From: Bacteroidota bacterium | Lineage (GTDB): Bacteria > Bacteroidota > Ignavibacteria > Ignavibacteriales > Melioribacteraceae | Reading direction: 5' to 3' | Assembly: GCA_018818165.1 (NCBI GenBank) | Contig: JAHISP010000014.1 | Coordinates: 11,875-75,874, forward strand | Length of the DNA: 64,000 nucleotides | Shown here: positions 1 to 64,000 of the stretch, piece after piece | Numbering within the stretch: the first letter of the stretch is position 1 | Layout of the letters: each line of letters opens with the position of its first letter | Notes under the pieces: model-generated | What the model was told of the DNA's origin: nothing | Database searches by the model: none | The model's input: the letters and a program-made list of their open reading frames with translations, nothing else | Position numbers and translations under genes: made by a program

Positions 1-924
1 AGTCCAAGAATTGGAATTGCACACCCAATATCAGATAGAACTCAATTACATTTTTCATATGGACATTTTTTCCAAAATCCTGAGTATCAATTCTTATATG
101 AAAACAAGCAATACGATTATGATGTTCGTGAACCTTTGTTTGGTCAACCAAACTTAGACGCTCAAAGAACAGTGGCATATGAATTTGGAGTTACACATCA
201 ATTCACCGATAAAATGGCTATTAGTCTAAGCGCTTATTATAAAGATGTAACAGGTTTAATAGGAACACGCTACTATTTCCCTTATGTTGACGGAAGATTT
301 ACTGGATATACACAATATGTAAATGAGGATTATGCAAACATAAAGGGATTTGAAATAAATGTTGATGCAAGATCTACAAAATACTTTTCAGGTGGTTTAA
401 CTTATACATTCTCTATGGCGAGAGGAAGTGCTTCATCAGAAACAGAGCAATATCCAGGAACTGATGAATCTACATTGCTTTATTATCTTGATTTTGATAA
501 AAGACATGTAATTAATCTGAGTACTACTTTTAAAATACCTAAAGATGAAGGTGTAGAAATATTTAATTCTAAAATATTTGAAAACATGGATTTTACTTTT
601 GTTGCACGTGCTGGTTCGGGTTATCCTTATACGCCAAGCGGTCGAGATATTGGGTTTGTTGTAAAAAATTCTTTGCGCTTACCTTGGAATTATACAATTG
701 ACGTATCTATAGTTAAAGAGTTATCCATTACAGATTATGCTGATCTTAGAATATTTGCCGAAGTGCTTAATTTAACAGACTACAAGAACATCATTTATGT
801 TTATCCTGATACTGGAGACCCAGAGTCTACAAATGTTGGAATTCATTCTGATGAATATATAAAAGATCCTTCAAACTATGGACCTCCTAGACTCGTGAGG
901 CTTGGCTTAGGAATTAAATTCTAA
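1..924 (+). CDS. TonB-dependent outer-membrane receptor, C-terminal beta-barrel part (5' end outside window)
   Basis: Frame 1 is open from nt 1 (the track starts at an internal Met at 136). Alternating Y/F/G-rich beta-strand pattern. Ends ...RLGLGIKF with a terminal aromatic residue, typical of OM barrels. Confidence 0.75.
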   Translation, partial: SPRIGIAHPISDRTQLHFSYGHFFQNPEYQFLYENKQYDYDVREPLFGQPNLDAQRTVAYEFGVTHQFTDKMAISLSAYYKDVTGLIGTRYYFPYVDGRFTGYTQYVNEDYANIKGFEINVDARSTKYFSGGLTYTFSMARGSASSETEQYPGTDESTLLYYLDFDKRHVINLSTTFKIPKDEGVEIFNSKIFENMDFTFVARAGSGYPYTPSGRDIGFVVKNSLRLPWNYTIDVSIVKELSITDYADLRIFAEVLNLTDYKNIIYVYPDTGDPESTNVGIHSDEYIKDPSNYGPPRLVRLGLGIKF

Positions 925-957
925 AAAATGTATTGAAAATTTGAATGGTATAAAAAA

Positions 958-3690
958 ATGAAAAAAACATTATTGATATTACTAATATTTACTATAACAT
1001 TTCCTTTGGTTGCACAAAACAAATATCTGGATAAGGATAAAGAATCACTGCACAAAACAGAAGGCATAGTAGATAGAGCTGGTGGCACACACAATGCAAG
1101 TAACATTGGGTTGTTTTTTGAAAATAGAGGAAAGCTATATCCTCGAAGATTAACCCAAGGACCTTCTGGTGAGTTCCCAATAAATAGTGGAATGCACTAC
1201 ATTTACAGAATAAATCCAATGATAGGAATAGCAGGTAATGTGGCTCAAGTACGTTATACCGAAAATGAAGAATTTGAAGCGGTTGGTGGTTATAATAACC
1301 CAGATTTAGCATTGATAGCGTTTTCTGATGACCCAATTACATGGCCAAAAACGGGATGGCCTGTGATGGATGCTAATGGTAATCCAATAATGAAATCGCA
1401 GCAAGATAGTTATTGTGTTTATGACGATTTGAATAATACTAGGAAAAGACTAAATATTGAAGTGGCGCAAACAGGTTATGCATATGGAATCAATTTCGCT
1501 AAAAATATTCTATTTTTCAAATATGATATTGTAAATAAAAGCACAGAAAATTATAATGGATTTTACTTTAGTCTATATTCTGATTTTGATATTGGAAATG
1601 TTAGTGGAGGCGAGCCAGAATGGAGCGATGACAAAGTTGCATTTAACAAAGAAGATAATTTATTATATTTCTACGATGATGGAATTTCAACCGAATGGCC
1701 CGGGGGAAAAACGGGAATGATGGGACTTGCTTTTCTAAAAACTCCAGAAGTTAATGGTATAGAGCTTGGAATTACCGATTGGCATTATAATCTTTATGAT
1801 GACGACCAAGATCAAGATACGATTCAATATGGAATTATGTCAAGTGCGAAATCACTATTTAATTCAAATTTAAGTGATAAATATTTTCATGTGGGAAATA
1901 ATTCAAATATCCATTATGATGACCCTTCTACAATACCTGATAATGGAATTGACTTAGTTGCCAACATGAGTAGTGGTCCTTACACGCTTGCCGCTGGGGA
2001 TACTTTATCGTTTTATACCGCAATAATAGCTGGCGAAACCTACGACGAATTAATGGAATACGTTAACAACGCATATAAAATAATGGATTTCAATTTCGAA
2101 ATAAGTAAGCCTCCAGTTACCCCAACCTTAAGCAGTGTCTCGGGGGATTCAAAGGTTACATTGTATTGGGATGATAAAGCCGAGAAATCACTTGACAATT
2201 TTAGTGGTGAGTATGACTTTGCAGGTTATCGATTATATAAAAGCATAGATGATGGAATTACTTGGGAAAAAATAGCTGAGTATTTACTGAATAGTAAAAC
2301 AGGATTACAATATAGTTACACCGATACAAAAGTTAACAATGGTTTTGAATACTGGTATTCAATTACCGCCTTTGATAGAGGGGATTCCACAACAGCTAGT
2401 CTTGAAAGCCCAAAAGGCTCAAATACTCGAGCTCAAAATTTAATATCTGCTATGCCTTTGTCAGCGCCAGCTGGGTATTCTCCAGTGTATTCTGATAATG
2501 TTGTTCATCTCGGAGAAGGTAAAGCAAATTATGATTTAAGTATTAAACCTGTTAATAACGATAATTTAAGTGGAAATGAATACAATGTGGGTTTTTACTA
2601 TGTGGCAAAAAAAGAAAAAGGAAAATTGAAAACCAATATTGAAATAATGGTTAAAGATTCAGTTGCAACGGAAATGACAGGGTATGGAATTCATTTCCTT
2701 TCAAGTAATACATACGAACTTATTAATCTTGATACGGATGAAGAAGTTCCACCAAATCCTAGAACCTATCTTTCTGGGAGAGAATATAAATTGAATAAAG
2801 GACTTTCTGTTAAACTTACTGATATGGATAAAACGGATACAGAACATTTGCCAAAAGCTGGAGATTACATAAGTGTGCATTTTGGGATTAATGCTATTCG
2901 AAATAATTCTGATACAGTTATAAGTACAAGACAGTTTATTTTTGATCAAGAGCAAGCAACTAATGACGGAGTAATTATTTCTATGCATAAACCAAATTCG
3001 GTGCAAGATGTATCTAGAATAGGAGGTAATGACAATATTGAAATATCGTTTGATGTTGATGATGAAGCAAACTTGAGAGAAACAACTTACCTTATTAGTG
3101 TCCTTAATAATTCTATTGACGCTGACAAGAAAGCGTTTATAAAAATTGAAATAAAAGACTCGTTCAACGAAAGTTTAGTTGCTACATTTGAGTCACTTTA
3201 TACTATGGATACATTCGTCTTTAATGGACTGGTTGGAACAGTTGAATTTAATCCAGAAGTGCCTCCTAGTGCCGGTAACATATTTTCGGTTACTTCAATA
3301 ATTCCAACTGGTCCCAATTTACAAGATAGTTATACTTTCTCCATAAGTGGCTCTTCAATTGATAAAAAACTTGAATCTACAGAAATGAGTAATATTAAAG
3401 TAGTGCCAAATCCATATATTGTTTCTTCACTTTACGAACCTGAATTTGGAGAATTAAGAAAAGAACCGTTAAGACAAATCCAGTTTATAAACCTTCCATC
3501 ACAATGTACAATATCCATTTTTACAGTTGATGCCGATTTAGTTAAAACTTTATATCACGATACAAATAGTGGTAATGAGCATTGGGATTTAAAAGCAGAA
3601 GGTGGACGAGAAATTGCCCCAGGAATATATATATACGTAGTTAAAACGGCAACATCCGAATATATGAACCGATTTGCAATAATTAAATAA
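958..3690 (+). CDS. Large secreted protein with an Fn3-like domain and a T9SS-type C-terminal sorting domain
   Basis: Signal peptide MKKTLLILLIFTITFPLVAQ. Fn3-like block VTLYWDD...AGYRLYKS...YWYSITAFD. C-terminus VVPNPY...CTISIFTVDADLVKTL...APGIYIYVV resembles the Por secretion tail. Confidence 0.8.
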   Translation: MKKTLLILLIFTITFPLVAQNKYLDKDKESLHKTEGIVDRAGGTHNASNIGLFFENRGKLYPRRLTQGPSGEFPINSGMHYIYRINPMIGIAGNVAQVRYTENEEFEAVGGYNNPDLALIAFSDDPITWPKTGWPVMDANGNPIMKSQQDSYCVYDDLNNTRKRLNIEVAQTGYAYGINFAKNILFFKYDIVNKSTENYNGFYFSLYSDFDIGNVSGGEPEWSDDKVAFNKEDNLLYFYDDGISTEWPGGKTGMMGLAFLKTPEVNGIELGITDWHYNLYDDDQDQDTIQYGIMSSAKSLFNSNLSDKYFHVGNNSNIHYDDPSTIPDNGIDLVANMSSGPYTLAAGDTLSFYTAIIAGETYDELMEYVNNAYKIMDFNFEISKPPVTPTLSSVSGDSKVTLYWDDKAEKSLDNFSGEYDFAGYRLYKSIDDGITWEKIAEYLLNSKTGLQYSYTDTKVNNGFEYWYSITAFDRGDSTTASLESPKGSNTRAQNLISAMPLSAPAGYSPVYSDNVVHLGEGKANYDLSIKPVNNDNLSGNEYNVGFYYVAKKEKGKLKTNIEIMVKDSVATEMTGYGIHFLSSNTYELINLDTDEEVPPNPRTYLSGREYKLNKGLSVKLTDMDKTDTEHLPKAGDYISVHFGINAIRNNSDTVISTRQFIFDQEQATNDGVIISMHKPNSVQDVSRIGGNDNIEISFDVDDEANLRETTYLISVLNNSIDADKKAFIKIEIKDSFNESLVATFESLYTMDTFVFNGLVGTVEFNPEVPPSAGNIFSVTSIIPTGPNLQDSYTFSISGSSIDKKLESTEMSNIKVVPNPYIVSSLYEPEFGELRKEPLRQIQFINLPSQCTISIFTVDADLVKTLYHDTNSGNEHWDLKAEGGREIAPGIYIYVVKTATSEYMNRFAIIK

Positions 3691-3708
3691 CAAAAACTTG
3701 GAATTAAA

Positions 3709-4704
3709 ATGACGAAAAATTATTTTATAATATTTGTTTTCTTGTTAACAGTTCAAGTAATTGCACAAAACCCAAATTTGGGAACGTCGGGAGCACAATT
3801 TCTCGAAATACCTGTTGGAGCAAGGGGTGCAGCTTTGGGTGGAGCTTATATTGGTTTGGCTGATGATATAACAGCAGTATTTTGGAATCCAGCTGGAGTT
3901 GCCAATATTGCGTCGAACGCAGCCCATTTTTCATACATGAGATGGTTTGATATGTTTGATTATAATGCTGTTGCAGTAGGCTTTAATGTAAAAGATATAG
4001 GTGCTTTTTCAGTTAGCGCGGTTGTTTTTTCGATGGATAAAACTGAAATTACAACAGAGCTTGAACCGAATGGTACTGGAAGATACTTTGATGCAATGGA
4101 TTTAGCTATTGGAATCACTTATTCAAAATTCTTAACAGATAAATTTGCATTTGGAATTACAGCAAAATATATTTCTCAAATGATTTGGAACGAAAGCGCC
4201 GAGGGATTTGCGTTTGATGTTGGTACTCAATATAGACTTGATTGGCAAAACATTACAATTTCAATGAGTATGAGAAATTTTGGTTCCGACTTGCAATATT
4301 TAGGTGAAGATTTAAATGTTATTTACGATAAATCAACGACTTTGCCTAAGAATAGATTAACTCCAGCAAGCCTTGAAACAGATTCATATCCACTACCATT
4401 AGTTTTTCAAGTGGGAATAAACCTTGATTTAATTACGTCAGATGTATTTTCAGTGAGAGCAGAAATTGATGCTGTGCATCCAAATGACAATAGAGAAAGA
4501 CTGAATATCGGTTCAGAGATTTCGTTTTTCGATAGATTATATTTAAGAGGTGGGTATAGATATAATTACGATGACGAAGACTTGGTATTTGGCGCTGGTG
4601 CTTCTGTTCCTTTTAAAGATACTAAAGTAAAATTTGATTATTCTTATGGATTAAATAACATTCTCCCAAATGTTCATCGAATTTCAGTTGGGGTTGATTT
4701 TTAA
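3709..4704 (+). CDS. PorV/PorQ-family outer-membrane beta-barrel (T9SS-associated)
   Basis: Signal peptide, then the motif GARGAALGGAYIGLADDITAVFWNPAGV characteristic of the PorV-like family. Beta-strand-rich, ends ...SVGVDF. Confidence 0.6.
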   Translation: MTKNYFIIFVFLLTVQVIAQNPNLGTSGAQFLEIPVGARGAALGGAYIGLADDITAVFWNPAGVANIASNAAHFSYMRWFDMFDYNAVAVGFNVKDIGAFSVSAVVFSMDKTEITTELEPNGTGRYFDAMDLAIGITYSKFLTDKFAFGITAKYISQMIWNESAEGFAFDVGTQYRLDWQNITISMSMRNFGSDLQYLGEDLNVIYDKSTTLPKNRLTPASLETDSYPLPLVFQVGINLDLITSDVFSVRAEIDAVHPNDNRERLNIGSEISFFDRLYLRGGYRYNYDDEDLVFGAGASVPFKDTKVKFDYSYGLNNILPNVHRISVGVDF

Positions 4705-4774
4705 TTTTAGGAAGTACTTTGTGAAAACAGAAATAATATTTAATTAAATAAGCTAATACAAAACTGAAACAATT

Positions 4775-6259
4775 ATGAAAAACCTGATTTCTATTACGGC
4801 ATTGTTTTTTGCTTTGGGATGTTCGCATTCAATAAAAGCACCAATAGAGAAAAATAAATTTGTAAAATTAACCTCATATAGTGAAATTATTGACTTTGTT
4901 AAACAGTCTAAAGTTAGAAACAAATTAATTGATATTGAATATTTTGCTGTTTCGGCAGAGGGAAAAAATATTCCAGCATTAACAATTTCAAAAGATAATT
5001 TTACAAATTCTAATAAAATTAGAGTAATGATTTTTGCTCAACAGCATGGTGATGAACAATCTGGAAAAGAAGGTCTATTATTATTACTTAACGATATTGC
5101 TACAGGAAACTTAGATTATTTGTTTGATAGATTAGATGTAATTCTTGTTCCTCAAGTTAATCCAGATGGAAGTGAAAAAGATACAAGAAGAAATGGGAAC
5201 AATGTTGACTTAAATAGGAACCACCTCGTGCTATCTGAAAGTGAAACAACAGGACTTCATGAATTATTCTATAAGTATTTACCTGATGCTACATTAGATG
5301 TTCATGAATATTTTCCATATAGCAAAGACTGGTTAGAATATGGTTATTTGAAAAATTATGACGAACAAATAGGGACTTTAACAAATCCTAATGTTTCTTC
5401 AAATATTGTAAAGATGCAAAAAGAAGAATACTTGAAATATATTAATGATTATTTAACTAAATCTGGCTTTTCATATAACGAATACATTGTAGGAGGTCCT
5501 CCGCAAATGAACAGAATAAGATATAGCACTATTGATGTTAATGACGGTAGGCAGAGTTTTGGTATATTGAATTCATTTTCGTTTATTCAGGAAGGGAAAA
5601 ATGGAACAAATTCACTTGAAAATATTGAGCATCGTACACGTGGACAGTATCAAGGAATGAAAGGTTTTTTACAATATTTGTATAATAATTCTCGTGAAAT
5701 CAAATCTTTAGTCAAAAGGGAACGAGACAAATTGATTAATCCTTCTCTTGACGAAGATATTGTAATAAGAATGGAGCATGTAAAAGGAGATTCACCAGTT
5801 ATGATAAAACTAAAATCTATTAGTACTGGTGAAGATTCAATATTTAAAGTAGATGATTTTAATTCTAAAATATGTACTTATTTAGAAGTTAAAAAACCGA
5901 AAGGTTACCTTCTTCCTAAAACTGATACTAAACTAAAAGCTCTCATAGATAAGCACCATATGAAATATTCGGAATTTACGGCAAACAAAAATGAATCTAT
6001 TGTTCAATATCACATCTTAGATATGAAAAAATCCATTGATGAGGAAGACGAACATTTTGACCCTGTTGTAAAAGAAGAAGTAGTTGTAAATTTAGATACA
6101 AGTCATTATTATTATGTTCAAACCAATCAATTGGCTTCAAATTTAATAGTAATTGCCTTTGAACCTCAATCAATGCTTGGCATTTCTCAATATGCCGATT
6201 ACAATTATTTATTTGAAAAAGAAAAATACCCGATTCTTAAAGTTGTGGAAATAAAATAA
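4775..6259 (+). CDS. M14-family zinc carboxypeptidase (lipoprotein)
   Basis: Lipobox-like LFFALGCS. Zinc motif QQHGDEQSG (HxxE), then NPDG and NGNNVDLNRNH, typical of M14 peptidases. Confidence 0.8.
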   Translation: MKNLISITALFFALGCSHSIKAPIEKNKFVKLTSYSEIIDFVKQSKVRNKLIDIEYFAVSAEGKNIPALTISKDNFTNSNKIRVMIFAQQHGDEQSGKEGLLLLLNDIATGNLDYLFDRLDVILVPQVNPDGSEKDTRRNGNNVDLNRNHLVLSESETTGLHELFYKYLPDATLDVHEYFPYSKDWLEYGYLKNYDEQIGTLTNPNVSSNIVKMQKEEYLKYINDYLTKSGFSYNEYIVGGPPQMNRIRYSTIDVNDGRQSFGILNSFSFIQEGKNGTNSLENIEHRTRGQYQGMKGFLQYLYNNSREIKSLVKRERDKLINPSLDEDIVIRMEHVKGDSPVMIKLKSISTGEDSIFKVDDFNSKICTYLEVKKPKGYLLPKTDTKLKALIDKHHMKYSEFTANKNESIVQYHILDMKKSIDEEDEHFDPVVKEEVVVNLDTSHYYYVQTNQLASNLIVIAFEPQSMLGISQYADYNYLFEKEKYPILKVVEIK

Positions 6260-6285
6260 TTATGAGTAATTTTTTTCTTCATGTT

Positions 6286-8010
6286 CTAAGGATGAGGATG
6301 ATAATTTTCATTCCTAAAAACTTCTTTCCCTTTAAATAGAGTAAGCAGTACTTTTGTTTTACATATATCTTTGGTTGGAATATTAAAAATATCTGAATTA
6401 ATAATTATTAAATCTGCTGATTTCCCAACTTCAATTGAACCAGTTATATTTTCAAGATAATTAGCATAGGCTCCATTAATTGTAAAGCTAGTAATCATTT
6501 GTTCTAAACTAACAGTTTCGTCAGCCCACAATGCGCTATCACTTTTTGTGCTATCGGTATCAATTCTTGTTATTCCTGTTTGAATTGCAATAAATGGATT
6601 GCTTGGTATAGTAACAGGATAATCACTTGAAGAAGCAACAATTACCCCTGAGCTAAAAAAGCTTTTCATAGGGTATTCTATGTCGGCACGTTTTTGTCCT
6701 AAGTATGGCACCTGGATATTATAATAGTAGCTATCTTTTTTAAACCAATATGGTTGAGGCACGGCAATAATACCTAAATCTTTGAATCTAAGAATATCAC
6801 TTGGCGATACAAGTTGCAAATGGGTGATTAGATTTCGGGAGTTCTTTTTGCCACTTCTAGTATAAGCATATTCAAATGCATCTAGTGTGGTGCTAACAGC
6901 GGCATCCCCAATAGCGTGAACATGTATTTGAATAGAATTGTTTTCAAGTTCAGTACAAAATGTATTTAGCTTATTAACATTCCATAGTAATTTCCCATGT
7001 GAATTTGGTAAATGATTGTATGGCTCTTTTAAGTACGCAGTACCACCTTCAACAACACCATCAATAAATATTTTTGCAGCATTTATTCTAAATAAATCCC
7101 CTTTATGTTTATCCTGTTCTAAAAGAAGATTTTTTATTTGTTCTATACCTAAATCTGGGTCCAAATATATTGAAGCACGAAAACGCATATTTAATTTATT
7201 TTTCTTTTCAAGCAATGCATAAGCCGCAATTTCATCAACACCAAAATCAAGATAGGCGTCGTGTGCAGTTGTAATACCTAAAGCTAAAGCCATTTTTTGG
7301 TAAGCCTCTAACCCGGCAACTAATTCTTCTAAATTGTAATAAGGAAATAGAGTGTTCACTAAACTAGTAGCATTTTCTCTTAAAGTTCCACTAGGTTCGT
7401 TACTTCCTAAATATCGTTCAATAATACCACCTTTGGGATTTATCGTGTTTTTTGTTATCCCGGCTAATTCCAATGCTTTAGAATTAACCCATCTCGAATG
7501 CCCGTCTTCAGATGCCATTATAACAGGTATATCGCTTATTATTTTATCTAAATACTTTTTATCTGGTCCATTATTGGGGAAATCGTAATTGCTCCAACCT
7601 CTTCCCCTAATGAATTTAGCGTTGGGATGTTTTTCCCTAAAGGAATTTATTGCATTTTGAATATCGCTAATCTTTTTTAATCCATTTAGATTAACATCAT
7701 ACAATTGTTTAACTGTACTGATTGGATGACAATGACTATCAATAAACCCTGGCAACACATTTTTGCCCTTTAAATCTATAACTTGTGTGAAATCATCTAT
7801 AAATATTTCAACATTTTTGCTTTGTCCAACAAAAATAAATTTCCCATCTTTTATCGCAACTGCTTCAGCAGTTGTTCTATTTTTATCTGACGTGTATATA
7901 AAGCCATTCATTAATACTAAATCAGCTTTGGTTTCAATTTTATTTGTACATGAAAAAAATGTTAGAAATACTATTAACAAATAGTAACTGCTTGTGTAAA
8001 ATATTTTCAT
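6286..8010 (-). CDS. Amidohydrolase-family metallohydrolase (YtcJ-like), lipoprotein
   Basis: The track ORF extends to 8205, but that extension overlaps the divergent gene. The plausible start is the ATG at 8010 (MKIFYTSSYYLLIVFLTFFSC, lipobox). Contains PGFIDSHCH metal-binding motif, HVHAIGD and a C-terminal amidohydrolase fold. Confidence 0.8.
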   Translation of the reverse strand: MKIFYTSSYYLLIVFLTFFSCTNKIETKADLVLMNGFIYTSDKNRTTAEAVAIKDGKFIFVGQSKNVEIFIDDFTQVIDLKGKNVLPGFIDSHCHPISTVKQLYDVNLNGLKKISDIQNAINSFREKHPNAKFIRGRGWSNYDFPNNGPDKKYLDKIISDIPVIMASEDGHSRWVNSKALELAGITKNTINPKGGIIERYLGSNEPSGTLRENATSLVNTLFPYYNLEELVAGLEAYQKMALALGITTAHDAYLDFGVDEIAAYALLEKKNKLNMRFRASIYLDPDLGIEQIKNLLLEQDKHKGDLFRINAAKIFIDGVVEGGTAYLKEPYNHLPNSHGKLLWNVNKLNTFCTELENNSIQIHVHAIGDAAVSTTLDAFEYAYTRSGKKNSRNLITHLQLVSPSDILRFKDLGIIAVPQPYWFKKDSYYYNIQVPYLGQKRADIEYPMKSFFSSGVIVASSSDYPVTIPSNPFIAIQTGITRIDTDSTKSDSALWADETVSLEQMITSFTINGAYANYLENITGSIEVGKSADLIIINSDIFNIPTKDICKTKVLLTLFKGKEVFRNENYHPHP

Positions 8011-8110
8011 AATGTATTCTATTTTAATATTATAATAATTAAAGAAAAATTTTAAAATGTTATTATATTGGTGTATAAAATAAATATTATTATATAAATA
8101 TGGAATTAAA

Positions 8111-9217
8111 ATGTTAATTGAAAAAATTGAACTTAGACATGTAAAAATGGAACTAATAACACCGTTTGAAACATCCATGGGCGTTGAATTAGATGAAGAA
8201 CACATAATAATTGCTGTTTATAGCGAAGGTATTATTGGATGGGGAGAATGTGTTGCTGAAGAAACTCCTTATTATTCGTCCGAGACGGTTAAAACAGCTT
8301 GGCACATTTTAAAAGATTTTCTAATTCCTGTTATTCTAAATAAAAATATTAATTCAATTGATGAAGTAATACAATTATGGAATCGTATAAGGGGTCATAG
8401 AATGGCGAAAGCTGGGCTTGAATCAGCTCTATGGGATTTGTTTGCTAAAAGTAAAAATATTTCTCTTTCCAAATTGCTTGGTGGAACAAAAAATAGCATT
8501 GAAGTTGGTGTTAGTATTGGTATTCAAGAAACTCCACAAATTTTGATTGATAAGGTTAAACAATTTTTATCTGATGGTTATGGTCGAATTAAAATTAAAA
8601 TAGCACCTGGTAGAGATATAAGCTATGTTAAAGCACTTAGAGATGAGCTCCCTAATATTCGGTTACAAGTTGATGCAAATTCGGCATATACTCTAGGCAA
8701 TGTTAATATTTTAACAGCATTTGATTCTTATAATTTAGAGTTAATTGAGCAACCACTTGCATATGATGATATTTATGAACATTCAATTTTAGCTAAAAAA
8801 CTAAAAACTCCTCTATGTCTTGACGAAAGTATTCATTCTTTGGGTGATACAAAAGCTGCAGTTGAGCTGGGAAGTTGTAAAATAATTAATATCAAACCAG
8901 GCAGAGTGGGTGGTTACACCGAGTCAAAAAAAATTCATGATTATTGTCAAAGTAACAATATTCCTGTTTGGCATGGAGGAATGCTTGAATCAGGAATTGG
9001 GAGAGCTGGTAATATTGCTTTAGCATCACTACCAAATTTTATTCTACCTGGAGATATCTCAGCAAGCAAAAAGTATTATAAACATGATATTATTGATCCA
9101 TCTTTTGACATCAATAAAGATAGCACAATGAATGTACCCAAAGGTCCAGGTATTGGGGTTGAAGTTATTCAATCTCAATTAGATGTTATAACTATTTATA
9201 AGGAAATATTTAATTAA
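8111..9217 (+). CDS. Enolase-superfamily enzyme, o-succinylbenzoate synthase / N-acylamino-acid racemase type
   Basis: Motifs RIKIKIAPG (KxK), VDANSAY, IEQPL, LDES and NIKPGRVGG are typical of the MLE subgroup OSBS/NAAAR. Confidence 0.8.
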   Translation: MLIEKIELRHVKMELITPFETSMGVELDEEHIIIAVYSEGIIGWGECVAEETPYYSSETVKTAWHILKDFLIPVILNKNINSIDEVIQLWNRIRGHRMAKAGLESALWDLFAKSKNISLSKLLGGTKNSIEVGVSIGIQETPQILIDKVKQFLSDGYGRIKIKIAPGRDISYVKALRDELPNIRLQVDANSAYTLGNVNILTAFDSYNLELIEQPLAYDDIYEHSILAKKLKTPLCLDESIHSLGDTKAAVELGSCKIINIKPGRVGGYTESKKIHDYCQSNNIPVWHGGMLESGIGRAGNIALASLPNFILPGDISASKKYYKHDIIDPSFDINKDSTMNVPKGPGIGVEVIQSQLDVITIYKEIFN

Positions 9218-9276
9218 GTTAGAAATACTAATTTCACTATTTCAATAATGCCAATCTGACCATTTTTAAAACAAAA

Positions 9277-9300
9277 AACCTCCAAAAAATTTTGGAGGTT
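9277..9300. terminator. Bidirectional rho-independent terminator between convergent genes
   Basis: Perfect hairpin AACCTCCAAAA-AA-TTTTGGAGGTT with A/T runs on both sides. Confidence 0.7.
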
Positions 9301-9321
9301 TAAGTTTAGCAAAATAAAAAT

Positions 9322-10113
9322 CTATCTAACGTGTTTCCACCAATAATAATATTTGTTTTCCAAATCATTAATAGAAGGCATTGGGAAAAATTTATAATCA
9401 GTTGGCGAGAAGAACCAAAATCCATGTCGTAAATAACTAAAAGATAAATCGCGAAGTAGCGAACCTAATCCAACAGTTTTTGTTGCTTTATCGGGAATGT
9501 TTCGTAGCTCTTTAATGCTATCATACATTCTATAAGGATTAACGCGTGGTAAATCGATATTAAAAATTTCACTTTGTTTGTTTGATGCCAAAAAGTGTTC
9601 AATATCAAATTCAATTTGTGTAAAGCATATTTTAGGAGCACCTTTTGAGTCGGTTCCAGTAGTAATATATTTACCAAAATCTCTTTGATCAAAAGTAGAA
9701 AGCACCAAATTTTCGAGCGGAGTAATTTCTTGATAAGTTCTAATCATTCCAGGTTCGTTAATTGCAGTATATTCTTGAGGTTCAATAGTTAAAACTTTTC
9801 CGTTTGATGTACAAAGATTAAGAGTTTTAATAGCAGAAATATCAATATCGGCAAGAACGCCATAAGATTTAATAAATTTAGTTTTTTTAGGAGAACCATC
9901 CTCGTGAGGAACTGTTAAATCGAGGTATTTTTGAATATTGCAACATTCACTTCTATACTCTGGGTCAAGTTCTGCAAAAATTACTTTTCCACTATAATGC
10001 TTAGCGCCGCCAACTGTATAATGTTCGCCAAACTTGTCTGGCTCTAATTGTGAGGCAACAAGTGCATTAATTGGATAAACAATCATATATAAATGTTTTT
10101 TGTAATCAGCCAT
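9322..10113 (-). CDS. Conserved hypothetical protein (family not recognised)
   Basis: Clean 263-aa ORF with non-repetitive composition, sitting between a terminator and a promoter region. Confidence 0.7.
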   Translation of the reverse strand: MADYKKHLYMIVYPINALVASQLEPDKFGEHYTVGGAKHYSGKVIFAELDPEYRSECCNIQKYLDLTVPHEDGSPKKTKFIKSYGVLADIDISAIKTLNLCTSNGKVLTIEPQEYTAINEPGMIRTYQEITPLENLVLSTFDQRDFGKYITTGTDSKGAPKICFTQIEFDIEHFLASNKQSEIFNIDLPRVNPYRMYDSIKELRNIPDKATKTVGLGSLLRDLSFSYLRHGFWFFSPTDYKFFPMPSINDLENKYYYWWKHVR

Positions 10114-10335
10114 AGTTACTCCATTTCTTTAATAATAGTAAATACAAATCTATTAAATAGCAGTTCTAAGAGCAAGATATATGAATAATAAGAAATAATA
10201 AAATAGAATTTATAGTCTGTAAGTGAATATTATCAATTTCCAAATTAATTTGAAATCATTAAAATTCTATTCAATTGAAACTTTTGCTATATTGAAACAT
10301 CCAATTCCAAAATATTATGAAAATTAGGAAGAAAA

Positions 10336-10545
10336 ATGAAACAAATAATTCTTAAAAGAGTCCTTCCAGTTGTTGCTGGTGCGGCATTGGGATTTGCTTA
10401 TTATTATTATATTGGATGCGTAAGTGGTTCTTGCCCCATTACTAGTAATCCTTATATATCAACAGTTTATGGTGGTTTGTTAGGTGGTCTTCTATCTTTT
10501 CCTAGTAAACGCAAAAAAAAGGAAAAGGTAAATGAAAATAACTAA
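10336..10545 (+). CDS. Small two-TM membrane protein with a CxxxC motif
   Basis: 69 aa, hydrophobic, contains CVSGSC. Its end overlaps the next ORF, which suggests translational coupling. Confidence 0.6.
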   Translation: MKQIILKRVLPVVAGAALGFAYYYYIGCVSGSCPITSNPYISTVYGGLLGGLLSFPSKRKKKEKVNENN

Positions 10546-10741
10546 AGATATTGAAATTGAAGATTTGGTTAAAATATTACCAGAGGCAGTAGCATATTTA
10601 AGAGTGGAAGGCATTAGATGTTTGAGATGTGGAGAGCCAATTTGGGGCTCACTTGAAGCTGCTGCAAAAGATAAAGGTTTTAAGGATAAAGATGTAACTC
10701 GGTTTGTAAAAGAGCTAAATGAACTAGCTATTAAAAATTAA
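10532..10741 (+). CDS. DUF1858-type small redox-disulfide protein
   Basis: IEDLVKILPEAVAYL...IRCLRCGEPIWGSLEAAA matches the DUF1858 pattern (hybrid-cluster-protein-associated), with a CxxC motif. Confidence 0.65.
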   Translation: MKITKDIEIEDLVKILPEAVAYLRVEGIRCLRCGEPIWGSLEAAAKDKGFKDKDVTRFVKELNELAIKN

Positions 10742-10755
10742 AATATGGAGTTTAA

Positions 10756-11406
10756 ATGAGCCAAAAGAATAGAAAAATTGGCAAATCGCAAGTTGAAGGA
10801 GAGAAAATTGTATTTGGATTAAACAAAAAACAAAGAAGCAGAGTATATACTGTGTTGTTTTTTGTTGTGGTTTTAGTACTTTTTATAACAAACAATTCTG
10901 GAGATGATTCACAACCAGGTCCATTTCCGCCAAATTATAATCAAACCGAATCTGATTTATTAAAACTTTCCGATTTAAGAGGAAAAGTAGTAATTGTCGA
11001 TTTTTGGGCTACTTGGTGTGCGCCATGTCGTGAAGGAATTCCAGATTTAATAGCTCTTAAAAATGAATTCAAAGATAAAGATGTTGAAATTGTTGGTATT
11101 TCTGTTGATGCATTAACAAAAAGTGGCGAAACGGCTGCCGATGTAGCACCATTTATGAGCACTTTTAAAATTAATTATCCAATTGTTAGAGCAGATGAAA
11201 ATGCTATATACGCATTTGGTGGAATTCAATCTATTCCAACTACGTTTTTGATAAATAAAAGTGGTAAAGTTGTTGCCAAATATGAAACTTTGGTTTCAAA
11301 AGAGACTTATCGTGAGCATATAAATAAAATTTTAAATAACAATTACGATTCCACAAAAGCAACTCTTGCTCCTAATTTTAACTTACCATTGATAGAAGCC
11401 AAATAA
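10756..11406 (+). CDS. TlpA/ResA-family thiol:disulfide oxidoreductase (membrane-anchored thioredoxin fold)
   Basis: N-terminal TM segment. Active site FWATWCAPC, and a cis-Pro region SIPTTF. Confidence 0.9.
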   Translation: MSQKNRKIGKSQVEGEKIVFGLNKKQRSRVYTVLFFVVVLVLFITNNSGDDSQPGPFPPNYNQTESDLLKLSDLRGKVVIVDFWATWCAPCREGIPDLIALKNEFKDKDVEIVGISVDALTKSGETAADVAPFMSTFKINYPIVRADENAIYAFGGIQSIPTTFLINKSGKVVAKYETLVSKETYREHINKILNNNYDSTKATLAPNFNLPLIEAK

Positions 11407-11503
11407 TTTAGTTTGGTATTTTAACATTATTAAGTAGTTTTATAGTGATATTTTACGAAAGTTAAGATATCACTATATAATATTTTTTATTTAACCCAGC
11501 AAA

Positions 11504-12856
11504 ATGAATACTTTAAATAGAATAAAATCACTACCTGAAACACAATCCCATATTATTTTAAATAGTATTGTTGAAGGTGTATTTACAGTAGATCAAGATT
11601 TAAGAATTACATATTTTAATAAAGCTGCTGAAAAAATTACTGGTGTAAGGGTGGAAAATGCACTTGGTGAATTTTGTTTTGAAGTGTTTAAGTCAAACCT
11701 TTGTGAAGTCTCATGTCCAATAAAAACCGCAATTTTAACTGGTTGCGATAGTATAAACCAAAAAGTAAATATTCTTAGATTTGATGGAAAAGAAATACCA
11801 ATTTCAATTAATGCGTCAGCTTTAAAAGATGAAGTTGGAAAAATAATTGGTGGAGTAGAGACTTTCCGCGATTTATCAACAATTGTAGCACTTAGAAAAG
11901 AGATTGAAAAAGGATATACATTTGAGGATATAGTTTCTAAAAACCACAAAATATTAGAACTTTTTAACATTCTTCCAAACATTTCTGAAAGTGAAGCTAC
12001 TGTTTTAATTCAAGGACCAAGTGGCTCGGGAAAGGAGCTTTTTGCTAGAGCAATTCACAACTTGAGTTTTAGAAAAAATGGACCCTTTATTGCAATTAAT
12101 TGCGGTGCTTTGCCAGATAATCTTCTTGAATCGGAACTATTTGGATATTATAAAGGAGCTTTTACTGATGCACAGAAAGATAAACCAGGAAGATTTGAAT
12201 TAGCCAAAGGTGGAACAATATTTCTTGACGAAGTTGAATCTCTTTCTCCTGCAACTCAAGTTAAGCTATTACGTGTTTTGCAGGAAAAGGAATTTGAACC
12301 ACTTGGTGCAACTAGTTCTGTTAAAACAAATGTTCGTATTATTTCTGCTACAAAAGACAACTTACTTGATTTAGTATCTCAAAATAAGTTTAGAGACGAT
12401 TTATATTTCCGATTGAATATTGTTAAAATTGAACTTCCATCATTAAAGGAAAGAAAGGACGATATTCCTTATCTAATTAATCATTTTATTGAGCTTTTCA
12501 ATTATAAAATGGAAAAGATGATTTCCTCGGTTTCAAATGAAGTTCTAGAATTTTTAATGAATTATTCATTCCCTGGAAATATTAGAGAACTTGAAAACAT
12601 CATTGAGCATGCCTTTGTAATGTGCCAAAATGAAGTTATAGAATTTGAAGATTTACCGAATGATTTAATAAATATGAGTACAAGCGAAATTCAATCTAAA
12701 AAGAATTTAATTCAACCAATTGAAAAATCGGAGTGTGATTTAATTTTTAGTACTTTAAAAAAACACGATTGGAATAAAATTGAAGTTGCAAAAGAACTTA
12801 AATTACATCGTTCAACTTTGTGGCGCAAAATGAGAAAATATGGACTTCTTCAATAA
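11504..12856 (+). CDS. Sigma54-dependent transcriptional activator with an N-terminal PAS domain
   Basis: PAS-like N-terminus. AAA+ core with GPSGSGKELFARAIH, ESELFGY and the GAFTDA loop. C-terminal Fis-type HTH (LKLHRSTLWRKMRKYGL). Confidence 0.9.
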   Translation: MNTLNRIKSLPETQSHIILNSIVEGVFTVDQDLRITYFNKAAEKITGVRVENALGEFCFEVFKSNLCEVSCPIKTAILTGCDSINQKVNILRFDGKEIPISINASALKDEVGKIIGGVETFRDLSTIVALRKEIEKGYTFEDIVSKNHKILELFNILPNISESEATVLIQGPSGSGKELFARAIHNLSFRKNGPFIAINCGALPDNLLESELFGYYKGAFTDAQKDKPGRFELAKGGTIFLDEVESLSPATQVKLLRVLQEKEFEPLGATSSVKTNVRIISATKDNLLDLVSQNKFRDDLYFRLNIVKIELPSLKERKDDIPYLINHFIELFNYKMEKMISSVSNEVLEFLMNYSFPGNIRELENIIEHAFVMCQNEVIEFEDLPNDLINMSTSEIQSKKNLIQPIEKSECDLIFSTLKKHDWNKIEVAKELKLHRSTLWRKMRKYGLLQ

Positions 12857-13013
12857 CATAAAATTATTTCCTCCCAGTTACCCAATTTTTCAAAAGCAAT
12901 TTATCATTATTGCTAACTTTGATGAATGATGGATATTCAAATAAGTTGGAATAGACATTGTGTCGCATGAAATATTTTCATACAATTTTACTTACTAACC
13001 TATATAGTTTTCC

Positions 13014-13625
13014 TTAGTAAAACATTGATAAATCACCAGCACCTTCTCTTAATATTTCTGGAGTATCACCGCTAAAATCAATAATTGAAGATGGTTGGTT
13101 GTTTTGTTCCCCAAGCGAAAGCATTAAATCAACACTAAAGTCAAAAATATTTCTAATTTCTTCTGGATCACTAAGTTGACTGCCAAGACGAGTTGTTGTG
13201 CTTGTGCTAATAATTGGATTACCAAGACCTTTTGTGAGCATCTCAGTTATTCTGTTATCGGGAATTCTAATGCCAACCGTTTTCCTCTTTGTCCACAATT
13301 TTTTAGGAACATCTTTCGCCGCTGGCAGAACAAAAGTATAAGGTCCCGGAGCTAGCTTTCTGATAATTTTAAATGCAGAGTCAGATACTTTTGCATATTT
13401 AGAAATGTTTTTCAGATTTGGGGCAATAAAGCTAAATAATTTTGTTTCAGATTCATTTTTAATTTCATAAACACGTTTTACAGCTTTTGCACAAAAAATA
13501 TCACAACCTAAAGCATAAACTGTATCTGTTGGATAAATAATAACTCCACCATTTTTAAGGACTTCAATTGCTTTATTAATATATCTTTCTTGTGGATTAT
13601 CGGGATGAAGTTCATAATATTCCAT
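13014..13625 (-). CDS. tsaC: L-threonylcarbamoyladenylate synthase (YrdC/TsaC family)
   Basis: 203 aa with IIYPTDTVYALGCD and the overall YrdC-domain pattern. Confidence 0.8.
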   Translation of the reverse strand: MEYYELHPDNPQERYINKAIEVLKNGGVIIYPTDTVYALGCDIFCAKAVKRVYEIKNESETKLFSFIAPNLKNISKYAKVSDSAFKIIRKLAPGPYTFVLPAAKDVPKKLWTKRKTVGIRIPDNRITEMLTKGLGNPIISTSTTTRLGSQLSDPEEIRNIFDFSVDLMLSLGEQNNQPSSIIDFSGDTPEILREGAGDLSMFY

Positions 13626-13627
13626 AA

Positions 13628-14023
13628 TTATAACACCTCAAATTTAGCTTTTAAGAAATCAAATTTTTTGAGTCCAACAAAAATTTCTTCAATGTTATTC
13701 CCTCGCATAATTGCTGTAGTCGGCGTTCCTAATATTCCAAACTCTGTCGCAACTTCTCTCTTATCGGATAAATCAATTTTCCCAACAAAATCTATATCAT
13801 CTTTTAACCTATCAATTATAGGTGATTGTGTTTTACATGCACCACAAGAAGGAGTGTAAAAATATAAAATAGATTTTTTGCCTTTTAGTAACTCTTGAAT
13901 ATCACTAGTAAAAATAGAAACATTTACTGATTTCCCTTTTACTCGCTGTACTCTTTTTTGCATAAATAATTTTAGGCTTAACATCAAAAGTACTATTACG
14001 CCTACGGTAATGGCTACATCCAT
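13628..14023 (-). CDS. Membrane-anchored thioredoxin-family protein
   Basis: N-terminal TM segment. CxxC site in YTPSCGACK, and GILGTPT (cis-Pro). Confidence 0.8.
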   Translation of the reverse strand: MDVAITVGVIVLLMLSLKLFMQKRVQRVKGKSVNVSIFTSDIQELLKGKKSILYFYTPSCGACKTQSPIIDRLKDDIDFVGKIDLSDKREVATEFGILGTPTTAIMRGNNIEEIFVGLKKFDFLKAKFEVL

Positions 14024-14266
14024 TAATTTACCTCATGTCTTTAACATAAAAAACAAATTATTATCTAATGTATGCTTGTTATAATTGAAGTTTAATATTT
14101 TTTAATCATCAACAATAATTTGAGTAACAAATATATGGTAATATTGTTGAGTTGTACAAAAAAAAGAGAATATGAATTACCGAAGAATTTATTTCATTAT
14201 TTAATGTTAATAATTATCTTATTATCTTTAAACCCTAGTTGATAATCCATAACATATTGAAGTAAA

Positions 14267-15094
14267 ATGACAAAAATAAAATATATTACTTTCTCGCTAA
14301 TAATAATTATTTACTCTTTTAGTTACGCACAAGAAATTGAATTCTATGGAAATCTTGCTCCAGGCAATGTAATAATTGCTGAGGGAAACAATATTCAGTG
14401 GGCTTGGATTGACAGCACGCAACTAAGGGTTGATTCTAAAAAGTTGTTTGCTTTTGGATTTGATGCAAAAGAAACGGGAAGTAAAATATTAAAAGTTAAA
14501 CACGATAAGGGTTTGGTATCATTAAAGAAAATTAACTTACCAAGTAGAGAATATAAAGTTCAAAAAATTAATAATAAGAAACAGCAGTTTAGCACCACTC
14601 CAGACTCTTTAATGACTAGAATTAAGAGAGAAAGAGAAGTAGCAATTAACGCAATGAAAAAAATTGGCAAAGTAGATACAGCATATTATAAAACGGGTTT
14701 CATGATACCAATAAAGGGTGGTGTTATAACTGGTGTTTTTGGAAGTCAGAGAATTCTTAATGGAGTTCCTAAAAACATGCACAACGGTTTGGATATTGCT
14801 GTTCCTAGAGGAACACCAGTTTATGCAATGACGGATGGAGTTGTAAATTTGACAACTGATAATTTTTACTATGCTGGTAATTATATTGTTTTAGATCATG
14901 GACAGGGATTGAATAGCCTATATTTACACTTGAGTCAAATTCTTGTAAAAGAAGGGCAACATGTAAAAAAAGGTGAAATTATTGGCAAAGTTGGAACTAC
15001 TGGAAGATCTACAGGTCCCCACTTGCATTGGGGAGTTCAATGGTATTCAAAAAGAGTTGACCCAGCTGAGCTATTAAAAATTAAATATAATTAG
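14267..15094 (+). CDS. M23-family metalloendopeptidase
   Basis: Signal peptide. HNGLDIAVPRGTPVYA and GPHLHWGV, the M23 HxxxD / HxH motifs. Confidence 0.9.
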   Translation: MTKIKYITFSLIIIIYSFSYAQEIEFYGNLAPGNVIIAEGNNIQWAWIDSTQLRVDSKKLFAFGFDAKETGSKILKVKHDKGLVSLKKINLPSREYKVQKINNKKQQFSTTPDSLMTRIKREREVAINAMKKIGKVDTAYYKTGFMIPIKGGVITGVFGSQRILNGVPKNMHNGLDIAVPRGTPVYAMTDGVVNLTTDNFYYAGNYIVLDHGQGLNSLYLHLSQILVKEGQHVKKGEIIGKVGTTGRSTGPHLHWGVQWYSKRVDPAELLKIKYN

Positions 15095-15138
15095 TGAAAT
15101 TAATTTTGGAAAGAAAATATTTAAATGGATGTGACTGG

Positions 15139-15705
15139 ATGTATATAAAAAAAATAATTTTAGTATTGTCTCTTTTATTTATTTCACTAATGTTTTTTAG
15201 CTGCAGTAGTGCAATTCCTATAGAAAAAACAATTGTTGTAGAAAATAAAACATGGGATACAAATGATGCAGAAGCAATTGCCGATTCAATAGTTAGTAAA
15301 CTTTTATTGTCAACATGGAAAACAGAATTTACATCTAAGAGAAAACCCAAAATATTTATTGGTTCAGTTAAAAACCTTACAAACGAAGAAATAGATACAA
15401 ATTTAATATCGAAAAATATTGAGAGAAGTTTTGTAAATGATGGGCAAGTTACATTAATTACTTCAAAAGAAAAAAGAGAAGAGGTTAGAGCACATAGGAA
15501 AAATACTGTTGACTTTGCCAACAAAAAAGAATTTAAAAAATATCTTAAAGATTCTAAAGCTGATTTTTTTATTGATGGGACATTCAATTTAACAAGTGAC
15601 TCATTGAATAAACCACTTTTGAAAAAGTATCATTTATTATTAAATGTAACTGACATTAAAAAGTTTGAATCTGTGTCATCAAAAAATATATTTCTTATTA
15701 AATAA
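15139..15705 (+). CDS. LpoB-like lipoprotein (penicillin-binding-protein activator family)
   Basis: The ATG at 15139 gives MYIKKIILVLSLLFISLMFFSCSS (lipobox). KIFIGSVKNLTNEEIDTNLISKNIERSF resembles COG3417/LpoB. The track start at 15094 is a GTG extension. Confidence 0.55.
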   Translation: MYIKKIILVLSLLFISLMFFSCSSAIPIEKTIVVENKTWDTNDAEAIADSIVSKLLLSTWKTEFTSKRKPKIFIGSVKNLTNEEIDTNLISKNIERSFVNDGQVTLITSKEKREEVRAHRKNTVDFANKKEFKKYLKDSKADFFIDGTFNLTSDSLNKPLLKKYHLLLNVTDIKKFESVSSKNIFLIK

Positions 15706-15789
15706 TAAGAGTTTTTACAATATAAAGTAAATATTACTTGTTACGAGAGCCTAGAATACTTATAATAGTATATATATAAATATATAGTT

Positions 15790-15805
15790 TGGCTTAATTA
15801 TTGTA
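15790..15805 (+). promoter_or_regulatory. Candidate sigma54 (-24/-12) promoter upstream of the pilus operon
   Basis: TGGCTTAATTATTGTA has the correct GG-N10-G(C/T) spacing relative to the consensus TGGCAC-N5-TTGC. The -12 element is TTGT, not TTGC. It lies 43 nt upstream of the pilC-like ATG. Confidence 0.3.
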
Positions 15806-15847
15806 TCAAAATAAAATATTTAACTACTTTTGGATAGGTGCTATTTT

Positions 15848-17182
15848 ATGATTGAATTAAAGTTTACTGCTCAAAAACCAAATGGACAAATTGTCAACGG
15901 AAATCTTGCGGCTGGAACATATTCTGAAGGGAAAAAACAAATTAAAGCTATTGTTGAAAAACATAAGCTAAAGCTTAAATCTATTCAGAAAAAAGTTACA
16001 TTTATTTATAAAATTAAAAAAGGAAATGAAACTCCTACAAAAGGTGAACAGAGAGCATTTTCAAAAGAAGAAGTTGTACAAGCTCTTACAAAAATGGGTT
16101 ACCAAGTAATTTCGGTAAATAAATATCTGTTTGAATGGAGCCCAAAGCCACCACAACAAGAAATATTATCATTCGTTAAAATTAGTGCAGAACTATTGGA
16201 ACAAAAACTTCCTTATAGTGAAATTATGACACTGCTTGTAAATGATTTAGAAAATAAAACACTACGAGAAACTTTAAAACAAATTAATAATGAATTAAAA
16301 AAAGGTGCCGATAGTCAGACAACTTTTATTAAGCACGAAAGAGTTTTTGGCAAATTTACTGCCTATATGCTTGGTCTTGCAGCAAAGAGTGGTAACATGA
16401 CGGAAATTTACAAAGCAACCGCCAAATTTCTTGAACGAAGAATGCAGTTTAGTAAAGATTTACGAAGCGCCCTAATTACACCTGCAATTACAATGTTTGT
16501 TTTATTGTTAGCTGTTCTTTTTTATGTTGGATATATTTTCCCCGAAACAGCAAAATTGTTTTTGAAATTCGATATTCCACTTCCTCCTTTAACTGCAGCA
16601 ACATTATCAATTAGTGATTTCTTAATTAATCAATGGCCACTAGTTTTAATTGTAATATTTGTTCCTCCAATAGTGCTTATATGGTGGAATTCAACTCCAA
16701 AAGGAAATCTTTTCTTTTCAAAATATATGATGAAAGCTCCTATAATTGGGGGTCTTGTTCACAAAACAAATATAGAAGTATTTTGTCGCGTTTTCTATAC
16801 TCTTTATAGTGGTTCTGCAGAATCTATTGAGCCAATTAGAATTGCATCTGAAGCTACTGATAATGCTTATTTTGAACAACAAATAAAAAAAATTGCAATA
16901 CCAATGATGATAAGAAAAGGTGCTGGAATTTCTGAATCATTTGCAGCAGCTAAAATATTTACTGATACAGCTATTTCAAGATTTCACTCTGGCGAAGAGA
17001 CTGGAACAATAAAAAATACTGCGTTACAGTTGGCTAATTATTATGAAAGCGAAACAGTTTTTAGACTTAAAAACGTAATTGAAATGATTCAAGTATTTAT
17101 TGCAATGGCTATAATGGTTGTTATGATAGGATTAACACTGGTTTCTGCCGAAACGGCAACAATTAATCCTTCGGTAAGATAA
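15848..17182 (+). CDS. pilC: Type IV pilus / T2SS platform protein (GspF/PilC family)
   Basis: Start taken at the ATG at 15848. Two T2SS-F-like repeats and three TM segments. It sits immediately upstream of the PilB/PilT ATPases. Confidence 0.8.
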   Translation: MIELKFTAQKPNGQIVNGNLAAGTYSEGKKQIKAIVEKHKLKLKSIQKKVTFIYKIKKGNETPTKGEQRAFSKEEVVQALTKMGYQVISVNKYLFEWSPKPPQQEILSFVKISAELLEQKLPYSEIMTLLVNDLENKTLRETLKQINNELKKGADSQTTFIKHERVFGKFTAYMLGLAAKSGNMTEIYKATAKFLERRMQFSKDLRSALITPAITMFVLLLAVLFYVGYIFPETAKLFLKFDIPLPPLTAATLSISDFLINQWPLVLIVIFVPPIVLIWWNSTPKGNLFFSKYMMKAPIIGGLVHKTNIEVFCRVFYTLYSGSAESIEPIRIASEATDNAYFEQQIKKIAIPMMIRKGAGISESFAAAKIFTDTAISRFHSGEETGTIKNTALQLANYYESETVFRLKNVIEMIQVFIAMAIMVVMIGLTLVSAETATINPSVR

Positions 17183-17286
17183 GAAATAATAATAATTAAG
17201 TAAGATTATATACAAGTATTAAAGAAAATTGCGTATTTTTGTATAAATAATGAGTTATATGTTCGAAATTCTTTTGAGGAGAATAG

Positions 17287-19074
17287 ATGCTTGATTCACA
17301 GCTTGAGATGACTGATAAGGTTGGTTATTTACTTTTAAAAAAAGGAATAATTGACGAAGATATTCTTGAAAAAGCATTATCGGCAAAAAAAGCTGATGAG
17401 TTAAAAGGACGAAGAAACCTTGCACAAATTTTAGTTCAACAATTAGGCTTTGACCACGATACAATATTTCGCGAAGTTTCAGTTCTTTATGCATTTAAAG
17501 AATTAAATATTTCTGTTGCTGATTTATCAGAAGAAAGAGTTGAAGAAATTAAACGCCTCCTTAATTCAAAAGGGGATGAAACTCGCGATCAGTTTTTGTT
17601 ACATAAAGTCCTTCCATATAGTTACGATAAATTGCGCGATAGGCTTGTCCTTGCTGCAGTTGATCCCACAGACAAAGAGCTAACTAAAATTGCATACAGC
17701 TTAAACATCAAAAAATTTGAAGTAAATTTTTTACGAAAAAAAGACTACGATAAATTAGTGGAAGTTATTGCTCCTCTTGAAAATGAATATTTAAAAGCAA
17801 TTGCAACCTCTAATGAAGAAATAAACGTTGAGCTTGATGAAACAAATCTTGATGAAGAAGAATTAGACGCAGAAATTAATAAGAGTGCTCTAGTAAATCT
17901 AATAGAAGGTGCTTTAGTTGAAGGTGTTCGTAAAGGCGCCAGTGATATTCATATTGTTCCTAAAAGTGGAAAAAGAGCAGAAATCCATTTCCGAATTGAT
18001 GGCAAGTTACAGTTGTGGCACGGACAAGACAATACTCAACCCGAAGCTTTAATGGCAGTTGTAAAAGATAGAGCAATGGGATTAGACCGATTTGAAAGAG
18101 AGCGAGCGCAGGATGGATTTATTCAGCGTGCAATTGATAATCATATTATTAGATATAGAGTTTCTGTTCTTCCTATGGTTGGAACAGAATTGAAGAATAA
18201 ATTTGAATCCATAGTTATAAGAATATTGGATGACCGAAAGGTTATTAAAGACTTAAGTAAATTGGGGCTTTTTGGATACTCAAGCACAGCTTTCCAAAAG
18301 GCAATTACGCAGCCACAGGGAATGATAATTTTAACTGGTCCAACTGGAAGTGGTAAAAGTACCACGCTTGTTGCTGCGCTTTACCAAGTAATTGACCCAA
18401 CTAAAAATATTCTTACCGTTGAAGACCCTGTTGAATATGTTATTGAAGGAGCTCGTCAGTTAAAAATTGGTTACAGAATGAATTTTGAGCAGGCAATTAG
18501 AGCAATACTTCGTCATGACCCCGATATTGTGCTTGTGGGTGAAATGAGAGATAAAGAAACTGCAGAAACTGCTATTAAGCTTGCTAATACAGGTCACTTA
18601 ACGTTTTCAACTCTTCACACAAATGATGCACCAAGTGCGGTTGCCCGTCTTTATAAAATGGGAGTTGAACCATTTTTAATTGCTTATGCAATAAATATTA
18701 TTGTAGCTCAGCGCCTTATTAGAAAGCTTTGTGAAAGTTGCAAAAAGAAAGTAGAAAAAATTGATGCAGGTGTTGCTGAACGCGCGGGAATTAATCTTGA
18801 AGAATGGAAAAATTATGAAATTTATGAAGCTGTTGGCTGTCCAAAATGTAACCAATCAGGTTACAAAGGAAGAATGGCTATTCATGAAGCATTATTTTTT
18901 ACAAAGGCAATTCGTGAATTAATTGTTAGAGCTGGCGAAGAAGTTGATGAAGATGCTGTTCGTAGGCAATCTCAAAAGGATGGAACATTAACTTTAAGAG
19001 AATCTGGCTTGGAAAAAGTGAAATTAGGAACTACTTCACTTGCTGAGGTTCTTGCTGGAACCATGGATGATTAG
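17287..19074 (+). CDS. pilB: Type IV pilus assembly ATPase (GspE/PilB family)
   Basis: N-terminal GspE-N-type domain. Walker A LTGPTGSGKSTT, Asp box, Walker B IVLVGEMRD, His box TGHLTFSTLHTND, and a tetracysteine motif (CESC...CPKC). Confidence 0.9.
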   Translation: MLDSQLEMTDKVGYLLLKKGIIDEDILEKALSAKKADELKGRRNLAQILVQQLGFDHDTIFREVSVLYAFKELNISVADLSEERVEEIKRLLNSKGDETRDQFLLHKVLPYSYDKLRDRLVLAAVDPTDKELTKIAYSLNIKKFEVNFLRKKDYDKLVEVIAPLENEYLKAIATSNEEINVELDETNLDEEELDAEINKSALVNLIEGALVEGVRKGASDIHIVPKSGKRAEIHFRIDGKLQLWHGQDNTQPEALMAVVKDRAMGLDRFERERAQDGFIQRAIDNHIIRYRVSVLPMVGTELKNKFESIVIRILDDRKVIKDLSKLGLFGYSSTAFQKAITQPQGMIILTGPTGSGKSTTLVAALYQVIDPTKNILTVEDPVEYVIEGARQLKIGYRMNFEQAIRAILRHDPDIVLVGEMRDKETAETAIKLANTGHLTFSTLHTNDAPSAVARLYKMGVEPFLIAYAINIIVAQRLIRKLCESCKKKVEKIDAGVAERAGINLEEWKNYEIYEAVGCPKCNQSGYKGRMAIHEALFFTKAIRELIVRAGEEVDEDAVRRQSQKDGTLTLRESGLEKVKLGTTSLAEVLAGTMDD

Positions 19075-19138
19075 CAACAATTAAATAATTATTTTAGTTT
19101 TAATTTAAAGTATTGGATGTTTAATTGAGGATTATTAA

Positions 19139-20362
19139 ATGATTGTAGTTGACGAAATATTAAAGAAATATGTTCAAAAAGTTCCCGCAAGTATTTTGGG
19201 ATCTGAAAAAGTTAATTTTATTATTGAAATGTCTCAACAAATGCCTGGTGAAGATAAAATTGCTATGCATAAATTAGTAAACCATATTTTAACTATAATG
19301 ATTGAACAAGAAGCCTCCGATGTTGAGATTGGTGGACATGGAACCGATGATTTTATTTGGTTCAGAATACATGGTAGAAAAATTAGAATTGAAGAACTTC
19401 CAAGATTTAGTAGTTTGGAAGCATCGCTGCTTATTGTTTCTTTGTTGAACAACAATCAATGCAAGCATCTTTTAGTAGGAAGAAATTTAGATTTTAGTTA
19501 TACATTTCACTATGATGTTGTAAATAAAGATATCCGATTTAGAGCTGATGCTTATTTCGATTTAGATACTTTGGCGCTAAATATGCGCGCAATTTCTGCC
19601 ACTACGCGTCCATTAGAAACTTTGGGATTTCATCAGAATGCTATTAGGATGATGAGCCATAGTTATATTAAATTTGGACTTTCGTTAGTTACAGGAATTA
19701 CTGGTTCTGGTAAATCAACTACTTTGGATTCAATAATAGATTTTCATAATAAGTTTGATACTGCTCATATTGTTGTTATTTCATCACCAATTGAATACGT
19801 GCATAAATCCAATAGTGCAATTATTCGTCACAGAGAAGTAGGAAAAGATGTGTTGTCTTTTCAAGAAGGAGTTGTGCAAGCTCTTCGTCAAGACCCCGAT
19901 ATAATTGTTATTGGTGAAATGAGAGATCCTGAAACCATTTTGGCAGCGTTAGAAGTAACTGATACTGGTCACAAAGTATTTTCAACATTGCACACCTCTT
20001 CTGCCACAGAATCCATTGATAGAATTGTAGCAGAAATAAATCCCGCTGAGCAGGAAAGAGTTAGAAACAGATTAGCTGATGTTTTAGTTTCGGTTGTTTC
20101 TCAAAAACTAGTTCCAACAGTTGACAAAAAAAGAGTAATGGCAAAAGAAGTTCTAATTGTTACTCCAAGCGTAAAAGCTGCAATAAAAAATAACAATACT
20201 AGTGAAATTTATTTGATGATTGTTCAAGGTGGACCGCAAGGAATGATATCAATGGAACAAGATTTGCTTAGACTTGTCAACGAAAGAATGATAACAAAAG
20301 AAACGGCTGTTAGCTATGCAAATAATAAAACCAGAATGTTACAATTACTAAAGGCAACTTAA
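19139..20362 (+). CDS. pilT: PilT-family retraction ATPase with a ~60-aa N-terminal extension
   Basis: GITGSGKSTT, IIVIGEMRD and TGHKVFSTLHTSSA. Lacks the GspE N-domain and the Cys motif. Confidence 0.8.
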   Translation: MIVVDEILKKYVQKVPASILGSEKVNFIIEMSQQMPGEDKIAMHKLVNHILTIMIEQEASDVEIGGHGTDDFIWFRIHGRKIRIEELPRFSSLEASLLIVSLLNNNQCKHLLVGRNLDFSYTFHYDVVNKDIRFRADAYFDLDTLALNMRAISATTRPLETLGFHQNAIRMMSHSYIKFGLSLVTGITGSGKSTTLDSIIDFHNKFDTAHIVVISSPIEYVHKSNSAIIRHREVGKDVLSFQEGVVQALRQDPDIIVIGEMRDPETILAALEVTDTGHKVFSTLHTSSATESIDRIVAEINPAEQERVRNRLADVLVSVVSQKLVPTVDKKRVMAKEVLIVTPSVKAAIKNNNTSEIYLMIVQGGPQGMISMEQDLLRLVNERMITKETAVSYANNKTRMLQLLKAT

Positions 20363-20365
20363 CGA

Positions 20366-21916
20366 ATGAAACCAATTGTATGTGTATATCTTGAAGGATT
20401 AGAAGTTAAACTAGCTATTTTAAGCCGAGAAAAAAATCAACTCTTTCTTCATAAAACTCTAACGGTTAGTTCTAGTGGTTTAAAATCAGTAGATTCTACC
20501 GAACAAATTGGTAATTTTACTGAAGAATCAATTGGTATGGATGATCTTTCATTTGAATCATTAGATGTAATGAGTGATTTAAAAACAGAAAGTCAAAGTG
20601 ATTCATCAGAGATATCAAAGCTGGCTGCAAAATTAGTAGATTACGATTTATCAAAAGCTCAGTTTATTCCTGTTGTAACAGATCCAAATGCTACTTATCA
20701 TATTTATGAAGGTATACTTGAAAAAGATAAGAAAAAAAATATAGATAAAATTATTCTGGAAATTCAAAATTCAAAAGGTATTTTACTAACCAGAGACCAG
20801 ATTGACTATATTTCGCTAGATGAAAAAACTCATCTATGTGTATTTACAGAAATAAATGTTATTAGTGCAAATATTATAAATTCCCTTGCTTCATATAATG
20901 GCAAAAGATACTACAAAATTCACTCAATAAAAAGTGCAGAAATTGCTCTTGCTCATTTTGTCTCTCGAACAACAAAATTCTTTCCAGAGGATTACTCACT
21001 AATAATTTATATTGGAAAAGAATATAGTAAACTAATATTTTTAGAAGGGCAGAATCTAAAGCATATAGGTGCTACTCTAGATATAGGTGTTCAAAATCTG
21101 CATACTTACGATGTTTATTTTTCTAAAATACTTCTCGAAATGGAAAATGGCGGCATTCCTCGTCTTGATAATGTTGTTATTTGTGGTGATGATCGCTCTG
21201 AAAATCTTGTGCTTTCTTTTTATGGAACTTTCCCTGAAGCAAATGTATCTGAGTTGAAATTTGATATGTTTGATCTTCATAGTTTATCGGAAGACGAGCA
21301 AAAGGAAGTTTCATCATACACCATTCCTATTTCGGCTGCTTACGAATATTATGCAGAACAAGATAAAGAGTTACGAGGAATTAATATTCTTCCGAAGTAC
21401 ATTGTAGAAAATCAAAAATTTCTACAATTTGGTTGGCATAGTTTTGCTATTTTGCCATTATTGTTTTTTGTTACATTTTATTTCACATATAGCATGCTAT
21501 CAAATACTCAAGAAATGCGTGAATTAGATAATACTATATTTAATTTGGAACAGATGTCTATTCAAAACCAAACTATTCTTGATCAAATGAACCCATTATC
21601 CGAAAGAATTGCAAATTTTGCCAATACTCAATCTATTTTAGATTCCGCAATGAGTGGAACAGAAGTTTGGGGACAGACATTAGAAAAAATTTCTAATTTT
21701 GTTGAGCGAAGAAGTAATTTCTGGGTGTCACATTTTGAAACAAGGGATGGTAATAACGTTCTAATAAAAGGTTATTCGTTATCTAGAAATGTATTAACCG
21801 AATTTGCAGAGTACAGTAATTCTTCTATTCTACAGAATATTTTATACGAACCATTAAGAGAAAAAAATGCATTTGCATATACACTGATTTTTAAAATTGA
21901 GAAGAACAAAGAATAA
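20366..21916 (+). CDS. PilM-like cytoplasmic domain fused to a PilN-like TM/coiled-coil domain
   Basis: N-terminus IVCVYLEGLEVKLAIL resembles the PilM actin-like start. A single TM (FAILPLLFFVTFYFTYSML) near aa 360 is followed by a coiled-coil/periplasmic part. The position in the operon also fits. Confidence 0.5.
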   Translation: MKPIVCVYLEGLEVKLAILSREKNQLFLHKTLTVSSSGLKSVDSTEQIGNFTEESIGMDDLSFESLDVMSDLKTESQSDSSEISKLAAKLVDYDLSKAQFIPVVTDPNATYHIYEGILEKDKKKNIDKIILEIQNSKGILLTRDQIDYISLDEKTHLCVFTEINVISANIINSLASYNGKRYYKIHSIKSAEIALAHFVSRTTKFFPEDYSLIIYIGKEYSKLIFLEGQNLKHIGATLDIGVQNLHTYDVYFSKILLEMENGGIPRLDNVVICGDDRSENLVLSFYGTFPEANVSELKFDMFDLHSLSEDEQKEVSSYTIPISAAYEYYAEQDKELRGINILPKYIVENQKFLQFGWHSFAILPLLFFVTFYFTYSMLSNTQEMRELDNTIFNLEQMSIQNQTILDQMNPLSERIANFANTQSILDSAMSGTEVWGQTLEKISNFVERRSNFWVSHFETRDGNNVLIKGYSLSRNVLTEFAEYSNSSILQNILYEPLREKNAFAYTLIFKIEKNKE

Positions 21917-22824
21917 TGGACCGCAAACTAAAAAATACCGTAATATTAATAGCTTTGCTCCTTCTTATTATTGTGGTTGGTAGCGTTTTAACTTTTGTTA
22001 TGCAAGAAGGCGATATTGATTTAAAGAAAAAGCGAATTAATGAATTAAATCTCAACGCTCTTAATGCATATAACACAGTTGAGTTGAATGAACAATTAAA
22101 TACTTTGAAAAGAAGAGCAGCTGAACTTGATTCAATATTAGCACTTCGAAAATTTAATATTCCAGTAAATTTGTCTCAAGCTGAGTTTTTTAATTTTATT
22201 AATAAAGTTAGTTTTGGCTTTGCTCCAGAATCTAATGTTAATATTGAATACAAAGATATTGAACAATCTAAGGATTATAAATACTATAAATATCGTCTTT
22301 TCGGTACAGCCTTCTACAATGATGTTTATACTATGATATACGCAATTGAACAAAGTAAAGAATTGAAAAAAGTTCTTTCTTGTTCGTTTGATAATTTTGT
22401 TCAAGTAAATGAAGAAGGAATTCCGCAGTACTTTGTTACTTATAATATTGAATGCGCAGTATATTATTCAGATAATGATAGATACGCGTCATCAGTTTCA
22501 AAAGAGAATAGATTAACTCCAAACACCATTTACGATATTTTCTATCCGCTTATAAGAAATGAAATTCCTCCTAATATTGATGCATTGCTTGACGTACAAT
22601 CAGCACAACTCTTAGCCTTAATACCTGAGGGAGCTTTCCTTGTGGATTCTAAAGGAACAACATATTTGTTGTGGGAAGGTGATAAAGTATATCTTGGATA
22701 TTTAACTGAGATTGATTTCAATAATAATGTTGTTCACTTTATTTTAAATAAAGGTGGAATAATAGAAAAGCTTACACTTACTTTAGACAAAAAAGAAAAA
22801 GATGTAACAAAAATTAAAAATTAA
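21916..22824 (+). CDS. PilO-like bitopic pilus alignment protein
   Basis: N-terminal TM (VILIALLLLIIVVGSVLTFV) plus coiled coil. The start overlaps the upstream stop (TAATG). The assignment rests mainly on operon context. Confidence 0.35.
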   Translation: MDRKLKNTVILIALLLLIIVVGSVLTFVMQEGDIDLKKKRINELNLNALNAYNTVELNEQLNTLKRRAAELDSILALRKFNIPVNLSQAEFFNFINKVSFGFAPESNVNIEYKDIEQSKDYKYYKYRLFGTAFYNDVYTMIYAIEQSKELKKVLSCSFDNFVQVNEEGIPQYFVTYNIECAVYYSDNDRYASSVSKENRLTPNTIYDIFYPLIRNEIPPNIDALLDVQSAQLLALIPEGAFLVDSKGTTYLLWEGDKVYLGYLTEIDFNNNVVHFILNKGGIIEKLTLTLDKKEKDVTKIKN

Positions 22825-22906
22825 TTATGAAATACTAAATTGATTAATATGAATTCTATCTGGTTGATATTCAAAATTATTAACAGATAAAAACAGAGTG
22901 AATAAA

Positions 22907-24169
22907 ATGAAAAAGAAAACTATACTACTGATACTATTATTTACAATTCCTATGTTTGGTCAAAAGGAATTGGAGAAGAGACTAAGCCAATATGTAAATC
23001 CAAATGAGATTGTTTCGCTCGCAGAACATATTCCATTTGATAAAGCTATTGAAGTATTGAGCAAAGTTAGTGAGAAGATTACGGGCAAATCAATTATTTT
23101 ATCTGAAAGCGATACTGAACCAATTGGAATTGAAATTACAAGAATGCCTTATATGCGAGCGTTAAATATTATTGTTAATTATCACAAAAAAGTATATATA
23201 GAGGATGCTGATAAAATAGTGGTTAAATTGGAAGTTAATGCTGGGGAAAAGCTAGGTAGTGAAGTTTATGCTCCAGTAGATTCTCGAGAAGTTAAAATTT
23301 CAGCTATCTTTTTTGAAGCCAATATTTCAGATATGAAAGAACGAGGAATTGATTGGGAAATGTTAATTCAGAAAACTGGATTAAGTTTTGGTGCTAAATT
23401 AACTTCATTTACGCAGGAACAAGCAACAACTGGTTCATCTTCAGCTGCAACAGCTTCGGCGCATGAATTTACCCTTGGAAATTCAACATCTTTTGAAGCG
23501 GGTGATTTTTCAGGCGATGTTGTTGGGGCATTTAAATTCTTTGAAACAAACGGTCTTGGTGAATTAATAGCTAGACCAACAATTACTGTTCGAGATAAAA
23601 CTACTGGTCGAATTCAAATTGGATCTGATATTTCAATAAAAGAACGTGATTTTTCTGGAAATATTATTGACAGATTTTATTCCACTGGAACTATTGTTGA
23701 AGTTAAACCATATTTCTATAATGAAGAGGGAGTTGATTATATTTTGTTAAAACTTCAAGCAGAAAGAAGTTCAGCAAACCCTGGTGAAATTTCTACGGAA
23801 ATAAGAAAAACTGTTGCTAACACCGAGGTTTTAATGCTGGATGGAGAAGAGACTATTATTGGAGGTCTTTTTACAAACGAAGAAGTAATTACAAGAAGTG
23901 GAATTCCATTTTTAAAAGATTTGCCTTGGTGGGTTTTTGGAATAAGATATTTAACTGGTTCGGATGTTACACAAATAATTAAAAGAGAAATAATAATATT
24001 AATAGATGTTGAAATTATCCCTCCTTTAAAAGAAAGAATTGCAAATAAAAAAGAAGATTTGATTAGAAAATCAATACTGGAAAACAATAATTATATCAAA
24101 GATGTACAAAAACAAAATGTTGATGCACACATTGAGCAAAACAGTGTTGACAAAAAAAATGAGAAATAG
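22907..24169 (+). CDS. pilQ: Secretin (PilQ/GspD family), short form
   Basis: Signal peptide. C-terminal secretin signature ETIIGGLFTNEEVITRSGIPFLKDLPWWVFGIRYL. Confidence 0.8.
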   Translation: MKKKTILLILLFTIPMFGQKELEKRLSQYVNPNEIVSLAEHIPFDKAIEVLSKVSEKITGKSIILSESDTEPIGIEITRMPYMRALNIIVNYHKKVYIEDADKIVVKLEVNAGEKLGSEVYAPVDSREVKISAIFFEANISDMKERGIDWEMLIQKTGLSFGAKLTSFTQEQATTGSSSAATASAHEFTLGNSTSFEAGDFSGDVVGAFKFFETNGLGELIARPTITVRDKTTGRIQIGSDISIKERDFSGNIIDRFYSTGTIVEVKPYFYNEEGVDYILLKLQAERSSANPGEISTEIRKTVANTEVLMLDGEETIIGGLFTNEEVITRSGIPFLKDLPWWVFGIRYLTGSDVTQIIKREIIILIDVEIIPPLKERIANKKEDLIRKSILENNNYIKDVQKQNVDAHIEQNSVDKKNEK

Positions 24170-24171
24170 TT

Positions 24172-24555
24172 GTGGATAAATTATTAATAGTTGATGATGA
24201 ATTTAAATTATGTGCAACTCTTGCTGAAGATTTAAATGAAATTGGTTACTTTACACATTTTGTACAAAATGTTGATGATGCACTTAAATATATTGATTCG
24301 TCAGAAGTTAGTTTGATTTTGCTTGACCTAAAAATGCCCGAAAAAGATGGATTCTGTTTGCTATCAGAAATACAAAAGAGGGAAATGGATATTAAAATTA
24401 TTGTTTTAACTGCAAATGTTGACGTTGAAAGTGCGTTAAAAGCTGCAACTTTGGGAGTAGATGAATATATTATGAAACCATTTAAGTTTGATAAACTTCT
24501 TTTAACTATTCGACGTGTAATGCAGAAAAAATCTTATCTTAAGATGAAAACATAA
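24172..24555 (+). CDS. Single-domain response regulator (CheY-like)
   Basis: GTG start. LIVDDE, LILLDLKMPEKDG, LTA and KPF receiver motifs. Confidence 0.9.
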   Translation: MDKLLIVDDEFKLCATLAEDLNEIGYFTHFVQNVDDALKYIDSSEVSLILLDLKMPEKDGFCLLSEIQKREMDIKIIVLTANVDVESALKAATLGVDEYIMKPFKFDKLLLTIRRVMQKKSYLKMKT

Positions 24556-24590
24556 GTTTAATTTTTTAATTAATTAATAGAATCAAGCGA

Positions 24591-27500
24591 ATGAAGATTA
24601 ATGTTAGACTATTGCTAATAACTTTTATTATAATTGTTATTATATCCCTATCATCTACATTTATTTTTTATTCAACAACCACGTCACTCCTAAAAAATCA
24701 ATATTCTAAAACTTTACTAAATTCCAATACTGATTTTAGTCTTGCTTTCCAGAATCTTGTTGGTTCACTTGATAATGAATTATATGAGATAACCGAGAAT
24801 AAAAATTATTCCTCAATGCAACTAATTGATTTAGATTTTATCTTTTCAATTACTGATAAGAGGAAAATTATTATTGAAAGCGCAGTTTTTAGTAGTAATA
24901 TTAACATAGCATTGTTTACAGATTCATTTGATGAATTTTTAATAAATTATCCTAATATTATTCTTAAATATTATCAGAATAACGAAAAGCAAGCTTATTT
25001 TTATGGCAAAATTATCAACGAAGATATTTTGAATGATTTAAGCGAAAAGATTAGAGCAGAGGTTGTCTTAATTATAAAAAAAACTCCCTATTTGGCATCG
25101 CATCAAACTAATAATGAGGTATATTTTCCAATAGTTTTTGAAGCAACAAATAAAAACATTTCAAACCAAAAATTTAATATGTTTTATAAAGAATTAGATA
25201 ATAGCGATTTCTTTGCAAATAAATATATTCCTGAATATTTGATATTTTCTCATGAACCAATACAATTTTTAATATTTAATTTACCAACCGATTTAGCCGA
25301 ATTTAGAGAAAAAATACAGTCAATTGCTTTAACTATTGCACTAGCTGGTGTTTTGCTATCATTAGTTTTTGTGCTTCTGTTTACCACAAAAATTAGGAAA
25401 CAAATTTCATTGCTTAGCGAAGCAACACGAATAATTACAAAAGGTGATTTATCATATAGGGTTTCAATTATTTCTAATGATGAATTGGGAAGACTTGGAA
25501 AAATATTTAATGATATGCTCGATCATATTCAATTAAATGAAAAAGCAGAAAGAGAATACAGTGAATTAATTACAATAATTAATAAAACTCCTTTATTAAA
25601 AGCACTTGCTGATTCGGTTCTAGAAAAAATTATTCAAACTACTTCTATTTCATTTGGGGTTTTATATTTAGTTGAAAATAATAATGCAAAACCACTTTCT
25701 ACATATGGTATAAGTCATTCAGTACTTAAAATTCATGATTCAACTAGTTTTTATTCAGATGTAATTGCCAATAAAAAAACAGTTGAGCTTACCTTTAGTG
25801 ATAATCCACCAAGTATTAAAACTGGTTTGGCTGAAATTAAAATTAAATATTTACTAATAATGCCTATTTTATTTAACAAAACAGTTATAGGTATTATTGA
25901 ATTGGCTAGTGAACATACTCCCGAAATATCTCCGCTAAATTATTTAAATAAAATTAAAGATCAATTGGCTGTTGGGTTAAATAGTTCACTTTCATACGAG
26001 CGGTTAGAAAACTTGGTAAATGAGTTACGCATACTTAATGAAGAATATCACAAACAAAATTTACAGATATCTGAACAAAACACAGAATTGTTAAACTTAC
26101 ATAACGAACTAAAAAAACAAGCTGGTGAGTTAGAAGAACAAAGGAAAAGGGCGGTTGAACTTTCGCATGTTAAGTCGCAATTTTTAGCAAATATGTCGCA
26201 TGAACTCCGAACACCATTAAATTCAATTCTTGGGTTAACTGAACTTATTGCGGAAGATTCATCAACATTTACAAAAACAAAAGATAGATTAAAAATTGTT
26301 TTGCGTAATGGCAAAAAACTGCTGGCAATGATTAATAATATTCTAGAGTTTTCAAAAATTGAATCGGGCAAATTTGAAGTTAACAAATCTAATTTTATTT
26401 TAAGTGAGTTTCTAGTTGATATATATAATGCTATTGAACCACTTATTAGTGAAAAGGGACTTAATTTTGAGATTCTTTTCGATAGCAATTACGATTTATT
26501 AATTAATACGGACAGACATAAGTTAGAACAAATTCTATTAAATTTGCTGAGTAATGCTATTAAATTTACCGAGATTGGTGGAATTAAAGTAGAATTTTTA
26601 GTCATTGAAAATATTTCAATTAAAATTAATGTTGTGGATACTGGCATTGGTATTTCTGATGAGGATAAAGAAAGAATATTTAATGAGTTTGAACAAGTGG
26701 ATTTTACGTCTTCAAGAAAATACCAAGGTGCTGGTTTAGGATTAGCTATTTGTAGGAAATATGCAGAATTACTTGGGGGTGAAATATCTGTAGTAAGTAA
26801 TATTGTGCGAGGAGCCACATTCTCAATTAGTTTGAAAAATGTTGTTCTAGAAAAATATGTAATAAATAAAAAACTTCTATTAAAAAACAAAATTGCAAAT
26901 TCTGGACAAGAAGTAAGAAAAATTGCCATTCTTCAAGATGAAGAGAATGGTAATAGAGATGTATTAAAATATTTTGAAAAAAACAATTATGATATTATTG
27001 AGTGTACCACAAAATTTGGTACTTTAAATCAACTTGAAAATAGAAGTTTGGATGGTATTATATTTAATTTCAACTATAACTTAAAAGATGATTGGGATTT
27101 ATTATTTACTCTTAAGCAAAACGAAAGTACTAAAGAACTTCCTATTGCAGTCTATACTGAAGATTCGAGCGAAAGTCTGTTTTTTTCTGGAAAGGATTTT
27201 GATTATATCACAATTTTTGAAGATACAGATTACTTAAAAAAACTTTTTGAACTGCTTATTATTCAATATAGTCAAATAAAATCAGTTCAAATTATTAGTA
27301 GTAACAAAGATGAAATTGAAAAAAATATTTTAGAAATTAATACTGAGTTATCAATAATTAATAACTTCAATGGGGAGTTATCTAATGTAATAATTAATGA
27401 GAGCATTAGTTTAGTAATTATTGATGCACATTTAGTAAATAATAAAAACTATGAAACATTAAAAAACTTAAAAATTCCTATACTTATTTATTTAAATCAA

Positions 27501-28070
27501 AGTATAATTGAGGAACATTTATCAATTATTAGGAATAATTGGAGAAATCTTTCAACTGATTATTCAAAACCCAAAGAAGATGTTTATAAATCAATTAACC
27601 AAAAAATAACCTTGAATAAAAAAGTAAAAAAAAGTATGTCTTCATTTATTGAGAATACGGAAAAAATAAATATTTCAGAAAAAATTGAATCATTTAATGT
27701 TCTTGTTGTTGATGACGATAAAGATGCTCAGTTTACAGTAGGTGAAATCTTAAAAACTATTGGCTGTGAAATATCTTTTGCCGATAACGGAGTGGAATGT
27801 TTATCAATTTTAAGAGAATATAAACCTGATTTAATATTATTGGATATTATGATGCCTATCATGGATGGTTTTGAAACAATTAAAAAGATAAGAAACAATG
27901 AAAAGACCCAAAATATGAATGTATATGCTATTACTGCCCAAGCAATGTTGGACGACATAAATATTATTAAAAATAACGGATTTGATGACTTAATTACAAA
28001 ACCTGTAAACGCATCAGCTCTGGCATTCAAAATTAAAAAAGCAATGGAAAAAAGGGCCATAAAAATATGA
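24591..28070 (+). CDS. Hybrid sensor histidine kinase (periplasmic domain-TM-HAMP-GAF-HisKA-HATPase-linker-REC)
   Basis: Two TM segments flank a ~210-aa extracytoplasmic region. HAMP (ITKGDLSYRV...DELGRLG), H-box SHELRTPLN, G-boxes DTGIGI / GAGLGLAI. C-terminal REC VLVVDDDKDA...LLDIMMPIMDG...KP. Confidence 0.9.
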   Translation: MKINVRLLLITFIIIVIISLSSTFIFYSTTTSLLKNQYSKTLLNSNTDFSLAFQNLVGSLDNELYEITENKNYSSMQLIDLDFIFSITDKRKIIIESAVFSSNINIALFTDSFDEFLINYPNIILKYYQNNEKQAYFYGKIINEDILNDLSEKIRAEVVLIIKKTPYLASHQTNNEVYFPIVFEATNKNISNQKFNMFYKELDNSDFFANKYIPEYLIFSHEPIQFLIFNLPTDLAEFREKIQSIALTIALAGVLLSLVFVLLFTTKIRKQISLLSEATRIITKGDLSYRVSIISNDELGRLGKIFNDMLDHIQLNEKAEREYSELITIINKTPLLKALADSVLEKIIQTTSISFGVLYLVENNNAKPLSTYGISHSVLKIHDSTSFYSDVIANKKTVELTFSDNPPSIKTGLAEIKIKYLLIMPILFNKTVIGIIELASEHTPEISPLNYLNKIKDQLAVGLNSSLSYERLENLVNELRILNEEYHKQNLQISEQNTELLNLHNELKKQAGELEEQRKRAVELSHVKSQFLANMSHELRTPLNSILGLTELIAEDSSTFTKTKDRLKIVLRNGKKLLAMINNILEFSKIESGKFEVNKSNFILSEFLVDIYNAIEPLISEKGLNFEILFDSNYDLLINTDRHKLEQILLNLLSNAIKFTEIGGIKVEFLVIENISIKINVVDTGIGISDEDKERIFNEFEQVDFTSSRKYQGAGLGLAICRKYAELLGGEISVVSNIVRGATFSISLKNVVLEKYVINKKLLLKNKIANSGQEVRKIAILQDEENGNRDVLKYFEKNNYDIIECTTKFGTLNQLENRSLDGIIFNFNYNLKDDWDLLFTLKQNESTKELPIAVYTEDSSESLFFSGKDFDYITIFEDTDYLKKLFELLIIQYSQIKSVQIISSNKDEIEKNILEINTELSIINNFNGELSNVIINESISLVIIDAHLVNNKNYETLKNLKIPILIYLNQSIIEEHLSIIRNNWRNLSTDYSKPKEDVYKSINQKITLNKKVKKSMSSFIENTEKINISEKIESFNVLVVDDDKDAQFTVGEILKTIGCEISFADNGVECLSILREYKPDLILLDIMMPIMDGFETIKKIRNNEKTQNMNVYAITAQAMLDDINIIKNNGFDDLITKPVNASALAFKIKKAMEKRAIKI

Positions 28071-28744
28071 AAAAAGTATTAGTTGTAGATGATCAAAAAG
28101 ATAACGTTTTTGTCCTGGAAGATAGATTAAAGCGTGAAGGTTATGAAATATTAAAAGCTTATAATGGTAAGGACTGCATTGAAATTGCCGAAGGACAATT
28201 GCCAGATCTTATATTATTGGATGTTATGATGCCTGGATTGTCGGGGTTTGAAGTTTGTAAGATTTTAACCACATCAAAAATAACCAAGAATATTCCTGTT
28301 ATATTAGTTACAGCGTTAAACGAAGCTGCCGATTTAAATGAAGGATTTATAGCTGGTGCTTTTGATTATATTAAAAAACCATTTAATAGAATTGAGCTTA
28401 TTGCTAGAGTTAAAGCGGCTTTGAGATTTAGCGAGTTGCAAAATGTTATGTTGGAATTTGAAAAAATTAGAACATTTTCTGCTACTGTTTCAACTGCAAA
28501 TCACGAAATAAAGCAACCGCTTACACTTATAAACTTGTCTACCGCAGCACTTAATCGTGAGTTGGGAAAGGATGAAATCAATAAAGAAGCTATATTAAAA
28601 AGGATTGGATTTATTGAAGATGCAACACGCGATATCATATCGGTTTTAGATAAATTAAGCGCAATAAAAAGTCCTGTGCTTACAGATTGGGTTAATGATG
28701 TTAAGTTAGTTGATTTATCTAATGGCAATTTGAAAAACAATTAA
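28067..28744 (+). CDS. Response-regulator receiver fused to a HisKA-like (DHp) domain without an ATPase domain
   Basis: The ATGA overlaps the upstream stop. REC motifs VLVVDDQ and LLDVMMPGLSG. C-terminal H-box-like TANHEIKQPLT with no HATPase_c after it. Confidence 0.85.
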   Translation: MKKVLVVDDQKDNVFVLEDRLKREGYEILKAYNGKDCIEIAEGQLPDLILLDVMMPGLSGFEVCKILTTSKITKNIPVILVTALNEAADLNEGFIAGAFDYIKKPFNRIELIARVKAALRFSELQNVMLEFEKIRTFSATVSTANHEIKQPLTLINLSTAALNRELGKDEINKEAILKRIGFIEDATRDIISVLDKLSAIKSPVLTDWVNDVKLVDLSNGNLKNN

Positions 28745-29793
28745 TCAAGAAGTGTTTTTATAATTTCGAGCATATCATCAAAACTCCAAGGTTTTTTAAT
28801 TTTCCTATTAATATTTAGGTCAGTGTAATTTTTTTCAATTACCTCTTGAGAGCCTGTTGTTAATATTATTGGTATTTCTAAATTGATGTTTCTAATATGT
28901 TTAATGCACTCTAATCCATCAACAAAAGGCATCATTTTATCAATAATCACTAAATCGAATTTGGTTTTTTTAAATTTATTTAATGCTATTTTACCATCAA
29001 GTGCGGTAATAACCTCATAATTATAAGTTTCAAGTAATTCAGAAAATAATTCGAGTATTATTTTATCATCATCAGCTAAAAGTATTTTGTGTGAGTTTGT
29101 TAAACTGGGTTCAATTTTTATTTTCTTTATTGAAGGAAGTGTTATAATAAATTCTGTACCACTATTTACTTCACTAATAACATTAATACTCCCACGATGA
29201 TCTTCTATTATTTCTTTTACAATTGTTAACCCTAATCCTAAGTTTGATTTTCTTTTTTTAGAACTATAGCCTTCATTAAAAATATTTTTTAATTTAGCTG
29301 GCGAAATGCCAACACCACTATCTTTAATTGAAATAATAACCGAGTTCCTGCTTCTGTTATTTTTTACAGAAAATATTATTGAACCAGTATTATTAATTGA
29401 TTCTACTGCATTAACTAATAAGTTCAAAAAAGACCTATATAAATCAGTATAATTTGCGTTTACTTTGTCCAAATATTTGCCAAACCTAAAACTTAGCTTA
29501 ATTCCTCTGGGCAATGTGGGCTTAATTGTTGATTCAAGATTTGCAATAACATCAACTATTTCAATAATATTTTTTTGCTTATTTCTGTTGTTTGATATGC
29601 TGTTAATAATATCAATTGCTTGTAAGGAATTTGTTTTAATTGTTCGTAGTAATCTTGAAGCTTTTTGGTTTTCTTGAAAAAGGTTTTCCAAAATTTCTGT
29701 AGAGGCAAGAGTGCTTGTGAAAATATTATTTAAATCATGAATAATTTGTTTCGTTTGTGACAAAGGTTTAGATTTATCAAGTTCATTTGGCAT
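28741..29793 (-). CDS. Cytoplasmic histidine kinase with a C-terminal receiver (no recognisable sensor domain)
   Basis: H-box IIHDLNNIF, N-box LLVNAVES, G-boxes DSGVGI / LGLGLTIV. REC ILLADDDK...IIDKMMPFVDG. Confidence 0.85.
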   Translation of the reverse strand: MPNELDKSKPLSQTKQIIHDLNNIFTSTLASTEILENLFQENQKASRLLRTIKTNSLQAIDIINSISNNRNKQKNIIEIVDVIANLESTIKPTLPRGIKLSFRFGKYLDKVNANYTDLYRSFLNLLVNAVESINNTGSIIFSVKNNRSRNSVIISIKDSGVGISPAKLKNIFNEGYSSKKRKSNLGLGLTIVKEIIEDHRGSINVISEVNSGTEFIITLPSIKKIKIEPSLTNSHKILLADDDKIILELFSELLETYNYEVITALDGKIALNKFKKTKFDLVIIDKMMPFVDGLECIKHIRNINLEIPIILTTGSQEVIEKNYTDLNINRKIKKPWSFDDMLEIIKTLLD

Positions 29794-29817
29794 TTGAAAC
29801 TTCCAGAAATTAAAAAA

Positions 29818-31176
29818 TTACTTATTAATATTATATTTTCTAATTTTGGTATAAAGTGTTTTCTGACTAATTCCTAAAACATTTGCAGTTATTTCTCTAT
29901 TCCAATCGTTAGAATCTAAGACCTTTTTAATGTGAATTTCTTCTAATTGGTCCAAGCTAGATATATCCAAATTATCAGTATAAAATGCTGTAGGCTCACC
30001 TGTTTCAATATTTGGAAGATTTAAATCTTTAGGTTGAATTTCATTGTCGTCAGAAAATATTAGTGATCGCTCAATTATGTGCTCCAATTCTCTTACATTT
30101 CCAGGAAACGAATATTTCATCAATAACTTTTCTGATTCATGCGATAAACGCTTAACTGAACGTACAGATGATTTTTTTTGCAAAAAATATTGAGATAATA
30201 AAAGAATATCATTTCCACGTGTTTTAAGTGGAGGAATTGTGAGAGTAATTACATTTAGACGGAAAAGTAAATCTCTTCTAAAATTTTTCTTGTCTGCTTC
30301 TTCCATCAAATTTTTATTTGTAGCACCAATAACTCTTACATCGGAAGAAAGATTTGTTACTCCACCAATTCTTCTAAATTCACCATTTTCTAAAAAACGC
30401 AATAGTTTTGGCTGCAAAGCTAAACTCAATTCACCAATTTCATCAAGAAAAAGAGTTCCACCATTTGCCATTTCAACTAAGCCTTGTTTGGATGTTTTAG
30501 CATCGGTAAAGGCACCTTTTTCATAACCAAATAGCTCACTTTCTATTAAAGTATCTGGTAGGGATGCACAATTTATTGCCACAAATGGTTTGCTAATTCT
30601 ATCCGATTTTTTATGAATAAATTCTGCAAAAAGTTCTTTGCCTGTTCCTGTTTCCCCTTCTAACAATATATTAGATTTAGATTTAGCAGCTTTTTCAGAA
30701 AATGTAATTACTTCTCTAATTGCTGTACTTTCGCCAATAATTGAATTAGGTGTATTTCTATCTACTTTTGAACTTAAAATTTTATTACTAATTATTAAAT
30801 TTTTATGTTCTAAAGCTCGTTCAATTACAACAACTAATTGACCAAACTCATATGGTTTAGTAATAAAATCGTATGCGCCATCTTTTATACATTGTATTGC
30901 AGTTCTTATTTCGGTTTTAGCTGTTAGGACAATTACTTGTAAATCTGGGTGATGTTCCTTTGTGTATTTTAAAACTTCTTCGCCCTGAACATCAGTCATT
31001 TCTAAATCCAACAATAACAAGTCGTAGGCTTTCTTCTTTAAATTTTCTATGGCATATTTGCCGTCAAAAGTTATATCAACTTCATATCCTTCATTAATTA
31101 GTTCTTCTTTTAAAAGGTAGCAAAGAGTTTGATCGTCGTCAGTTATTAAAATATGTCCGTTTTTCATATAACTCAT
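29818..31176 (-). CDS. NtrC-family sigma54-dependent response regulator (REC-AAA+-Fis HTH)
   Basis: ILITDDDQ...LLLDLEM, GETGTGKELFAEFIH, ESELFGYEKGAFTDA, and a C-terminal HTH (LGISQKTLYTKIRKYNI). Confidence 0.9.
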   Translation of the reverse strand: MSYMKNGHILITDDDQTLCYLLKEELINEGYEVDITFDGKYAIENLKKKAYDLLLLDLEMTDVQGEEVLKYTKEHHPDLQVIVLTAKTEIRTAIQCIKDGAYDFITKPYEFGQLVVVIERALEHKNLIISNKILSSKVDRNTPNSIIGESTAIREVITFSEKAAKSKSNILLEGETGTGKELFAEFIHKKSDRISKPFVAINCASLPDTLIESELFGYEKGAFTDAKTSKQGLVEMANGGTLFLDEIGELSLALQPKLLRFLENGEFRRIGGVTNLSSDVRVIGATNKNLMEEADKKNFRRDLLFRLNVITLTIPPLKTRGNDILLLSQYFLQKKSSVRSVKRLSHESEKLLMKYSFPGNVRELEHIIERSLIFSDDNEIQPKDLNLPNIETGEPTAFYTDNLDISSLDQLEEIHIKKVLDSNDWNREITANVLGISQKTLYTKIRKYNINK

Positions 31177-31235
31177 TTATTATTATTAAACACATAAATA
31201 TAAAGAAATTAACAATTCTTTATTAAGCAAATAAA

Positions 31236-32180
31236 TTATGGCTTAAATAAGGGGGAAATATTTCCGCCAGAGAGAATTAAAGCAACTCGTTTGTTGTAGA
31301 ATATTTCCGGGTTTTCCATAACAACAGCTAAAACAGTTGCCGAAGATGGCTCAATAATAATTTTCATTCGTTCCCAAATTAAATACATTGCTGATTTTAT
31401 GCTTTCCTCATTAACTGTAATTATTTTATAAACACCATTTTTAATTATTTCAAATGTTTTTTGGCTTAACGATGTTAAAAGTCCATCGGCAATAGTATTT
31501 GGATTTACCGAAGGATATATTTTATTATCCCTAATTGAGCGAAAAGCATCATCGGCACCAAGTGGTTCTGCTCCAATTACTTTTGTGTTTTCCGAAAAAT
31601 TTTGAGTTGCAAGAATTGAACCGCTTAACAAACCGCCACCGCCTACAGGTGCAATTAGATAATCAATATTCTTCATTTCTTCATAAATTTCTTTTGCGCA
31701 AGTTGCTTGTCCCGTTATTATTCTGTAATCATCAAAAGGATGAATAAATGCGGCTGAGGTTTTTTCAACAATTCCATTAAGAGTTCTTTCTCTATCTTCA
31801 AGAGTGGCTTTACAAAATGTTATATTTCCCCCATAACCCTTAACTGCGTTAATTTTAATTTGGGGAGCATTTTCTGGCATTGCAATATAAGATGGCACAT
31901 TAAGTATGCGAGCAGCTAAAGCTAATGCACCAGCGTGATTTCCAGAAGAATGTGTGGCAACGCCGTTTTGTAATTCATTTTTTGATAATGATAAAATTGC
32001 ATTTGTTGCTCCACGCATTTTAAAAGCACCAGCTTTCTGAAAATTTTCGCATTTGAAAAACAAACTAGAATCCAACAATTTGTTAATTGATTCTGATTTT
32101 AGAATTGGCGTTTTGTGTATAAATGGTTTAATTTTTTCATGCGCGGTTTCAATATCGCTTTTTGTGGGAATTGTGTTCAT
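31236..32180 (-). CDS. PLP-dependent threonine/serine dehydratase (serine-racemase-like fold type II)
   Basis: Start taken at the ATG at 32180 (MNTIPTKSDI); the longer track ORF overlaps the TetR gene. PLP-lysine motif ENFQKAGAFKMRGA, and glycine loop GGGGLLSG. Confidence 0.85.
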   Translation of the reverse strand: MNTIPTKSDIETAHEKIKPFIHKTPILKSESINKLLDSSLFFKCENFQKAGAFKMRGATNAILSLSKNELQNGVATHSSGNHAGALALAARILNVPSYIAMPENAPQIKINAVKGYGGNITFCKATLEDRERTLNGIVEKTSAAFIHPFDDYRIITGQATCAKEIYEEMKNIDYLIAPVGGGGLLSGSILATQNFSENTKVIGAEPLGADDAFRSIRDNKIYPSVNPNTIADGLLTSLSQKTFEIIKNGVYKIITVNEESIKSAMYLIWERMKIIIEPSSATVLAVVMENPEIFYNKRVALILSGGNISPLFKP

Positions 32181-32187
32181 TTTAGTC

Positions 32188-32787
32188 TTATTTTTTAATT
32201 GAATTCCAAAAGTATTTAATATGCGAATTTGATTTTTCAAGCAATCCATCTAAATTAACAGAATCTTTTGCAAAAAATTCCAACCGAAGCATAAATAATG
32301 GATAAACGAATTCTTCAGCAAGAATTTGTGGATTCTCTTTTTTTATTAAATTAAAATTTAACATCTGTGAAAAAATCATTTTCCAAATTTTTATAGTGTC
32401 ATTAATTAGCATATTAATTGAAATATCAATCACTTTATTGTTACGAAACTGCTCAATAAGAATAAGTCGCAAATATTTTTTCTGTAAATCAGTATTCCAA
32501 TGAACGAATAAAACATCAACAAATTTTTGGATAAAAACTTTAGGATTACTCAAATAATCTAATAATTCATCGGTTAGCAATTCAATTCCTACCGAATTAT
32601 CTTTAGCATCCTGAATAAGTTCTAATATTAAAGCTTCTTTTGAAGGGAAATAATTATATAACGCACTTTCTCTAACACCAACATTTTTACCAATATCACG
32701 TACTGAGCCGCCAGCAAATCCATAATTAGAAAATAGGTTTAATGCCTCTTCTTTAATCCTTTCTCTTGTGTTTTGCTTTGTAGTCAT
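32188..32787 (-). CDS. TetR/AcrR-family transcriptional regulator
   Basis: N-terminal HTH: ALNLFSNYGFAGGSVRDIGKNVGVRESALYNYFPSKEAL. Confidence 0.9.
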   Translation of the reverse strand: MTTKQNTRERIKEEALNLFSNYGFAGGSVRDIGKNVGVRESALYNYFPSKEALILELIQDAKDNSVGIELLTDELLDYLSNPKVFIQKFVDVLFVHWNTDLQKKYLRLILIEQFRNNKVIDISINMLINDTIKIWKMIFSQMLNFNLIKKENPQILAEEFVYPLFMLRLEFFAKDSVNLDGLLEKSNSHIKYFWNSIKK

Positions 32788-32888
32788 TTGCGTTCAAAAA
32801 TTTAATGGAAAAACATTTGATTAAAATAAATAAAATAGTATTAAAATTCTAACTATGTTTACGCTTTGAAAATATAAATATAAATTAA

Positions 32889-33917
32889 ATGCACGAACAT
32901 TCATCAAATATATTATTTAACTCGCTTTCAATAACCAGTTTTATTTTTGTAATGATGCTCTTAATTGAGTATGTAAACGTAATTACAAAGGGAAACTGGC
33001 AGAACAAAATTTCAAAAAGTAAATATGGTCAGTATTTACTTGGAGTGTTTTTGGGTGTAATTCCAGGCTGTTTAGGCTCTTACACAATTGTTTCGCTATA
33101 TGCTCACAGAGTTGTTGGGTTTGGGGCTTTGGTTGCTACTATGATAGCTACAAGCGGCGATGAAGCATTTATTATGCTATCATTATTCCCCCAAAAAGCG
33201 ATATTACTTTTTGCAATAATTGGTATTGTGGGCTTTTTTTCTGGAATTGTTACCGACTATTTCACAAAAAAGTTTAATATAAACTTCCAATTACACGAGC
33301 ACAAATTTGAAGTTCACGAAGATGAGGCATGTCCTTGTTTCTCAATTAAAGAAATAAAACTGCATTTGCAGAATATCAGTTTTCCTCGCGCATTATTAAT
33401 TGGATTATTATTAATTTTAGGCGGCATTCAATTGCACAATGTTATTGAAAACTGGGATTGGGATTGGATAAATATTACTCTTTTAACTTCTAATTTATTT
33501 GCTTTGTTTGTAGTAATAACAGTTCCAAATCACTTTTTGGAAAAACATCTTTGGGAACATGTTCTAAAAAAACATCTGTTAAAAATATTTTTATGGACTT
33601 TTGGCACATTATTGGCAATTCATTTTGTAACATCTTTTCTTGATATCAACCAATGGATAGAAACTAATTTGTGGGTTGTTCTAATTATTGCTGTTTTGGT
33701 TGGAATTCTTCCAGAATCGGGTCCGCATTTAATTTTTGTAACATTATTTGCCAGTGGAACTATTCCGTTTTCAATTTTAATTGCAAATTCAATAGTTCAG
33801 GATGGTCACGGAACAATTCCACTATTGGCTTTATCCAAAAAAAGCTTTATTTATTTGAAAATAATAAATTTAGCAATTGGATTTGCTGTTGGCGCTTTTA
33901 GTTTATTGCTCTTTTAA
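32889..33917 (+). CDS. Polytopic membrane protein (putative transporter, family uncertain)
   Basis: About 9-10 hydrophobic segments with a central loop containing HEHKFEVHEDEACPC (candidate metal ligands). Divergent from the TetR gene. Confidence 0.6.
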   Translation: MHEHSSNILFNSLSITSFIFVMMLLIEYVNVITKGNWQNKISKSKYGQYLLGVFLGVIPGCLGSYTIVSLYAHRVVGFGALVATMIATSGDEAFIMLSLFPQKAILLFAIIGIVGFFSGIVTDYFTKKFNINFQLHEHKFEVHEDEACPCFSIKEIKLHLQNISFPRALLIGLLLILGGIQLHNVIENWDWDWINITLLTSNLFALFVVITVPNHFLEKHLWEHVLKKHLLKIFLWTFGTLLAIHFVTSFLDINQWIETNLWVVLIIAVLVGILPESGPHLIFVTLFASGTIPFSILIANSIVQDGHGTIPLLALSKKSFIYLKIINLAIGFAVGAFSLLLF

Positions 33918-34585
33918 TGTCCTTTAATTCCAAAACTTAAAAAGTGGTTAATTTGCTTGCTTGCAAAATATAACTCCATAACTTTTGGCAATAAGTTTTT
34001 GGAAGTAAATATTTTGGAATCCAACGGCTTAAGATAGTAAAACTGCTTGTTTGCAATTAATGGCTCAATTTTGGCAATTTCATTAAATTCTTTTGGAATT
34101 CGCTTGTTTTTTTCGCCAAGTAGATTTCCAAAATGCTTTTTAAAACTTGCGTTATTAATTATGGAATGAAATTCATCCAAATTATCAACAATAAACTCAC
34201 GCAGATTTTGTAATTGTGTGGTTTCTAAAAAATGTGCACCGCCATAAAAATTTAATCCATTGTTACTTAATTCCAAATAAATGCCTGGCGTTGTAAAATC
34301 CTTTCTCCCACCTTCCGAAATTATTGCCGAAACATAGGTTTTATATGGCATTTTATCTTTGCTAAACCGCACATCTTTGTAAATTCTGAAAATTGCTTCT
34401 TTGGGCGTTAAAGTAATGTTTTCGTCATCTTCTTTTATGTTGTTTAACAAAACCTCAATAAAATTTTCAAAAGGTTGTTTTACCGTTTTGTTAAACACAT
34501 CTTTATTAATATTAAACCACTCGCGATTATTGTTTTTTTCAAGATTTGTGAAAAACTCTATAAATTGATTCGTAAAGAATTGCAT
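33914..34585 (-). CDS. DUF2461 (TIGR02453) family protein
   Basis: The N-terminal signature FFTNLEKNNNREWFNINKDVF and the later RIYKDVRFSKDK match this family's pattern. Confidence 0.75.
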   Translation of the reverse strand: MQFFTNQFIEFFTNLEKNNNREWFNINKDVFNKTVKQPFENFIEVLLNNIKEDDENITLTPKEAIFRIYKDVRFSKDKMPYKTYVSAIISEGGRKDFTTPGIYLELSNNGLNFYGGAHFLETTQLQNLREFIVDNLDEFHSIINNASFKKHFGNLLGEKNKRIPKEFNEIAKIEPLIANKQFYYLKPLDSKIFTSKNLLPKVMELYFASKQINHFLSFGIKGH

Positions 34586-34695
34586 AATTTCTCCAAAGTT
34601 ATTTTTTACTTTTATTGTGCTAAATTTAGTAAAAAAATAGAAAATTTAAACTCTTAAATTGCTCTATCTGGTTTCTAGAGTTTTTTAACATATTG

Positions 34696-34898
34696 TTTGC
34701 ATAAAAAGATTATAATAACTAATTTTTGCAAAGATATTTAGTAAATGAGGTTAATGAATTACTCTGCTTTACTTACCCCAAATTATTAACCGAAAATTGT
34801 GTGAATAAACAAAAAGGTGGAACGTTATAATGCAAAAATTTGCTTGATAACATTCCAAATTGCAACATTTTGTTGCGGATTAATATATAGTTAGTTGC
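34696..34898 (+). repeat. Left-boundary partial/rearranged junction unit
   Basis: 34696-34728 (TTTGCATAAAAAGATTATAATAACTAATTTTTG) and about 34732-34760 match the 3' part of the full units. An AACGTTATAA remnant lies at 34821-34830. The unit ends in G|TTAGTTGC (34890-34898). Confidence 0.6.
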
Positions 34899-34912
34899 TT
34901 AAAGGAGTTTCT

Positions 34913-35368
34913 ATGAAAAAAAATGTAATCATTTTTACTTTCCTTTTAACTGGAATTGTTTTTTGTCAGTCTTCAATTACTGTTAATAAATTAAGCACAT
35001 TTCCTGAGGATTATATTAATAAGGAAATATCATTTAAAGATATTTGGTGGTATCCAACCTTGGCTAGCTATAAAAACGATATTGATGGAAAAACATATTA
35101 TCAAGTAATGTTACAAATTAGTGCCTCAAATGAAGAAAAACATTTTGGAATGGGAGGCATGGATAAAATTATGGGAGTTGTAAACAAAAACATTGCTATG
35201 GAATTAACGAATGATAATAAGAATGGCTATGTTTATAATTATTTAGGGGATGTTTTTGGCAAAGTGATTAAGACGAAAACATTTGGAAGCGAATACTTTT
35301 TTGTAATTAAAAAAATCATTCATCATTCCCCTGAAGGAATCATAATAAAAACTTATAATAGTAAATGA
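34913..35368 (+). CDS. Cassette 1a: small secreted protein, unknown function
   Basis: ATG at 34913 preceded by AAAGGAG. Signal peptide MKKNVIIFTFLLTGIVFCQ. The stop overlaps the start of the next ORF (ATGA). Confidence 0.7.
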   Translation: MKKNVIIFTFLLTGIVFCQSSITVNKLSTFPEDYINKEISFKDIWWYPTLASYKNDIDGKTYYQVMLQISASNEEKHFGMGGMDKIMGVVNKNIAMELTNDNKNGYVYNYLGDVFGKVIKTKTFGSEYFFVIKKIIHHSPEGIIIKTYNSK

Positions 35369-35967
35369 TGATGGATATTTTTAGAAAAATCCCACATAAT
35401 TTATATCGAGGTGATTCAGACTCTCGAAACGAGAGAAAGCTAAAACAAACAATTAATCAAAACTGTCTTCTAACAAATTTGAGTAACTCTGGTAGTGGCA
35501 GAGAAATTTTCAGTAATCCACTTAAAAATTTAGTCTCAAAACACATTTCTCCTGGCTGGAGCAAAACCCATTTCTTATCATTTTCGGAAAGCAAAAAAAT
35601 TAGTATAAAGTATGGTAGTAGACAGAACAATAATTGTATTTTAACAAATTTGGACGACTGGGATTTCGTTGTTATAGTTTTTTCTAAGGAATTTATAATT
35701 AAAGAAACAATTAGAGAAACTGATGAGGGATGTTTCATTTTGGAATTTTGTACTGCCTCATTAGAATTCCATCCAGTTTATAAATTACTTGCTATAAATG
35801 TTTACATCTATCTTTGTTCTAAAAATGCGGATAATAATCTCAAAGAAAAAGCAAAGTTAGATAAGGAGTGGTTATTACTTCCCTTAAATCGTTTTGAGAA
35901 TGAATATACAAGCAAATTGGATATGTGTTGTATTTCTTCAGTAGAAAAATATAAATCCATATACTAA
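35365..35967 (+). CDS. Cassette 1b: 200-aa cytoplasmic protein, unknown function (weak R-S-E ADP-ribosyltransferase-like pattern)
   Basis: Translationally coupled to cassette 1a. Contains LYRGD, HFLSFSES and later acidic residues (DKEWLLLP). The family assignment is speculative. Confidence 0.6.
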   Translation: MMMDIFRKIPHNLYRGDSDSRNERKLKQTINQNCLLTNLSNSGSGREIFSNPLKNLVSKHISPGWSKTHFLSFSESKKISIKYGSRQNNNCILTNLDDWDFVVIVFSKEFIIKETIRETDEGCFILEFCTASLEFHPVYKLLAINVYIYLCSKNADNNLKEKAKLDKEWLLLPLNRFENEYTSKLDMCCISSVEKYKSIY

Positions 35968-35982
35968 GTTTTAATAAATGGC

Positions 35983-36379
35983 GCAACTAACGTTATAAGG
36001 ATTGATACCGAACGGAGCTGAGGTATAATCCGGTGTTGAGCTAAGCCGCAGCTACTACTTGTAATTTGCTTAAATGTTTTTAGGGGTGGGGTTATTTTAT
36101 TTTACTACAATTTTACTTTTGCTATGAGTTGTTTTGAATTACAAAAACCTTCGAGGTTATTGCCAAATTAGAAATTGTTTGTGAAGATACAACCTTTATA
36201 AATTAAAAAACCTCGAAGGTTTGGGCGTATTGCAAAAAAATAATAATTTGCTAAAAAAGATTATAATAACTAATTTTTGTCCACAAAGGTTGATATGTAT
36301 TTAAGTGGGATGAAATGAATAAATGTGGATTTATGTTTTTTTGCTTATTTACGGATGAAATTCTTTAAAGTTATACCTA
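35983..36379 (+). repeat. Junction unit U1 (full, ~0.4 kb): module A + module B
   Basis: Starts GCAACTAAC|GTTATAAGGATTGATACC 16 nt after the stop codon and ends ...AATTCTTTAAAG|TTATACCTA. From 36076 on it looks ~95% identical by eye to U2. Confidence 0.85.
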
Positions 36380-36389
36380 GTAAAAAATA

Positions 36390-37325
36390 ATGGAGACAAA
36401 ATTGAAAGTTGAAGCGAATAATGCACTATTCATCAAGTTAGGTTCAAAAGGTCGTTGGCAAAACGAATGTATTGAGAAAAATATAATAAAATTGGGTTTT
36501 GTTAGCTCTCTTGAAATACATAAAAAAAGTTTAAATAGAGAGTGGGATAGTGTAAAAAAATATTGGCTTAAAGAAAAAAAGAGAAAAGCAGAAGCAACAA
36601 AAATTGCTAATCAAATTAAATATTTTTATGAATGTGATGAAGATACACTTTGGATAACTTTTATAGATAAAAAACTTTATTGGTGTTTTGCAGAAAGTGG
36701 AGTTACGATCTTAAATGATGGAAACAGAATAAGAAAAGTTAAAGGGAAATGGAGTTGTAAAGATATTGAAGGTAATGTATTATTTGACGAAAATATTGGT
36801 GGAGCTATTGCACAAGTCCAAAGGTTTCAAGGGACAATTTGTAAGGTTTCTGCAAAAGAACAGTTATTGGACATAATTAATCTTAATAAATCAAATGATT
36901 TAAGAAATGCTGAAAATATTTTTGCTAATCTAAAGGGTAGTATTGTACCATTAATTAAAAATCTACATTGGAAAGATTTTGAATTACTTGTTGATTTAAT
37001 TTTCACGTCTTCTGGTTGGAGGAGAATTTCTGTTGTTGGGAAAGCTGAAAAGGACGTTGATCTAGAGTTGATGCAAAATGTAACCGAGGAAAAAGCATTT
37101 GTTCAAATAAAATCTAGATCAACAATGAAAGAATTTAATGACTACATTCAGATATATAAAAGAGAGAAGCAGTATAATAAAATGTATTTTGTAGTAAATA
37201 ATCTTTCAAAAGATTTTAGTGGGTGGAAAGATACAAATGAAATTAAATTACTCGATAATGAAAAGCTTTCACTATTAGTTCTTAATTCTGGATTAGTTAA
37301 TTGGTTATTTAAAAAATCAAAATAG
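36390..37325 (+). CDS. Cassette 2: Mrr-type (PD-(D/E)xK) restriction-endonuclease-like domain with an unknown N-terminal domain
   Basis: The C-terminal FELLVDLIFTSSGWRRISVVGKAEKDVDLEL...AFVQIKSRS fits the Mrr_cat pattern (D...E/QxK). The ~190 N-terminal aa are not recognised. Confidence 0.65.
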   Translation: METKLKVEANNALFIKLGSKGRWQNECIEKNIIKLGFVSSLEIHKKSLNREWDSVKKYWLKEKKRKAEATKIANQIKYFYECDEDTLWITFIDKKLYWCFAESGVTILNDGNRIRKVKGKWSCKDIEGNVLFDENIGGAIAQVQRFQGTICKVSAKEQLLDIINLNKSNDLRNAENIFANLKGSIVPLIKNLHWKDFELLVDLIFTSSGWRRISVVGKAEKDVDLELMQNVTEEKAFVQIKSRSTMKEFNDYIQIYKREKQYNKMYFVVNNLSKDFSGWKDTNEIKLLDNEKLSLLVLNSGLVNWLFKKSK

Positions 37326-37762
37326 GTATAACGTTATAAGGATTGATACCGAACCCCACAAAAAGAACGGGGTAAACTCCGCTGAGGTATATCACTTTGT
37401 GAGAGCTAAGCCGCAGCTACGACTTGTAATTTGCTTTTATGTTTTTTGGGGTAGGGTTATTTTATTTTACTACAATTTTACTTTTGCTATGAGTTGTTTT
37501 GAATTACAAAAACCTTCGAGGTTATTGCCAAATAAGAAATTGTTTATGAAGACACAACTTTTATAAATTAAAAACCTCGAAGGTTTGGGCGTATTGTAAA
37601 AAAAATAATAATTTGCTAAAAAATATTATAATAACTAATTTTTGTCCACAAATGTTGATAGTATTTAATTGGGATGAAATGAATGAATATGGTTTTTTTT
37701 GCTCATTTCCAGACCTGTCCTCCAGTTTTTATGGTGGATAAAATTCTTTAAAGTTAGCCCAT
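37323..37762 (+). repeat. Junction unit U2 (full, ~0.44 kb): module A + module B
   Basis: Starts TAGGTATAAC|GTTATAAGGATTGATACC, where the TAG is the upstream stop codon. Ends ...AATTCTTTAAAG|TTAGCCCAT. Relative to U1 it has a 24-nt insertion in module A and a ~30-nt insertion near the 3' end. Confidence 0.85.
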
Positions 37763-37784
37763 ATAATCAAAAAGGAGAACGCAC

Positions 37785-38231
37785 ATGAACTATGCGCGAA
37801 TGTTTCACAAGATAGGATCGTGGTCTTACGTGCTTCTTGGCATTGGCCATATCGCAACCCATTTGTTTTCACCTAAAACGCCTGAACAAGAGCAAATGAT
37901 TTTGCGCATGAAAGATTTTGCCATCGACATGCCAGGACCAGATTCAACGCTTTTTTTGTTCCATGAAGGCTTCAGCTTAATGATGGGTGTATTACTAATT
38001 AGTTATGGGATAGCAAATATTCTTTTCCTTTCATCGGATAGCCTCGACTCATTGACAAACAAACATATTGCTATGCTAAACATAATTGTCTCTTTAGTGG
38101 CAATGATTTTATCTGCAGTTTATTTTTTTATTGTACCAATTGCGTTCACCACTGCGTCACTCATAGCATTCGGGTTGGCGTTTGGTCTAACGCGTCGTTC
38201 CACCAGACGCACAAAAGCAGCGCGCCAGTGA
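37785..38231 (+). CDS. Cassette 3: 148-aa four-TM membrane protein, visibly GC-richer than its surroundings
   Basis: A strong SD (AAAGGAG) lies 8 nt upstream. Hydrophobic segments and a basic tail RRSTRRTKAARQ. Composition looks roughly 40+% GC by eye, against about one-third elsewhere. Confidence 0.7.
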   Translation: MNYARMFHKIGSWSYVLLGIGHIATHLFSPKTPEQEQMILRMKDFAIDMPGPDSTLFLFHEGFSLMMGVLLISYGIANILFLSSDSLDSLTNKHIAMLNIIVSLVAMILSAVYFFIVPIAFTTASLIAFGLAFGLTRRSTRRTKAARQ

Positions 38232-38318
38232 ACCTAAACGTTATGTACAAATACTAATTAATATTTTTTATTGTCTATATCTGCAAAACGTCTATTTTGA
38301 AAAGGAAGTTTAATCTTT

Positions 38319-39284
38319 ATGTTAAAAAATCTATATCCATTATATCCTTATGGTAAACTTGATGTTCAGTCAGAAGCAATTCTTCAAGAGATAGCAAAAT
38401 CGAATGGAAAACCCCTTGCTTCTATGACACCCAAAGAAGCTAGGGAATGTTTTTTGGAAAATTCATGGCTTGGAGCGCCTGACAAAAGCATCCAAATAAA
38501 AAATATTTATATCGATAATTCCGATAGTAATATTCCATTACGTATTTATACGCCAGAAGGGGAAGCGCCATTCCCAATACTTCTATTTTTTCATGGTGGA
38601 GGATTTGTGTTAGGCACTTTAGACGAGTTTGATTCATTTTGCACATTTCTGGCTAGTGGAGCTAACTGCATAGTAGTTTCTGTTGGTTATCGTTTGGCTC
38701 CGGAGAACAAACATCCAGCCGCTGTTGAAGATGCTCAAACTGCACTTAATTGGATTGCTGTCAACGCTTCTAAAATTCAAGGTGATGTTTCTCGAATTGC
38801 AGTTGCCGGAGATAGTGCCGGTGCTAATTTAGCTGCGGTAGCTTCTTTAATTGCACGAGACAAATCATTTCCAACATTACTTTGCCAAATACTCATTTGT
38901 CCTTGGCTTAATCTTTCGTCAACAGAGACAAATTCATATAAATATTTCGGAAATGGATTATGGCTCTCAACTACCAATATTCATTGGTATCGTAATCACT
39001 ATTTAAAAAACGATGATCAAGCAAAAACATATTTAGCCTCACCGTTGCTAGCAAAAAAACTAAGTGGATTGCCTTTCACGTTAATTATTACTGCCGAATA
39101 TGATGTATTGAGAGACGAAGGAGAATCATATGCAAATCGTTTGGAAGAAGAATCCGTCGTTGTGAAATACACAAATTATAAGGGAATGCTTCATGATTTT
39201 GTTATGTTACCGGGAATATTTAACAAGGCAAAAGAAGCCATAAATGAAATATGTTCAACGTTAAGAATGATTTTTAAAAATTAA
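38319..39284 (+). CDS. Cassette 4: alpha/beta-hydrolase esterase/lipase, hormone-sensitive-lipase (family IV) type
   Basis: Oxyanion motif FFHGGGF, nucleophile elbow GDSAGAN, acid DVLRDEG and His in MLHDF. Confidence 0.9.
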   Translation: MLKNLYPLYPYGKLDVQSEAILQEIAKSNGKPLASMTPKEARECFLENSWLGAPDKSIQIKNIYIDNSDSNIPLRIYTPEGEAPFPILLFFHGGGFVLGTLDEFDSFCTFLASGANCIVVSVGYRLAPENKHPAAVEDAQTALNWIAVNASKIQGDVSRIAVAGDSAGANLAAVASLIARDKSFPTLLCQILICPWLNLSSTETNSYKYFGNGLWLSTTNIHWYRNHYLKNDDQAKTYLASPLLAKKLSGLPFTLIITAEYDVLRDEGESYANRLEEESVVVKYTNYKGMLHDFVMLPGIFNKAKEAINEICSTLRMIFKN

Positions 39285-39329
39285 AGAGCGTTTCTCATTA
39301 CTAATTTCAATTTGGAAATTGTACTTAAT

Positions 39330-39432
39330 TTTATAAGGATTGATACCGAATCCCACAAAAAGAACGGGGTAAACTCTGCTGAGGTATATCACTTTGTACG
39401 AGCTAAGCCGCAACCACTACTTGTAATTTGCT
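39330..39432 (+). repeat. Junction element copy 3 (module A only)
   Basis: TTTATAAGGATTGATACCGAATCCCACAAAAAGAACGGGGTAAACTCTGCTGAGGTATATCAC...GAGCTAAGCCGCAACCACTACTTGTAATTTGCT. Aligns with 37333-37435 with a few substitutions. Module B is absent. Confidence 0.85.
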
Positions 39433-39483
39433 ATGGCGTTTTATATGTTGCAGGGCAAACGCAACGTAAATCATAAAAAATAA

Positions 39484-39801
39484 TTAGGAAGAAATGGTTC
39501 TTGCAATTTCTTTATTTGATGTTCCAAGAGCCAATAACGACCTAATAATTAAATCTATTGATACCGACGGATCGCCAGTTTCTAATTTTGCAACTCTTGA
39601 TTGACTTGATTTAATCATTCTCGCAAATTCTATTTGTGTTAATTTTCGGTCAATTCGCAATTTTCTTAAATTGGCACTCAACTTTAGTTTCAAATCAATA
39701 TATGATTCTTCTTCTTCGGTTAGTCCAAGAAAATCTTTTACTGAACCAATTTTCCAACCTTTTTTCTCAAGTATTTCTTGTTTTTCACTAGTCATTGTCA
39801 T
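39484..39801 (-). CDS. higA: HigA-like antitoxin (XRE-family HTH)
   Basis: HTH LTQIEFARMIKSSQSRVAKLE. Lies downstream of, and overlaps, the toxin gene (the reversed TA order typical of higBA). Confidence 0.75.
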   Translation of the reverse strand: MTMTSEKQEILEKKGWKIGSVKDFLGLTEEEESYIDLKLKLSANLRKLRIDRKLTQIEFARMIKSSQSRVAKLETGDPSVSIDLIIRSLLALGTSNKEIARTISS

Positions 39802-40120
39802 ATTCCTTAATTCTTTTTTTGCATACATCAATTACGGCTTTAGGTGTTTGTTGTGTTTTCTTGTTAAAAACATCAAGAATTACAATTGCATCACTATCAA
39901 TTCTATAAATAATTCGCCAAGTAACATTTTCATCATTTATTCTAAGTTCATGGCAATTTTTACCAATACTTGGTATTGGTCTTGAATGAGGCATACTCAA
40001 CTTTTCTTCCATTTGAAGCAACCTGAAAAGAAATCCAGCTTCAATTCTTGCCGAAGCAGAAAAGGGGGGAGTTTTAATTTCTCCATACAGCCAAATAAGA
40101 GGTTTATCAGGTTTTTTCAT
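39788..40120 (-). CDS. higB: HigB/Gp49-like RelE-superfamily toxin
   Basis: Start taken at the ATG at 40120 (MKKPDKPLIW). The pattern ...SIGKNCHELRINDENVTWRIIYRIDSDAIVILDVFNKKTQQTPK matches Gp49/HigB-type toxins. Confidence 0.7.
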   Translation of the reverse strand: MKKPDKPLIWLYGEIKTPPFSASARIEAGFLFRLLQMEEKLSMPHSRPIPSIGKNCHELRINDENVTWRIIYRIDSDAIVILDVFNKKTQQTPKAVIDVCKKRIKEYDND

Positions 40121-40131
40121 ATTATAAATAT

Positions 40132-40147
40132 ATGTCAAATATGACAT
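40132..40147. promoter_or_regulatory. Palindromic candidate operator in the TA promoter
   Basis: ATGTCA-AATA-TGACAT, a perfect 6-bp inverted repeat 12 nt upstream of the toxin ATG. Confidence 0.4.
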
Positions 40148-40234
40148 AATTTCAACAAAATAAACCAAAAGGTAGAGATAAAAGTTTACAAAATGGGCTT
40201 ATTGAAGACTCGATTAAACAGTCAAGGCAAGAAA

Positions 40235-40295
40235 ACATAACATTTTAATTAAAACTAAAAAAACAAAAAATTTAAGTTCTAAAATTCCGTTATGT
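40235..40295. repeat. 61-nt attC-like imperfect hairpin at the right edge of the array
   Basis: ACATAAC-ATTTTA ... TAAAAT-TCC-GTTATGT. The 7-nt outer boxes (..AAC / GTT..) are perfectly complementary, the inner 6-nt boxes pair with a 3-nt bulge, and the centre is A-rich. Confidence 0.45.
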
Positions 40296-40333
40296 TATAT
40301 ATTTTTGTTGGTTAATAATAAAGAATAATTAAG

Positions 40334-41644
40334 ATGACTAAAAACATGAATGAATTTTCCGCACACGAAATTAAAATTATAAAAAATGAATTTGCTAAAC
40401 ACAGCAATGAAGAATATGACCCTGAACAACTTACAAAAACCGAAAAGTTTTTTGATAGAATTATTAAAAACAATAACGCAATTAAATTACTTATTAATGT
40501 TAATACAAGTAAAATAGTTAATAGCAACCAATATGCACAAAGGTTTTATGGCTATAGTGAAAGGGAACTGCATAGTAAAGAGATTTATGAAATAAATGTT
40601 TTAAAAGAAGATGAAGTGAGGGAAGAATATGTTCGTTCAAAAGAATTAGGTAGAGATTATTTTGAGAGTAAACAGAAAAATGCTAAAGGTGAAATAAAAT
40701 CTGTAATGATTCGTTCAACCTCGTTATCAATAAAAAATGATGACTTTATTTATTTAATAATTCATGAATTACCTGAAAAAAATGAAGCTAAAGCTGAGGA
40801 ACAGAAGAAGGAAGTTGCTCCAGTATTTTCGCTATTTACAGCAAAGGAAGATAACTTACTTGATAACGATTTGAACCTTTTAGAGCAAAACGCAAAAGAT
40901 TTAGTTTATTTATCCAACAGACTTGCTGAATCGGAAGAAAAACTTAAACAGTTAAATGCAAGCAAAGATAGATTCTTTTCTATAATTTCTCACGATTTGA
41001 AAAATAGTTTTTTTTCGGTAATGGGATTAAGTAAAATTTTAGCTGACCCTGAAAATAAAGATTCAATTGAAAAAAAATTAGAAACTGCGCAGATGCTAAA
41101 TAATAGTTCTAAAAAATTATATTCATTTTTGGAAAATCTTTTAAGTTGGGCAAGAATTCAGCGAGGAGAGATGGAATATGATCCTGGTGAATATGAATTA
41201 TACGAAATAGCCGCTGAAGTAGCTTATCTTTACAGAACTAAAGCAGAACAAAATGGTGTTGAATTAATTAATAAAGTTGGCAAAGATAATCTTGTTTTTT
41301 GTGACCCAAATATGTTAAAGACAATACTTAGAAATCTAGTATCAAACGCAATTAATTTCACTAAAAAGAATGGCTCAGTTACTATTGATGTAAAAAAAAG
41401 TGATGAAGATACTTATATTTTTGTTAGTGACACTGGAATTGGGATTAGTGGTGAAAATATTGACAAGCTTTTGCGTATTGATAAGAAACATATTGAACCA
41501 GGTGTAAATGGCGAAAAAGGTACAGGTTTGGGCCTAATTCTTTGTAAAGAGTTTGTAGAAAAGCACAATGGCAAAATATGGATTGAAAGCCAAGAAGGAA
41601 AGGGCAGCAAATTTATTTTTACTCTTCCAAATAAAACGGCTTAA
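40334..41644 (+). CDS. PAS-domain sensor histidine kinase (cytoplasmic)
   Basis: PAS-like N-terminus, coiled coil, H-box SHDLKNSF, N-box LVSNAINFT, G-boxes DTGIGI / GTGLGLILC. Confidence 0.9.
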   Translation: MTKNMNEFSAHEIKIIKNEFAKHSNEEYDPEQLTKTEKFFDRIIKNNNAIKLLINVNTSKIVNSNQYAQRFYGYSERELHSKEIYEINVLKEDEVREEYVRSKELGRDYFESKQKNAKGEIKSVMIRSTSLSIKNDDFIYLIIHELPEKNEAKAEEQKKEVAPVFSLFTAKEDNLLDNDLNLLEQNAKDLVYLSNRLAESEEKLKQLNASKDRFFSIISHDLKNSFFSVMGLSKILADPENKDSIEKKLETAQMLNNSSKKLYSFLENLLSWARIQRGEMEYDPGEYELYEIAAEVAYLYRTKAEQNGVELINKVGKDNLVFCDPNMLKTILRNLVSNAINFTKKNGSVTIDVKKSDEDTYIFVSDTGIGISGENIDKLLRIDKKHIEPGVNGEKGTGLGLILCKEFVEKHNGKIWIESQEGKGSKFIFTLPNKTA

Positions 41645-41646
41645 AA

Positions 41647-42108
41647 TTATTTATTGAAATAATATCTAGTTCCAATTGCTAAATCTAAATTTAATCCCGT
41701 TGTTGGAAGTAATCTAAATGAAGGAGCAATTTCAAAGAAAACATCCATTGGATATTGTTTAATAAACAACATGATGCCGACAACACCTCTAACGCCTAAA
41801 TTTAGTTGGCTTTTGGTTGGAAATCTCATTCTAACTCCAAAGCCATAATAAACAGGCAATTTATATTCCAATTGAACTAAATTTTTATTGTGATATAAAT
41901 AATCTGCATGTAGTGAAAAGCCAGCATTTTCACCAAATAAACCAGTTGCAATTCCAAAATCGGCAGCAGTTGATTCATCCAACCAATATTTTCCGCTTAA
42001 ACCAGTTGGTTCGCCAAGTATAATTCCAACCCCAAGACCAGATTCTTGTGCAAATGATATTTTAGTAACTGCTAAAAGTAATAATAGAATTATTAATATT
42101 TGTTTCAT
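41647..42108 (-). CDS. Small outer-membrane beta-barrel protein
   Basis: Signal peptide MKQILIILLLLLAVTKISFAQ. Alternating strands, G/Y-rich, ends ...GTRYYFNK. Confidence 0.6.
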   Translation of the reverse strand: MKQILIILLLLLAVTKISFAQESGLGVGIILGEPTGLSGKYWLDESTAADFGIATGLFGENAGFSLHADYLYHNKNLVQLEYKLPVYYGFGVRMRFPTKSQLNLGVRGVVGIMLFIKQYPMDVFFEIAPSFRLLPTTGLNLDLAIGTRYYFNK

Positions 42109-42214
42109 ATAGTCTAAAATTTATTATAAATTGTTTTATTTCAACTCTCAATAATACAAAATTGTAACTAAATTATTAACTTGAATATTATAATAATTAA
42201 AAAAAAGTGATTAT

Positions 42215-43714
42215 ATGGAAAACAAAAATAAGATTTATGAATTAATTGAAAAGCAAAAATATGAATTTGATTACTCCATTAAAGAGACTGCAATTATTTT
42301 GGCAGCTGGGCATGGAAAAAGGATAAAATCACAAACCTCAAAAATGCTTCATAAAATATTAGAAAAACCAACAGTTGAAAGAGTTGCTAATGCATGTAAA
42401 AAAGGATTGAAAAAAGTAAATTCAATAATTGTTGTTGGCATTAAAGCTGCAGATGTAATTGACGCTATTAGTGATAATCCAGAAACAGTATTTGCTTTCC
42501 AAGCTGAACAAAATGGAACTGGCCACGCTGTGCAAATTGCTGTTGAAAAAATTAAAAAGGACTATGATGGAACAATTTATATTCTTCCAGGAGATATGGG
42601 ATTAATTGATAGTGAGACCATTTCTGATTTTAAAAATAATTTTGTTGAATCTAATGCTGATATGATGGTTTTAACTGGACTTTTCGAAGGGGATTCAAAA
42701 GAGAACGCTTATGGCAGAATAGTAAGAGTGAAAGAATGTGATGTAAATGGAGAATCATCAGGTGATGATTTTGGAAAAGTTATTGAAATAATTGAGCATA
42801 AAGATATTCTGAGTTTAAAAGAAGAGGAAAACTATATAACAGTTTTCAAGGATAAAAAGTACAGCTTTACACGAAATGAATTAATTGAAAATAATGAGTT
42901 TAATTCTGGAGTTTATGCTGTTAACTATAAGCATTTAAAAAAGTTGCTAAATAGTATTGAAAGCAATAATGCTCAAGGTGAAATATATATAACCGATTTG
43001 ATTTCAATTTTTAATAATAATGGATTAACAGTGCGTGCTGTGCATCCACATTCACAACATGTTTTAATGGGTTTTAATAATAAATCAGTTTTGCTTGAAA
43101 TGGAAAGTATTGCTAGAAAACAGACCTATGAGCAAATTAAAGATATTATTGAAATTGAAGCCCCTGATGATTTTTTCATATATGAAGATGTTGTTAATGA
43201 TATTATTGAGCTTGATAAAAAAGGGCGCCCACTAGATATTAAAATTGGTAAAGGTGTTTATCTTGGTGCTGGAGTTAAAGTAAATTACAATCTCACATTA
43301 CTAAAAAATGTTTATCTAAAAGGAAATATACATTTTGGAGAAAATGTATCTATTTCTGAAAACGCACATTTATCAACCTTTAAAAATCAAACTATGACAA
43401 TTGGAGATAATTCCGAAATTCTTTGGGGCGATATAATAAAGGGAAATATCAAAATTGGCAAAAATACAAGAATTGAATCAAGTGTTAATATGACTGGAAG
43501 TGATGAATATCCCGTCATTATTGGCAATAATGTTACAATAAAAGGAACTAGTTATATTTTTGGAACAGTGATTGACGATGATTTATTTATTGAGCATTCA
43601 ATTTTAATTAATAAAAATGTTGATAGAGTTGTTATGAAGAATGGGGAAGTTAAAAAAATCCGCTTTTTCTTACCTCCTCCAGAAGGTATAGATTCAATAA
43701 CTGAGTTGAATTAG
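42215..43714 (+). CDS. GlmU-like bifunctional sugar-1-phosphate nucleotidyltransferase / left-handed-beta-helix acetyltransferase
   Basis: N-terminal AIILAAGHGKRIKSQTSKMLHKI and GTGHAV. C-terminal hexapeptide repeats. Longer than canonical GlmU, with an insertion in the linker. Confidence 0.7.
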   Translation: MENKNKIYELIEKQKYEFDYSIKETAIILAAGHGKRIKSQTSKMLHKILEKPTVERVANACKKGLKKVNSIIVVGIKAADVIDAISDNPETVFAFQAEQNGTGHAVQIAVEKIKKDYDGTIYILPGDMGLIDSETISDFKNNFVESNADMMVLTGLFEGDSKENAYGRIVRVKECDVNGESSGDDFGKVIEIIEHKDILSLKEEENYITVFKDKKYSFTRNELIENNEFNSGVYAVNYKHLKKLLNSIESNNAQGEIYITDLISIFNNNGLTVRAVHPHSQHVLMGFNNKSVLLEMESIARKQTYEQIKDIIEIEAPDDFFIYEDVVNDIIELDKKGRPLDIKIGKGVYLGAGVKVNYNLTLLKNVYLKGNIHFGENVSISENAHLSTFKNQTMTIGDNSEILWGDIIKGNIKIGKNTRIESSVNMTGSDEYPVIIGNNVTIKGTSYIFGTVIDDDLFIEHSILINKNVDRVVMKNGEVKKIRFFLPPPEGIDSITELN

Positions 43715-43723
43715 TAAATTTTA

Positions 43724-43749
43724 TAGTGGACGTATTTGAACGTCCACTA
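43724..43749. terminator. Bidirectional hairpin terminator
   Basis: TAGTGGACG-TATTTGAA-CGTCCACTA (9-bp stem) between convergent genes. Confidence 0.6.
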
Positions 43750-43759
43750 CATAAAAAAA

Positions 43760-44221
43760 TTAGAGTAGCATTCTTTCTTCAAATAATCGAGTAATTTGTT
43801 CTTCGGCATCTACAATTTTCAATTTATGGAACATACATCCTTTTTTCAAACAGCCTTCAACAATTCCATTATTTGGTAAATGAAACAAAAACATTGGTGA
43901 TAAGCAAACTTGACAAGTATCATTCAATGCCTTTAAATTTTCATTACATTGGGGACAGAATAACTCAATAATTTCTCCATCAGGGACATGCATTCCCTCA
44001 ATAATGTTATCAAAACTTCCATAAATTGGGTCAATATAAAGAAAACCATTATTGTCTTTATAACTAGCTTTAACTTTAATTGATGGATAATCGTGGATTT
44101 TTACATTTTCACAAATCAGTGAATGTCCTTTTGAACATGTGGGATGGTTAACATGAATTGGGTGTTTAGAAAGATCAATTTCTATCTCAATATTTCCTTT
44201 TTCAGTCATTTTCTGCTCCAT
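43760..44221 (-). CDS. Cys-rich (zinc-ribbon-like) hypothetical protein
   Basis: 153 aa with CPQC...CQVC plus additional Cys/His pairs. Family not recognised. Confidence 0.65.
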   Translation of the reverse strand: MEQKMTEKGNIEIEIDLSKHPIHVNHPTCSKGHSLICENVKIHDYPSIKVKASYKDNNGFLYIDPIYGSFDNIIEGMHVPDGEIIELFCPQCNENLKALNDTCQVCLSPMFLFHLPNNGIVEGCLKKGCMFHKLKIVDAEEQITRLFEERMLL

Positions 44222-44464
44222 TATTAATTCTTATACTTATTAGATAAGTCAAAATAATAATCTTATAATTAAAAAAGAAGAATAAAAATATTTAAGTAAA
44301 AGCACAGTAATTATAAGCGTATTTTAAGTTGAAAAAATGCTTTCTCATTGTAATCATTATTGAAATAATATATGTTTTATAATAAGTTTATTAGGAATGA
44401 AAATTTTTAAATACTTAAAATATTGTGTAAATTTGCGAGTCTAAAACAAAATAGGAGACAAGGT

Positions 44465-44662
44465 ATGAAAAAGAATGTTGGTGCAAGTGATAGGATTATT
44501 AGAATGATTCTTGGTGTTATAATTATTGCATTTGGAATTATTTATGAAAGTTGGTGGGGATTAGTTGGTATAGTTCCTTTAATGACAGGGCTGTTAAATT
44601 ATTGTCCATTATACTGTCCGTTAAAACTTTCTACTATTAAACGTGGTGATAACAAAGAGTAA
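44465..44662 (+). CDS. DUF2892 (YgaP-like) small membrane protein
   Basis: ATG at 44465 after GGAGACAAGG. NVGASDRIIRMILGVIII...LVGIVPLMTGLLNYCPLY is the DUF2892 pattern. Confidence 0.8.
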   Translation: MKKNVGASDRIIRMILGVIIIAFGIIYESWWGLVGIVPLMTGLLNYCPLYCPLKLSTIKRGDNKE

Positions 44663-44688
44663 ATTAGAATATTATTTAAAACAAAAAA

Positions 44689-44714
44689 GGTCATTCAATA
44701 GAATGACCTTTTTT
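44689..44714. terminator. Bidirectional rho-independent terminator
   Basis: GGTCATTC-AATA-GAATGACC followed by TTTTTT, with an A-run on the other side. Confidence 0.8.
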
Positions 44715-44727
44715 ATTTAATTTAAAT

Positions 44728-45891
44728 CTATTTTGCTAAAACAGCAGTAACTTTTTCAGCTGCTTCTTTTAATGTAGCAGCAACTTCAAAGTTCATTCCA
44801 GATTGAGCTAACAAAACAGCTGCTTCCTCGGCATTTGTTCCATCAAGACGAATAATTATTGGAACTTCAACTTTTTCGAGATTTACTGCATCAATAACAC
44901 CTTGTGCAACTCGGTCGCATCTAACAATTCCACCAAAAATATTTATTAAAATTGCTTTCACTTTTGGATCTGTAAGTATTATCTTAAATCCACTTGCAAC
45001 AGTTTCTTTATTAGCAGTGCCGCCAACATCAAGGAAGTTTGCAGGCTCGCCACCAGCAAGTTTAATAATATCCATTGTTGCCATTGCCAATCCTGCACCA
45101 TTAACCATGCAGCCAACGTTTCCATCTAATTTAATATAGTTTAAATTAAATTTAGAGGCTTCAATTTCTAGCGAATCTTCTTCATCAAAATCACGATATT
45201 CAAGAATATCTTTATGACGGTACATTGCGTTATCATCAAAGTTCATTTTTGCATCCAAGGCAATTACATCACCTTCTTTAGTAACAACAAGAGGATTTAT
45301 TTCTGCAATTGATGCATCTGTATCTTCAAACGCTTTATAAAGGCTTATTAAAAACTTAACCGCATTTTTAAATTGTACACCTTCAAGACCTAAACCAAAA
45401 GCTAGTTCTCGTGCTTGATAAGCTTGTAACCCAACTGAAGGATCAACTGCAACTTTTAATATTTTCTCTGGAGTTTCAGCTGCTACTTTTTCAATTTCCA
45501 TTCCACCTTCGGTAGAAACCATGAAAACATTTTTTGAAATTGCACGGTCAAGAGTAATTCCAACATAAAGTTCTTTCTCAATATTAACGCCTTCTTCAAT
45601 AAGTAAACGTTTTACCAATCTGCCTTCTGGACCAGTTTGATGTGTAATTAAATTCATTCCTAAAATTTGTTTTGCATATTTACGAACTTCTGGAAGCCCT
45701 TTTGCAACTTTAACACCACCACCTAAACCTCTACCACCAGCGTGGATTTGAGCTTTAACAACTCTTATTTTGCCACCAATTTCTTTTGCAACTTCAACAG
45801 CTTCATCAACTGAATAAGCAACTTTTCCGTTTGGAACAGGAACATTGTATTTTCTTAAAATTTCTTTTGCTTGATATTCATGGATTTTCAT
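44728..45891 (-). CDS. sucC: Succinyl-CoA synthetase beta subunit
   Basis: [20 protein letters not shown]... and the full-length ATP-grasp + ligase-CoA pattern. Confidence 0.95.
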
Positions 45892-46085
45892 AGCAACCTT
45901 TAAATTATTTTTAATCTAAACTTATTTAATTTACGTAATAAAATTATCCTATTTAACGGAAAGAATCAATGCGAATAATCACTATTTCTTCAAATTCATT
46001 AATCTTGAATACAAATTGACCAAAATTAATCTAGTAAAATCTGTATCTTTGAAAATCAAAAACAAAAATTATTTGGACTTATTTT

Positions 46086-47081
46086 ATGAGCACTTCTTAT
46101 AAAGATTCTGGCGTGGATATTAAAGCTGGTGAAGAAACAGTTGACAAGATTAAAGAAATAGTTAAATCAACGTTCAACAAAAATGTACTTTCTGGAATTG
46201 GGCATTTTGGCGCATTCTATGAAATGGATTTTAAGAAATATGAAAATCCAGTTCTTGTGTCTAGTGTTGATGGCGTTGGCACCAAACTTAAAGTTGCATT
46301 TATGATGGATAAACACGATACTGTTGGGCAGGATCTTGTTAATCACTGTGTAAACGATATTGCAGTCGGTGGCGCAATTCCTCATTACTTTATGGATTAC
46401 ATGGCATTTGGTAAACTTGATCCTAGAGTTGCCGAAAAAATTATGGAAGGCTTTGCGAAAGCTTGTCGCGAAAACGGTGTTGCACTTATCGGTGGCGAAA
46501 CAGCAGAAATGCCGGGACTTTATTCCGAAGATGAATATGATATGTCAGGCACAATTGTTGGAATTATTGAAAAAGCCAAAATACTAAATGGTGATAAAGT
46601 TAAAAAGGGTGATGCTCTAGTTGGATTTCCTTCAACTGGTTTGCACACAAATGGATATTCGTTAGCGAGAAAAGTTTTATTTCAAAAATATTCTGTTAAC
46701 GATAAACCAGAAGGATTTGAAAATACAATTGGCGAAGAATTATTGCAAGTTCATAAATCGTATTTAAATTTAATTCAAACAATTATTGGTAAAATGGATG
46801 TCCATGCATTTTCACATATTACCGGCGGTGGAATTATGGGAAATACAATGCGTGTTGTTCCTGAAGGATTAAGCTTAAATATCGATTGGAATTCGTGGAA
46901 ACTTCCAAAGATTTTTGAACTTATTAAAACTACTGGAAATATTTCTGACGAAGAAATGAGAAAAGCATTTAATATTGGAATTGGTTTGATTGCCATAATT
47001 GATAAAAATGATTTGGAAAAATTGAAATCAATTGCTGAAGATATTAAAGAAGAATGTTTTATAATAGGAAATGTTGAATAG
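46086..47081 (+). CDS. purM: Phosphoribosylformylglycinamidine cyclo-ligase (AIR synthetase)
   Basis: YKDSGVDIKAGEE, DGVGTKL, and DLVNHCVNDIAVGGA. Confidence 0.95.
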   Translation: MSTSYKDSGVDIKAGEETVDKIKEIVKSTFNKNVLSGIGHFGAFYEMDFKKYENPVLVSSVDGVGTKLKVAFMMDKHDTVGQDLVNHCVNDIAVGGAIPHYFMDYMAFGKLDPRVAEKIMEGFAKACRENGVALIGGETAEMPGLYSEDEYDMSGTIVGIIEKAKILNGDKVKKGDALVGFPSTGLHTNGYSLARKVLFQKYSVNDKPEGFENTIGEELLQVHKSYLNLIQTIIGKMDVHAFSHITGGGIMGNTMRVVPEGLSLNIDWNSWKLPKIFELIKTTGNISDEEMRKAFNIGIGLIAIIDKNDLEKLKSIAEDIKEECFIIGNVE

Positions 47082-47109
47082 AAAAAAAACAAAATTTAAG
47101 AGAATAAAA

Positions 47110-47220
47110 AACAAATAGATTACAAATTCCAAAAACAATAAAAGACAAGCAAAGTTTCGAATTTGGTTTGTTTTATTTGAAGTTTATTTGTGATTTGTAT
47201 TTTGTTTTTTGGAATTTTGT
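47110..47220. repeat. Long imperfect inverted repeat in the purM/tatD intergenic region
   Basis: ACAAATAGATTACAAATTCCAAAAACAA (47110-47138) against ATTTGTGATTTGTATTTTGTTTTTTGGAATTTTGT (47186-47220). Arms are about 17-30 nt with 1-nt indels. Confidence 0.5.
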
Positions 47221-47248
47221 TTAATTATAGATTGGAAATTTGGATATT

Positions 47249-48607
47249 ATGTTTATAGATACACACACACATCTCTTTTTCAAAAATTTTGATGAAGATA
47301 GATACGAAGTAATTAAAAATGCTCTTGCTGCTGGAGTGAAATATATGATTGTTCCTGGAACCGATATTGAAACTTCCAGACAAGCTATTGAATTGGCAGA
47401 TAAATATGAATCCGTTTATGCCGCAGTTGGTGTTCATCCTCACGATACAAAGGATTGGGACGATAATTTAATAGATGAACTTCGCAAATTGGCAAAACAC
47501 AAAAAGGTAGTAGCAATTGGAGAAATTGGTCTCGATTATTTTTATGACTTTTCACCTAAAGATATTCAGCAAAAGGCATTTGATAAACAAATTCAATTAG
47601 CATTAGAACTTAATCTTCCAATAGTTATTCATAATCGTGATTCAAATGACGACATAATGGAATTTGCAAGAAAGTATAAAGATACGCCACTTAAGGCGCA
47701 ATATCATTGCTTTGCTGGCACAGTTGAAAATGCACGCGAACTTGTTGAAATGGGTCACTTTATTTCTTTTACCGGAAATATTACATTTAAAAAAGCTGAT
47801 TCTATTAGAGAAGTTTTATCAAAAGTGAGTGTCGAAAATATATTGCTTGAAACAGATTCCCCGTTTTTAACTCCAGTACCATTTCGTGGAAAACGAAATG
47901 AACCTAAACACATTCCAATAATTGCTCAAATAGTTGCGGAAACTCATCACCTTAGAGTTGAGGATGTGGCTCGTACAACTTCTTGGAATGCTTATAAATT
48001 ATTTGGAATAGGAAAAAAAATGAATTTAAGTCACACCTACCAAATAGGTGAATCACTTTATGTAAATGTTACAAACAGATGTAATGCCGATTGTGTTTTC
48101 TGCGATAGAAAAGGCGAAGCAGTAATTAATGGTTACAGTCTTAAAATGAGTAGAGCAGAAGAACCAGAAGCGGAGACGTATATTTCGGAAATAGGCGACC
48201 CAGCAAAGTATAAAGAAATTGTTTTTTGTGGATATGGTGAACCAACTATCAGATGGGAAGTTGTAAAGGAAATTGCAAAATACGTTAAAGAAAATGGTGG
48301 TAAAACTCGCATGAACAGTAATGGTCATGGTAATTTTATTAACAAGCGTGATATAACTCCAGAATTGAATGGATTAATAGATTCTGTTTCAATAAGCCTT
48401 AATTCTACAAGTGCTGAGCAATATGCAAAGTTAATGAGAGTTGACGAAACTCTTCATGCAGAAATGATTGATTTTGCCAAACGTGCTAAACGTTTTACTA
48501 AAATTGTTATGTCAATTGTTGGATTAAGTTCTGTTGATACCGAAAATGCCAAGCAATTTGTAACAAATGAAATTGGAGTAGATTTTAGAGAACGGGAGTA
48601 TTTTTAA
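47249..48607 (+). CDS. TatD-family metal-dependent hydrolase fused to a TatD-associated radical SAM domain
   Basis: N-terminal half: MFIDTHTHL, GEIGLDY, and the EVLSKVSVENILLETDSPFLTP region. C-terminal half: VTNRCNADCVFCDRKG (CxxxCxxC) plus FCGYGEP. Confidence 0.85.
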   Translation: MFIDTHTHLFFKNFDEDRYEVIKNALAAGVKYMIVPGTDIETSRQAIELADKYESVYAAVGVHPHDTKDWDDNLIDELRKLAKHKKVVAIGEIGLDYFYDFSPKDIQQKAFDKQIQLALELNLPIVIHNRDSNDDIMEFARKYKDTPLKAQYHCFAGTVENARELVEMGHFISFTGNITFKKADSIREVLSKVSVENILLETDSPFLTPVPFRGKRNEPKHIPIIAQIVAETHHLRVEDVARTTSWNAYKLFGIGKKMNLSHTYQIGESLYVNVTNRCNADCVFCDRKGEAVINGYSLKMSRAEEPEAETYISEIGDPAKYKEIVFCGYGEPTIRWEVVKEIAKYVKENGGKTRMNSNGHGNFINKRDITPELNGLIDSVSISLNSTSAEQYAKLMRVDETLHAEMIDFAKRAKRFTKIVMSIVGLSSVDTENAKQFVTNEIGVDFREREYF

Positions 48608-50025
48608 TGAGAAAAATGGTTGTTATTTTAATCGTTGTAATCCAAACATTAAATTTTGGACAAGAGAAAAAATTTACCACAACTGATGAATTAACATATC
48701 TTTTAAAGAATCCATTCTTTCGTAGATGTCAGATAGGTGTTGACGCTTATAACATTTCTAAAAAAGAAATTGTTTTTAGACACAATGAAAAATTGCTTTT
48801 TAGACCAGCATCAAATATGAAAATAATTACAACTGCTGCTGCTCTTCGCTTTCTTGGACCTGATTATAATTTTACAACTCAAATTAAATATGCTGGTGAA
48901 ATTATTAATGGCGTTTTAAACGGTAATCTTTATTTTGTTGGTGGTTTTGATCCAGATTTTACTTCTGCCGATTTGGACACAATGATTATAAAATTGAAAG
49001 ATAAAGGTATTAATAAAATAATCGGAAATATTTATGTGGATGTATCAAATATGGATTCACTGGATTGGGGACTTGGTTGGATGTGGGACGACGAGCCTTC
49101 ATACGACTTTCCGCATATGACTCCATTGCCAATTAACAATGCTTCATTGCAAGTTGCAATTTCTCCATCAAAGATTGGCGAAAAAGTAGTTTTAAAAACA
49201 ATTCCAGAATCAAATTATTTTAAATATACAAACAATATTTTTACTGTTGATAACGATACTTCCAATTTAGTATTAAGTAGAGATTGGATTAACTACAGTG
49301 ACTCACTAATTTTTGAAGGTGGATTATTTGTTGGTGCTGAGCCAGATACAATTACAATAAATCTAAAAAACACAAATCAATATTTTTTAACTCTTGCAAA
49401 AGAAGCATTGGATAAAAATAAAATTATTTTTGAAGGAAAATGTGGTGTTGAATCTGCTCCGCCAGAAGCAAAAACAATTGTAACCAAGCAACGTAATTTT
49501 GGAAAAGTAATTGTAAATCTTAACAAAACAAGCGATAATTTAAGTGCAGAAATGACGCTGCGCGCTTTAGCTTTTAATGAGTATGGTAAACTTGCTTCTG
49601 CTGAAAAAGGAGTTGAAGTTATTGATAGCCTAATCGTTGAAGTTGGTCTTAATCCAGAGGACTATAGAATAGTTGACGGTTCAGGAGTGTCGCATTACAA
49701 TCTCGTTTCTGTTGAGTTATTAAATGAAATATTAAGATATATGCAGCAATATCATCCAGAATTATTTTCTATTCTTTACGAATCATTCCCAATTGCTGGA
49801 GTTGACGGAACGCTTGATACAAGAATGAATGAAGGAAGGGCTTATAAAAATGTTCATGCAAAAACTGGAACGTTAAGTGGCGTGAGTTCGCTTTCGGGAT
49901 ATCTAACTTCAAAAAGTGGAGATCTAATTTCTTTTTCTATAAATACACAAAATTTTATTGGAAGTACAAGAACAGCGAGATACTTCCAAGACAAAATTTG
50001 CGAAATTCTATCAAACATGGAATAA
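48607..50025 (+). CDS. dacB: D-alanyl-D-alanine carboxypeptidase/endopeptidase (PBP4, S13 family)
   Basis: Active-site PASNMKI (SxxK), DGSGVS and KTGTL. Confidence 0.85.
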   Translation: MRKMVVILIVVIQTLNFGQEKKFTTTDELTYLLKNPFFRRCQIGVDAYNISKKEIVFRHNEKLLFRPASNMKIITTAAALRFLGPDYNFTTQIKYAGEIINGVLNGNLYFVGGFDPDFTSADLDTMIIKLKDKGINKIIGNIYVDVSNMDSLDWGLGWMWDDEPSYDFPHMTPLPINNASLQVAISPSKIGEKVVLKTIPESNYFKYTNNIFTVDNDTSNLVLSRDWINYSDSLIFEGGLFVGAEPDTITINLKNTNQYFLTLAKEALDKNKIIFEGKCGVESAPPEAKTIVTKQRNFGKVIVNLNKTSDNLSAEMTLRALAFNEYGKLASAEKGVEVIDSLIVEVGLNPEDYRIVDGSGVSHYNLVSVELLNEILRYMQQYHPELFSILYESFPIAGVDGTLDTRMNEGRAYKNVHAKTGTLSGVSSLSGYLTSKSGDLISFSINTQNFIGSTRTARYFQDKICEILSNME

Positions 50026-50028
50026 AAA

Positions 50029-50880
50029 ATGAAAACACACAAACAGTTTAATGTATCAACAACCCCATATAATGTTGATTTACTAAGTGGATTGCTCTGG
50101 CAGTTAGATATTGAAGGAATAAATGAGGATGATAATTCGCTTGTTATTTTTGCTACTGAAGAAAGTGGAGTTACAAAACTGGAAGTAGAATCACTCCTTT
50201 CCAAAGTTAGATTTGAAAATCTTATAGAAACATTTCTTGTTGTTGAAAGCAGCGTTGAAGAAATTAATTGGAATGAAGAATGGGAAAAGACAATTAATGT
50301 AATAGAAGTAAGTGATAAAATTGTAATAAAGCCAACCTTTAGAGAATATACTCCAAAAGAAAATCAGCTTGTTATAACTATTGATCCTAAAATGTCTTTT
50401 GGAACTGGCGAACATGAAACAACAAAATTGGTTTTGCAATTTTTGGATAAACACATAAAAGACTCAAAAAGAGTTTTGGATGTTGGTAGTGGAACGGGTG
50501 TATTGGGAATTGCAGCTGCATTACTTGGTGCTAATCACGTTGTTGGAATTGACAATGATGAGTGGTGCATCGAAAATGGATTAGAAAATATTGAATTGAA
50601 TAATCTTAATTCGAAAGTTGAAGTTAGACTTGCAGAAATTGACAAAGTAAAAGATGAACCTTTTGATTTAATTTTGGCAAATATTAATAGACACATTCTA
50701 ATTGATATAGCAGATTCTATCTTGAGACTTTCGAAATTAAAGGGAACTATAATTTTATCTGGATTATTATACACCGATAGAGAAGAAATTCTTAAACTCT
50801 ATGCTGGAATTGGGTTTAAGCTTGTTGAAGAAAAAAGACTTAACGAATGGATAGCTTTGGTTTTAATTAATGACAATTGA
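50029..50880 (+). CDS. prmA: Ribosomal protein L11 methyltransferase
   Basis: IDPKMSFGTGEHETTKL and the SAM motif VLDVGSGTGVLGIAA. Confidence 0.9.
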   Translation: MKTHKQFNVSTTPYNVDLLSGLLWQLDIEGINEDDNSLVIFATEESGVTKLEVESLLSKVRFENLIETFLVVESSVEEINWNEEWEKTINVIEVSDKIVIKPTFREYTPKENQLVITIDPKMSFGTGEHETTKLVLQFLDKHIKDSKRVLDVGSGTGVLGIAAALLGANHVVGIDNDEWCIENGLENIELNNLNSKVEVRLAEIDKVKDEPFDLILANINRHILIDIADSILRLSKLKGTIILSGLLYTDREEILKLYAGIGFKLVEEKRLNEWIALVLINDN

Positions 50881-50969
50881 TTAAAGTATAAGTTTTATAA
50901 AACTACTGTTTAACTTAGTGCTAAAACCTGATATATTTAATTTGTTACAGAAATATAACTTAAAACAAA

Positions 50970-51007
50970 AACGAAATTAAGCATAAGTATTTACATATAA
51001 TTTCGTT
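50970..51007. terminator. AT-rich hairpin between convergent prmA and marR-type genes
   Basis: AACGAAATTA-18 nt-TAATTTCGTT, a perfect 10-bp stem. Confidence 0.4.
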
Positions 51008-51029
51008 AATGTTTTAAGTATTTGAGGCA

Positions 51030-51458
51030 TTAGTTTTTTAACTTTGATAACAATTCCACTAAAGTCTTTTTCTCATCATCATTCAAATTCTTTGTTTCTT
51101 CATCAATTGATTTTAGATATAACGGGGTTAATTTCTTAATCATATTTTTGCCTTCTTTTGTCAAGCCGGCATTAATGATTCGTCTATCATGACTTGATGG
51201 AATACGTTCAGCAAAATTACGCTTCTGTAAATTATCCATTACACAAGTTATATTTGCTCCAGTAACATTTAGTTTTTTACTGATGCTGTTTAATGGCATT
51301 GAGCCATTAGTATATAGTGTATTTAAAACGCTAAATTGCGGCGTGGTTAAATTTAAGTGAGCCATTCTTTTTGAATGTGACTTATCTATAAGTTCAAACG
51401 TATTTGTTAATTCCCTCCACAACTCTAGCGATAAATTATTTTCTACATGTTCTGACAT
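51030..51458 (-). CDS. MarR-family transcriptional regulator
   Basis: Start taken at the ATG at 51458 (MSEHVENN). Winged-helix region LTTPQFSVLNTLYTNGSMPLNSISKKLNVTGANITCVMDNLQKRNFAERIPSSHDRR. Confidence 0.85.
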   Translation of the reverse strand: MSEHVENNLSLELWRELTNTFELIDKSHSKRMAHLNLTTPQFSVLNTLYTNGSMPLNSISKKLNVTGANITCVMDNLQKRNFAERIPSSHDRRIINAGLTKEGKNMIKKLTPLYLKSIDEETKNLNDDEKKTLVELLSKLKN

Positions 51459-51557
51459 TTTATTCCTTAATTTTTTAAAATAAAAACATTTATTATTTAA
51501 GTACAAAAACCGTACCATTTTAAATTCTAATATAATTCAACTAAAAATCAATTGAAA

Positions 51558-51573
51558 TGCAAATAAGTTTGCA
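51558..51573. promoter_or_regulatory. Palindrome, candidate MarR operator
   Basis: TGCAAA-TAAG-TTTGCA, about 100 nt upstream of the marR-type start. Confidence 0.3.
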
Positions 51574-51667
51574 CTATGGTGTTACCATGGCTAATATTGA
51601 ACAGCTTTATAGGAAAGTTATATTGGTATAATTTACATATAAAGGAAAAAACTACTTATTATAAATT

Positions 51668-52132
51668 CTATTTCTTGCACAACTTTATTATCTCATCAAA
51701 TTCTTTTTTATCAATAGGCATTACGGATAAACGATTGCCGCGCTGCACTAACTTCATGTTTTGTAATTTTGGATTATTCTTAATCTCTTCAAGAGTAACT
51801 GGACGTGCTAACTTGTCAACTATTTTAATATCAACCATAATCCATGTTGGCTGGTCTAATTTGCTTTTTGGATCATAATGTTTATCCTCAGGATCAAATG
51901 CAGTAAAGTCAGGATAACCTTCTTTTACAACTTCACAAACTCCAACAACAGCTGGAGTTTCTGTATTACTGTGATAAAATAATACTTTGTCTCCAATTTT
52001 CATTTCATCCCGCATAAAATTACGGGCTTGATAATTTCTTACACCATCCCAATGAGTTATTTTGTCTCTTGCTAAATCATCTATAGAATATGCATTGGGT
52101 TCTGATTTAACTAACCAATATTTTATTGCCAT
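51668..52132 (-). CDS. EVE (PUA-like) domain protein
   Basis: MAIKYWLVKSEPNAYSIDDL...WDGVRNYQARNFMRDEMKIGDKVLFYHSN is the canonical EVE/THYN1 pattern. Confidence 0.9.
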   Translation of the reverse strand: MAIKYWLVKSEPNAYSIDDLARDKITHWDGVRNYQARNFMRDEMKIGDKVLFYHSNTETPAVVGVCEVVKEGYPDFTAFDPEDKHYDPKSKLDQPTWIMVDIKIVDKLARPVTLEEIKNNPKLQNMKLVQRGNRLSVMPIDKKEFDEIIKLCKK

Positions 52133-52227
52133 TCAAAAATCCTAAATATTTTAATTCTTAAGTGCTACAAAATTATAAAAAATTGTAAATTGTATTTGAA
52201 AAATAAATAATTGATTGAAGATAAAAA

Positions 52228-52761
52228 ATGAATAGAAAAAAGATAAGTAAAAAAAACGGGTTTTCTAAAATTATTAGTGGAATAGTAATAATTGCATTTA
52301 TTCTATTTATGGTACTTTATAATTTGCCTAAAACTCCCAAAAGTGGAAACAATAGCGTGAAGAAATCAAGCATTAAATTTCAAAAAGATGGGGAACTTAC
52401 TTTCCAATCAGCAGATGAAAAATACATTTCAATGATTGATATTGAAATTGCGGATGATGACAACAAACGCACAACTGGATTGATGGATAGACTTTCGATG
52501 GAAGAAAAACAAGGTATGCTTTTCGTCTTTCCGCATGAATCTTTCCAGTCTTTTTGGATGAAAAACACTGTAATTTCGTTGGATATAATTTTTGTGGATA
52601 GAAATAACGAAATAGTTACAATTCATAAAAACACAGTTCCTTTTGATACTAGCCAATATCAATCGACCAAACCAGCATCGCAAGTTGTTGAAGTTATTGC
52701 AGGTTATACTGATTTATACAATATAAATATTGGCGATAAAATTGTCTGGAGAAGGAACTAA
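52228..52761 (+). CDS. DUF192-domain protein (membrane-anchored)
   Basis: N-terminal TM segment. GLMDR...GMLFVF...FWMKNTVISLDIIFVD is the typical DUF192 pattern. Confidence 0.8.
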   Translation: MNRKKISKKNGFSKIISGIVIIAFILFMVLYNLPKTPKSGNNSVKKSSIKFQKDGELTFQSADEKYISMIDIEIADDDNKRTTGLMDRLSMEEKQGMLFVFPHESFQSFWMKNTVISLDIIFVDRNNEIVTIHKNTVPFDTSQYQSTKPASQVVEVIAGYTDLYNINIGDKIVWRRN

Positions 52762-52871
52762 AGTGATGCATTGCTGAATTGTTAAATTGTTGAATGGCTC
52801 AATTGATAAACAATTTGACAATTAGTCAATAGCAACATGTTTTTTGATTTAATTTAATAAATGGTTCAACT

Positions 52872-54146
52872 ATGAAAAATAATTTTTACAACGATTTTGA
52901 TTTTGAACGCGTTTCGCAAAGTGTGCGAGAGGAAGATTACAGAACACCATTTCAAATTGACCGCGATAGACTAATTCATTCGTCCGAATTCCGCCGTTTG
53001 CAAGGCAAAACTCAAGTGTTTTTACCCGGCGAAAATGATTATTACAGAACTCGCTTAACACACTCAATTGAAGTTTCGCAAATTGGAAGATCGATAACAA
53101 ATTATCTTACCAAAAAATATTCCAACATTTTTAATTATTCTTATTTTATTGACCAAGATTTGGTAGAATCGGCTTGTCTTGCTCACGATTTGGGGCATCC
53201 GCCGTTTGGTCACGCTGGCGAACGAACTTTGAATAACTTAATGAAAGATTATGGCGGATTTGAAGGAAATGCTCAAACTCTTAGACTGCTTTGCGATACT
53301 TTTTACACAATTGGCGAAAATAGAAGAGGAATGAAGCCAACTCGCGCTTTTGTTGACGCAATTCTTAAATATAAATCAATTCACTCAAAGTTCGAAAATC
53401 CTAAAAATCACTTTATTTACGATTATCAAAATGAGTACTTAAATTTTGTATTTGGTGGAAAGGAATTGCCAAAACAATTTCAAAACACCGAAGCACTAAA
53501 TAACTTTAAAAGTATTGAATGCCAAATTATGGATTGGGCTGATGATACTGCTTATGCTGTTAATGATTTGGTCGATTCAATTTCTGGTGGATTTATAAAT
53601 ATTGCTAAACTCCAAAAATGGCGTAAAATTAACTTAAATTCCTTAAATGAACTTAAAATTGAAGCGTTAGACCAAATAGAAAAATGGATTAAAGAAGACA
53701 CATATAAATCAAAATTTGGCTCAGAAATTGGAAAGTTTATCCTTGCTTGTAAAATTGAAGAACGCGATTCGTTTATGAATGATTTAACAAATAGATATAA
53801 ATATTTGCTAACTGTTGATAACAATAGTTTTGAACTTATTGAAATGTATAAAAAAATTGCTGTCGATTTGGTATTCCGTTCGCCACAACTTCATCAAATG
53901 GAGTTCAAAGGTAACAATATGATTACAAAAATGTTCAACGTTTTTGCCGAAAATTATATAACCGAAATTACAGGAATTGAACTTCTGCCAAATTTTACAA
54001 ATAATTTAATTAAACAAGAAGAAACAATTAACGGAAGAGCAAGATTAGTCTGCGATTATTTGGCTGGAATGACGGACGCTTTTGCACTCACAAACTATAA
54101 ACGACTTTTCGACCCAGATTATAGCTCAATAGCAGACATTTTTTAA
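52872..54146 (+). CDS. dgt: dGTP triphosphohydrolase-like HD-domain protein
   Basis: FQIDRDRLIHSSEFRRLQGKTQVF, RLTHSIEVSQIGR, HDLGHPPFGH and DWADD. Confidence 0.85.
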   Translation: MKNNFYNDFDFERVSQSVREEDYRTPFQIDRDRLIHSSEFRRLQGKTQVFLPGENDYYRTRLTHSIEVSQIGRSITNYLTKKYSNIFNYSYFIDQDLVESACLAHDLGHPPFGHAGERTLNNLMKDYGGFEGNAQTLRLLCDTFYTIGENRRGMKPTRAFVDAILKYKSIHSKFENPKNHFIYDYQNEYLNFVFGGKELPKQFQNTEALNNFKSIECQIMDWADDTAYAVNDLVDSISGGFINIAKLQKWRKINLNSLNELKIEALDQIEKWIKEDTYKSKFGSEIGKFILACKIEERDSFMNDLTNRYKYLLTVDNNSFELIEMYKKIAVDLVFRSPQLHQMEFKGNNMITKMFNVFAENYITEITGIELLPNFTNNLIKQEETINGRARLVCDYLAGMTDAFALTNYKRLFDPDYSSIADIF

Positions 54147-54202
54147 GTTAAAAATGTAGCACAGAATTGTATTCTGTGTTTTAGAATAAAAGGAAAAATT
54201 AG

Positions 54203-54535
54203 ATGTTAAGTCCACAAAAAATAACAAAAAATGAACAAGAATCATTAACAATAACTTGGAAAGACGGAAGAATTCACACAATTCCTCTAAAATTTTTACG
54301 CGATGAATCTCCAGATGCTGGAAACAAAGGTGAAACGATACTTTGGACACATTATCCAGCAGAGCCTCAAGGTCCCGATAAACCTGGAAAATATGAAATT
54401 AAAAACATTCAAGTTGTTGGAAGTTATGCAATTCAAATAACTTGGGGCGATAACTACGATCACGGAATTTATCCTTGGGATTTACTCGAAAAATGGGGTG
54501 AATTTTGGGAAATGAAAAATGAGTTAAAAAAGTAA
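54203..54535 (+). CDS. DUF971-family protein
   Basis: 110 aa. LTITWKDGRIHTIPLKFLRDESPDA...YAIQITWGDNYDHGIYPWDLL fits DUF971. Confidence 0.75.
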   Translation: MLSPQKITKNEQESLTITWKDGRIHTIPLKFLRDESPDAGNKGETILWTHYPAEPQGPDKPGKYEIKNIQVVGSYAIQITWGDNYDHGIYPWDLLEKWGEFWEMKNELKK

Positions 54536-54548
54536 TAAAAAATTCATG

Positions 54549-54574
54549 GTGGATTAAATGTTTATTTAATCCAC
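54549..54574. terminator. Bidirectional hairpin terminator
   Basis: GTGGATTAAAT-GTTT-ATTTAATCCAC (11-bp stem) between convergent genes. Confidence 0.6.
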
Positions 54575-54587
54575 TATGAAATAGTTT

Positions 54588-55511
54588 TTATTCAAATATT
54601 TCCCTTCGATTCTGAAGAGGAGGTTGATTTCGTTCTATCATAAAATCATCAGAAAAATTAACTCGATTTTTATATTTTGCATGCCCAAACAAATATTCAT
54701 CATATTCATTAAGCGGACAGCCGCATTTTTTTGATGGACATTCTATCAATTTATAGGCAAATGAAAATCCTTCATAAATATTGCCAATTTTAGTCTTTAT
54801 TTGATGGCATGGATAAATATTTCCGTTTGAAAACACAACCGCAGCATTAAAACCAGCATTGCAAATATTACCTTTTTGAGCAAAACAAGCTATTTGTGAT
54901 TCCAAAATGCCAAATAATTCAATTTCGGATTGACTGTAACTTTCGGGGTAAATTTTACCTTCATAATTTCCATAAAATGGAGCAAATGTTAAATTCAAGG
55001 AGTTCTCATTTGCAAATTGGATTATACTCTCAACTGAATTTCCAATTTTAGGATACGCCACAGCTTCGGCATAAATGTTAAATCCTTTATTTTTAAGCAA
55101 ATGATAGTTTTTAACAAATCTTTCCAATAGATTTTTGCTGGAAAGTTCATTAAAATGGAAAGATGCATGAATGTGAAGCACTTTTTCATGATTTATTTCA
55201 TTTGCAAATTTCACAATATTGCTCGAAATTAAATTGCTATTAAATGAAATAAAATGCCTTTCGGTAATTGATTTACAAGCTTCAACAAAATTTGGGACTA
55301 AAGTTGGTTCGCCACCTGTGAAGCTAATTCTAAAAATTTTCCCACTTTTATCTATAGTTTCTATCAATTTATCAATTAATATTGAATTTACTTTCACTTT
55401 CGCATCAGTAATTTTTCCAAAACAATAGGCACAATCCAAATTGCAACGTTTTGTAACATCCCAATGTAGCCAAACATCGTAATTTTGATTTTCATTTTTT
55501 AGTATTTTCAT
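54588..55511 (-). CDS. Radical SAM protein with a Cys-rich (SPASM/twitch-like) C-terminus
   Basis: VTKRCNLDCAYCFG (CxxxCxxC) and FTGGEP. C-terminal CNAGFNAAVVFSNGNIYPC...CPSKKCGCP. Confidence 0.8.
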   Translation of the reverse strand: MKILKNENQNYDVWLHWDVTKRCNLDCAYCFGKITDAKVKVNSILIDKLIETIDKSGKIFRISFTGGEPTLVPNFVEACKSITERHFISFNSNLISSNIVKFANEINHEKVLHIHASFHFNELSSKNLLERFVKNYHLLKNKGFNIYAEAVAYPKIGNSVESIIQFANENSLNLTFAPFYGNYEGKIYPESYSQSEIELFGILESQIACFAQKGNICNAGFNAAVVFSNGNIYPCHQIKTKIGNIYEGFSFAYKLIECPSKKCGCPLNEYDEYLFGHAKYKNRVNFSDDFMIERNQPPLQNRREIFE

Positions 55512-55698
55512 AGCAAAACTTATTAAAGTTTAATGATTGAAACAAATTTTAGTCAAAATGGAAAAGTATTTATTTTATTTCAATTTTATATAATTTAGCG
55601 ACTAAAGTTTCTATTTTTTGTTTATCTTAAATAAAGTTAATTTATATACATAAAACTGAAGTAGCTAAAATGAAACAAGTAACCCAAATTATTAAAAG

Positions 55699-58611
55699 AT
55701 GATAAAAAACAGAATTCTACATATAGTTTTGCTCGCAGTTTTAATCTTTTCCACAAGTTTTTCACAAATAGAAATTACTCGCAATATTACAATTGATGAT
55801 GGATTGGCTTATTCACAAGTTACTTGCTCCTTTACGGATTCTAAAGGAATTATGTGGCTTGGAACTTCTGCGGGTTTATCCGAGTGGAACAGCGTAAATT
55901 TTAAAAATTATGATAAATCGGACGGACTTCCTTCAACTTTTATCTCTTCAATTTGTAGCGATAATGAAAACAATATTTATGTTGGAACAAGCAAAGGATT
56001 GGTTGTAAAAACTGGAAATAAATTTGTTAATCCAAAAACTTTGCCAAAGGAGTTGCAAACTCAAATAAACAAAGTGTTTTTGAGTAAAAATGGATTATTG
56101 ATAATTTTAACCGAAAATAAAGGAATGTGGGTTAAAAAGGATGATAAATTTTCCAAAATAGAATTAGAAAACAGAAATGAAAAGTTTATACCAATATCTA
56201 TTCTTGAGCGGAACTCGGGCGAAATTTTAATTGGAACAAGAAATAGCGGAATATTTCAATTTTCCAAAAATAAATTGAAACGAAAAATTTTCCACCCAAT
56301 TTATAGAAAATTTAATGTTGTTGATATGATTGATGCCAACGGCGATTCACTTTACATTGCTCTACAGGGTCTGGGTGTTGTTATTAATACTAAAAATGGT
56401 GAACACAAAGGAAACACATACATATCGGTAAAACATGGATTGCCAAGTAAATATATTAACAGCCTTTTACGTGCCGAAAATGGTGATATTTATGTTGCAA
56501 CTTCGGATGGAGTTGCCGTTGTAAGTGGCAAAAAAATTAAGAAAATTATTAATAAATTGCAGGGATTAACAAACGAATTTGTGCTCAAAACGGTTTCACT
56601 CGGCAATAATTCCTTCCTCTTCTTAACCGAAGGAAGCGGAATTTTTATTTATGAACCAGATGCTTTTGTAACATACACAACCCATAGCGGACTAATAAAC
56701 AACAATGTTTGGGCAATTGAAGAACTAAATGACGGTTCATTTTGCTTTTTAACGGATGATGGAATTTCATTTTTGAAGAATGGAAAATTTAATTCACTTA
56801 CAAAAAACAATGGACTTGGAGATAATTTAGCTGTTACAATTCATGAAGACAAAAACAGCAATCTTTTTATTGGAACATACACGGATGGCGTTAATGTTAT
56901 AAAAAATGGCAAAATTTCTCGTTTAAATGAAAAAGTTTTGATGCCGCTAAATGCCGTTTGGTCAATTCATGAAATTGAAAATGGTAAAATGCTTTTTGCA
57001 ACTCACACACAAGGAATTGCAGTTTTTGATGGAAATAAAGTAATTGATACGCTTGGCATTAAAAACGGTTTGCCACATACAAGAATTTCTTCAACTTACA
57101 AAAGAAAAGACGGCACAATTTTAGTCGGCTTGGAAAATAATGGAATTTACAAACTCGAAAATAATCGATTTACCCCGTTTTGCGATTCGATAAAACACTG
57201 TCTCGTTTGGGCAATTTATGAGGATAATAACAAAAACTTATATTTTGGAACAAACGAAGAAGGCTTAATAACTTATTCCGCAAAAGGAATTATTGACACA
57301 ATAAGCACCAAAGATGGAATGTCGGATAATTCAATTGTTGCAATAACTATTGATAACTTTGGAAATATTTACGCAGCAACCGATCACGGATTAAATATTA
57401 TCCAATTTGATAAAAATGGTAATTCCAAAATTAGAAACGTTTTAAGAAAAAATGGATTGGCTAACACAGAGTGTAATCAAAGTGCAATTCATAAAGATAG
57501 CAAAGGCAATATTTGGGTTGGAACAATTGGCGGCGTCACAAAAATAAATCCACAAAAACTTGATGGAGCCGAAGTGCTTCTTCCAATTAACATAACTAAA
57601 ATTAAAGTTATGGAAAATGAAATTACCGATTTCGAAAATTTAATTTTTGAATATGACCAAAATGATATTAGTTTCAACTTTGCTGGAATTAACTACAAAT
57701 ATCCAGGAACAGCAAAATATCGCTACAAATTAAGCAATATTGACGAAGATTGGGTTGAAAATAACCAAAATGAAGTCCGTTATGCAAATCTTCCGGCGGG
57801 CAAATATGAATTTTGGGTAGCCACAAGCAATCAATGGCAAGTTTGGTCAAAACCAACTTCAATTACTTTCGAAATTACACTTCCATTTTGGAAAACTTGG
57901 TGGTTTATTGCAATAATTTCGATTCTTTTGGTAAGCACCATTATTACAATAGTTTACTGGCGATTTACAAGTTTAATTAAATTTGAACGTTTACGAACAA
58001 ACATTTCGGCTGATTTACACGATGAAATTGGTTCTGGATTATCCGAAATTTCAATTTTGATTGAGTTACTAAAGTTTAATCCAAAAAACGAAAAAGAATT
58101 AATAAAAGGATTAGACCACATTGGCGATACAACTCGCTCGCTAATTGAACGTTTGAGCGATATTATTTGGATTGTAAATCCACGAAAAGAGACAATCAAA
58201 AACTTAATACTTAGAATTCAGGATAACTACCAAGAGGTATTTTATCATTCTGATATTTCATTAAATATTATAAACATTGAACTATTGGAAAATATTGTAC
58301 TTCCGCTCGAAATTAAACAGAATATTTATCTAATTACTAAAGAAGCAATTAATAACGCACTAAAACACAGCGGTTGCAACAACATTGATTTTGAAGTGAA
58401 CAAAAAGGAAAACAAACTTTGTATCGAAATTCGTGATAATGGAAAAGGATTTGAAGAAGAAAATTCGCAAAAAGGCAATGGACTTTACAATATAAAAAGA
58501 CGTGCAGAAAAAATAAATGCAGTTGCAACAATAAACAGCTCAAAAGAGTTGGGAACTAAAATTAAAGTTGAAGTATATTTGAAAAAATCAATTAAGGCAA
58601 AAAATGATTAA
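55699..58611 (+). CDS. Sensor histidine kinase with periplasmic beta-propeller / Y_Y_Y repeats and a HisKA_3-type core
   Basis: Signal/TM, then many repeats of the form G(L)...I..I..D..GNIW(V)GT..G. A TM (WWFIAIISILLVSTIITIVYW), H-box SADLHDEIGSGLS, and an HATPase domain (ITKEAINNALKHSG, DNGKGF). Confidence 0.9.
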   Translation: MIKNRILHIVLLAVLIFSTSFSQIEITRNITIDDGLAYSQVTCSFTDSKGIMWLGTSAGLSEWNSVNFKNYDKSDGLPSTFISSICSDNENNIYVGTSKGLVVKTGNKFVNPKTLPKELQTQINKVFLSKNGLLIILTENKGMWVKKDDKFSKIELENRNEKFIPISILERNSGEILIGTRNSGIFQFSKNKLKRKIFHPIYRKFNVVDMIDANGDSLYIALQGLGVVINTKNGEHKGNTYISVKHGLPSKYINSLLRAENGDIYVATSDGVAVVSGKKIKKIINKLQGLTNEFVLKTVSLGNNSFLFLTEGSGIFIYEPDAFVTYTTHSGLINNNVWAIEELNDGSFCFLTDDGISFLKNGKFNSLTKNNGLGDNLAVTIHEDKNSNLFIGTYTDGVNVIKNGKISRLNEKVLMPLNAVWSIHEIENGKMLFATHTQGIAVFDGNKVIDTLGIKNGLPHTRISSTYKRKDGTILVGLENNGIYKLENNRFTPFCDSIKHCLVWAIYEDNNKNLYFGTNEEGLITYSAKGIIDTISTKDGMSDNSIVAITIDNFGNIYAATDHGLNIIQFDKNGNSKIRNVLRKNGLANTECNQSAIHKDSKGNIWVGTIGGVTKINPQKLDGAEVLLPINITKIKVMENEITDFENLIFEYDQNDISFNFAGINYKYPGTAKYRYKLSNIDEDWVENNQNEVRYANLPAGKYEFWVATSNQWQVWSKPTSITFEITLPFWKTWWFIAIISILLVSTIITIVYWRFTSLIKFERLRTNISADLHDEIGSGLSEISILIELLKFNPKNEKELIKGLDHIGDTTRSLIERLSDIIWIVNPRKETIKNLILRIQDNYQEVFYHSDISLNIINIELLENIVLPLEIKQNIYLITKEAINNALKHSGCNNIDFEVNKKENKLCIEIRDNGKGFEEENSQKGNGLYNIKRRAEKINAVATINSSKELGTKIKVEVYLKKSIKAKND

Positions 58612-59239
58612 AGTAATAATTGTTGAAGATAATCCAACATTTCGCGAAGGAATAGCCGCTTTTATTAATGCAACGCCTGGTTTCAGCTGTCCCAAAACAT
58701 TTGAAACCTACGAAGCGTTACTTCGCGATGTTAAAGATATAAATCCAGATGTTTTAATAAGCGATATTAATTTGCCGGGCATGTCTGGAATTGAAGGCGT
58801 AAAATTGGTGAAAAAATTACTTCCGGAGCTAAAAATTGTAATGCTAACTGTTTATGAAGATGACAAAAGAATATTTGATGCAATCCTTTCGGGGGCAACT
58901 GGATATTTGTCAAAAAAAACAACTCCAGCAAAAATTTTAGAAGCAGTTTCGGAAGCTTTTGATGGCGGTTCGCCAATGAATTCCAACATTGCCACAAAAG
59001 TTATAAATTTGCTGCGCGACCAAACCACAAAAACTGGAAATAATGAAATTGAAATATCTTCCAAAGAGAGAATTATTCTCGAAAATCTTGCACTTGGGAA
59101 AAATTACAAATTTATTGCGAATGAACTAAACATAAGTGTTCACACAGTTCGTTATCACATAAAAAATATCTACACAAAACTTCACGCAAGTTCGCAAAGT
59201 GAAGCAATTGCTCAAGCTTACCGAAAAGGAATTTTATAA
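58604..59239 (+). CDS. NarL/FixJ-family response regulator (REC + LuxR HTH)
   Basis: Overlaps the kinase stop. IIVEDNP and LISDINLPGMSG. HTH: NYKFIANELNISVHTVRYHIKNIYTKL. Confidence 0.9.
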   Translation: MIKVIIVEDNPTFREGIAAFINATPGFSCPKTFETYEALLRDVKDINPDVLISDINLPGMSGIEGVKLVKKLLPELKIVMLTVYEDDKRIFDAILSGATGYLSKKTTPAKILEAVSEAFDGGSPMNSNIATKVINLLRDQTTKTGNNEIEISSKERIILENLALGKNYKFIANELNISVHTVRYHIKNIYTKLHASSQSEAIAQAYRKGIL

Positions 59240-59480
59240 GTTCTCTGAAAAGATTACAAATTATATCGTCATGAAATAGGTTGACTACAAAAGAGAAAAT
59301 ATTAACCTATTTCAGAATGATACATCTCCTGTTTTCTGCTTTCATTGAGAGAAATAATTTGCATCAACCAATCCCTGATGGGATTATTAAAATAAATTTT
59401 AATTGCACTATTGTTTATACATTATCTGCAATCTGCTGATAAGCATAAATTTCTAATAACGCATCTTCCTCTCTAATGAA

Positions 59481-59575
59481 AAAAGCCCAACTTTTTTAAA
59501 AGACAAAAAAAAGCCCAACCTTTTTGTAAAATTGGGCTTTTCAGCTTTTGCTTTCATTTGAAAAGTTGGGCTTTT
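59481..59575. other. Nested double hairpin (terminator-like or small structured RNA)
   Basis: Outer arms AAAAGCCCAACTTTT (59481-59495) and AAAAGTTGGGCTTTT (59561-59575) form a perfect 15 bp. Inner arms AAAAGCCCAA (59509-59518) and TTGGGCTTTT (59532-59541) form a perfect 10 bp. Confidence 0.6.
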
Positions 59576-59619
59576 AAGCTTTAGTTGATAAAAATAATTT
59601 GCACAATTCGACTCAAAAT

Positions 59620-59678
59620 ACTATCACAATAGGTAGTATTTTTTCGAAAACCACAAAGAACTATCACAATAGGTAGTA
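59620..59678. promoter_or_regulatory. Two perfect 19-nt direct repeats, candidate regulator-binding sites
   Basis: ACTATCACAATAGGTAGTA at 59620-59638 and at 59660-59678 (40-nt period), 50-110 nt upstream of the receiver-like gene and the GLUG-repeat gene. Confidence 0.5.
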
Positions 59679-59727
59679 GCCCATAATTTTCGTTCATTTT
59701 ATTTTGAGTACCAAAATAAGTGGAATT

Positions 59728-60207
59728 ATGGATTTAATAATAGTTGACCAAAATATAAATTACACAAAATCGTTACGCGAGTTTTGTCTGGAGTTTGCCA
59801 GCTTCAAAAATGTAATTATTTACAGAAATTTGGAGGAATTGCTCGATGCCTACCTTCCTAAAAAAGGAATAATTCTATTTGAATCCAACAAAGAAAATTT
59901 GGAAAATCTTGATAAAATCAAAAACATTGGCTCAAATTTGACTCTTGTTGCATTATCCGATAGTTCAAATTTTGAACAAGAGACCGAGCTAATTTTAAAA
60001 GGAGCATCGTCCATTATTTCAAAGGCGCAGAAACTTGAATCAATACTTCAAGAAATTAAAATGATTGTAAAGGGACAAAGAATTTTGCCTCAAAACGCAT
60101 TCGAGACTTTGCGAATTAGCGAAAAAGCGAAGATAAACTCAATTCAAACACCTATAAAATCTGAAAATACATTTTCAAAATTTTTAAAAAGCATAATAAA
60201 AATATAA
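59728..60207 (+). CDS. Stand-alone receiver-like protein with an atypical acceptor site
   Basis: The ATG at 59728 (MDLIIVDQN) opens a receiver-like layout. Where the phospho-acceptor Asp is expected the sequence reads GIILFESNKE. The conserved S (LVALSD) and K (ISKA) are present, with no output domain. Confidence 0.55.
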   Translation: MDLIIVDQNINYTKSLREFCLEFASFKNVIIYRNLEELLDAYLPKKGIILFESNKENLENLDKIKNIGSNLTLVALSDSSNFEQETELILKGASSIISKAQKLESILQEIKMIVKGQRILPQNAFETLRISEKAKINSIQTPIKSENTFSKFLKSIIKI

Positions 60208-60224
60208 TTATTTGGAGTTAAAAA

Positions 60225-63200
60225 TGAAAAAACAAATGCCGTTATTATACGTCATTCTTTTTGTTGGAATGATTTTAAGCAGTATGCTAATTGCACAAAC
60301 TGCAACAGTACCTGCGGGAACTGGAACAGTTGGCGACCCTTACCAAATTACAAGTGTTAATAACTTGTATTGGATGAGCCAAAATACAAACCTTATTGGA
60401 AAATATTACACACAAATGAACGATATTGATGCTTCTTCAACTACAAATTGGGATGACCCTGTTGGTGGAACAAAAGAAGGTTTTGTGCCAATTGGTACTT
60501 CGAGTGCTCCTTTCCGTGGTTATTTTGACGGGCAAAATTACACAATAAATGGATTGTACATTAATAGAAGTGGCACGAACGCCATTGGTTTATTTGGTTA
60601 CACTAATTCGAGCAGCTATTATATAAAAAATGTTAAACTAACCACAGTCAACATAAAAGGAAATAACTCTGTAGGCGGTATCATAGGAAGCAATGCATAC
60701 ACTCCTATTGAAAATTGTTCGGTCACAGGCGATATATATGGATATGGAAATTCTGTAGGTGGAGTTGCCGGGGAAAATTATAATGCTACAATAACAAGTT
60801 GTTATTCAACTGCTGATGTTACAGGAGTGGAATCAACTGGTGGATTAGTTGGGTTAAATGCTCAAACTTCTGGAAACACAGCACTTATTGAAAAATCATA
60901 CTATGCTGGAGTAACTGTTGATGGAAAAGGAAACTTTGTTGGCGGTTTAGTTGGAAAGAATAATGATGGCACTATCACTGAATGTTTTTCCACTGGTAAT
61001 GTTCTAAGCATTGCAACTTATGTAGCTGGATTAGCAGGTGTAAATAATGGAAGTGATTCACATATCAGCAATAGTTATTCCAAAGTAAGCTTGTATAGAT
61101 ATGGTGGTGGTGCATTAACCACATACTATTATGGTGCATTTGTTGGCAGAAATTATAGCGGAACAATTGAAAATTGTTATTCAACAGGTTCAATTACTTT
61201 TGATGATGGAAATGGAACAACCCCAACAAATGCAGGGTTTGTCGGAGATTCATATAATGGGATAGAAACAAACAACTTTTGGGATAATGATGTTTCCAAC
61301 CAATCAACAGCAACTGGTGCAACAAGCGCAACTACTGCTGAAATGAAAAACTCGGCAACATTTATTTCTGGTGGTTGGGATTTTGTAACTGAAACAACTA
61401 ACGGCTTAAATAATTATTGGGATGATGATGTAACCGAAGCAATAAATGGTGGATATATGCCACTTGCTTGGCAAGCGGGAACAGACGGCATTTTGAACGG
61501 AACACCAAGTGGAACCGGAACAAGCGGTGACCCATATTTAATTGCAACTCTCGATAATTTAATTTGGATTACGCAAAACACAGATAGATGGGAAGAATAT
61601 TTTAAGCAAACAGCAAATATTGATGCTTCTTCAACAGTAACCTTAAATAGTGGGGCTGGGCTTGTGCCAATTGGCAACACAACAACACAATTCACTGGTT
61701 TTTACGACGGACAAAATTATTCTATTTCTAATCTCACAATTAATCGTCCAGCAACACAATATGTTGGTTTGTTCGGTTATACAAGTGGTAGTGCTGAAAT
61801 ATCAGACTTAAATCTACTTGCTGTTTCAATTACTGGCGATGATTATGTTGGCGGTTTGGTTGGTTATGCTTATGGTAATTTAATTACAAATTGTTCAGTT
61901 GCAGGAAGTGTTACAGGAGATGATTATACAGGCGGATTGATAGGGGCAAATTCAGATAATACTGTTACAAATTCATATTCAACAGCAAATGTAACTGGTG
62001 GCGATTATGTTGGTGGCTTAATTGGTTGGGAATTTAGTTCGACCATTCGAGCAAATTATGCAACTGGTAGTGTTTCCTCTTCTTCCAATGATGCAGGCGG
62101 ATTAATTGGATACGCTGAGGCAAGCACAATCTCAAATTGCTATTCAAAAGGTAATGTTACAAGAAGTATAGGAACTTCAACAAATTTTGGTGCTTTTATC
62201 GGGCAGGTAAGTAGTGATGGTGGAGCATCTTCAATTTCTCATTCATATTCTATTGGTTCGGTTTATTATACTGGAACAACTGCTCCAACAGACAAAGGCT
62301 TTGTGGGATATGATAACACCACAGGTGGTGCTAATACTTACACAAACAATTTGTGGGATAATGATGCTTCAAATCAATCAACAGCAACCGGTGCTACAAG
62401 TAAAACAACAGTTGAGATGAAAGACTACAGAACGTACACAACTGCTGGTTGGGATTTTAACTACGAAACAACAAACGGCTCAAATAGTTATTGGGATGAT
62501 GACCAACTTGGAACCGTAAATAGTTTTTACCCAATTCTATATTGGCAAGCCGGTGCAAATGATGAAACTTATGGACAACCAAGTTTGGGTGATGGAACCG
62601 AGGGAAATCCATATCAAATTTCAACTTTGAATAATCTTTATTGGCTTTCGAAAAATACAAGTGTTTGGTCTAAATATTTTGTACAAACACAAACAATTGA
62701 TGCTTCTTCAACATCAACTTGGCATAATGGATTAGGTTTTGAGCCAATTGGACAAGCACCAAAATATTTTGAAGGAAATTGGACTGGAAATTTTGATGAA
62801 GTTTATATAATAAACGCACTTTCAATAAACAGACCAAATGAAAATAATGTGGGCTTTTTTGGTAGAACAAATTATGCAACTATAAAATATTTAGAAATTA
62901 GTCATTCAGATATTTCTGGTTATGAGTATGTTGGGTCTTTAGTTGGAAACGCGGCGGACATGACAAATATTCAATATTGTTTTTCCACCGATGGAACGGT
63001 TAGCGGATATCTTGCAACGGGAGGGTTAATAGGAGCTAATTATCATGTGAATATTTTTAACTCAAAAAATAGTTCAAATGTAACAGGCACTGGGCGTGAA
63101 GCTGGCGGTTTGGTTGGATATTTTGCGGCAGGCTCAACAAGTTATAAAATATCAGAATGTAGTAATACTGGTTCTGTTTCAGGAACTTCCTATGTAGGTG

Positions 63201-64000
63201 GTTTGGCTGGACGAAATGGTGGCTCAGCAATTGAAAAATCTTATTCAACTGGAAATGTTTCTGGAAGTAGTAGCCTTGTTGGAGGTTTTGTTGGAGATAA
63301 CAACTCTGCAATAACCAATTGTTATTCAAAGGGAAATGTTACTCGCGGTTCTGGAGCAACTGACGAAAGATATGGTAGCTTTGCTGGAATAGCTCGTAAT
63401 GGCTCTAATTTTAGTTATTGCTACTCAACAGGAAGTGTAATATATACAGACGCTACAAATCCAACAACCAAAGGCTTTGCAGGTTTAGATGAAGGTGGAA
63501 CTTTTACTGCAAACTTTTTTGATTCTGAAACATCATCGCAATCAACAGGAACAGGAGCAACTGCAAAAACCACTGCTTTAATGAAAACAAATTCAACATT
63601 TGTAGATGCTGGTTGGGATATAAATATTTGGAATATTGATGCAAGCTGGAATAGTGGTTATCCATACTTTGATTGGCAAAATTCTGGTGGAACAGCTTTG
63701 CCCGTTGAATTAACTTCATTTACTGCAAATTTAGTAGATGGAAAAGTTGAATTAAACTGGGAAACAGCAACAGAAGTAAATAATTACGGATTTGACGTAG
63801 AGACGTTGCGTGCAACGTCTGATGAATGGGAAACAATTGGTTTTGTACAAGGCAGTGGAAATAGCAATTCACCAAAAAATTATACTTTTGTTGATGAAAA
63901 TCCATCAACAGATTCAGCAGAATACAGATTGAAACAAATAGATACCGATGGTAATTATTCTTATTACTCAGAAACTGTAAAAGTTGCTGGATTTGGAATA
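60225..64000 (+). CDS. Giant secreted GLUG-motif repeat protein (3' end outside window; missing from the ORF track because it has no stop in the window)
   Basis: My own translation of frame 3 from the ATG at 60225. Signal peptide MKKQMPLLYVILFVGMILSSMLIAQ. Three ~360-400-aa modules, each starting G(D/N)PYxI(T/S)...L.W(I/M/L)(T/S)(Q/K)N and full of VGG(L/I)(V/I)G repeats. The last ~100 aa visible are an Ig/Fn3-like domain (LTSFTANLVDGKVELNWETATEVNNYGFDVE...YRLKQIDTDGNYSYY). All minus-strand track ORFs here are antisense artefacts. Confidence 0.85.

Follow-up and report, generated by a model that had tools for sequence, protein, structure and literature searches.

What kind of system has set a run of unrelated small genes between two core genes of an uncultured low-GC Bacteroidota/FCB bacterium, with the same sequence recurring behind three of their stop codons? 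In the 64-kb window, the whole stretch of DNA analysed here, the locus is bounded on the left by a DUF2461 gene (33914–34585, minus strand; Pfam PF09365, E 8e-54) and on the right by a PAS/HisKA/HATPase sensor kinase gene (40334–41644, plus strand; identified by Pfam), and the ORF layout between them is as first described from the sequence alone, with five unrelated gene sets. Cassette 1 (34913–35967, plus strand) encodes a 151-aa signal-peptide protein (34913–35368) whose gene overlaps a 200-aa ORF (35365–35967), and neither protein has a Pfam or PADLOC match. Cassette 2 (36390–37325, plus) codes for a 311-aa Mrr-type restriction endonuclease-like protein (Pfam Mrr_cat, E 3e-6) that weakly matches the PADLOC candidate defence family PDC-S02 (E 1e-7), cassette 3 (37785–38231, plus) for a membrane protein of 148 aa where the local GC content is raised (0.35–0.40 vs ~0.29), and cassette 4 (38319–39284, plus) for an alpha/beta-hydrolase (Abhydrolase_3) esterase (Pfam E 2e-69). 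The fifth set is an inverted HigBA-like toxin–antitoxin (TA) pair (39484–40123, minus; Pfam), consisting of an HTH_3 antitoxin (39484–39831) and a Gp49/HigB-like toxin (39788–40123); where this pair interrupts the window's copy of a repeat unit, the related species L001 and L013 have a single continuous unit (alignment A2).

The impression that no recombinase is in view extends to 68 kb of the parent contig: between a point 9 kb upstream of the window and window position ~59.2 kb, no Pfam match belongs to a family of integrases, recombinases or transposases, and the remaining 3.8 kb of the window is one ORF of >1267 aa that runs off its end. The locus resembles CALINs (clusters of attC sites that lack an integron integrase) and sedentary chromosomal integrons (Cury et al. 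2016, PMC4889954; IntegronFinder 2.0, PMC9024848) in its co-oriented, unrelated small cassettes between core genes, its TA modules, one of them inverted, the canonical attC at one junction with no intI nearby, the inverse-core and core motifs at junction edges, the similarity of junction repeats within a genome, and the presence of cassettes common to arrays. It departs from them in that one site in the window fits the attC model, whereas the CALIN definition requires at least two, that most junctions are 0.4-kb composites, and that these junctions carry promoter-like motifs, unlike the usual promoterless integron cassettes.

Cassette 3 keeps a canonical 62-nt attC (junction J4; 38185–38246, plus strand), with R'' GTCTAAC, R' GTTATGT, L boxes GTTC...GAAC, and extrahelical bases or bulges at the class-1 (canonical) positions; the site contains the final codons of the cassette. 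Model R1, a covariance model whose sole training set was 14 plasmid-borne attC sites of class-1 integrons (57–128 nt long), matches it over its full length at 29.5 bits (E 3.8e-5 in a 164-kb search and 1.4e-6 in a search of the region). This search, of the kind that the sequence-only reading had proposed, found nothing else significant in the 64-kb window, and a scan that is independent of loop length (PWM/pair score) gives the same site 45.5 vs ≤16 for the window background. Position 38237, previously taken for a short remnant of the repeat, is actually the 3' end of this attC and not a decayed unit copy. A 44%-identical homologue of cassette 3 lies inside a gammaproteobacterial array with four R1 matches of 21–38 bits, and another, 70% identical and from an organism of 48% GC, is accompanied by an attC that is homologous but decayed; cassette 3 is, judging by sequence comparison, mobile across phyla.

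The remaining junctions are built on the repeat. The 64 kb contain three exact copies of the 20-mer TTATAAGGATTGATACCGAA (35993, 37334 and 39331; 0.01 expected), which lie 22, 5 and 43 nt beyond a stop codon, within the ~45 nt given in the sequence-only reading, and GAGCTAAGCCGCARCYAC and ATTATAATAACTAATTTTTG have three copies each, confined to the array. A correction to that reading is that the bare 8-mer AACGTTAT does not exceed chance (seven matches vs 3.1 expected, with seven reached in 6 of 100 shuffles). Part A, a conserved module of ~100–117 nt that starts 5–43 nt past the three stop codons, consists of a bulged hairpin of 10 bp, to which further hairpins are optionally added. Full units occupy two junctions. 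J2 (35985–36389, plus) has an inverse-core-like AACTAAC (35985–35991), a short Part A lacking the 23-nt CCCC/GGGG hairpin (35988–36085), a Part B with a CCTTCGAGG/CCTCGAAGG hairpin (~36150–36225), a promoter-like motif (36247–36279) and a 3' module (36310–36369) that ends in the core GTTATAC (36370–36376). J3 (37326–37784, plus), which also has Part B, carries the inverse core GTATAAC (37326–37332) immediately 3' of the TAG stop, a Part A with the hairpin present and a 21-nt deletion of the 3' arm of helix P1 (37329–37445), a promoter-like motif (37612–37644) and the 3' module end GTTAGCC (37753–37759). The two had been judged by eye to be ~95% identical over 390–440 nt; the units are real, but they are 402 and 456 nt long, and their alignment has 58 gap columns and 400 ungapped ones, over which identity is 88%; 95% is reached only in a 172-nt core.

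The other junctions hold parts of a unit. J5 (39326–39442, plus) is a Part A copy only, with a degenerate inverse core CTTAAT, and is 89% identical to the J3 copy. At the array start, J1 (34586–34912, plus) is homologous to the full units only in their promoter piece, with a promoter-like motif at 34696–34728 and a core-like GGAAC↓GTTATAA at 34819–34829. The promoter-like motif, TTTG-N20-TAATTTTTG, is of Bacteroidota type, lies 111–185 nt upstream of the next ORF and is restricted to J1, J2 and J3. The 3' part of the last unit (40160–40333, plus) forms the upstream region of the kinase gene and is conserved in L001 and L013; it contains an inverted repeat, ACATAAC (40235–40241)...GTTATGT (40289–40295), with a bottom-strand fold of z −2.4 and a core that is mutated in L013, and R1 gives no significant score on it.

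Related low-GC arrays from metagenomes place the same Part A modules beside attC-like sites of 185–277 nt and many TA cassettes. In the L183/L192 array, ~10 cassettes share one orientation, five TA pairs are present, and Part A occurs five times, in each case directly past a stop codon; L019, L017 and L212 are organised in the same way. The regular 185–277-nt sites are the top R1 matches of their loci; their ends pair specifically (dG −12.7 to −21 kcal/mol, z −2 to −4.9), and their R''-L'' halves are class-1-like at 22–25 bits. These sites are longer than the usual attC, which spans 57–141 bp, and are about equal to or above the default upper limit of IntegronFinder, 200 nt. In L212, a 53%-identical homologue of the cassette 2 Mrr gene is followed by the same TAG-GTATAAC and then by a regular 225-nt attC-like site, and since TAG-GTATAAC is common to the Mrr genes of L212 and the window, the xATAAC opening the units is a genuine inverse core.

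Could each 0.4-kb unit then be one giant attC that a lineage-specific integron integrase recombines, its R''-L'' start pairing with its L'-R' end in the folded bottom strand so as to enclose a terminal structure that is variable and very large? The units open with xATAAC past a stop codon and close with GTTAK where similarity stops (between loci, right after AAAGTTA(T/G)), the start and end of J2 aligned by eye agree at 18 of 24 positions, the lineage already has attC-like sites longer than the class-1 sites of the model, and the ends of one unit (L183 11500) pair with z −3.1. However, across seven units the end-to-end duplexes reach only −4.8 to −9.4 kcal/mol (z +0.3 to −3.1), well short of the regular sites, and unit ends pair with each other no better than with the 3' ends of other sites. 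Whole-unit folds leave the ends unclosed (z −1.6 and −0.6), the L183 3' module folds by itself into a 44-nt hairpin closed by a TAAC/GTTA pair of its own (z ~ −3.8), and R1 has no match on the units. We regard giant sites as decidedly unlikely, and the units are best read as composite junctions, not giant attC hairpins. Against the integron reading itself, R1 gives the Part A junctions no score, only one site in the window passes an attC model, and the compact attC proposed for the 5' half of Part A has a weak fold (z −0.1 to −1.9).

As a lineage-specific, highly similar repeat behind unrelated cassettes, the unit recalls the VCRs of the Vibrio cholerae superintegron. VCRs are single imperfect palindromes of ~120–130 nt, whereas the repeat here is a mosaic of 400–460 nt, in which a conserved 5' module is followed by a middle that varies and by 3' modules that are interchangeable, and its ends are unpaired. 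Most units have GTTA at each edge, conceivably a 4-bp target duplication, and the first 17 nt and last 17 nt form imperfect inverted repeats, as would suit a non-autonomous element (MITE-like or an attC-targeting derivative) that inserts at TAAC↓GTTA, mobilised in trans through a transposase or unknown recombinase; an IS1595-family transposase lies 14–18 nt from the unit in L001. That such an element built the junctions seems very improbable, because there is no Part A or unit copy outside the array in the 77-kb contig, and true database matches are all in arrays or at the orthologous locus. Moreover, Part A joins at least three unrelated right modules, whereas a MITE retains both ends, and the L001 IS1595 is bounded by 15-bp terminal inverted repeats of its own and stops before Part A. 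Matches in viral contigs are chance similarity in coding DNA, not unit copies.

Comparison of the interval across relatives, also suggested earlier, found other genes and just one unit at the orthologous locus of a related species, whose kinase gene has ~80–84% DNA identity; the kinase orthologues in L001 and L013 are at ~80%. A 1.9-kb block of the window (37395–39325) recurs in L183 at ~97% identity between other neighbour genes, the cassette 4 esterase travelling together with cassette 3. The left edge of this block is inside Part A and the right edge just before Part A, neither being at a G↓TT core, edges that suit homologous exchange between Part A copies more than they do clean integrase events. 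The array is the same in near-identical strains from five samples, which therefore give no evidence of recent activity.

The same edges would suit a variable hotspot that uses no integrase, where the units act as portable homology, transformation and homologous recombination swap the genes, and the attC is a fossil, a single site brought in with one gene. The model is the minimal mobile elements of Neisseria, in which different genes likewise lie between the same conserved flanks and exchange tracts end in repeats; those elements are not known to have attC-like sites, a rule of co-orientation or an enrichment in TA pairs. Part A is homogenised per genome (the window copies are all GGATTGATACC and the five L183 copies all GGATTCAT, followed by ACC or ACT in four of them and by GCC in the fifth), the identical 21-nt deletion is present in J3 and J5, and no integrase adjoins any of the four arrays inspected, so IntI dependence is putative. 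We nevertheless consider an integrase-free hotspot unlikely, as the related arrays interleave Part A junctions with many end-paired attC-like sites that have class-1-like halves, and their co-oriented, TA-rich cassettes resemble sedentary integrons. Cassette families also occur in arrays of distant phyla without Part A, and the post-stop inverse core is conserved between Mrr homologues with different junction types.

The integron or CALIN part of the sequence-only reading is thus supported, by the J4 attC and the gammaproteobacterial array around a cassette 3 homologue, by the related low-GC arrays with the same modules, attC-like sites and TA cassettes, and by the recurrence of the 1.9-kb block together with the different genes at the orthologous locus; its suggestion of giant attC sites is not. 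In an integron-type array, site-specific recombination at the cores (G↓TTA..) would have inserted the cassettes, presumably through an integrase that is encoded elsewhere in the genome or has been lost. The 0.4-kb unit would comprise four parts, the inverse-core xATAAC, Part A, a gene-less stretch with the promoter motif, and a 3' module ending at GTTAK, and may have a 5' end that derives from an attC, with a gene-less promoter cassette fused to it or following it and driving the next gene, the promoter being predicted from its motif. Gene-less promoter cassettes occur in Vibrio superintegrons (10.1101/2023.11.21.568050), and the ORF-less DNA here, like that of Vibrionaceae (Blanco et al., 10.1101/2023.11.21.568050 / PMC11014356), may supply promoters to cassettes far from Pc; unlike those cassettes, the putative promoter segment is always behind the same Part A, without a defined 5' core boundary.

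We infer that unit copies spread and were homogenised within a genome via recombination between copies, and that the inverted HigBA pair inside the last unit probably stabilises the array. Complete integrons are reported from Chlorobi, Ignavibacteriae and Bacteroidetes (PMC9024848). A separate system of cassette capture, conceivable because no recombinase could be located, is not required by these observations. We think it probable that this low-GC bacterium carries, between its DUF2461 and kinase genes, a chromosomal array of swappable integron-type gene cassettes with no integrase nearby (CALIN-like).

Between a minus-strand DUF2461 gene (33914-34585) and a gene for a PAS/HisKA/HATPase kinase (40334-41644) lie five gene sets, comprising a 151-aa protein with a signal peptide whose gene overlaps a 200-aa ORF, a 311-aa Mrr_cat nuclease with a weak PADLOC match to the candidate family PDC-S02, a 148-aa membrane protein, an Abhydrolase_3 esterase, and an inverted HTH_3/Gp49 (HigBA-like) pair; GC content is 0.35-0.40 across the membrane-protein and esterase stretch versus ~0.29. 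On balance, we think it probable that these genes form a cassette array of the integron type that lacks an integrase nearby, and that the 0.4-kb units at its junctions are lineage-specific composites, not giant attC sites.

The units are marked by a 20-mer, TTATAAGGATTGATACCGAA, with three occurrences in 64 kb where 0.01 would be expected, all 5-43 nt downstream of a stop codon; two further unit pieces are also found within the array only. The module that opens the units, Part A (the first 100-117 nt), is present at 35988-36085, 37329-37445, and 39326-39442, and the ~300 nt after it form Part B. The two complete units (402 and 456 nt) match at 88% of ungapped columns, rising to 95% within a 172-nt core. 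Their edges, xATAAC/GTTATAC and GTATAAC/GTTAGCC, combine an inverse core with a GTTRRRY-type core, fitting the consensus loosely. The bare 8-mer AACGTTAT, on which the sequence-only reading had based its short remnants of the unit, is no more frequent than expected by chance.

We looked for attC sites with a covariance model, R1, built from 14 plasmid class-1 integron sites with textbook R and L box pairs (aadA1, aadA2, aadB, ereA2, cmlA5, aac(6')-31, catB6, VIM-4, dfrA12, dfrA1, aac(6')-Il, GES-24, arr-2, and IMP-34). In a search space of 164 kb, consisting of the window and the comparison loci, R1 matches 38185-38246 (+) at 29.5 bits (E 3.8e-5), at full length and with both bulges at canonical positions; a search of the region with filters off recovers the same site at E 1.4e-6 and no other significant match. 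A scan combining a position weight matrix with pairing, and ignoring loop length, scores this site 45.5 versus at most 16 elsewhere in the window. It is also the only junction with the attC architecture R''(RYYYAAC)-spacer-L''...L'-spacer-R'(GTTRRRY) plus extrahelical bases, reading GTCTAAC-GCGTC-GTTC[C]ACCAG[A]CGC...GCGCCAGTGAAC-CTAAAC-GTTATGT, for which aadA1 serves as a comparison. What had been called a remnant at 38237 turns out, from R1 and the matrix scan, to be the 3′ end of this canonical attC, which overlaps the end of the membrane-protein gene. The orthologous site in L183, an array that shares this gene, scores 33.1 bits with R1, and the positive control, the gammaproteobacterial array L188, contains four R1 sites of 21-38 bits. 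CALINs are defined by at least two covariance-model attC sites on the same strand and <4 kb apart; with R1 as a surrogate model, there is one significant site in the window (38185-38246), and the other junctions go undetected.

Long, regular junction sites, of 185-277 nt, occur in other arrays: at 1655-1843 and 3778-3965 in L183, 3529-3713 in L017, 6521-6741 in L019 (analyzed in reverse-complement orientation), and 2740 and 6049-6273 in L212. Each starts with xxxTAAC at or on a stop codon and ends in GTTAKNN, and its two ends pair with one another (dG -12.7 to -21 kcal/mol, z -2 to -4.9) better than with the ends of other sites. The 5′ halves of some score 22-25 bits on the class-1 matrix. L212 6049-6273 and L017 3529-3713 are the best R1 matches, and weak ones, in a joint four-locus search, and L183 3778-3965, at 10.8 bits, ranks sixth in its locus; R1 scores at the relatives' junctions are weak generally (10.8-14.1 bits), being lowered by insertions of 130-165 nt. 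In the end-pairing test, seven Part A junctions (292-560 nt) give -4.8 to -9.4 kcal/mol (z +0.3 to -3.1), and foreign ends pair at least as well, so the inverted repeat that defines attC is absent from the units. Because their ends fail to pair, whole-unit DNA folds leave those ends open, and R1 with filters off finds no match above 6 bits on the 0.4-kb units, we consider giant attC-like sites, one of the options in the sequence-only reading, unlikely. Two other placements of a recombination site were also rejected. One was to read AAC|GTTATAAGG as the 3′ core of an attC located within the preceding ORF, which fails at the unit at 37326-37784 because no AAC occurs within 100 nt upstream (the nearest usable one is ~215 nt off, with no complementarity by eye) and at the unit at 35985-36389 because there is an adjacent GCAAC only; a Xer/dif-like site was discarded since its arms are not palindromic.

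An Mrr homologue in L212 (53% identical) ends TAG-GTATAAC, identical to the window, and is followed by a regular 225-nt attC-like site, which argues that the xATAAC opening the unit is a genuine inverse core belonging to the upstream cassette, with Part A putatively replacing the usual L''/loop part. Part A contains a 10-bp helix, GGATT(G/C)ATACC/GGTATAATCC, in which the bulged base is G or C depending on the copy; its loop includes an extra CCCC/GGGG hairpin in some copies, and in one copy an insertion opposite the bulge splits the 3′ arm. The helix is followed by GTTGAGC or GTTGGAC, both matching GTTRRRY, and this order suggests a compact attC of 57-81 nt in the 5′ half of Part A. The candidate (R''-P1-GTTGAGC) has an attractive layout, a weak fold (z -0.1 to -1.9), and no R1 score. 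Single-strand folds of Part A, as RNA or as either DNA strand, are no better than those of shuffled sequence, and searches of Rfam 15 returned zero matches at gathering score in the window, nothing for Part A at E ≤5, and no family for the richer Part A variants of L183.

Part A copies are homogenized within each genome, and a 21-nt deletion is common to the copies at 37329-37445 and 39326-39442. At the other end, similarity between units of different loci stops directly after AAAGTTA(T/G), as a core site would predict. The 3′ module of L183 alone forms a 44-nt hairpin closed by TAAC/GTTA (z ~-3.8) and that of L019 a 114-nt hairpin site (z -2.8); the counterparts in the two complete units of the window have diverged. 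At the start of the L183 array (L183 1-120, equivalent to L192 9600-9720), an (AATTTTT)n run precedes a palindrome, TCCGTTAGTTAACGGA, and a similar sequence, GTCCGTTAGCCAACTGACGGA, interrupts the loop of one 3′ module; this array start is a possible primary attachment site.

A motif of the form TTTG-N20-TAATTTTTG is found only at 34696, 36247, and 37612, in each case 111-185 nt ahead of the next ORF. The -33/-7 promoter consensus of Bacteroidetes is TTTG...TAnnTTTG, which the motif resembles, and we predict that it is a promoter. On our reading, the 5′ end of each unit would derive from an attC, and the remainder would be a gene-less segment that carries the promoter and finishes at a core site; gene-less promoter cassettes, like the segment proposed here, are also known in Vibrio superintegrons.

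Public collections were scanned with exact 19- and 20-mers, an approach that misses variants such as GGATTCATACC, which surfaced only via protein context. There was one true match in reference genomes (L001) along with two by chance, five true loci in metagenomes (L013, L023, L025, L017, and L019) along with nine by chance, and only chance matches in two scans of viral contigs. L001 is the orthologous locus of a related species, with ~84% DNA identity in the kinase gene and one unit upstream of it, and the genes preceding that unit are quite different ones, coding for PRC-barrel and BrkB-like proteins and an IS1595 transposase. The transposase belongs to a complete IS1595-family element (L001 2044-3041; DDE_Tnp_IS1595, E 1e-32) that is bounded by terminal inverted repeats of 15 bp, AACTGGGGTATTCAC, and sits 14-18 nt upstream of Part A; the idea that Part A is an end of this element was dismissed, as the element has 15-bp repeats of its own and stops before Part A. 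L013, L023, and L025 are from the same species as L001, and the HigBA pair of the window lies within a unit that is uninterrupted in L001 and L013. In L023 (1199-1483), a ribosomal protein S19 gene runs in frame into the C-terminal part of a GumN/TraB-like ORF, with the junction at a peptide common to both, GHLLGE; this is probably an assembly chimera. L017 and L019 are arrays of co-oriented small ORFs elsewhere on the chromosome, in which Part A, too, comes after a stop codon and the next ORF is preceded by a conserved 65-nt module.

A MITE- or REP-type dispersed repeat should have scattered copies with fixed paired ends, and we consider this explanation of the units very unlikely. Their copies are confined to the array within 77 kb, all true database matches of the exact 19- and 20-mers come from arrays or from the orthologous locus, and Part A is joined to at least three different 3′ modules.

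In five samples, near-identical strains share the array of the window and are therefore uninformative on turnover. Short-read contigs end at the repeated units; one Logan contig (L011, from SRR10598178) begins at window position 40247, 87 nt before the kinase start codon and inside the last junction, and this may mark a strain polymorphism in that sample. A further comparison is with L183/L192, a ~13-kb array of about 10 co-oriented cassettes, among them PemK, Phd/YoeB, RelB/Fic, and BrnT/A pairs, with five Part A copies, each directly after a stop codon, and a 97%-identical copy of the 148-aa protein. Window segment 37395-39325, comprising the 3′ half of Part A, Part B, the membrane-protein gene, its downstream site, and the esterase gene, recurs in L183 at ~97% identity with different neighbors. 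The left end of this block lies inside Part A and the right end just before the next Part A, which points to homologous exchange between Part A copies in addition to any site-specific events. This block among new neighbors and the different genes at L001 support the sequence-only description of an integron-like array.

Cassettes and cassette families also recur in other arrays and other phyla, as independently mobile cassettes should. A homologue of the 148-aa protein (44% identical) is in the gammaproteobacterial array L188, a Phd/YoeB cassette is common to L019 and L183 (77%), and a 173-aa cassette family of L183 is also in L197, the array of a 55%-GC organism. L188 (1-12201, from MAG NVWF01000047.1) is made up of co-oriented small ORFs with BrnT and VapBC pairs; L197 (10000-14800) has co-oriented small ORFs and toxin-antitoxin pairs, with junctions sharing TCACG(C/T)CTTGTTCTGTG, another repeat family. 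In a 48%-GC organism (L187 1-700), a homologue of the 148-aa protein (70% identical) adjoins purine-biosynthesis genes, with GCGTTAGCGG upstream and a decayed copy of the window's attC (38185-38246) downstream (CTAAG for CTAAC and GTCAGG for GTTAGG), and looks like a fossil cassette. In L212 (3748-5127), a 1.4-kb non-coding stretch has, by eye, about three copies of a ~330-nt repeat with CCCCGA..ATCGGGATGTGCCACTTGATAGAAAAG.

Pfam families for integrases, recombinases, or transposases are absent from the contig between 9 kb upstream of the window and ~59 kb within it, in keeping with the sequence-only statement that no recombinase was in view and with the absence of a nearby integron integrase that CALINs require. 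A single long ORF for a secreted protein fills the remainder of the window (60199-64000, +); it is >1267 aa, has a signal peptide, and continues past the window end; the contig also encodes proteins with a T9SS sorting domain. No integrase was found within ~10 kb around the L192 and L197 arrays or in 9.5 kb of L019. Complete integrons have been reported from Chlorobi, Ignavibacteriae, and Bacteroidetes (PMC9024848), and about half of CALINs are in genomes without an integrase (PMC4889954). We consider it unlikely that uncultured Bacteroidota/Ignavibacteria-like bacteria have a distinct cassette system whose recombination sites are Part A and its partner 3′ modules, these serving either as a new class of long multi-hairpin attC with a divergent IntI or as sites of a non-IntI recombinase that co-exists with classical integron cassettes and captures them. 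If either version were true, every cassette would be self-expressing, with the 0.4-kb unit acting as an integral "site plus promoter" module.

Integron biology is based almost entirely on Proteobacteria, with short attC sites and promoterless cassettes whose expression drops with distance from Pc. If the arrays described here are as they seem, sites of ~185-280 nt would cause default-setting searches to under-count cassettes across much of the bacterial tree, and with promoter-bearing gene-less modules interleaved, the Pc-distance rule would not apply. The arrays also carry candidate defense genes, such as the Mrr-like nuclease, and many toxin-antitoxin pairs.

Follow-up and report, generated by a model that had tools for sequence, protein, structure and literature searches.

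The locus considered here lies in a 64,000-nt stretch of DNA (the window) from an uncultured Melioribacteraceae/Ignavibacteriota-like bacterium, and the question that it raises is how unrelated genes standing side by side could each have acquired a 5′ edge complementary to their own 3′ edge. Our data indicate that positions 34890–39445 are very probably an integron-type gene-cassette array of the CALIN-like kind, with no adjoining integrase, composed of four cassettes co-oriented on the + strand. The matched inverted ends are the marks of ordinary integron gene cassettes, and with this array a known system gains one more example, complete integrons having already been described in Ignavibacteriae (PMC9024848).

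The three end pairs listed in the original prediction are all present. In cassette 1 the R' GTTAGTTGC (34890–34898) is complementary to the R'' GCAACTAAC (35983–35991) in 9/9 positions, in cassette 2 GTTATACCTA (36370–36379) to TAGGTATAAC (37323–37332) in 10/10, and in cassette 4 GTTATGTACAA (38240–38250) to TTGTACTTAAT (39319–39329) in 9/11, the last R'' being decayed from TAAC to TAAT. These pairs are far above chance. When the 57 ATG-initiated ORFs of the window with 100 aa or more were scanned for the best GTT…AAC-anchored perfect run linking their 5′ flank to their 3′ flank, this run did not exceed 6 nt in 55 of them, the outliers being one ORF with a run of 8 (48533/50060) and cassette 2 itself with a run of 10. 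In 18 cassettes from the window and from related metagenomic arrays (10 independent loci) the true end pairs measured 8–13 nt with a median of 10, against a median of 5 in 302 mismatched combinations of cassette and flank, among which the few high values are due to homologous cassettes with common ends. Cassette-specific pairing of the ends was present in every complete cassette examined in the other loci, and an inverse core R'' (RYYYAAC) together with a core R' (GTTRRRY) was found in the window cassettes and throughout the set of 18. All four window cassettes begin with GTTA and, cassette 4 (TAAT) excepted, end with TAAC before the site; GTTA/TAAC is common to most cassettes, and the initial impression that they share only GTT/AAC was too narrow. 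Self-pairing of R'' and R' over 9–11 nt is normal for integron cassettes (PMC2727003), the first bases of a cassette pairing with its own R'' because the crossover takes place at G|TT. The agreement of our end pairs with this textbook behaviour supports the integron reading, and the rule, which had been put forward from the three pairs, held in the 18 cassettes, at canonical attC sites and in a homologue of cassette 2.

Cassette 1 carries two overlapping ORFs (34913–35967, + strand) of 151 aa (34913–35368) and 200 aa (35365–35967), for neither of which a family match was found. Its R'' is followed by a short attC body (35992–36041) consisting of the spacer GTTATAA, L'' GGATTgATACC with an unpaired G (35999–36009), a 12-nt loop, L' GGTATAATCC (36022–36031), GGT and the core GTTGAGC (36035–36041); the same body also reads TTGATA-16-TATAAT (36002–36029), a promoter-like match of 11/12. 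Cassette 2 encodes a 311-aa Mrr_cat restriction-endonuclease-like protein (36390–37325, + strand; Pfam PF04471) with a weak PADLOC match to PDC-S02. Its R'' includes the stop codon TAG, and its attC body (37333–37402) is a hairpin of the cassette 1 type with an added apical stem-loop (CCCC 37354–37357 / GGGG 37369–37372), a changed L' and a degenerate GTT core (GTGAGAGC). The search for the same cassette elsewhere, proposed at the outset, yielded the homologue P0126 (54% amino acid identity) in the array L038, which keeps the identical end pair, GTTATACCTAT…ATAGGTATAAC, in front of a different attC body; no such pair was found around homologues outside arrays. Cassette 4, which encodes a 321-aa Abhydrolase_3 / LipP1-like esterase (38319–39284, + strand), is followed at 39330–39445 by a long variant of the attC body, 89% identical to 37329–37445, and by a gene-less unit truncated to ~45 nt; the likeness to the other repeats stops near 39445.

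In cassettes 1, 2 and 4 the ~44–70-nt hairpin standing directly 3′ of R'' most likely represents the attC site. This module, with its GGATTgATACC and GGTATAATCC arms, one unpaired base and a GTTRRRY core as terminus, is kept in 15 copies from 11 loci, the terminus being perfect in 10 of the 15, and its size variants carry a stem-loop added at the apex, as in the variable terminal structures of attC sites. Folding of the circular form, another check suggested by the original prediction, gave the expected architecture: the reconstructed sites of cassette 1 (z = −3.3 and −3.6), of cassette 2 (z = −2.7) and of a 516-aa cassette in the array L004 (61–91 nt and z from −1.7 to −5.1 over the three) share an R box, an asymmetric bubble, an L box with one bulged base and a loop. 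In L010 the short-hairpin site in its array state has an R'' GGCTTAGTTCAAC and an R' GTTGAGCTAAGCC that are complementary in 12/13 positions (z = −5.8). The likeness to the classical attC site or 59-be (PMC2727003) includes the R'' …AAC and R' GTT… cores, the self-pairing over 9–11 nt, an L''/L' stem with the unpaired G in L'' that is a published attC feature, an unpaired spacer between R and L, a variable apical structure and a reconstructed size of 61–91 nt. The window family differs in that its L arms are near-invariant across distant samples, whereas attC sites are usually conserved in structure only, that it has only one extrahelical base and an asymmetric spacer (7 vs 3 nt), and that folding is of similar strength on both strands (−10.1 vs −11.1 and −13.6 vs −13.8). 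Since the hairpin pairs are invariant across copies, there is no covariation support for them. In none of the 15 copies does an ORF cassette follow the short hairpin directly, the homologous TTGRRCTAAGCC unit always standing there, which is unexpected if the GTTRRRY core is a freely used crossover point.

Cassette 3 provides a site of an independent kind. It encodes a 148-aa LIC_13387-family protein (37785–38231, + strand) in DNA of ~39% GC, compared with ~29% around it. The cassette beginning at 37754 had been described as devoid of a 3′ box; however, TTTGGTCTAAC at 38181–38191 matches its 5′ edge GTTAGCCCATA (37753–37763) in 9/11 positions and opens a canonical short attC of 66 nt (38181–38246) that overlaps the end of the ORF. 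The order of elements is R'' TTTGGTCTAAC, an imperfect palindrome and an R' GTTATGT that belongs to cassette 4. Because this complete attC occupies the junction, the deletion at 38237 postulated earlier must be rejected. In the circularised form the bulged stem folds at −13.9 kcal/mol on the bottom strand (z = −2.66) and at −7.4 kcal/mol on the top strand, and the site is unrelated to the attC of cassettes 1, 2 and 4. Canonical sites occur in the related arrays as well. The attC of L014 reads R''(AGCTAAC)-C-L''(AGCGTTTcAGCCCGaCCGC)…L'(GCGGCGGGCTAAACGC)-AACGCC-R'(GTTATGT), comparable sites are present in L016, L010, L023, L017 and L038, and in those of L014, L016 and L038 the L'' of the top strand carries a C and an A as two extra bases.

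The ~335–350 nt that follow the short hairpin are probably not a part of the attC site at all; they would form a conserved, gene-less, promoter-like unit starting at the GTTRRRY core. Unit 1 (36036–36370, + strand) is bordered on both edges by GTT cores (36035 and 36370), begins with TTGAGCTAAGCC and contains a 13-bp inverted repeat (36146–36158 / 36209–36221), a promoter-like box (36259–36279) and a leader that terminates with AAATTCTTTAAAG; it has no ORF and no Rfam match. Its sequence from 36038 onward matches 37403–37574 (172 nt) at 95% identity, a part of unit 2 (37403–37753, + strand; promoter-like box 37624–37644), while the attC bodies upstream of the identical part differ. A partial unit 5′ of cassette 1 (34683–34889, + strand) comprises a promoter-like box (34708–34728) and a leader, shows 66% similarity to the promoter-like part of the repeats between cassettes and lacks the attC hairpin. 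An R'' of their own was sought in the window units and is absent; in L004 a gene-less unit starting at the GTTRRRY core ends with GGCTTAGTTCAAC, complementary in 12/13 positions, after which attC-like arms, recognised by eye, reach the G|TT of the next cassette. By analogy with the gene-less promoter cassettes of Vibrionaceae superintegrons (PMC11014356), these units probably supply transcription to the downstream cassette. Both are non-coding units placed between coding cassettes with a promoter-like sequence on the sense strand pointing at the next cassette; in our case, however, nearly all ORF cassettes have a homologous unit in front of them, whereas in Vibrionaceae such units are sporadic, the window copies are without their own R'', and the promoters are predicted from consensus-type sequence matches.

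The extent of the attC site is the point on which another reading has to be weighed most seriously. The original prediction placed the L boxes at the extremities of one attC of 380–440 nt, so that the whole repeat would be a single giant site with R''/L'' on the left, L'/R' on the right and a variable terminal structure in the middle; the sole crossover point would be the right-hand G|TT, with the hairpin, the inverted repeat and the promoter-like box all internal. R'' and R' do border the whole repeat, and in the circular form the MFE fold and the centroid fold alike show its ends paired. As that proposal stated, GTTATAAGGATT pairs imperfectly with AATTCTTTAAA beside the R box, which lengthens the paired ends by 9 bp with 2 mismatches and 1 bulge. 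Moreover, the canonical attC sites of related arrays contain variable regions of 180–230 nt, and L017 combines both ends of the repeat with a different middle. The additional pairing, however, is weak and AT-rich and is not conserved in the L004 and L020 arrays, where the right end of the repeat reads GGATAACACGCC. In comparisons of copies the break in similarity falls within the repeat, at the GTTRRRY core: L004 and L020 have all sequence downstream of the core in common, although their upstream cassettes, which would be the owners of a giant site, are unrelated. Between these two arrays the first 45 nt contain 4 differences (3 sites), whereas the following ~119 nt are identical. The last window copy (39330–39445) and the L014 copy hold the left part only. 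Usual attC sites are roughly 55–150 nt long; R'' with a 44–70-nt hairpin and R' makes 61–91 nt, and the site of cassette 3 has 66 nt, whereas whole repeats of 380–440 nt, and up to 580 nt, lie far beyond this range. We consider the giant site unlikely, and the ~44-nt hairpin after R'', with copies diverging at its core, is probably the attC of canonical size.

On the integron reading each protein-coding cassette would once have been a circle with one folded attC site, which an IntI-type tyrosine recombinase acting in trans may have crossed over at G|TT, leaving the first 8–10 nt of the linear cassette (R') as the partner of the R'' at its far end; the end of a gene-less unit would then be the G|TT where the next cassette went in. 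This recombination step is read from the anatomy of the array and established integron biology. The gene tables for the entire 76.8-kb contig list no integron integrase, and neither these tables nor Pfam scans of 40 window ORFs show a Phage_integrase domain; the four other arrays analysed in this respect (L004, L017, L038 and L042) likewise have no adjoining integrase. The array is thus CALIN-like, and with no integrase near any of the five arrays the recombinase, as well as the strand that it used, is something that we infer. A CALIN is defined in IntegronFinder as a cluster of attC sites lacking an integron integrase (PMC4889954, PMC9024848). The criterion applied here was two or more attC sites on the same strand in a space of 4 kb, with no intI nearby. 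The locus has four + strand sites within 3.5 kb (35983, 37323, 38181 and 39319), and the intI adjoining attI and a first cassette that would make a complete integron is absent. Like CALINs it is a small array of co-oriented cassettes, four in number, each with a terminal attC-like site, carrying unknown or accessory cargo in a chromosomal island with no intI within reach; it is unlike them in that three of the four sites come from one conserved hairpin family, always followed by a ~340-nt gene-less unit, and in that the island is bounded by a 38-nt direct repeat.

The missing integrase also leaves some room, in our opinion very little, for a recombinase of non-IntI type acting at AAC|GTT junctions, with the ORF units moving by their own terminal inverted repeats between static scaffold repeats. 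The cassette 2 homologue with the same R'/R'' and another attC body would suggest exchange directly after R'', in L019 just 5 nt separate one cassette from the next, and the equivalent position in L010 shows a bare GTTAAC. Nevertheless, every hallmark, namely the AAC/GTT cores, the extrahelical bases on L'' and, in cassette 3, the fold favouring the bottom strand, fits IntI substrates; no other recombinase gene recurs beside the arrays, and it is common for CALINs to have no intI nearby, half of them being in genomes that lack intI (PMC4889954). Hardly credible is a MITE-like or duplicated regulatory element (promoter, terminator and structured RNA) whose ends pair 5′ to 3′ in the mRNA without any recombination: the highly conserved hairpin with near-consensus −35/−10 and G·T pairs favouring the sense strand, and the 95% identity of repeat copies, speak for it, but the end pairs are cassette-specific, invariably start with GTT and end with AAC, and are seen just as well beside unrelated attC types and in GC-rich arrays, apical insertions break the promoter spacing and keep the stem, the repeats have no Rfam family match and, as noted originally, no flanking target-site duplications, and mRNA pairing offers no mechanism for matching ends on unrelated genes.

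The integron-type array is contained in a 5.6-kb chromosomal island (34668–40255), 5′ of cassette 1 being a DUF2461 gene. The island is bounded by an imperfect 38-nt direct repeat (34630–34667 and 40256–40293, 79% identity) whose sequence is single-copy in the relatives L031 and L033, which have an empty site at the position of the array. The array is unchanged in all near-identical assemblies, so that any present-day mobility of the cassettes would be a matter of inference. On the strand opposite to the cassettes the island also includes a HigB/HigA-like toxin–antitoxin pair (39484–40168, − strand), with an HTH_3 antitoxin (39484–39831) and a Gp49/ParE-like toxin (39788–40168), not present in the empty sites of the relatives. 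A toxin–antitoxin module within the array region, together with a homogeneous attC family placed after unrelated cassettes, is reminiscent of the Vibrio cholerae repeats (VCRs) of sedentary chromosomal integrons; unlike the VCR arrays, the window array is tiny, has no adjoining intI/attI platform and includes one cassette with a foreign, unrelated attC. The cargo of this array and of the related ones is typical of cassettes, including TA pairs, MNT/HEPN, restriction-like proteins and small unknown ORFs.

The four co-oriented gene units of the window (cassettes C1-C4) are each bracketed by a pair of mutually complementary boxes, R' at the 5' edge and R'' at the 3' edge. The three inverted end pairs of the original prediction were all found in the sequence: on the forward strand C1 is enclosed by GTTAGTTGC (34890-34898) and GCAACTAAC (35983-35991), complementary at 9/9 positions, C2 by GTTATACCTA (36370-36379) and TAGGTATAAC (37323-37332), at 10/10, and C4 by GTTATGTACAA (38240-38250) and TTGTACTTAAT (39319-39329), at 9/11. 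For 57 window ORFs the 5' flank was compared with the 3' flank and the longest perfect complement anchored on GTT...AAC was scored; the run was 6 nt or shorter in 55 of them, 8 nt in one and 10 nt in C2. In a set of 18 cassettes from the window and related loci, including those added from L010, L017, L019, L038 and L042, the true pairs were 8-13 nt long (median 10), against a median of 5 nt for mismatched cassette/flank pairings (n = 302). Comparable pairs are thus not similarly frequent at other ORFs, and the two comparisons argue that the end pairing is both real and general. The 14 nt preceding the repeat element also have a perfect reverse complement just 5' of the ORF in nearly all cassettes with upstream DNA available. 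Cassette-specific end pairing is the defining by-product of integron recombination and a known signature of integron cassettes, so that the integron reading of the matched ends was essentially right; in this region cassettes can be recognised from end complementarity alone in the raw sequence. The sole background ORF above 6 nt (48607-50025) lies between the 8-nt GTT...AAC pair GTTGATAC/GTATCAAC (48533-48540 and 50053-50060), probably by chance.

Neither of the two ORFs in C1 matches a protein family; C2 encodes an Mrr_cat restriction-endonuclease-like protein, C3 an LIC_13387-family protein (37785-38231) and C4 an Abhydrolase_3/LipP1-like esterase. C3 had been thought to have no 3' box, which was mistaken: TTTGGTCTAAC at 38181-38191 matches the C3 5' edge GTTAGCCCATA at 9/11 positions and begins an imperfect palindrome of 66 nt, the last bases of which are the GTTATGT of C4. 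Since this complete site is present there, the deletion proposed at 38237 need not be invoked. Once circularised, the C3 site folds at -13.9 kcal/mol on the bottom strand (z = -2.66) and at -7.4 on the top strand. The GC content of C3 (~39% vs ~29% in the surroundings), its strong AAGGAG ribosome-binding site and its GC-rich attC of a different family suggest that it came from another host lineage.

The other three of the four window recombination sites are members of one hairpin family with conserved sequence, and a long gene-less unit follows them. The repeat formed in this way occupies 380-420 nt between C1 and C2 and between C2 and C3, the two copies being 95% identical over 172 nt; 3' of C4 just its first ~115 nt are present. 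The hairpin lies directly 3' of R'' and reads GTTATAA-GGATTgATACC-(12-nt loop)-GGTATAATCC-GGT-GTTGAGC. When it is joined to the first bases of its own cassette, the fold comprises a 9-10-bp R box, followed by an asymmetric bubble, then an L box of 10 bp in which one base is unpaired, and a loop; an unpaired G in the L'' arm is a described attC hallmark (PMC2727003). The reconstructed circular sites are 61-91 nt long, with z from -1.7 to -5.1, and in the array-state site of L010 R'' and R' are complementary at 12/13 positions (z = -5.8). Size variants (37333-37402 and 39330-39399 in the window, and L010) carry a stem-loop inserted at the apex, the position where attCs vary. At 34821-34835, 5' of C1, GGAACGTTATAATGC resembles the R''/hairpin junction (AAC|GTTATAA) and may be a leftover of an older site.

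The main competitor of such a short attC is the originally proposed version in which the whole repeat forms one giant attC with the L boxes at its extremities. An imperfect end pairing, GTTATAAGGATT with AATTCTTTAAA, does exist, but the pairing is weak, and the L004 and L020 arrays lack it. The hairpin after R'' is already of canonical size, and the similarity among repeat copies breaks at the GTTRRRY core found perfect at the hairpin end in 10 of 15 copies. The two window repeats differ 5' of the core and are 95% identical 3' of it; L004 and L020 share everything 3' of the core downstream of unrelated cassettes; within L004 the hairpins are identical and the sequences past the core differ. 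A gene-less unit of L004 that starts at the core carries a complementary R'' of its own, followed by arms that by eye look attC-like. In the copies examined a homologous gene-less unit always follows the hairpin, and no ORF cassette does so directly. It is improbable that the whole repeat is a single attC. With the short attC the circular C1 junction would read ...CCGGTG|TTAGTTGC, and with the whole repeat as attC it would read ...TTCTTTAAAG|TTAGTTGC; an empty junction would read TTCTTTAAAG|TTGAGCTAAGCC.

Insertion of the repeat at TAAC|GTTA as a MITE or IS200/IS605-like element was rejected, as the flanks belong to different cassettes and not to a split palindrome, and the end pairs also occur with unrelated attC types. 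Structured RNA was likewise dismissed as the primary explanation: single-sequence RNA folds of the first ~115 nt of the repeat are no better than those of shuffles, and the alignment fold consists of 10 pairs, all without covariation. Rfam gave nothing relevant at the gathering threshold over the window or at E <= 5 over the region, and there are no tRNA or tmRNA genes. A dif/Xer-type module is at odds with the cassette-specific arms and the spacing, and a hammerhead-like GAAC...CUGA was ruled out by eye, the short variants having only a 12-nt loop there.

A repeat-derived motif retrieved homologous elements from the genome and metagenome collections (loci L004, L007, L010, L014-L017, L019, L020, L023 and L024), to which the covariance model R1 added further copies; the hits at L001-L003, L005, L006, L008, L009, L018, L021 and L022 were chance matches, and viral contigs held no copy of the hairpin motif. 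L014 has a textbook attC, R''(AGCTAAC)-C-L''(AGCGTTTcAGCCCGaCCGC)...L'(GCGGCGGGCTAAACGC)-AACGCC-R'(GTTATGT), with two additional bases in L'' of the top strand, and equivalent sites are present in L016, L010, L023, L017 and L038. The cargo of the related arrays (MNT/HEPN and BrnT toxin-antitoxin pairs, restriction-like proteins and small unknown ORFs) is typical of cassettes.

The C2 protein has many homologues, of which P0126, 54% identical to it, is encoded in a separate array (L038 5085-6055, also L039 and L040). The end pair of C2 recurs there as GTTATACCTAT...ATAGGTATAAC, with the stop codon inside R''. The R boxes of this cassette are identical to those of C2, and a different, unrelated canonical long attC follows. 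This hints that exchange took place right after R'' or that the R box is under selection, and it fits a swap of attC bodies at their junction with R''. The homologue P0144, in the GC-rich array of L042, has its own 13/13 pair, GTTAGGCCGCCAC/GTGGCGGCCTAAC, whereas at homologues located outside arrays (L035, L044) the match is just 3-4 nt and amounts to no pair. These homologous cassettes in arrays have matched ends, and the original prediction withstood this comparison as well.

Neither an ORF nor an Rfam match lies in the regions from the core to the next cassette, at 36036-36370 and 37403-37753, where a 13-bp inverted repeat occurs together with a conserved promoter-like box. We read each as a putative gene-less unit that resembles the promoter cassettes known from Vibrio superintegrons (PMC11014356); an R'' partner for GTTGAGCTAAGCC was sought inside the window repeats and none was found, so that these units are without an R'' of their own. 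All our statements on promoters are consensus matches. Within the hairpin, TTGATA-16-TATAAT at 36002-36029 scores highest (11/12) of the sigma-70-type matches in the region, and it points downstream, toward the next unit. The copies with an apical insertion (37333-37402, 39330-39399) lose the promoter spacing yet keep the stem; structure therefore appears to be the primary constraint. A joint reading, which we regard as tentative and rather unlikely, is that the attC hairpin doubles as an outward-facing promoter, that each ORF cassette is paired with a conserved gene-less leader and that attC bodies are swapped at the junction with R''; the L'' and L' arms may then be the -35 and -10 hexamers. 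Such an array would be self-expressing, independent of the platform Pc promoter, and the swapping would mean that top-strand or non-canonical crossover is routine and perhaps proceeds in the absence of a resident IntI. A hairpin promoter with one leader per cassette would be relevant to the expression of cassettes at a distance from Pc or in clusters that lack an integrase, an incremental question that involves no new principle.

As no integrase is encoded on the 76.8-kb contig, the window array is CALIN-like (PMC4889954); none was seen beside the other arrays inspected or around homologous cassettes. Two relatives, whose DUF2461 genes are 77% and 70% identical, have this gene directly beside the histidine kinase, so that 34668-40255 is an insertion. 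An imperfect 38-nt direct repeat (79%) flanks this island at 34630-34667 and 40256-40293 and is single-copy in the empty sites (L031 4561-4682; L033 9901-10000). The island holds the four cassettes and, on the opposite strand, a HigBA-like toxin-antitoxin pair, with no recombinase; matching ends that would make the pair a reversed cassette were sought, and no convincing pair was found. The same four cassettes recur, with no strain-level gain or loss, in all near-identical assemblies carrying the identical flanking gene, and there is hence no sign of present-day mobility. The closest named relatives of the window flanking genes are in Melioribacteraceae/Ignavibacteria, and complete integrons have been reported in Ignavibacteriae (PMC9024848). 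The array described here was unannotated, and its host is an uncultured Melioribacteraceae-like bacterium; integrons of this phylum are known but little described. The attC/gene-less arrangement of the array is mildly unusual, and such arrays may be wrongly segmented by tools that expect each cassette to have a single structure-only attC of <=200 nt.

Some related arrays show further peculiarities. On the minus strand of L019 (~1941 to 1290) a 205-aa cassette with a perfect 12-nt end pair is separated from the GTTATGCCTA of the next cassette by only TCGCC (5 nt), essentially without an attC body. In L010 a gene-less module that ends in GGCTTAGTTCAAC occurs as two copies in tandem, and a bare palindrome GTTAAC (minus strand, ~1400-1390) stands between this R'' and the hairpin, where ORF cassettes sit in other arrays. 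In L004 the 1.25-kb long-ORF-free region from relA to the first cassette includes a tandem repeat at 2680-2850 (units such as GAAGCCATCTTGCAG and GAAGTCATCTTGCAG), which could be part of an attI-like region or of a decayed gene.

What the first reader, a model, noticed from the sequence alone, without database searches (positions are those of the whole stretch)
35992..36070. Module A: a ~80-105 nt conserved element immediately 3' of three different cassette ORFs
There are three copies: 35992-36070, 37333-37435 and 39330-39432. They share GTTATAAGGATTGATACCGAA ... GCTGAGGTATA ... GAGCTAAGCCGCA.C.AC.ACTTGTAATTTGCT. In copy 1, GGATTGATACC and GGTATAATCC form a 10-bp hairpin with one bulged G. Copies 2 and 3 carry a 24-nt insertion in the loop that forms its own CCCC/GGGG (or CCC/GGG) stem. 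In those copies CACAAA (or ACAAA) in the insertion can pair with TTTGTG (or TTTGT) downstream, replacing part of the copy-1 stem. Conservation is higher than in any neighbouring coding sequence. The position is fixed relative to the stop codons. The third copy occurs without module B. Module A is therefore a separable functional part: a recombination half-site, a 3'-UTR/terminator-like RNA, or a small ncRNA.
Basis: seen in the sequence. Interest (0 to 1): 0.65.

Follow-up and report, generated by a model that had tools for sequence, protein, structure and literature searches.

The report
Integron cassette recombination site (attC) arm
The repeated element is the front half of the attC recombination sites that close each gene cassette in an integron-type array of an uncultured bacterium: a known kind of element, here in an unusually long, composite form.

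Summary
The three copies are real and are the only ones in the window. They lie in a roughly 5.4-kb integron-type cassette array (about 34890-40295) with no integrase on the 76.8-kb contig, which makes it a CALIN. Each intact copy starts right after a cassette-specific R'' box (RYYYAAC). That box is the perfect 9-10-bp reverse complement of the first bases of its own cassette, the signature of an integron cassette.

Close homologues of two cassette genes in other metagenomes end with the same R'' box but continue into ordinary attC sites. Module A therefore occupies the attC interior, starting exactly 3' of the AAC.

Internally it carries two nested attC 5' arms:
- Arm a is GTTAT-AAGGATT.
- Arm b is a fossil arm, GTATAAT-CCGGT-GTTGAGC-TAAGCCGC.

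In a third genome (L007) arm b pairs with a canonical 3' arm in a 135-nt attC. In the window, arm a pairs with the end of module B, so A+B is one 386/428-nt R''..R' interval.

Nothing supports an RNA reading: no Rfam match, folding energies like shuffled sequence, no compensatory changes, no terminator. This is a new member of a known kind, of moderate interest.

The parts
34890..34898 (+). R'-type box and start of cassette 1 (G|TTAGTTGC). This is the crossover point upstream of ORF157/ORF200.
   Evidence: It is the exact 9-bp reverse complement of GCAACTAAC at 35983-35991. Only 4% of AAC-ending sites in the window have such a partner within 3.5 kb.
35985..35991 (+). R'' box of cassette 1 (AACTAAC), directly 5' of module A copy 1.
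35992..36070 (+). Module A copy 1 (short form). Sub-parts: UCS GTTAT 35992-96; L''a AAGGATT 35997-36003; hairpin P1 35999-36009 / 36022-36031; fossil R''b GTATAAT 36023-29; UCS CCGGT 36030-34; L''b GTTGAGC 36035-41; extended stem arm TAAGCCGC 36042-49; start of the variable region up to 36070.
36071..36369 (+). Module B of unit 1, which forms the rest of the attC interval. It contains a long hairpin (36132-36237) and a promoter-like conserved block. It ends with L'a AATTCTT 36359-65 and spacer TAAA 36366-69.
36370..36379 (+). R' box and start of cassette 2 (G|TTATACCTA).
   Evidence: It is the exact 10-bp reverse complement of TAGGTATAAC at 37323-37332. The chance of such a match is about 1%. 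The A+B repeat ends here (D11).
37326..37332 (+). R'' box of cassette 2 (GTATAAC), abutting the TAG stop of the Mrr-like ORF.
   Evidence: The homologous cassette in L022 has the same TAGGTATAAC.
37333..37435 (+). Module A copy 2 (long form). It has a 24-nt insertion in the P1 loop, and arm b is degenerate (GTATATC..GTGAGAGC).
37436..37759 (+). Module B of unit 2. It ends with L'a AATTCTT 37742-48, TAAA 37749-52 and R' GTTAGCC 37753-59, which is the start of cassette 3.
   Evidence: (the top-scoring 5'/3' arm combination of 4140 tried).
38185..38246 (+). Ordinary 62-nt attC of the ORF148 cassette: GTCTAAC-GCGTC-GTTC(C)AC ... GTGAACC-TAAAC-GTTATGT. It overlaps the 3' end of the ORF.
   Evidence: The lineage attC covariance model scores it at 34.1 bits, E 9e-8, but it was one of the training sequences.
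39323..39444 (+). Decayed site containing module A copy 3 (39330-39432). The R''-like box is ACTTAAT (AAC changed to AAT), there is no L' arm, and the R'-like box is GTTTTAT (39438-44).
   Evidence: no complement found; fold z = +1.5.
40235..40295 (+). Candidate terminal attC (ACATAAC ... GTTATGT) after the inverted HigB/HigA-like pair, and the probable end of the array.
   Evidence: The hairpin is closed by an 8-bp R-type stem, with z = -2.4. ACATAAC is the complement of the esterase cassette start TTATGT at 38241. A 7-bp match alone is not significant.

Best explanation
Module A is DNA, not an RNA gene. It is the 5' (R''-proximal) part of a lineage-specific family of integron attC recombination sites, in a chromosomal cassette array that has no integrase nearby (a CALIN) in an uncultured, probably Ignavibacteria-like bacterium.

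Each cassette (ORF157+ORF200, the Mrr-like gene, ORF148, the esterase) starts at the TT of a G|TTRRRY box and ends with its own RYYYAAC (R'') box. Module A begins at the next base.

What the sequence shows:
- Module A holds two nested attC 5' arms: arm a (spacer GTTAT plus L'' AAGGATT) and arm b (R''-like GTATAAT, spacer, L'' GTTGAGC, stem arm TAAGCCGC).
- Arm b is homologous to the ordinary attC arms of related genomes (for example GCTCAAGCCGACCGC).
- Arm b carries AAT in place of the invariant AAC.

What is inferred:
- By analogy with characterised integrons, an IntI-type integrase encoded elsewhere would fold the bottom strand. It would pair R'' with R' and L'' with L', and exchange strands at G|TT to excise or insert cassettes.
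- In L007, arm b pairs with a canonical 3' arm inside a 135-nt attC.
- In window units 1 and 2, arm a pairs with AATTCTT-TAAA-GTTA at the end of module B. A+B is then one giant attC of 386/428 nt with a promoter-like module in its variable loop.
- Copy 3 and the L010 copy are decayed terminal sites.
- The high conservation reflects the usual homogeneity of attC sites within sedentary arrays.
- The same interior sits behind different R'' boxes. That points to exchange exactly at the AAC of R'', by top-strand or R''-R'' recombination or by deletion.
For: 1. Cassette signature. The 9-10 nt ending in AAC just 5' of each intact copy are the perfect reverse complement of the sequence at the preceding GTT crossover, just upstream of that cassette's first ORF. 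This holds for window copies 1 and 2, L010 and L007, with 9, 10, 9 and 10 bp. Background rates are 4% for >=9 bp and 1% for >=10 bp.

2. Neighbouring sites are ordinary attC sites.
- Window 38185-38246 has the layout R''-5-L''(extra C)...L'-5-R'.
- L010 carries three cassettes with sites of 184-225 nt that fold as R-box/L-box hairpins.
- L046, L045 and L022 hold arrays of the same kind.

3. Homologous cassettes keep the R'' box but have a different interior.
- The 87%-identical homologue of the L007 protein ends GAAGCCTAAC and is followed by a 51-nt canonical attC.
- The 54%-identical Mrr homologue ends TAGGTATAAC and is followed by a 225-nt canonical attC.

4. The boundaries of the A+B repeat are exactly TAAC...GTTA.

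5. Unbiased scans of arm geometry.
- L007 arm b with GCTCAAA-TGCC-GTTATAC scores 12-13 of 14, the top of 1485 combinations.
- Window arm a with the end of B scores 13 of 14 in the circularised cassettes, the top of about 4000 combinations. For unit 2 it is also top in the array context.

6. DNA folds of the circularised cassettes close the R box. For L007 they give an R stem, an L stem and hairpin P1 as a three-way junction.

7. Context.
- The ORFs are co-oriented with the sites.
- A toxin-antitoxin pair sits in the array, along with a defence-like Mrr gene.
- Integrons are already reported in Ignavibacteriae and Chlorobi (PMC9024848).
- Short-read assemblies break at the repeats.
Against: - No integron integrase is present in the window or on the rest of the 76.8-kb contig, nor next to the L010 array. 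Activity is therefore unproven, and the array is identical in every assembly found.
- The R''..R' intervals of 386 and 428 nt far exceed the 20-100-nt variable regions described for attC sites (PMC4889954).
- The arm a/L' match of 6 of 7 has an equally good competitor inside module B at 36156, so its significance rests on the independently fixed crossover point.
- Three overlapping attC-like readings use the same bases: arm a, arm b, and a compact 58-nt site ending in GTTGAGC. They cannot all be functional.
- A covariance model of the lineage's canonical sites does not detect module A. That model cannot span long loops and is sequence-specific, so the test is weak.
- Only five sequences from three genomes are known.
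Confidence: 0.8

Rival explanations
1. Module A acts as RNA in the 3' UTR of the cassette mRNA, as a terminator, a stabilising hairpin or a processed small RNA. Its conservation would then reflect RNA structure.
For: It lies 7-45 nt after stop codons on the coding strand. Hairpin P1 exists in the short form. The two substitutions in the L010 copy keep P1 as G.U pairs on the + strand, whereas they would be A.C mismatches on the other strand.
Against: - No Rfam family matches at gathering or at E<=10.
- MFE z-scores are +0.50, -0.63 and +0.67, no better than shuffles.
- There are 0 compensatory pairs, and 3 of the 10 P1 pairs are broken in copies 2 and 3.
- There is no + strand terminator-like site and no U-tract.
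- The element's left edge tracks the R'' box, not the stop codon.
Confidence: 0.06
2. The short form of module A carries an outward sigma-70-type promoter, TTGATA-16 nt-TATAAT at 36002-36029. It would drive the conserved 3' part of the module and the next cassette. The AAC-to-AAT change in the fossil R'' box would have been kept because it creates a perfect -10 box. This reading could coexist with the attC explanation.
For: It is the best promoter-like match in 34600-39600, at 11 of 12. The match is kept at 10 of 12, with 16-17-nt spacing, in L010 and L007. The strongly conserved blocks GAGCTAAGCCGCA..ACTTGTAATTTGC begin where such a transcript would start.
Against: - The number of promoter-like hits in the region equals the shuffle expectation, 24 against 25.5.
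- The 24-nt insertion separates the two hexamers in copies 2 and 3.
- The organism belongs to a group in which housekeeping promoters may follow a different consensus (own knowledge), and module B already carries a conserved promoter-like block of that other type.
- No transcript data are available.
Confidence: 0.12
3. The 5' segment of about 30-50 nt (GTTATAAGGATTGATACC...GCTGAG) is a small mobile insertion, or the remnant of one: a MITE, an IS1111-attC-type element or a group IIC-attC intron relic. It would target attC sites next to the R'' box. Module A would then be an ordinary attC with a parasite inside it.
For: - Removing the segment leaves R'' followed by an arm resembling canonical ones (AAGCCGC..).
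- The junction is always exactly AAC|GTTATAA, in five different cassettes.
- A related 20-nt stretch lies upstream of another R''-like box in L007.
- Elements that target attC sites are known (own knowledge).
Against: - There are no terminal inverted repeats or target duplication.
- Nothing similar is found in plasmids or phages, in viral contigs or elsewhere in the window.
- The segment contains no ribozyme or intron domain that Rfam recognises.
- The segment is never seen without arm b.
Confidence: 0.1
4. The copies are only the by-product of recent tandem duplication of an intergenic region, with no function of their own.
For: Units 1 and 2 (A+B) are about 95% identical over roughly 400 nt.
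Against: - The genes between the copies are unrelated.
- The R'' boxes differ between the copies, and each one matches the start of its own cassette.
- The element recurs behind unrelated genes in two other genomes.
Confidence: 0.02

Closest known systems
attC sites of sedentary chromosomal integrons (for example the Vibrio cholerae repeats, VCRs)
   Same: - It sits at the 3' end of co-oriented, mostly promoterless ORFs.
- It begins with RYYYAAC, and the interval ends with GTTRRRY.
- The R'' box is complementary to the cassette's first bases.
- L-type boxes lie at the canonical 5/4-nt spacing.
- Sequence identity between sites of one array is high.
- A toxin-antitoxin module lies in the array.
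   Different: - It has two nested 5' arms, one of them with a mutated AAC triplet.
- An extra hairpin sits between R'' and L''.
- The R''..R' distance is 386-428 nt in the window, against 20-100 nt for the variable regions described for attC sites (PMC4889954).
- A promoter-like module lies inside the site.
- No integrase is nearby.
CALIN (cluster of attC sites lacking an integron integrase; Cury et al. 2016, PMC4889954)
   Same: At least two attC-type sites lie less than 4 kb apart on one strand, with no intI in the neighbourhood. Here there are four to six sites over about 5.4 kb.
   Different: CALINs are defined by hits of the IntegronFinder covariance model, which was not available here. 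With such long loops, most of these sites would probably be missed by default settings (my inference).
attI and hybrid attI/attC junctions
   Same: The first crossover point of the array (34890) follows a promoter-plus-leader module, as attI follows Pc. Part of module A resembles the sequence at the start of the L007 array.
   Different: No integrase gene lies next to it. The same leader module occurs in mid-array in L010. It is therefore better read as the inside of an attC interval than as an attI.
REP/BIME-type intergenic repeats and 3'-UTR stabiliser hairpins
   Same: It is a short conserved repeat with a hairpin just after stop codons.
   Different: There are only three copies in 64 kb, all in one array. 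The repeat is tied to R''/R' boxes and cassette boundaries, and its folding stability does not exceed that of shuffled sequence.

Membership tests
integron attC site | An R'' box RYYYAAC at the 5' end with the invariant AAC triplet. | tested here: met
   The boxes are AACTAAC (copy 1), GTATAAC (copy 2), and GCCTAAC (L010, L007). That is 6-7 of 7 positions, with AAC intact. Copy 3 has ACTTAAT and is decayed.
integron attC site | An R' box GTTRRRY at the 3' end, with the crossover at G|TT, immediately before the next cassette. | tested here: met
   The boxes are GTTATAC at 36370, GTTAGCC at 37753, and GTTATAC in L007. The A+B repeat identity stops at GTTA. Copy 3 (GTTTTAT) and L010 do not meet this feature.
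integron attC site | A cassette's R'' box is complementary to the R' half carried at the cassette's own 5' end, which restores a paired R box in the circular cassette. | tested here: met
   Perfect complements of 9, 10, 9 and 10 bp are found at the expected places. The chance rates are 4% and 1%. Folds of the circularised cassettes close this stem.
integron attC site | L''/L' boxes at about 5 and 4 nt from the R boxes, which pair imperfectly and leave extrahelical bases. | tested here: met
   L007 arm b (GTTGAGC/GCTCAAA) pairs at 6-7 of 7. Window arm a (AAGGATT/AATTCTT) pairs at 6 of 7, at 5/4 spacing, and is the top of the scans. A competitor of equal score exists inside module B. The polarity of the extrahelical bases was not resolved.
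integron attC site | A variable terminal structure of moderate length (20-100 nt in described sites, PMC4889954). | tested here: not met
   The window intervals are 386 and 428 nt. L007 is 135 nt, within the range. Canonical sites of related genomes are 51-225 nt. Length is descriptive rather than defining.
integron attC site | Recombined by an integron integrase through the folded bottom strand. | not testable with these tools
   This needs a recombination assay. The two G.T-tolerant changes in L010 would be A.C mismatches on the bottom strand, which is a weak hint against bottom-strand selection on hairpin P1.
complete integron | An intI gene (a tyrosine recombinase with the IntI-specific insertion) and an attI next to the array. 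| tested here: not met
   No recombinase domain is found among the ORFs of at least 150 aa that were scanned. None is found among the called genes of the rest of the contig or next to the L010 array.
CALIN | At least two attC sites within 4 kb on one strand, with no integron integrase nearby. | tested here: met
   The sites lie at 35985-36376, 37326-37759 and 38185-38246, with decayed or candidate sites at 39323-39444 and 40235-40295. All were identified by feature, not with the IntegronFinder model.
any Rfam RNA family | A score at or above the family's gathering threshold. | tested here: not met
   There are 0 matches in the window at gathering. Nothing overlaps module A at E<=10.
intrinsic terminator | A GC-rich stem-loop followed by a T-run on the coding strand. 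| tested here: not met
   There is no + strand site in or next to any copy.

The most novel reading that the evidence does not exclude
Module A (with B) may be a self-spreading 'attC interior'. In this reading a composite recombination-site module carries its own promoter and is transferred onto unrelated cassettes by strand exchange exactly at the AAC of their R'' box, through top-strand or R''-R'' recombination. It would replace their ordinary attC and give each captured gene its own promoter. That would be a route of attC turnover and cassette expression not described for integrons, operating in arrays whose sites are several times longer than those current finders accept.
Probability: 0.15. 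Interest if true: 0.6.

Novelty: new member of a known kind. Interest (0 to 1): 0.3.

Why it matters
It turns an unexplained conserved repeat into a standard annotation. The region 34890-40295 is an integron-type cassette array, and the repeat marks cassette ends.

Two points reach beyond this locus:
- In this lineage the attC intervals are long: 150-230 nt in related genomes and about 400 nt here. They can also hold promoter-like modules. Tools tuned to loops of 20-100 nt will probably under-call such arrays in FCB-group genomes.
- Homologous cassettes share an R'' box but carry different attC interiors. These pairs give dated, sequence-level examples of attC replacement with a breakpoint at the AAC triplet. 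That bears on the open question of how cassettes acquire and exchange their recombination sites.

Tried and rejected
- Rfam, at gathering and at E<=10, found nothing at module A.
- Single-sequence folding of both strands as RNA gave z-scores near zero.
- The covariation count on five sequences found no compensatory change.
- Coding potential was rejected. There are stops in all + frames, and a 1-nt indel between copy 1 and L010/L007 breaks the one open reverse frame (reading).
- Terminator scan: no site on the + strand.
- DNA pattern scans:
  - Two genome-contig scans found 0 hits, then 2 chance hits in coding DNA.
  - Two viral-contig scans found 0 hits.
  - The metagenome scan gave 2 real hits and 1 chance hit.
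- BLAST of the A+B unit against plasmids and phages found no match.
- nhmmer with the five-copy profile over all fetched loci found no further copies.
- A covariance model (R1) built from 13 loop-collapsed canonical attC sites of related arrays recovers only short sites. It cannot span long loops, so it neither supports nor excludes module A.
- A compact 58-nt attC wholly inside module A was considered (R''a, P1 as the L box, R' = GTTGAGC). I do not prefer it, for three reasons:
  - No cassette starts with TTGAGC.
  - GTTGAGC is lost in copies 2 and 3.
  - The proven crossover points lie at 36370 and 37753.
- Reading the promoter-plus-leader module as an attI was rejected because the same module lies in mid-array in L010.
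- Naming the organism failed, because the cluster look-ups return no names.

Full report
**Observation.**
The three copies exist as described, at 35992-36070, 37333-37435 and 39330-39432 on the + strand. They are the only copies in the 64-kb window. GAGCTAAGCCGCA with up to 2 mismatches occurs three times against 0.34 expected, and no shuffle reaches three. The other blocks add only chance hits.

The hairpin GGATTGATACC/GGTATAATCC with a bulged G is in the MFE fold of copy 1. Copies 2 and 3 carry a 23-24-nt insertion with its own CCCC/GGGG stem. Copy 3 lacks module B.

Two details are wrong:
- The distance from the stop codon is 24, 7 and 45 nt, so it is not fixed.
- The hairpin is partly broken in copies 2 and 3.

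The conserved unit in fact begins 4 nt earlier, at TAAC. In copies 1 and 2 it runs on through module B to a terminal GTTA (35988-36373 and 37329-37756).

**Surroundings.**
The copies lie in a block of unrelated, co-oriented genes:
- ORF157 and ORF200, with no known family.
- An Mrr-like nuclease of 311 aa.
- ORF148.
- An Abhydrolase_3 esterase.

The block sits between a DUF2461 gene and an inverted HigB/HigA-like pair. The rest of the window is housekeeping: secretion and pilus genes, two-component systems, and metabolism. No recombinase or transposase was found, and none is present on the remaining 12.7 kb of the source contig. The same arrangement occurs in every other assembly that carries these proteins. 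Short-read contigs break at the A/B repeats.

**Relatives of the element.**
- Two pattern scans of one genome per species gave nothing, then two chance hits in coding DNA.
- Viral contigs, plasmids and phages gave nothing.
- The metagenome scan gave two true homologues of the short form. One follows a TonB_C-type gene on a contig that was then recovered at greater length as L010. The other follows an unrelated 276-aa gene (L007).

The family is therefore rare. It is known from three related genomes and five distinct sequences, about 91-95% identical over ungapped columns.

**What the neighbourhood of the homologues shows.**
L010 carries a textbook integron cassette array. It is a run of small co-oriented ORFs. 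Each is followed by a site that begins with RYYYAAC plus a 5-nt spacer plus an L'' box (for example ACCTAAC AAGCC GCTCAAG CCGACCGC). Each site ends with ...GCC GTTAGGC just before the next ORF. One such site folds as the expected long imperfect hairpin closed by the R box.

In that array module A begins immediately after the R'' box GCCTAAC of the TonB_C cassette. The window also holds one ordinary 62-nt attC after ORF148 (38185-38246): GTCTAAC-GCGTC-GTTC[C]AC...GTGAACC-TAAAC-GTTATGT, with the extra base on the L'' side.

**The cassette test.**
In an integron cassette, the first bases (the TTRRRY.. half of an R' box) are complementary to the cassette's own R'' box. For every intact module A copy, the 9-10 nt ending in AAC directly 5' of the element have a perfect reverse complement at the crossover just upstream of that cassette's first ORF:

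| Copy | R'' side | Cassette start | Length |
|---|---|---|---|
| Window copy 1 | GCAACTAAC | GTTAGTTGC at 34890 | 9 bp |
| Window copy 2 | TAGGTATAAC | GTTATACCTA at 36370 | 10 bp |
| L010 | GAGCCTAAC | GTTAGGCTC | 9 bp |
| L007 | GAAGCCTAAC | GTTAGGCTTC | 10 bp |

Among all 1233 AAC-ending positions of the window, only 4% have such a partner of 9 bp or more anywhere within 3.5 kb, and 1% have one of 10 bp or more. This fixes the cassette boundaries at 34890, 36370, 37753 and 38240. It also places module A, together with module B in units 1 and 2, inside the R''..R' interval, which is inside the attC.

**Homologous cassettes with ordinary sites.**
The Mrr-like protein has many homologues, several of them from Ignavibacteria MAGs and mostly on very short contigs. 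One, at 54% identity in L022, sits in a cassette array and ends ...TAG GTATAAC, exactly as in the window. It then continues CAGCC AATCAAC CCGAC...GTTATAC, a canonical 225-nt attC.

The L007 protein has an 87%-identical homologue in L045. Its gene ends with the same GAAGCCTAAC, followed by a canonical 51-nt attC, AAGCA AATCAAC...AACACC GTTAGGT.

In two independent gene families, then, the R'' box is shared and the interior is either ordinary or module A. The breakpoint falls exactly after AAC.

**Anatomy of module A (copy 1 coordinates).**
After the cassette's R'' box (35985-91), module A reads as follows:
- GTTAT (35992-96).
- AAGGATT (35997-36003), which is arm a.
- Hairpin P1 (35999-36009 with 36022-36031).
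- Arm b, a second complete 5' arm in canonical 7-5-7 spacing: GTATAAT (36023-29), CCGGT, GTTGAGC (36035-41), then TAAGCCGC.

Arm b resembles the canonical arms of related arrays (GCTCAAGCCGACCGC) but has AAT in place of the invariant AAC.

An exhaustive scan of all 5'/3' arm combinations gave these results:
- In L007, arm b with GCTCAAA-TGCC-GTTATAC is the best of 1485 combinations, at 12-13 of 14 pairs.
- In the window, arm a with AATTCTT-TAAA-GTTA at the end of module B is the best of about 4000 combinations in the circularised cassettes, at 13 of 14 pairs. For unit 2 it is also best in the array context.

DNA folds of the circularised cassettes close the R box. For L007 they give an R stem, an L stem and P1 as a side branch.

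A caveat applies. An equally good L' candidate lies inside module B at 36156. A third, compact reading overlaps the same bases (R''a, P1 as the L box, GTTGAGC as R'). The internal assignment is therefore less certain than the overall one.

Copy 3 has a decayed R''-like box (ACTTAAT), no L' arm and a degenerate R' (GTTTTAT), and it does not fold. The L010 copy also lacks a 3' partner.

**Mechanism.**
Shown here:
- The cassette boundaries.
- The R and L box complementarity.
- Homology of arm b to canonical arms.
- Replacement of the attC interior at AAC.

Inferred from the established integron model (PMC4889954):
- An IntI-type integrase encoded elsewhere folds the bottom strand, binds the R and L boxes and exchanges strands at G|TT. 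Module A supplies the R''/L'' half of that substrate.

Also inferred:
- The same interior behind different R'' boxes arose by exchange or deletion at the R'' AAC. One route would be rare top-strand recombination, whose cleavage would fall at AA|C of R''.

With no integrase in reach and an invariant array across samples, the array may be static at present.

**RNA readings.**
- No Rfam family matches.
- Folding energies on either strand match shuffled sequence.
- The two proposed helices show no compensatory change. There are only two one-sided G.U changes, and three pairs are broken in the long form.
- No terminator-like site lies on the coding strand.

One observation remains open. The arms of P1 coincide with the best sigma-70-like promoter match of the region, TTGATA-16-TATAAT at 11 of 12. 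Its -10 box is the mutated R'' box of arm b. It is kept at 10 of 12 in the other two genomes and split by the insertion in copies 2 and 3. This could be a secondary function or a coincidence.

**Comparison and novelty.**
The element works like, and meets the sequence-level criteria of, an attC site in a CALIN. Integrons are already reported in Ignavibacteriae and Chlorobi (PMC9024848).

It departs from described sites in three ways:
- It has duplicated 5' arms.
- It has a branch hairpin.
- Its R''..R' distance is about 400 nt in the window, whereas variable regions are described as 20-100 nt (PMC4889954). Canonical sites in the related arrays seen here measure 51-225 nt.

I file it as a new member of a known kind. 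Its unusual architecture is worth a specialist's look but does not change the category.

Noticed in passing
window 40235-40295: This is a candidate terminal attC, ACATAAC...GTTATGT, with a perfect R-type stem and a fold z of -2.4. ACATAAC is the exact complement of the esterase cassette start (TTATGT at 38241). The esterase, module A copy 3 and the inverted HigB/HigA-like pair may therefore form one fused cassette, with the array ending here.
   Followed up: partly
window 36002-36029 (also L010 and L007 copies): A near-consensus sigma-70-type promoter (TTGATA-16-TATAAT, 11 of 12) coincides with the two arms of hairpin P1. Its -10 box is the fossil R'' box with AAC mutated to AAT. The promoter is split by the 24-nt insertion in copies 2 and 3.
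   Followed up: partly
window 34683-34890; 36234-36295; 37599-37660; L010 5520-5860 and 7235-7540: A conserved promoter-like block (TTTGC.TAAAAAG..TAATTTTTG) plus a 'leader' recurs upstream of the first cassette, inside module B, and twice in the L010 array. One of the L010 copies lies inside an R''..R' interval. In this lineage, promoter-bearing modules appear to sit inside attC sites.
   Followed up: partly
window 36132-36237 and 37497-37604 (module B): Module B contains a long, nearly perfect hairpin (AAAACCTTCGAGGTT...AACCTCGAAGGTTT) that is present in both copies. It gave spurious weak microRNA-family hits in Rfam.
   Followed up: no
window 34821-34830: The 10-mer AACGTTATAA, which forms the R''/module A junction of copies 1 and 2, occurs a third time in the leader, 60 nt before the first cassette. 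A weak 52-nt attC-like stretch follows it (34845-34896).
   Followed up: partly
L007 748-780: Upstream of the first cassette of L007, TAAGGATTAATAATCAAAAT resembles the 5' segment of module A (AAAGGATTAATACCAAAAT). It is followed by a perfect R''-type box, ATCTAAC. The segment may be a recurrent pre-R'' element.
   Followed up: no
window 36390-37325: The Mrr-like cassette protein matches the PADLOC candidate defence family PDC-S02 (E 1.2e-7). It has hundreds of homologues, mostly on 1-4-kb contigs, and several of those inspected lie in cassette arrays. This fits reports that integron cassettes store defence genes.
   Followed up: partly
window 38185-38231: The last 15 codons of ORF148 lie inside its own attC, and the stop codon falls within the site. 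The C-terminal RRSTRRTKAARQ may therefore be encoded by recombination-site sequence.
   Followed up: no
L010 9740-9900: About four tandem repeats of roughly 36-40 nt (..AGCAAGAAAAAGCAAAAGGTGGAGCTTCGAGCAAAT..) lie between the module A copy and the next promoter-like block. A single unit also occurs at L010 7150-7215.
   Followed up: no
L045, L046, L010, L022: Canonical attC sites in these related arrays are mostly 157-225 nt long, with AT-rich interiors. That is longer than the range usually described, so default integron finders may under-call arrays in this group.
   Followed up: partly

Follow-up and report, generated by a model that had tools for sequence, protein, structure and literature searches.

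A probable giant mosaic attC-like junction carrying a putative relay promoter in an integrase-less cassette array of an Ignavibacteriaceae chromosome

The cassette array, its joints and its left boundary

The stretch of DNA analysed here (64,000 nucleotides, hereafter the window) belongs to an Ignavibacteriaceae genome of 105 contigs and 31.5% G+C, the whole of which was searched with a complete junction unit and then with its pieces as queries. An ORF map, built from crude script-made ORF calls, together with Pfam assignments reveals a series of mutually unrelated ORFs from 34.9 to 40.2 kb, sharing a single orientation and flanked by housekeeping-type genes. The array contains two unknown ORFs, an Mrr-type nuclease, a membrane protein, an alpha/beta hydrolase (esterase) and a Gp49/HTH toxin-antitoxin pair. 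One of its cassettes, of 148 amino acids, has a collinear counterpart in a related metagenome-assembled genome (MAG). No integrase gene is adjacent to the array.

Directly 3' of cassette ORFs, and separating unrelated co-oriented cassettes in the manner of attC sites, are long junction units composed of a Module A followed by a Module B, the latter described below as sub-modules B1 to B4. Unit 1 measures 392 nt (35985-36376, from its R'' core at 35985-35991 to its R' core at 36370-36376) and unit 2 measures 434 nt (37326-37759, from R'' at 37326-37332 to R' at 37753-37759). These and the other parts of the window described below lie on the + strand.

The joints between cassettes and units are defined by short cores: every Module A is preceded by an R'' of the form (A/T)TAAC and every B4 is followed by an R' of the form GTTA(T/G)RY, as in the RYYYAAC and GTTRRRY boxes of attC sites. 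The joint on the 5' side of Module A is ...TAAC (R''), and that on the 3' side of Module B is G|TTA... (R'). Again as in attC sites, a cassette opens with bases complementary to its own inverse core, found just before the next Module A. Thus cassette 1 begins with GTTAGTTGC (34890-34898) and is closed by the R''-type inverse core GCAACTAAC (35983-35991), which also opens junction unit 1, the two sequences being complementary at 9/9 positions. The Mrr-nuclease cassette, whose ATG is at 36390, has as its first bases an R'-type core with a cassette-specific extension, GTTATACCTA (36370-36379), complementary at 10/10 positions to its R'', TAGGTATAAC (37323-37332), with which junction unit 2 opens. 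On contig C35, at 397 kb, GTTATACCTAA and TTAGGTATAAC are complementary at 11/11 positions and, in the related MAG, the corresponding figures are 11/11 for the esterase cassette and 10/11 for the Doc cassette. Since the complementary extensions vary from cassette to cassette, they are the signature of an integron, in which the second half of R' travels with the cassette, rather than of transposon ends.

The left edge of the array is an attI-like site (34822-34898), which contains an internal inverted repeat, GTTAT...ATAAC, and after it GGATTAATATATA|GTTAGTTGC (34878-34898); the first cassette begins at 34890. This left boundary can be aligned with the stretch directly 3' of an intact intI (...GGGTTAATATATA|GTTAGTTGCC) in a genome of the same genus, G001, and copies on contigs C26 and C54 of the present genome align too. 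In G001 the intact intI is followed by attI and then by attC sites of ~185 nt having nnnTAAC and GTTAnnn ends. Among 41 genomes (40 relatives plus this one), 18 have an intact IntI scoring above the NCBIfam curated cut-off. The copy in the present genome falls below it (259.6 bits against a cut-off of 265) and is a pseudogene, split by an IS and other insertions. Taken together, the placing of R' and R'', the presence of IntI in relatives and the homology to attI indicate that Modules A and B form an attC-like junction in an integrase-less cassette array.

Layout, folding and distribution of the junction units

In the preliminary description Module B was regarded as a single conserved spacer. 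Its two full copies are indeed 90-95% identical, but it proves to be a mosaic of independently distributed sub-modules. B1 (36076-36135) always accompanies Module A and is its tail: the two make up one module (35988-36136, query positions 4-152; 35992-36136 in unit 1) that recurs whole here and in relatives, 15 copies having been aligned. Around 15 copies of Module A are present in the genome, four of them with B1. In unit 2, sequence comparison and alignment of copies place a long form of Module A plus B1 at 37333-37501. B2 and B3 form a 179-nt block at the centre of the unit (36137-36315 in unit 1; 37502-37679 in unit 2), which recurs in two units of another array, located on contig C76. B4 (36296-36369 in unit 1) is a leader ending at the L'/R' side. 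Twelve copies, about the number present in the genome, were aligned, and their homology stops at ...TTCTTTAAAG|TTA (AAAG|TTA), after which comes unrelated sequence with an ORF within a few dozen bases. The unit 1 copy ends in AATTCTTTAAAG, an L'-like side predicted to pair with GTTATAAGGATT at the start of Module A. Unit 2 has a long form of B4 (37660-37759) bearing a 25-nt insertion and ending ...TTCTTTAAAG|TTAGCC, with the R' core at 37753-37759 and the next ATG at 37785. Unit 1 B4 also contains a 17-codon upstream ORF (36315-36368) whose TAA, within CTTTAAAG, lies 1 nt before G|TT. Reading frames differ among the long-form copies, leaving coding constraint, and with it the idea of a conserved peptide, unsupported.

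For comparison, attC sites of this family measure 185-230 nt (~185 nt in G001, ~225 nt in G014, a member of another genus), and removal of the 179-nt B2+B3 block would leave a unit of ~213 nt, the usual size for the family. The block is positioned symmetrically: the centre of the B2 hairpin, at 36183, nearly coincides with that of unit 1, at 36180, and across units the two centres lie within 3-6 nt. When a unit is supplied with its own R', its unconstrained DNA fold closes, on both strands, by pairing of the R box and of TTA/TAA and AAG/CTT. In these folds TTA[T]AAGGATT pairs with AATTCTT-TAA, as putative L'' and L' boxes with an extrahelical base, at a significance of only p 0.03-0.06 relative to dinucleotide shuffles. 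Alignment of one half of the unit against the other gives z ~3.8, contributed by the ends and B2, and folding of the whole unit gives z of -1.4 to -1.5. Complementarity within the B1-B3 interior is not significant (p 0.6-0.8), nor is pairing between the two insertions of unit 2 (p 0.31). The whole unit cannot, then, be described as one long palindrome, only its ends and B2 contributing. Two other ways of dividing the region were also discarded. A mini-attC within Module A (R'', P1 hairpin, GTTGAGC) conflicts with the complementarity of R'' to the bases following B4 rather than to GTTGAGC, and junction units as separate gene-less cassettes would have ends of ...AAC rather than the observed ...TAAAG. 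Judged by their boundaries, the units agree with attC sites, but at 392 and 434 nt they exceed the published dimensions (57-141 nt, with a variable terminal structure, VTS, of 20-100 nt; PMC4889954) and lack the whole-site palindrome. They are best described as candidate recombination sites.

Scans of a genome collection and of metagenomes found B2+B3, with only small sequence diversity, in the few junctions of this genome, in one Ignavibacteriaceae MAG and in one metagenome contig, the last matching C76. Genomes of the same genus have many copies of A+B1 and of B4, but not B2+B3, and the interiors of their units differ. Within the present genome, where mosaic intergenic repeats are abundant, B3 occurs alone at C76:4456, C31:4207, C35:405321 and the left boundary of the window, while a B2-like hairpin unaccompanied by B3 is seen at C31:110627, 9 nt past a stop codon. 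This pattern bears on the possibility that B2+B3 is a small MITE-like mobile element that inserts independently into junction units. The 179-nt block does sit in two unrelated types of junction, the A/B4 units of contig C61 and the GCTGTCGAGGA...GGACAGC units of C76. However, comparison of C61 with C76 and C31 uncovered neither terminal inverted repeats nor a target-site duplication at the edges of the block, and the separate occurrences of B3 and of the B2-like hairpin argue that the block is not an obligate unit. We consider a MITE-like origin very improbable.

The composition of the mobile unit must also be weighed. Module B could instead be the 5' untranslated or promoter region of the cassette that follows it, the mobile unit then being 'Module B + ORF + Module A' with a promoter of its own. 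The related MAG offers some encouragement: it matches the window collinearly (94.9% identity over 2084 nt) through the B part of unit 2, the 148-amino-acid cassette, a bare junction and the esterase cassette, while the upstream cassette is a different one (a Doc-type toxin-antitoxin pair, not Mrr), Module A is only ~87% identical, and the informative sites change from unit-1-like to unit-2-like within the B2 loop. The MAG arrangement is nevertheless explained, with the boundary unmoved, by homologous recombination or gene conversion among units of ~94% identity. Furthermore, the bases complementary to R'' are located downstream of Module B at 36370-36379, at 34890-34898, at C35:397 kb and in the MAG, and B4 homology ends at AAAG|TTA in all copies. 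A mobile unit of this composition thus appears improbable to us, and we retain the joints as given above, with Module B inside the attC-like junction.

The central hairpin and the promoter-like block

The pair of 14-nt arms reported earlier, AAACCTTCGAGGTT...AACCTCGAAGGTTT, is exact at both 36145-36222 and 37510-37586, and no such pair arose in 100 shuffles. In unit 1 the perfect arms (36145-36158 and 36209-36222) enclose a 50-nt loop and form part of an extended hairpin (36132-36238); in unit 2 they occupy 37510-37523 and 37573-37586. As RNA the extended hairpin is unusually stable on both strands (z = -4.4 to -5.2, the unit 1 feature giving -4.4), none of 200 shuffles being as good. The search of 30-45 kb against Rfam (E <= 1) gave only two sub-threshold matches, to rliG and, on the hairpin, to a plant miRNA model, both judged spurious.

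Throughout the genome there is a family of AAACCTYSRAGGTTT inverted pairs, to which the arms, AACCTTCGAGGTT and AACCTCGAAGGTT, belong. Including both B2 copies, 29 perfect pairs are present, whose arms vary from pair to pair with complementarity kept. Nineteen of them are tight pairs, with loops of 5-6 nt, and about half of these sit 5-35 nt past the end of an ORF (100 amino acids or longer, measured from its stop codon), which is where intrinsic terminators or REP-like elements are placed. In this respect the family resembles REP/BIME palindromes and paired uptake-sequence-like terminators. B2 differs from its tight members in its loop of 49-50 nt, in its position ~180 nt past the stop codon and in the lack of a T-run on the sense strand, for which reasons it should be a poor sense-strand terminator. 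On the + strand GGGCG comes after the stem, and on the - strand TTTTTG; since a T-run thus follows the stem on the minus strand only, B2 would act best against antisense transcripts. According to published work, attC sites are not transcription terminators. Conceivably, B2 was taken from the host's terminator or REP-like palindrome family, and it might serve as a stable apex of the folded site, insulating the cassettes from one another transcriptionally.

The promoter-like block of B3, TTTGCWWAAAAAKATTATAATAACTAATTTTTG, for which no occurrence is expected by chance, is present in the window three times, as had been claimed. The copies at 34696-34728 and 36247-36279 are exactly where they were first placed; the third is at 37612-37644, 10 nt away from the 37602-37634 originally given. 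In unit 1 a -33 TTG (36248-36250) and a -7 box (36271-36279) predict a transcription start at ~36283-36284, and in unit 2 the predicted start is at ~37648. At the left boundary, TTG (34697-34699) is followed after 20 nt by TAATTTTTG (34720-34728), with a predicted start at ~34732. This copy is Pc-like, lying ~160 nt upstream of the attI-like crossover.

The resemblance to a Bacteroidota-type promoter withstood closer inspection: the block has TTG, exactly 20 nt and then TAATTTTT(G), agreeing with 8/9 specified positions, and the host uses promoters of that type. The -7 box itself fits 5/6 specified positions in either of two registers. Upstream regions of host tRNA genes contain TTG-N20-TAnnTTTG, one tRNA-Met promoter having the same TAnnnTTTG form at N20 as the block, and in 687 kb of intergenic DNA the frequency of TTG-N-TAnnTTTG peaks at N = 20 (76 occurrences against ~36). 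The Flavobacterium promoter, similarly, is TTG-N17-23-TANNTTTG, with its -7 box at -12..-5 (PMC9723704), and a related sigma factor is described for Chlorobi. The TATAAT hexamer to which the preliminary description also drew attention fares differently, being lost in diverged copies, which have AATTAT, and lacking a host-type partner at a usable spacing. In the same 687 kb, TTG-N17-TATAAT showed no spacing peak, and a sigma-70 scan gave no excess over shuffles; the hexamer was therefore set aside as irrelevant.

How much weight these resemblances can bear depends on how readily they arise. Each kb of intergenic strand contains, on average, 1.8 matches at 8/9 positions, so that a sequence match alone means little; B1, too, has one, including a perfect -7 box. 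The exact variants in the block (TAnnTTTT at N20, AAnnTTTG at N21) showed no spacing peak of their own. Module B may, on such grounds, be supposed to have no role in expression, being recombination-site filler and selfish repeats in a decaying attC, with its promoter likeness due to chance in AT-rich DNA. Consistent with this are the broken intI, which implies that the sites may be decaying, the wealth of mosaic intergenic repeats in the genome, the very narrow distribution of B2+B3 and the B3 copy at C35:405321, which points toward a convergent gene and is missing the final G. If the block is inactive, the region is a decaying, repeat-laden cassette array of modest significance.

Against this stands, in the first place, the behaviour of diverged copies. 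It had been stated that the block is the only part kept at the left boundary, whereas homology in fact extends past it at lower identity, defining a 'left-type' family (window left, C54:64195, C26:27952 and G004:C150:3709). Its diverged members keep TTTG and TAATTTTT(G/A) at the same spacing while 6/20 spacer positions differ (p ~0.04 by our own calculation). Secondly, the three window copies and those of C76 and C31 all face co-oriented ORFs. Thirdly, the gene upstream of cassette 1 is transcribed divergently, so cassette 1 needs its own promoter within 34586-34889, and the block is situated in this, the only promoter-capable region before it. Finally, the distance from the 5' edge of a cassette (G|TT) to its ATG is only 20-32 nt, which leaves cassettes without space for promoters of their own. 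All considered, a Module B devoid of any part in expression strikes us as unlikely.

Among relatives, a canonical attC of G001 contains, in the same orientation, a promoter match at 9/9 positions. The attC interiors of G014, inspected in their repeat consensus, offer no clear promoter match, so that promoters are not a general property of attC sites. The block also has weak matches in other families (G025, G028, G035), which were dismissed as AT-rich noise.

We therefore return to B3 as a putative promoter, and to the question of which cassette it would serve. The preliminary description envisaged each cassette bringing its own expression signal. The positions speak against this: the block is found 91-109 nt before the G|TT edge, on the far side of the crossover, within the attC-like site belonging to the preceding cassette or, at the left edge, within the attI-like site, and not, as for PcmlA-type promoters, within the cassette served. 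Lying upstream of the crossover, it would serve the downstream neighbour and would not travel with 'its own' ORF. We infer that B3 acts as a Bacteroidota/Chlorobi-type sigma-A promoter, from which transcripts would start ~5 nt past the block, cross B4 and the crossover and enter the next cassette, which has no promoter space. Shine-Dalgarno motifs are in use in the host genome, and the leader following the block is not unusually structured (z = -0.8 and +1.0). Such an arrangement would amount to a relay, in which an inserted cassette, through the promoter in its own site, drives expression of the cassette downstream of it; for cassette 1, the part of Pc would fall to the copy in the attI-like site.

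Overall, the sequence features make it probable, in our judgement, that a giant mosaic attC-like junction, of which Module B supplies the interior and the 3' half, is present in an integrase-less array of an Ignavibacteriaceae chromosome, with B3 acting as a relay promoter. A bolder version, in which these recombination sites have been turned into portable expression modules, namely 0.4-kb attC sites that still recombine and combine an insulating hairpin, a relay promoter and a leader ORF, is a possibility we hold only tentatively. Were it true, each inserted cassette would switch on the one downstream of it, expression would be independent of distance from Pc and, the sites being twice the size limit of integron-finding software, such cassettes would be systematically missed. 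The near-identical units probably, in addition, shuffle cassettes through ordinary homologous recombination.

Relation to known integrons and cassette promoters

The closest known counterparts are the attC sites of sedentary chromosomal integrons, such as the Vibrio cholerae VCRs, and CALIN elements (Cury et al. 2016, PMC4889954), in which near-identical repeats likewise separate unrelated co-oriented promoterless cassettes. Shared features are the ...AAC and GTT... ends, cassette starts complementary to their own inverse cores, an attI-like head, toxin-antitoxin cassettes and the lack of an adjacent integrase. Besides their length (392/434 nt here, 57-141 nt in known sites), the present units differ in that their interior consists of separable modules, not one imperfect palindrome, and that the host belongs to the Ignavibacteriaceae, a group in which attC sites of the ordinary kind already reach 185-230 nt. 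New here are the 0.4-kb size of the site and the promoter/hairpin block at its centre. Junctions of 0.4 kb lie beyond the published attC range, and similar arrays may be going uncounted.

Integron cassettes are usually thought to depend on one platform promoter, distal cassettes forming a silent stock. A conserved junction promoter, if active, would mean that each cassette drives its neighbour, and this in a phylum-level group whose integrons have barely been studied. The class 1 system of Pc and the attI1 ORF-11/ORF-17 (PMC8876359) offers a parallel: a platform-side promoter there serves promoterless cassettes, and a short ORF ends at or beside the core site, a few nt before the cassette start codon. 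In the present array the block and upstream ORF, the activity of which is putative, are repeated within the junctions between cassettes instead of being confined to attI. Group IIC-attC introns (PMC3001079) are similar in that extra DNA within attC gives a promoter directed toward the downstream cassette, but here there are no intron features, no credible Rfam match and no reverse-transcriptase ORF.

Promoters within an array are not in themselves the break from classical integrons that had been suggested. Cassette-borne promoters (PcmlA, Pqac) and gene-less promoter cassettes have been published (Tansirichaiya 2019, PMC6557892; Blanco et al., bioRxiv 10.1101/2023.11.21.568050), and a transcription start inside attC has been mapped once, in cassette F2. 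As the putative B3 promoter would, these in-array promoters free distal cassettes from Pc. Theirs, however, are found in the cassette body or 5' UTR, whereas the block described here is a repeated and conserved module within the upstream cassette's recombination site.

Island boundaries and the bare cassette junction

The island at 34595-40270 of the window, comprising the attI-like site, the cassettes and a terminal site, is present in neither G005 nor G006, relatives of the same genus in which the gap between the DUF2461 and kinase genes is only ~170 nt. The array is closed by a short attC-like site of 56 nt (40233-40288; AACATAAC...GTTATGTT), the 8-nt ends of which are mutually self-complementary. 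Homology restarts at ~40266, inside the right arm of this site, an arm that overlaps with native sequence of the kinase promoter region in relatives.

Within the array, the boundary of the 148-aa and esterase cassettes has no junction unit, being formed by the bare junction CCTAAAC|GTTATG (38232-38250), which is also kept in a related Ignavibacteriaceae MAG (L057:2680-2700). It looks as if an entire attC had been lost precisely here, at the base of its stem.

The hairpin of Module A

Module A, one component of the junction unit, contains an internal hairpin (window 35998-36032; G001 contig C80, L039:1806-1840; C35:396700). The arms vary between copies as ATACC/GGTAT, ATCTC/GAGAT and ATGTC/GACAT, compensatory changes which mark the hairpin as a selected structure; the optional insertion of 24-26 nt falls exactly within its loop. 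A near-perfect (11/12) sigma-70-type promoter match, TTGATA-N16-TATAAT, lies inside the module at 36002-36029 and is abolished in its long form. This match is probably meaningless in the host, since the latter lacks a signal with sigma-70-type spacing. Arrays of tandem ~38-nt units, each with the palindrome GCAATTATCAAATGATAATTGC, lie directly after several copies of Module A (in the window's own genome, G000, at C22:268600-268900, C32:6600-7050, C32:10400-10800 and C35:251150-251550).

Short reading frames in the leaders

A conserved 11-codon uORF, MNYSALLTPNY*, lies 3' of the promoter-like block in all four left-type leaders, the diverged copies of the left-boundary block region (window 34754-34789; C54:64250, - strand; C26:28013, + strand; G004 contig C150). 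The copies vary as S/C, A/T and T/A/P, and GAGG is found 3 nt upstream of the ATG. A further uORF of 16-25 codons (e.g. MNECGLIFFCSFPDKIL) spans the leader segment B4 of the junction unit (window 36315-36368) and ~15 B4 copies. In all short-form copies its stop is the TAA of CTTTAAAG, 1 nt 5' of the G|TT crossover, an arrangement similar to ORF-11 of attI1. Comparison of B4 copies leaves coding constraint on this uORF unsupported, because the long-form copies use different frames.

A disrupted integrase and a second array

The sole integron-integrase gene of G000 is a pseudogene, with its N-terminal part at C69:15101-15742 and its middle part at C85:104870-106339. Both breaks carry an IS with an IstB-like ORF and ends TGAAAAYTGACCAC, while small repeated insertions separate the C-terminal pieces.

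The same genome holds a second cassette-like array (C76:3950-8900, - strand), found also on metagenome contig Ga0180007_10004068. Its junctions start with GCTGTCGAGGA-N4-TCCTCGACA, end with ...GGACAGCATG and lack the AAC/GTT ends; they also house the B2 (hairpin) plus B3 (promoter-like) block of the window units.
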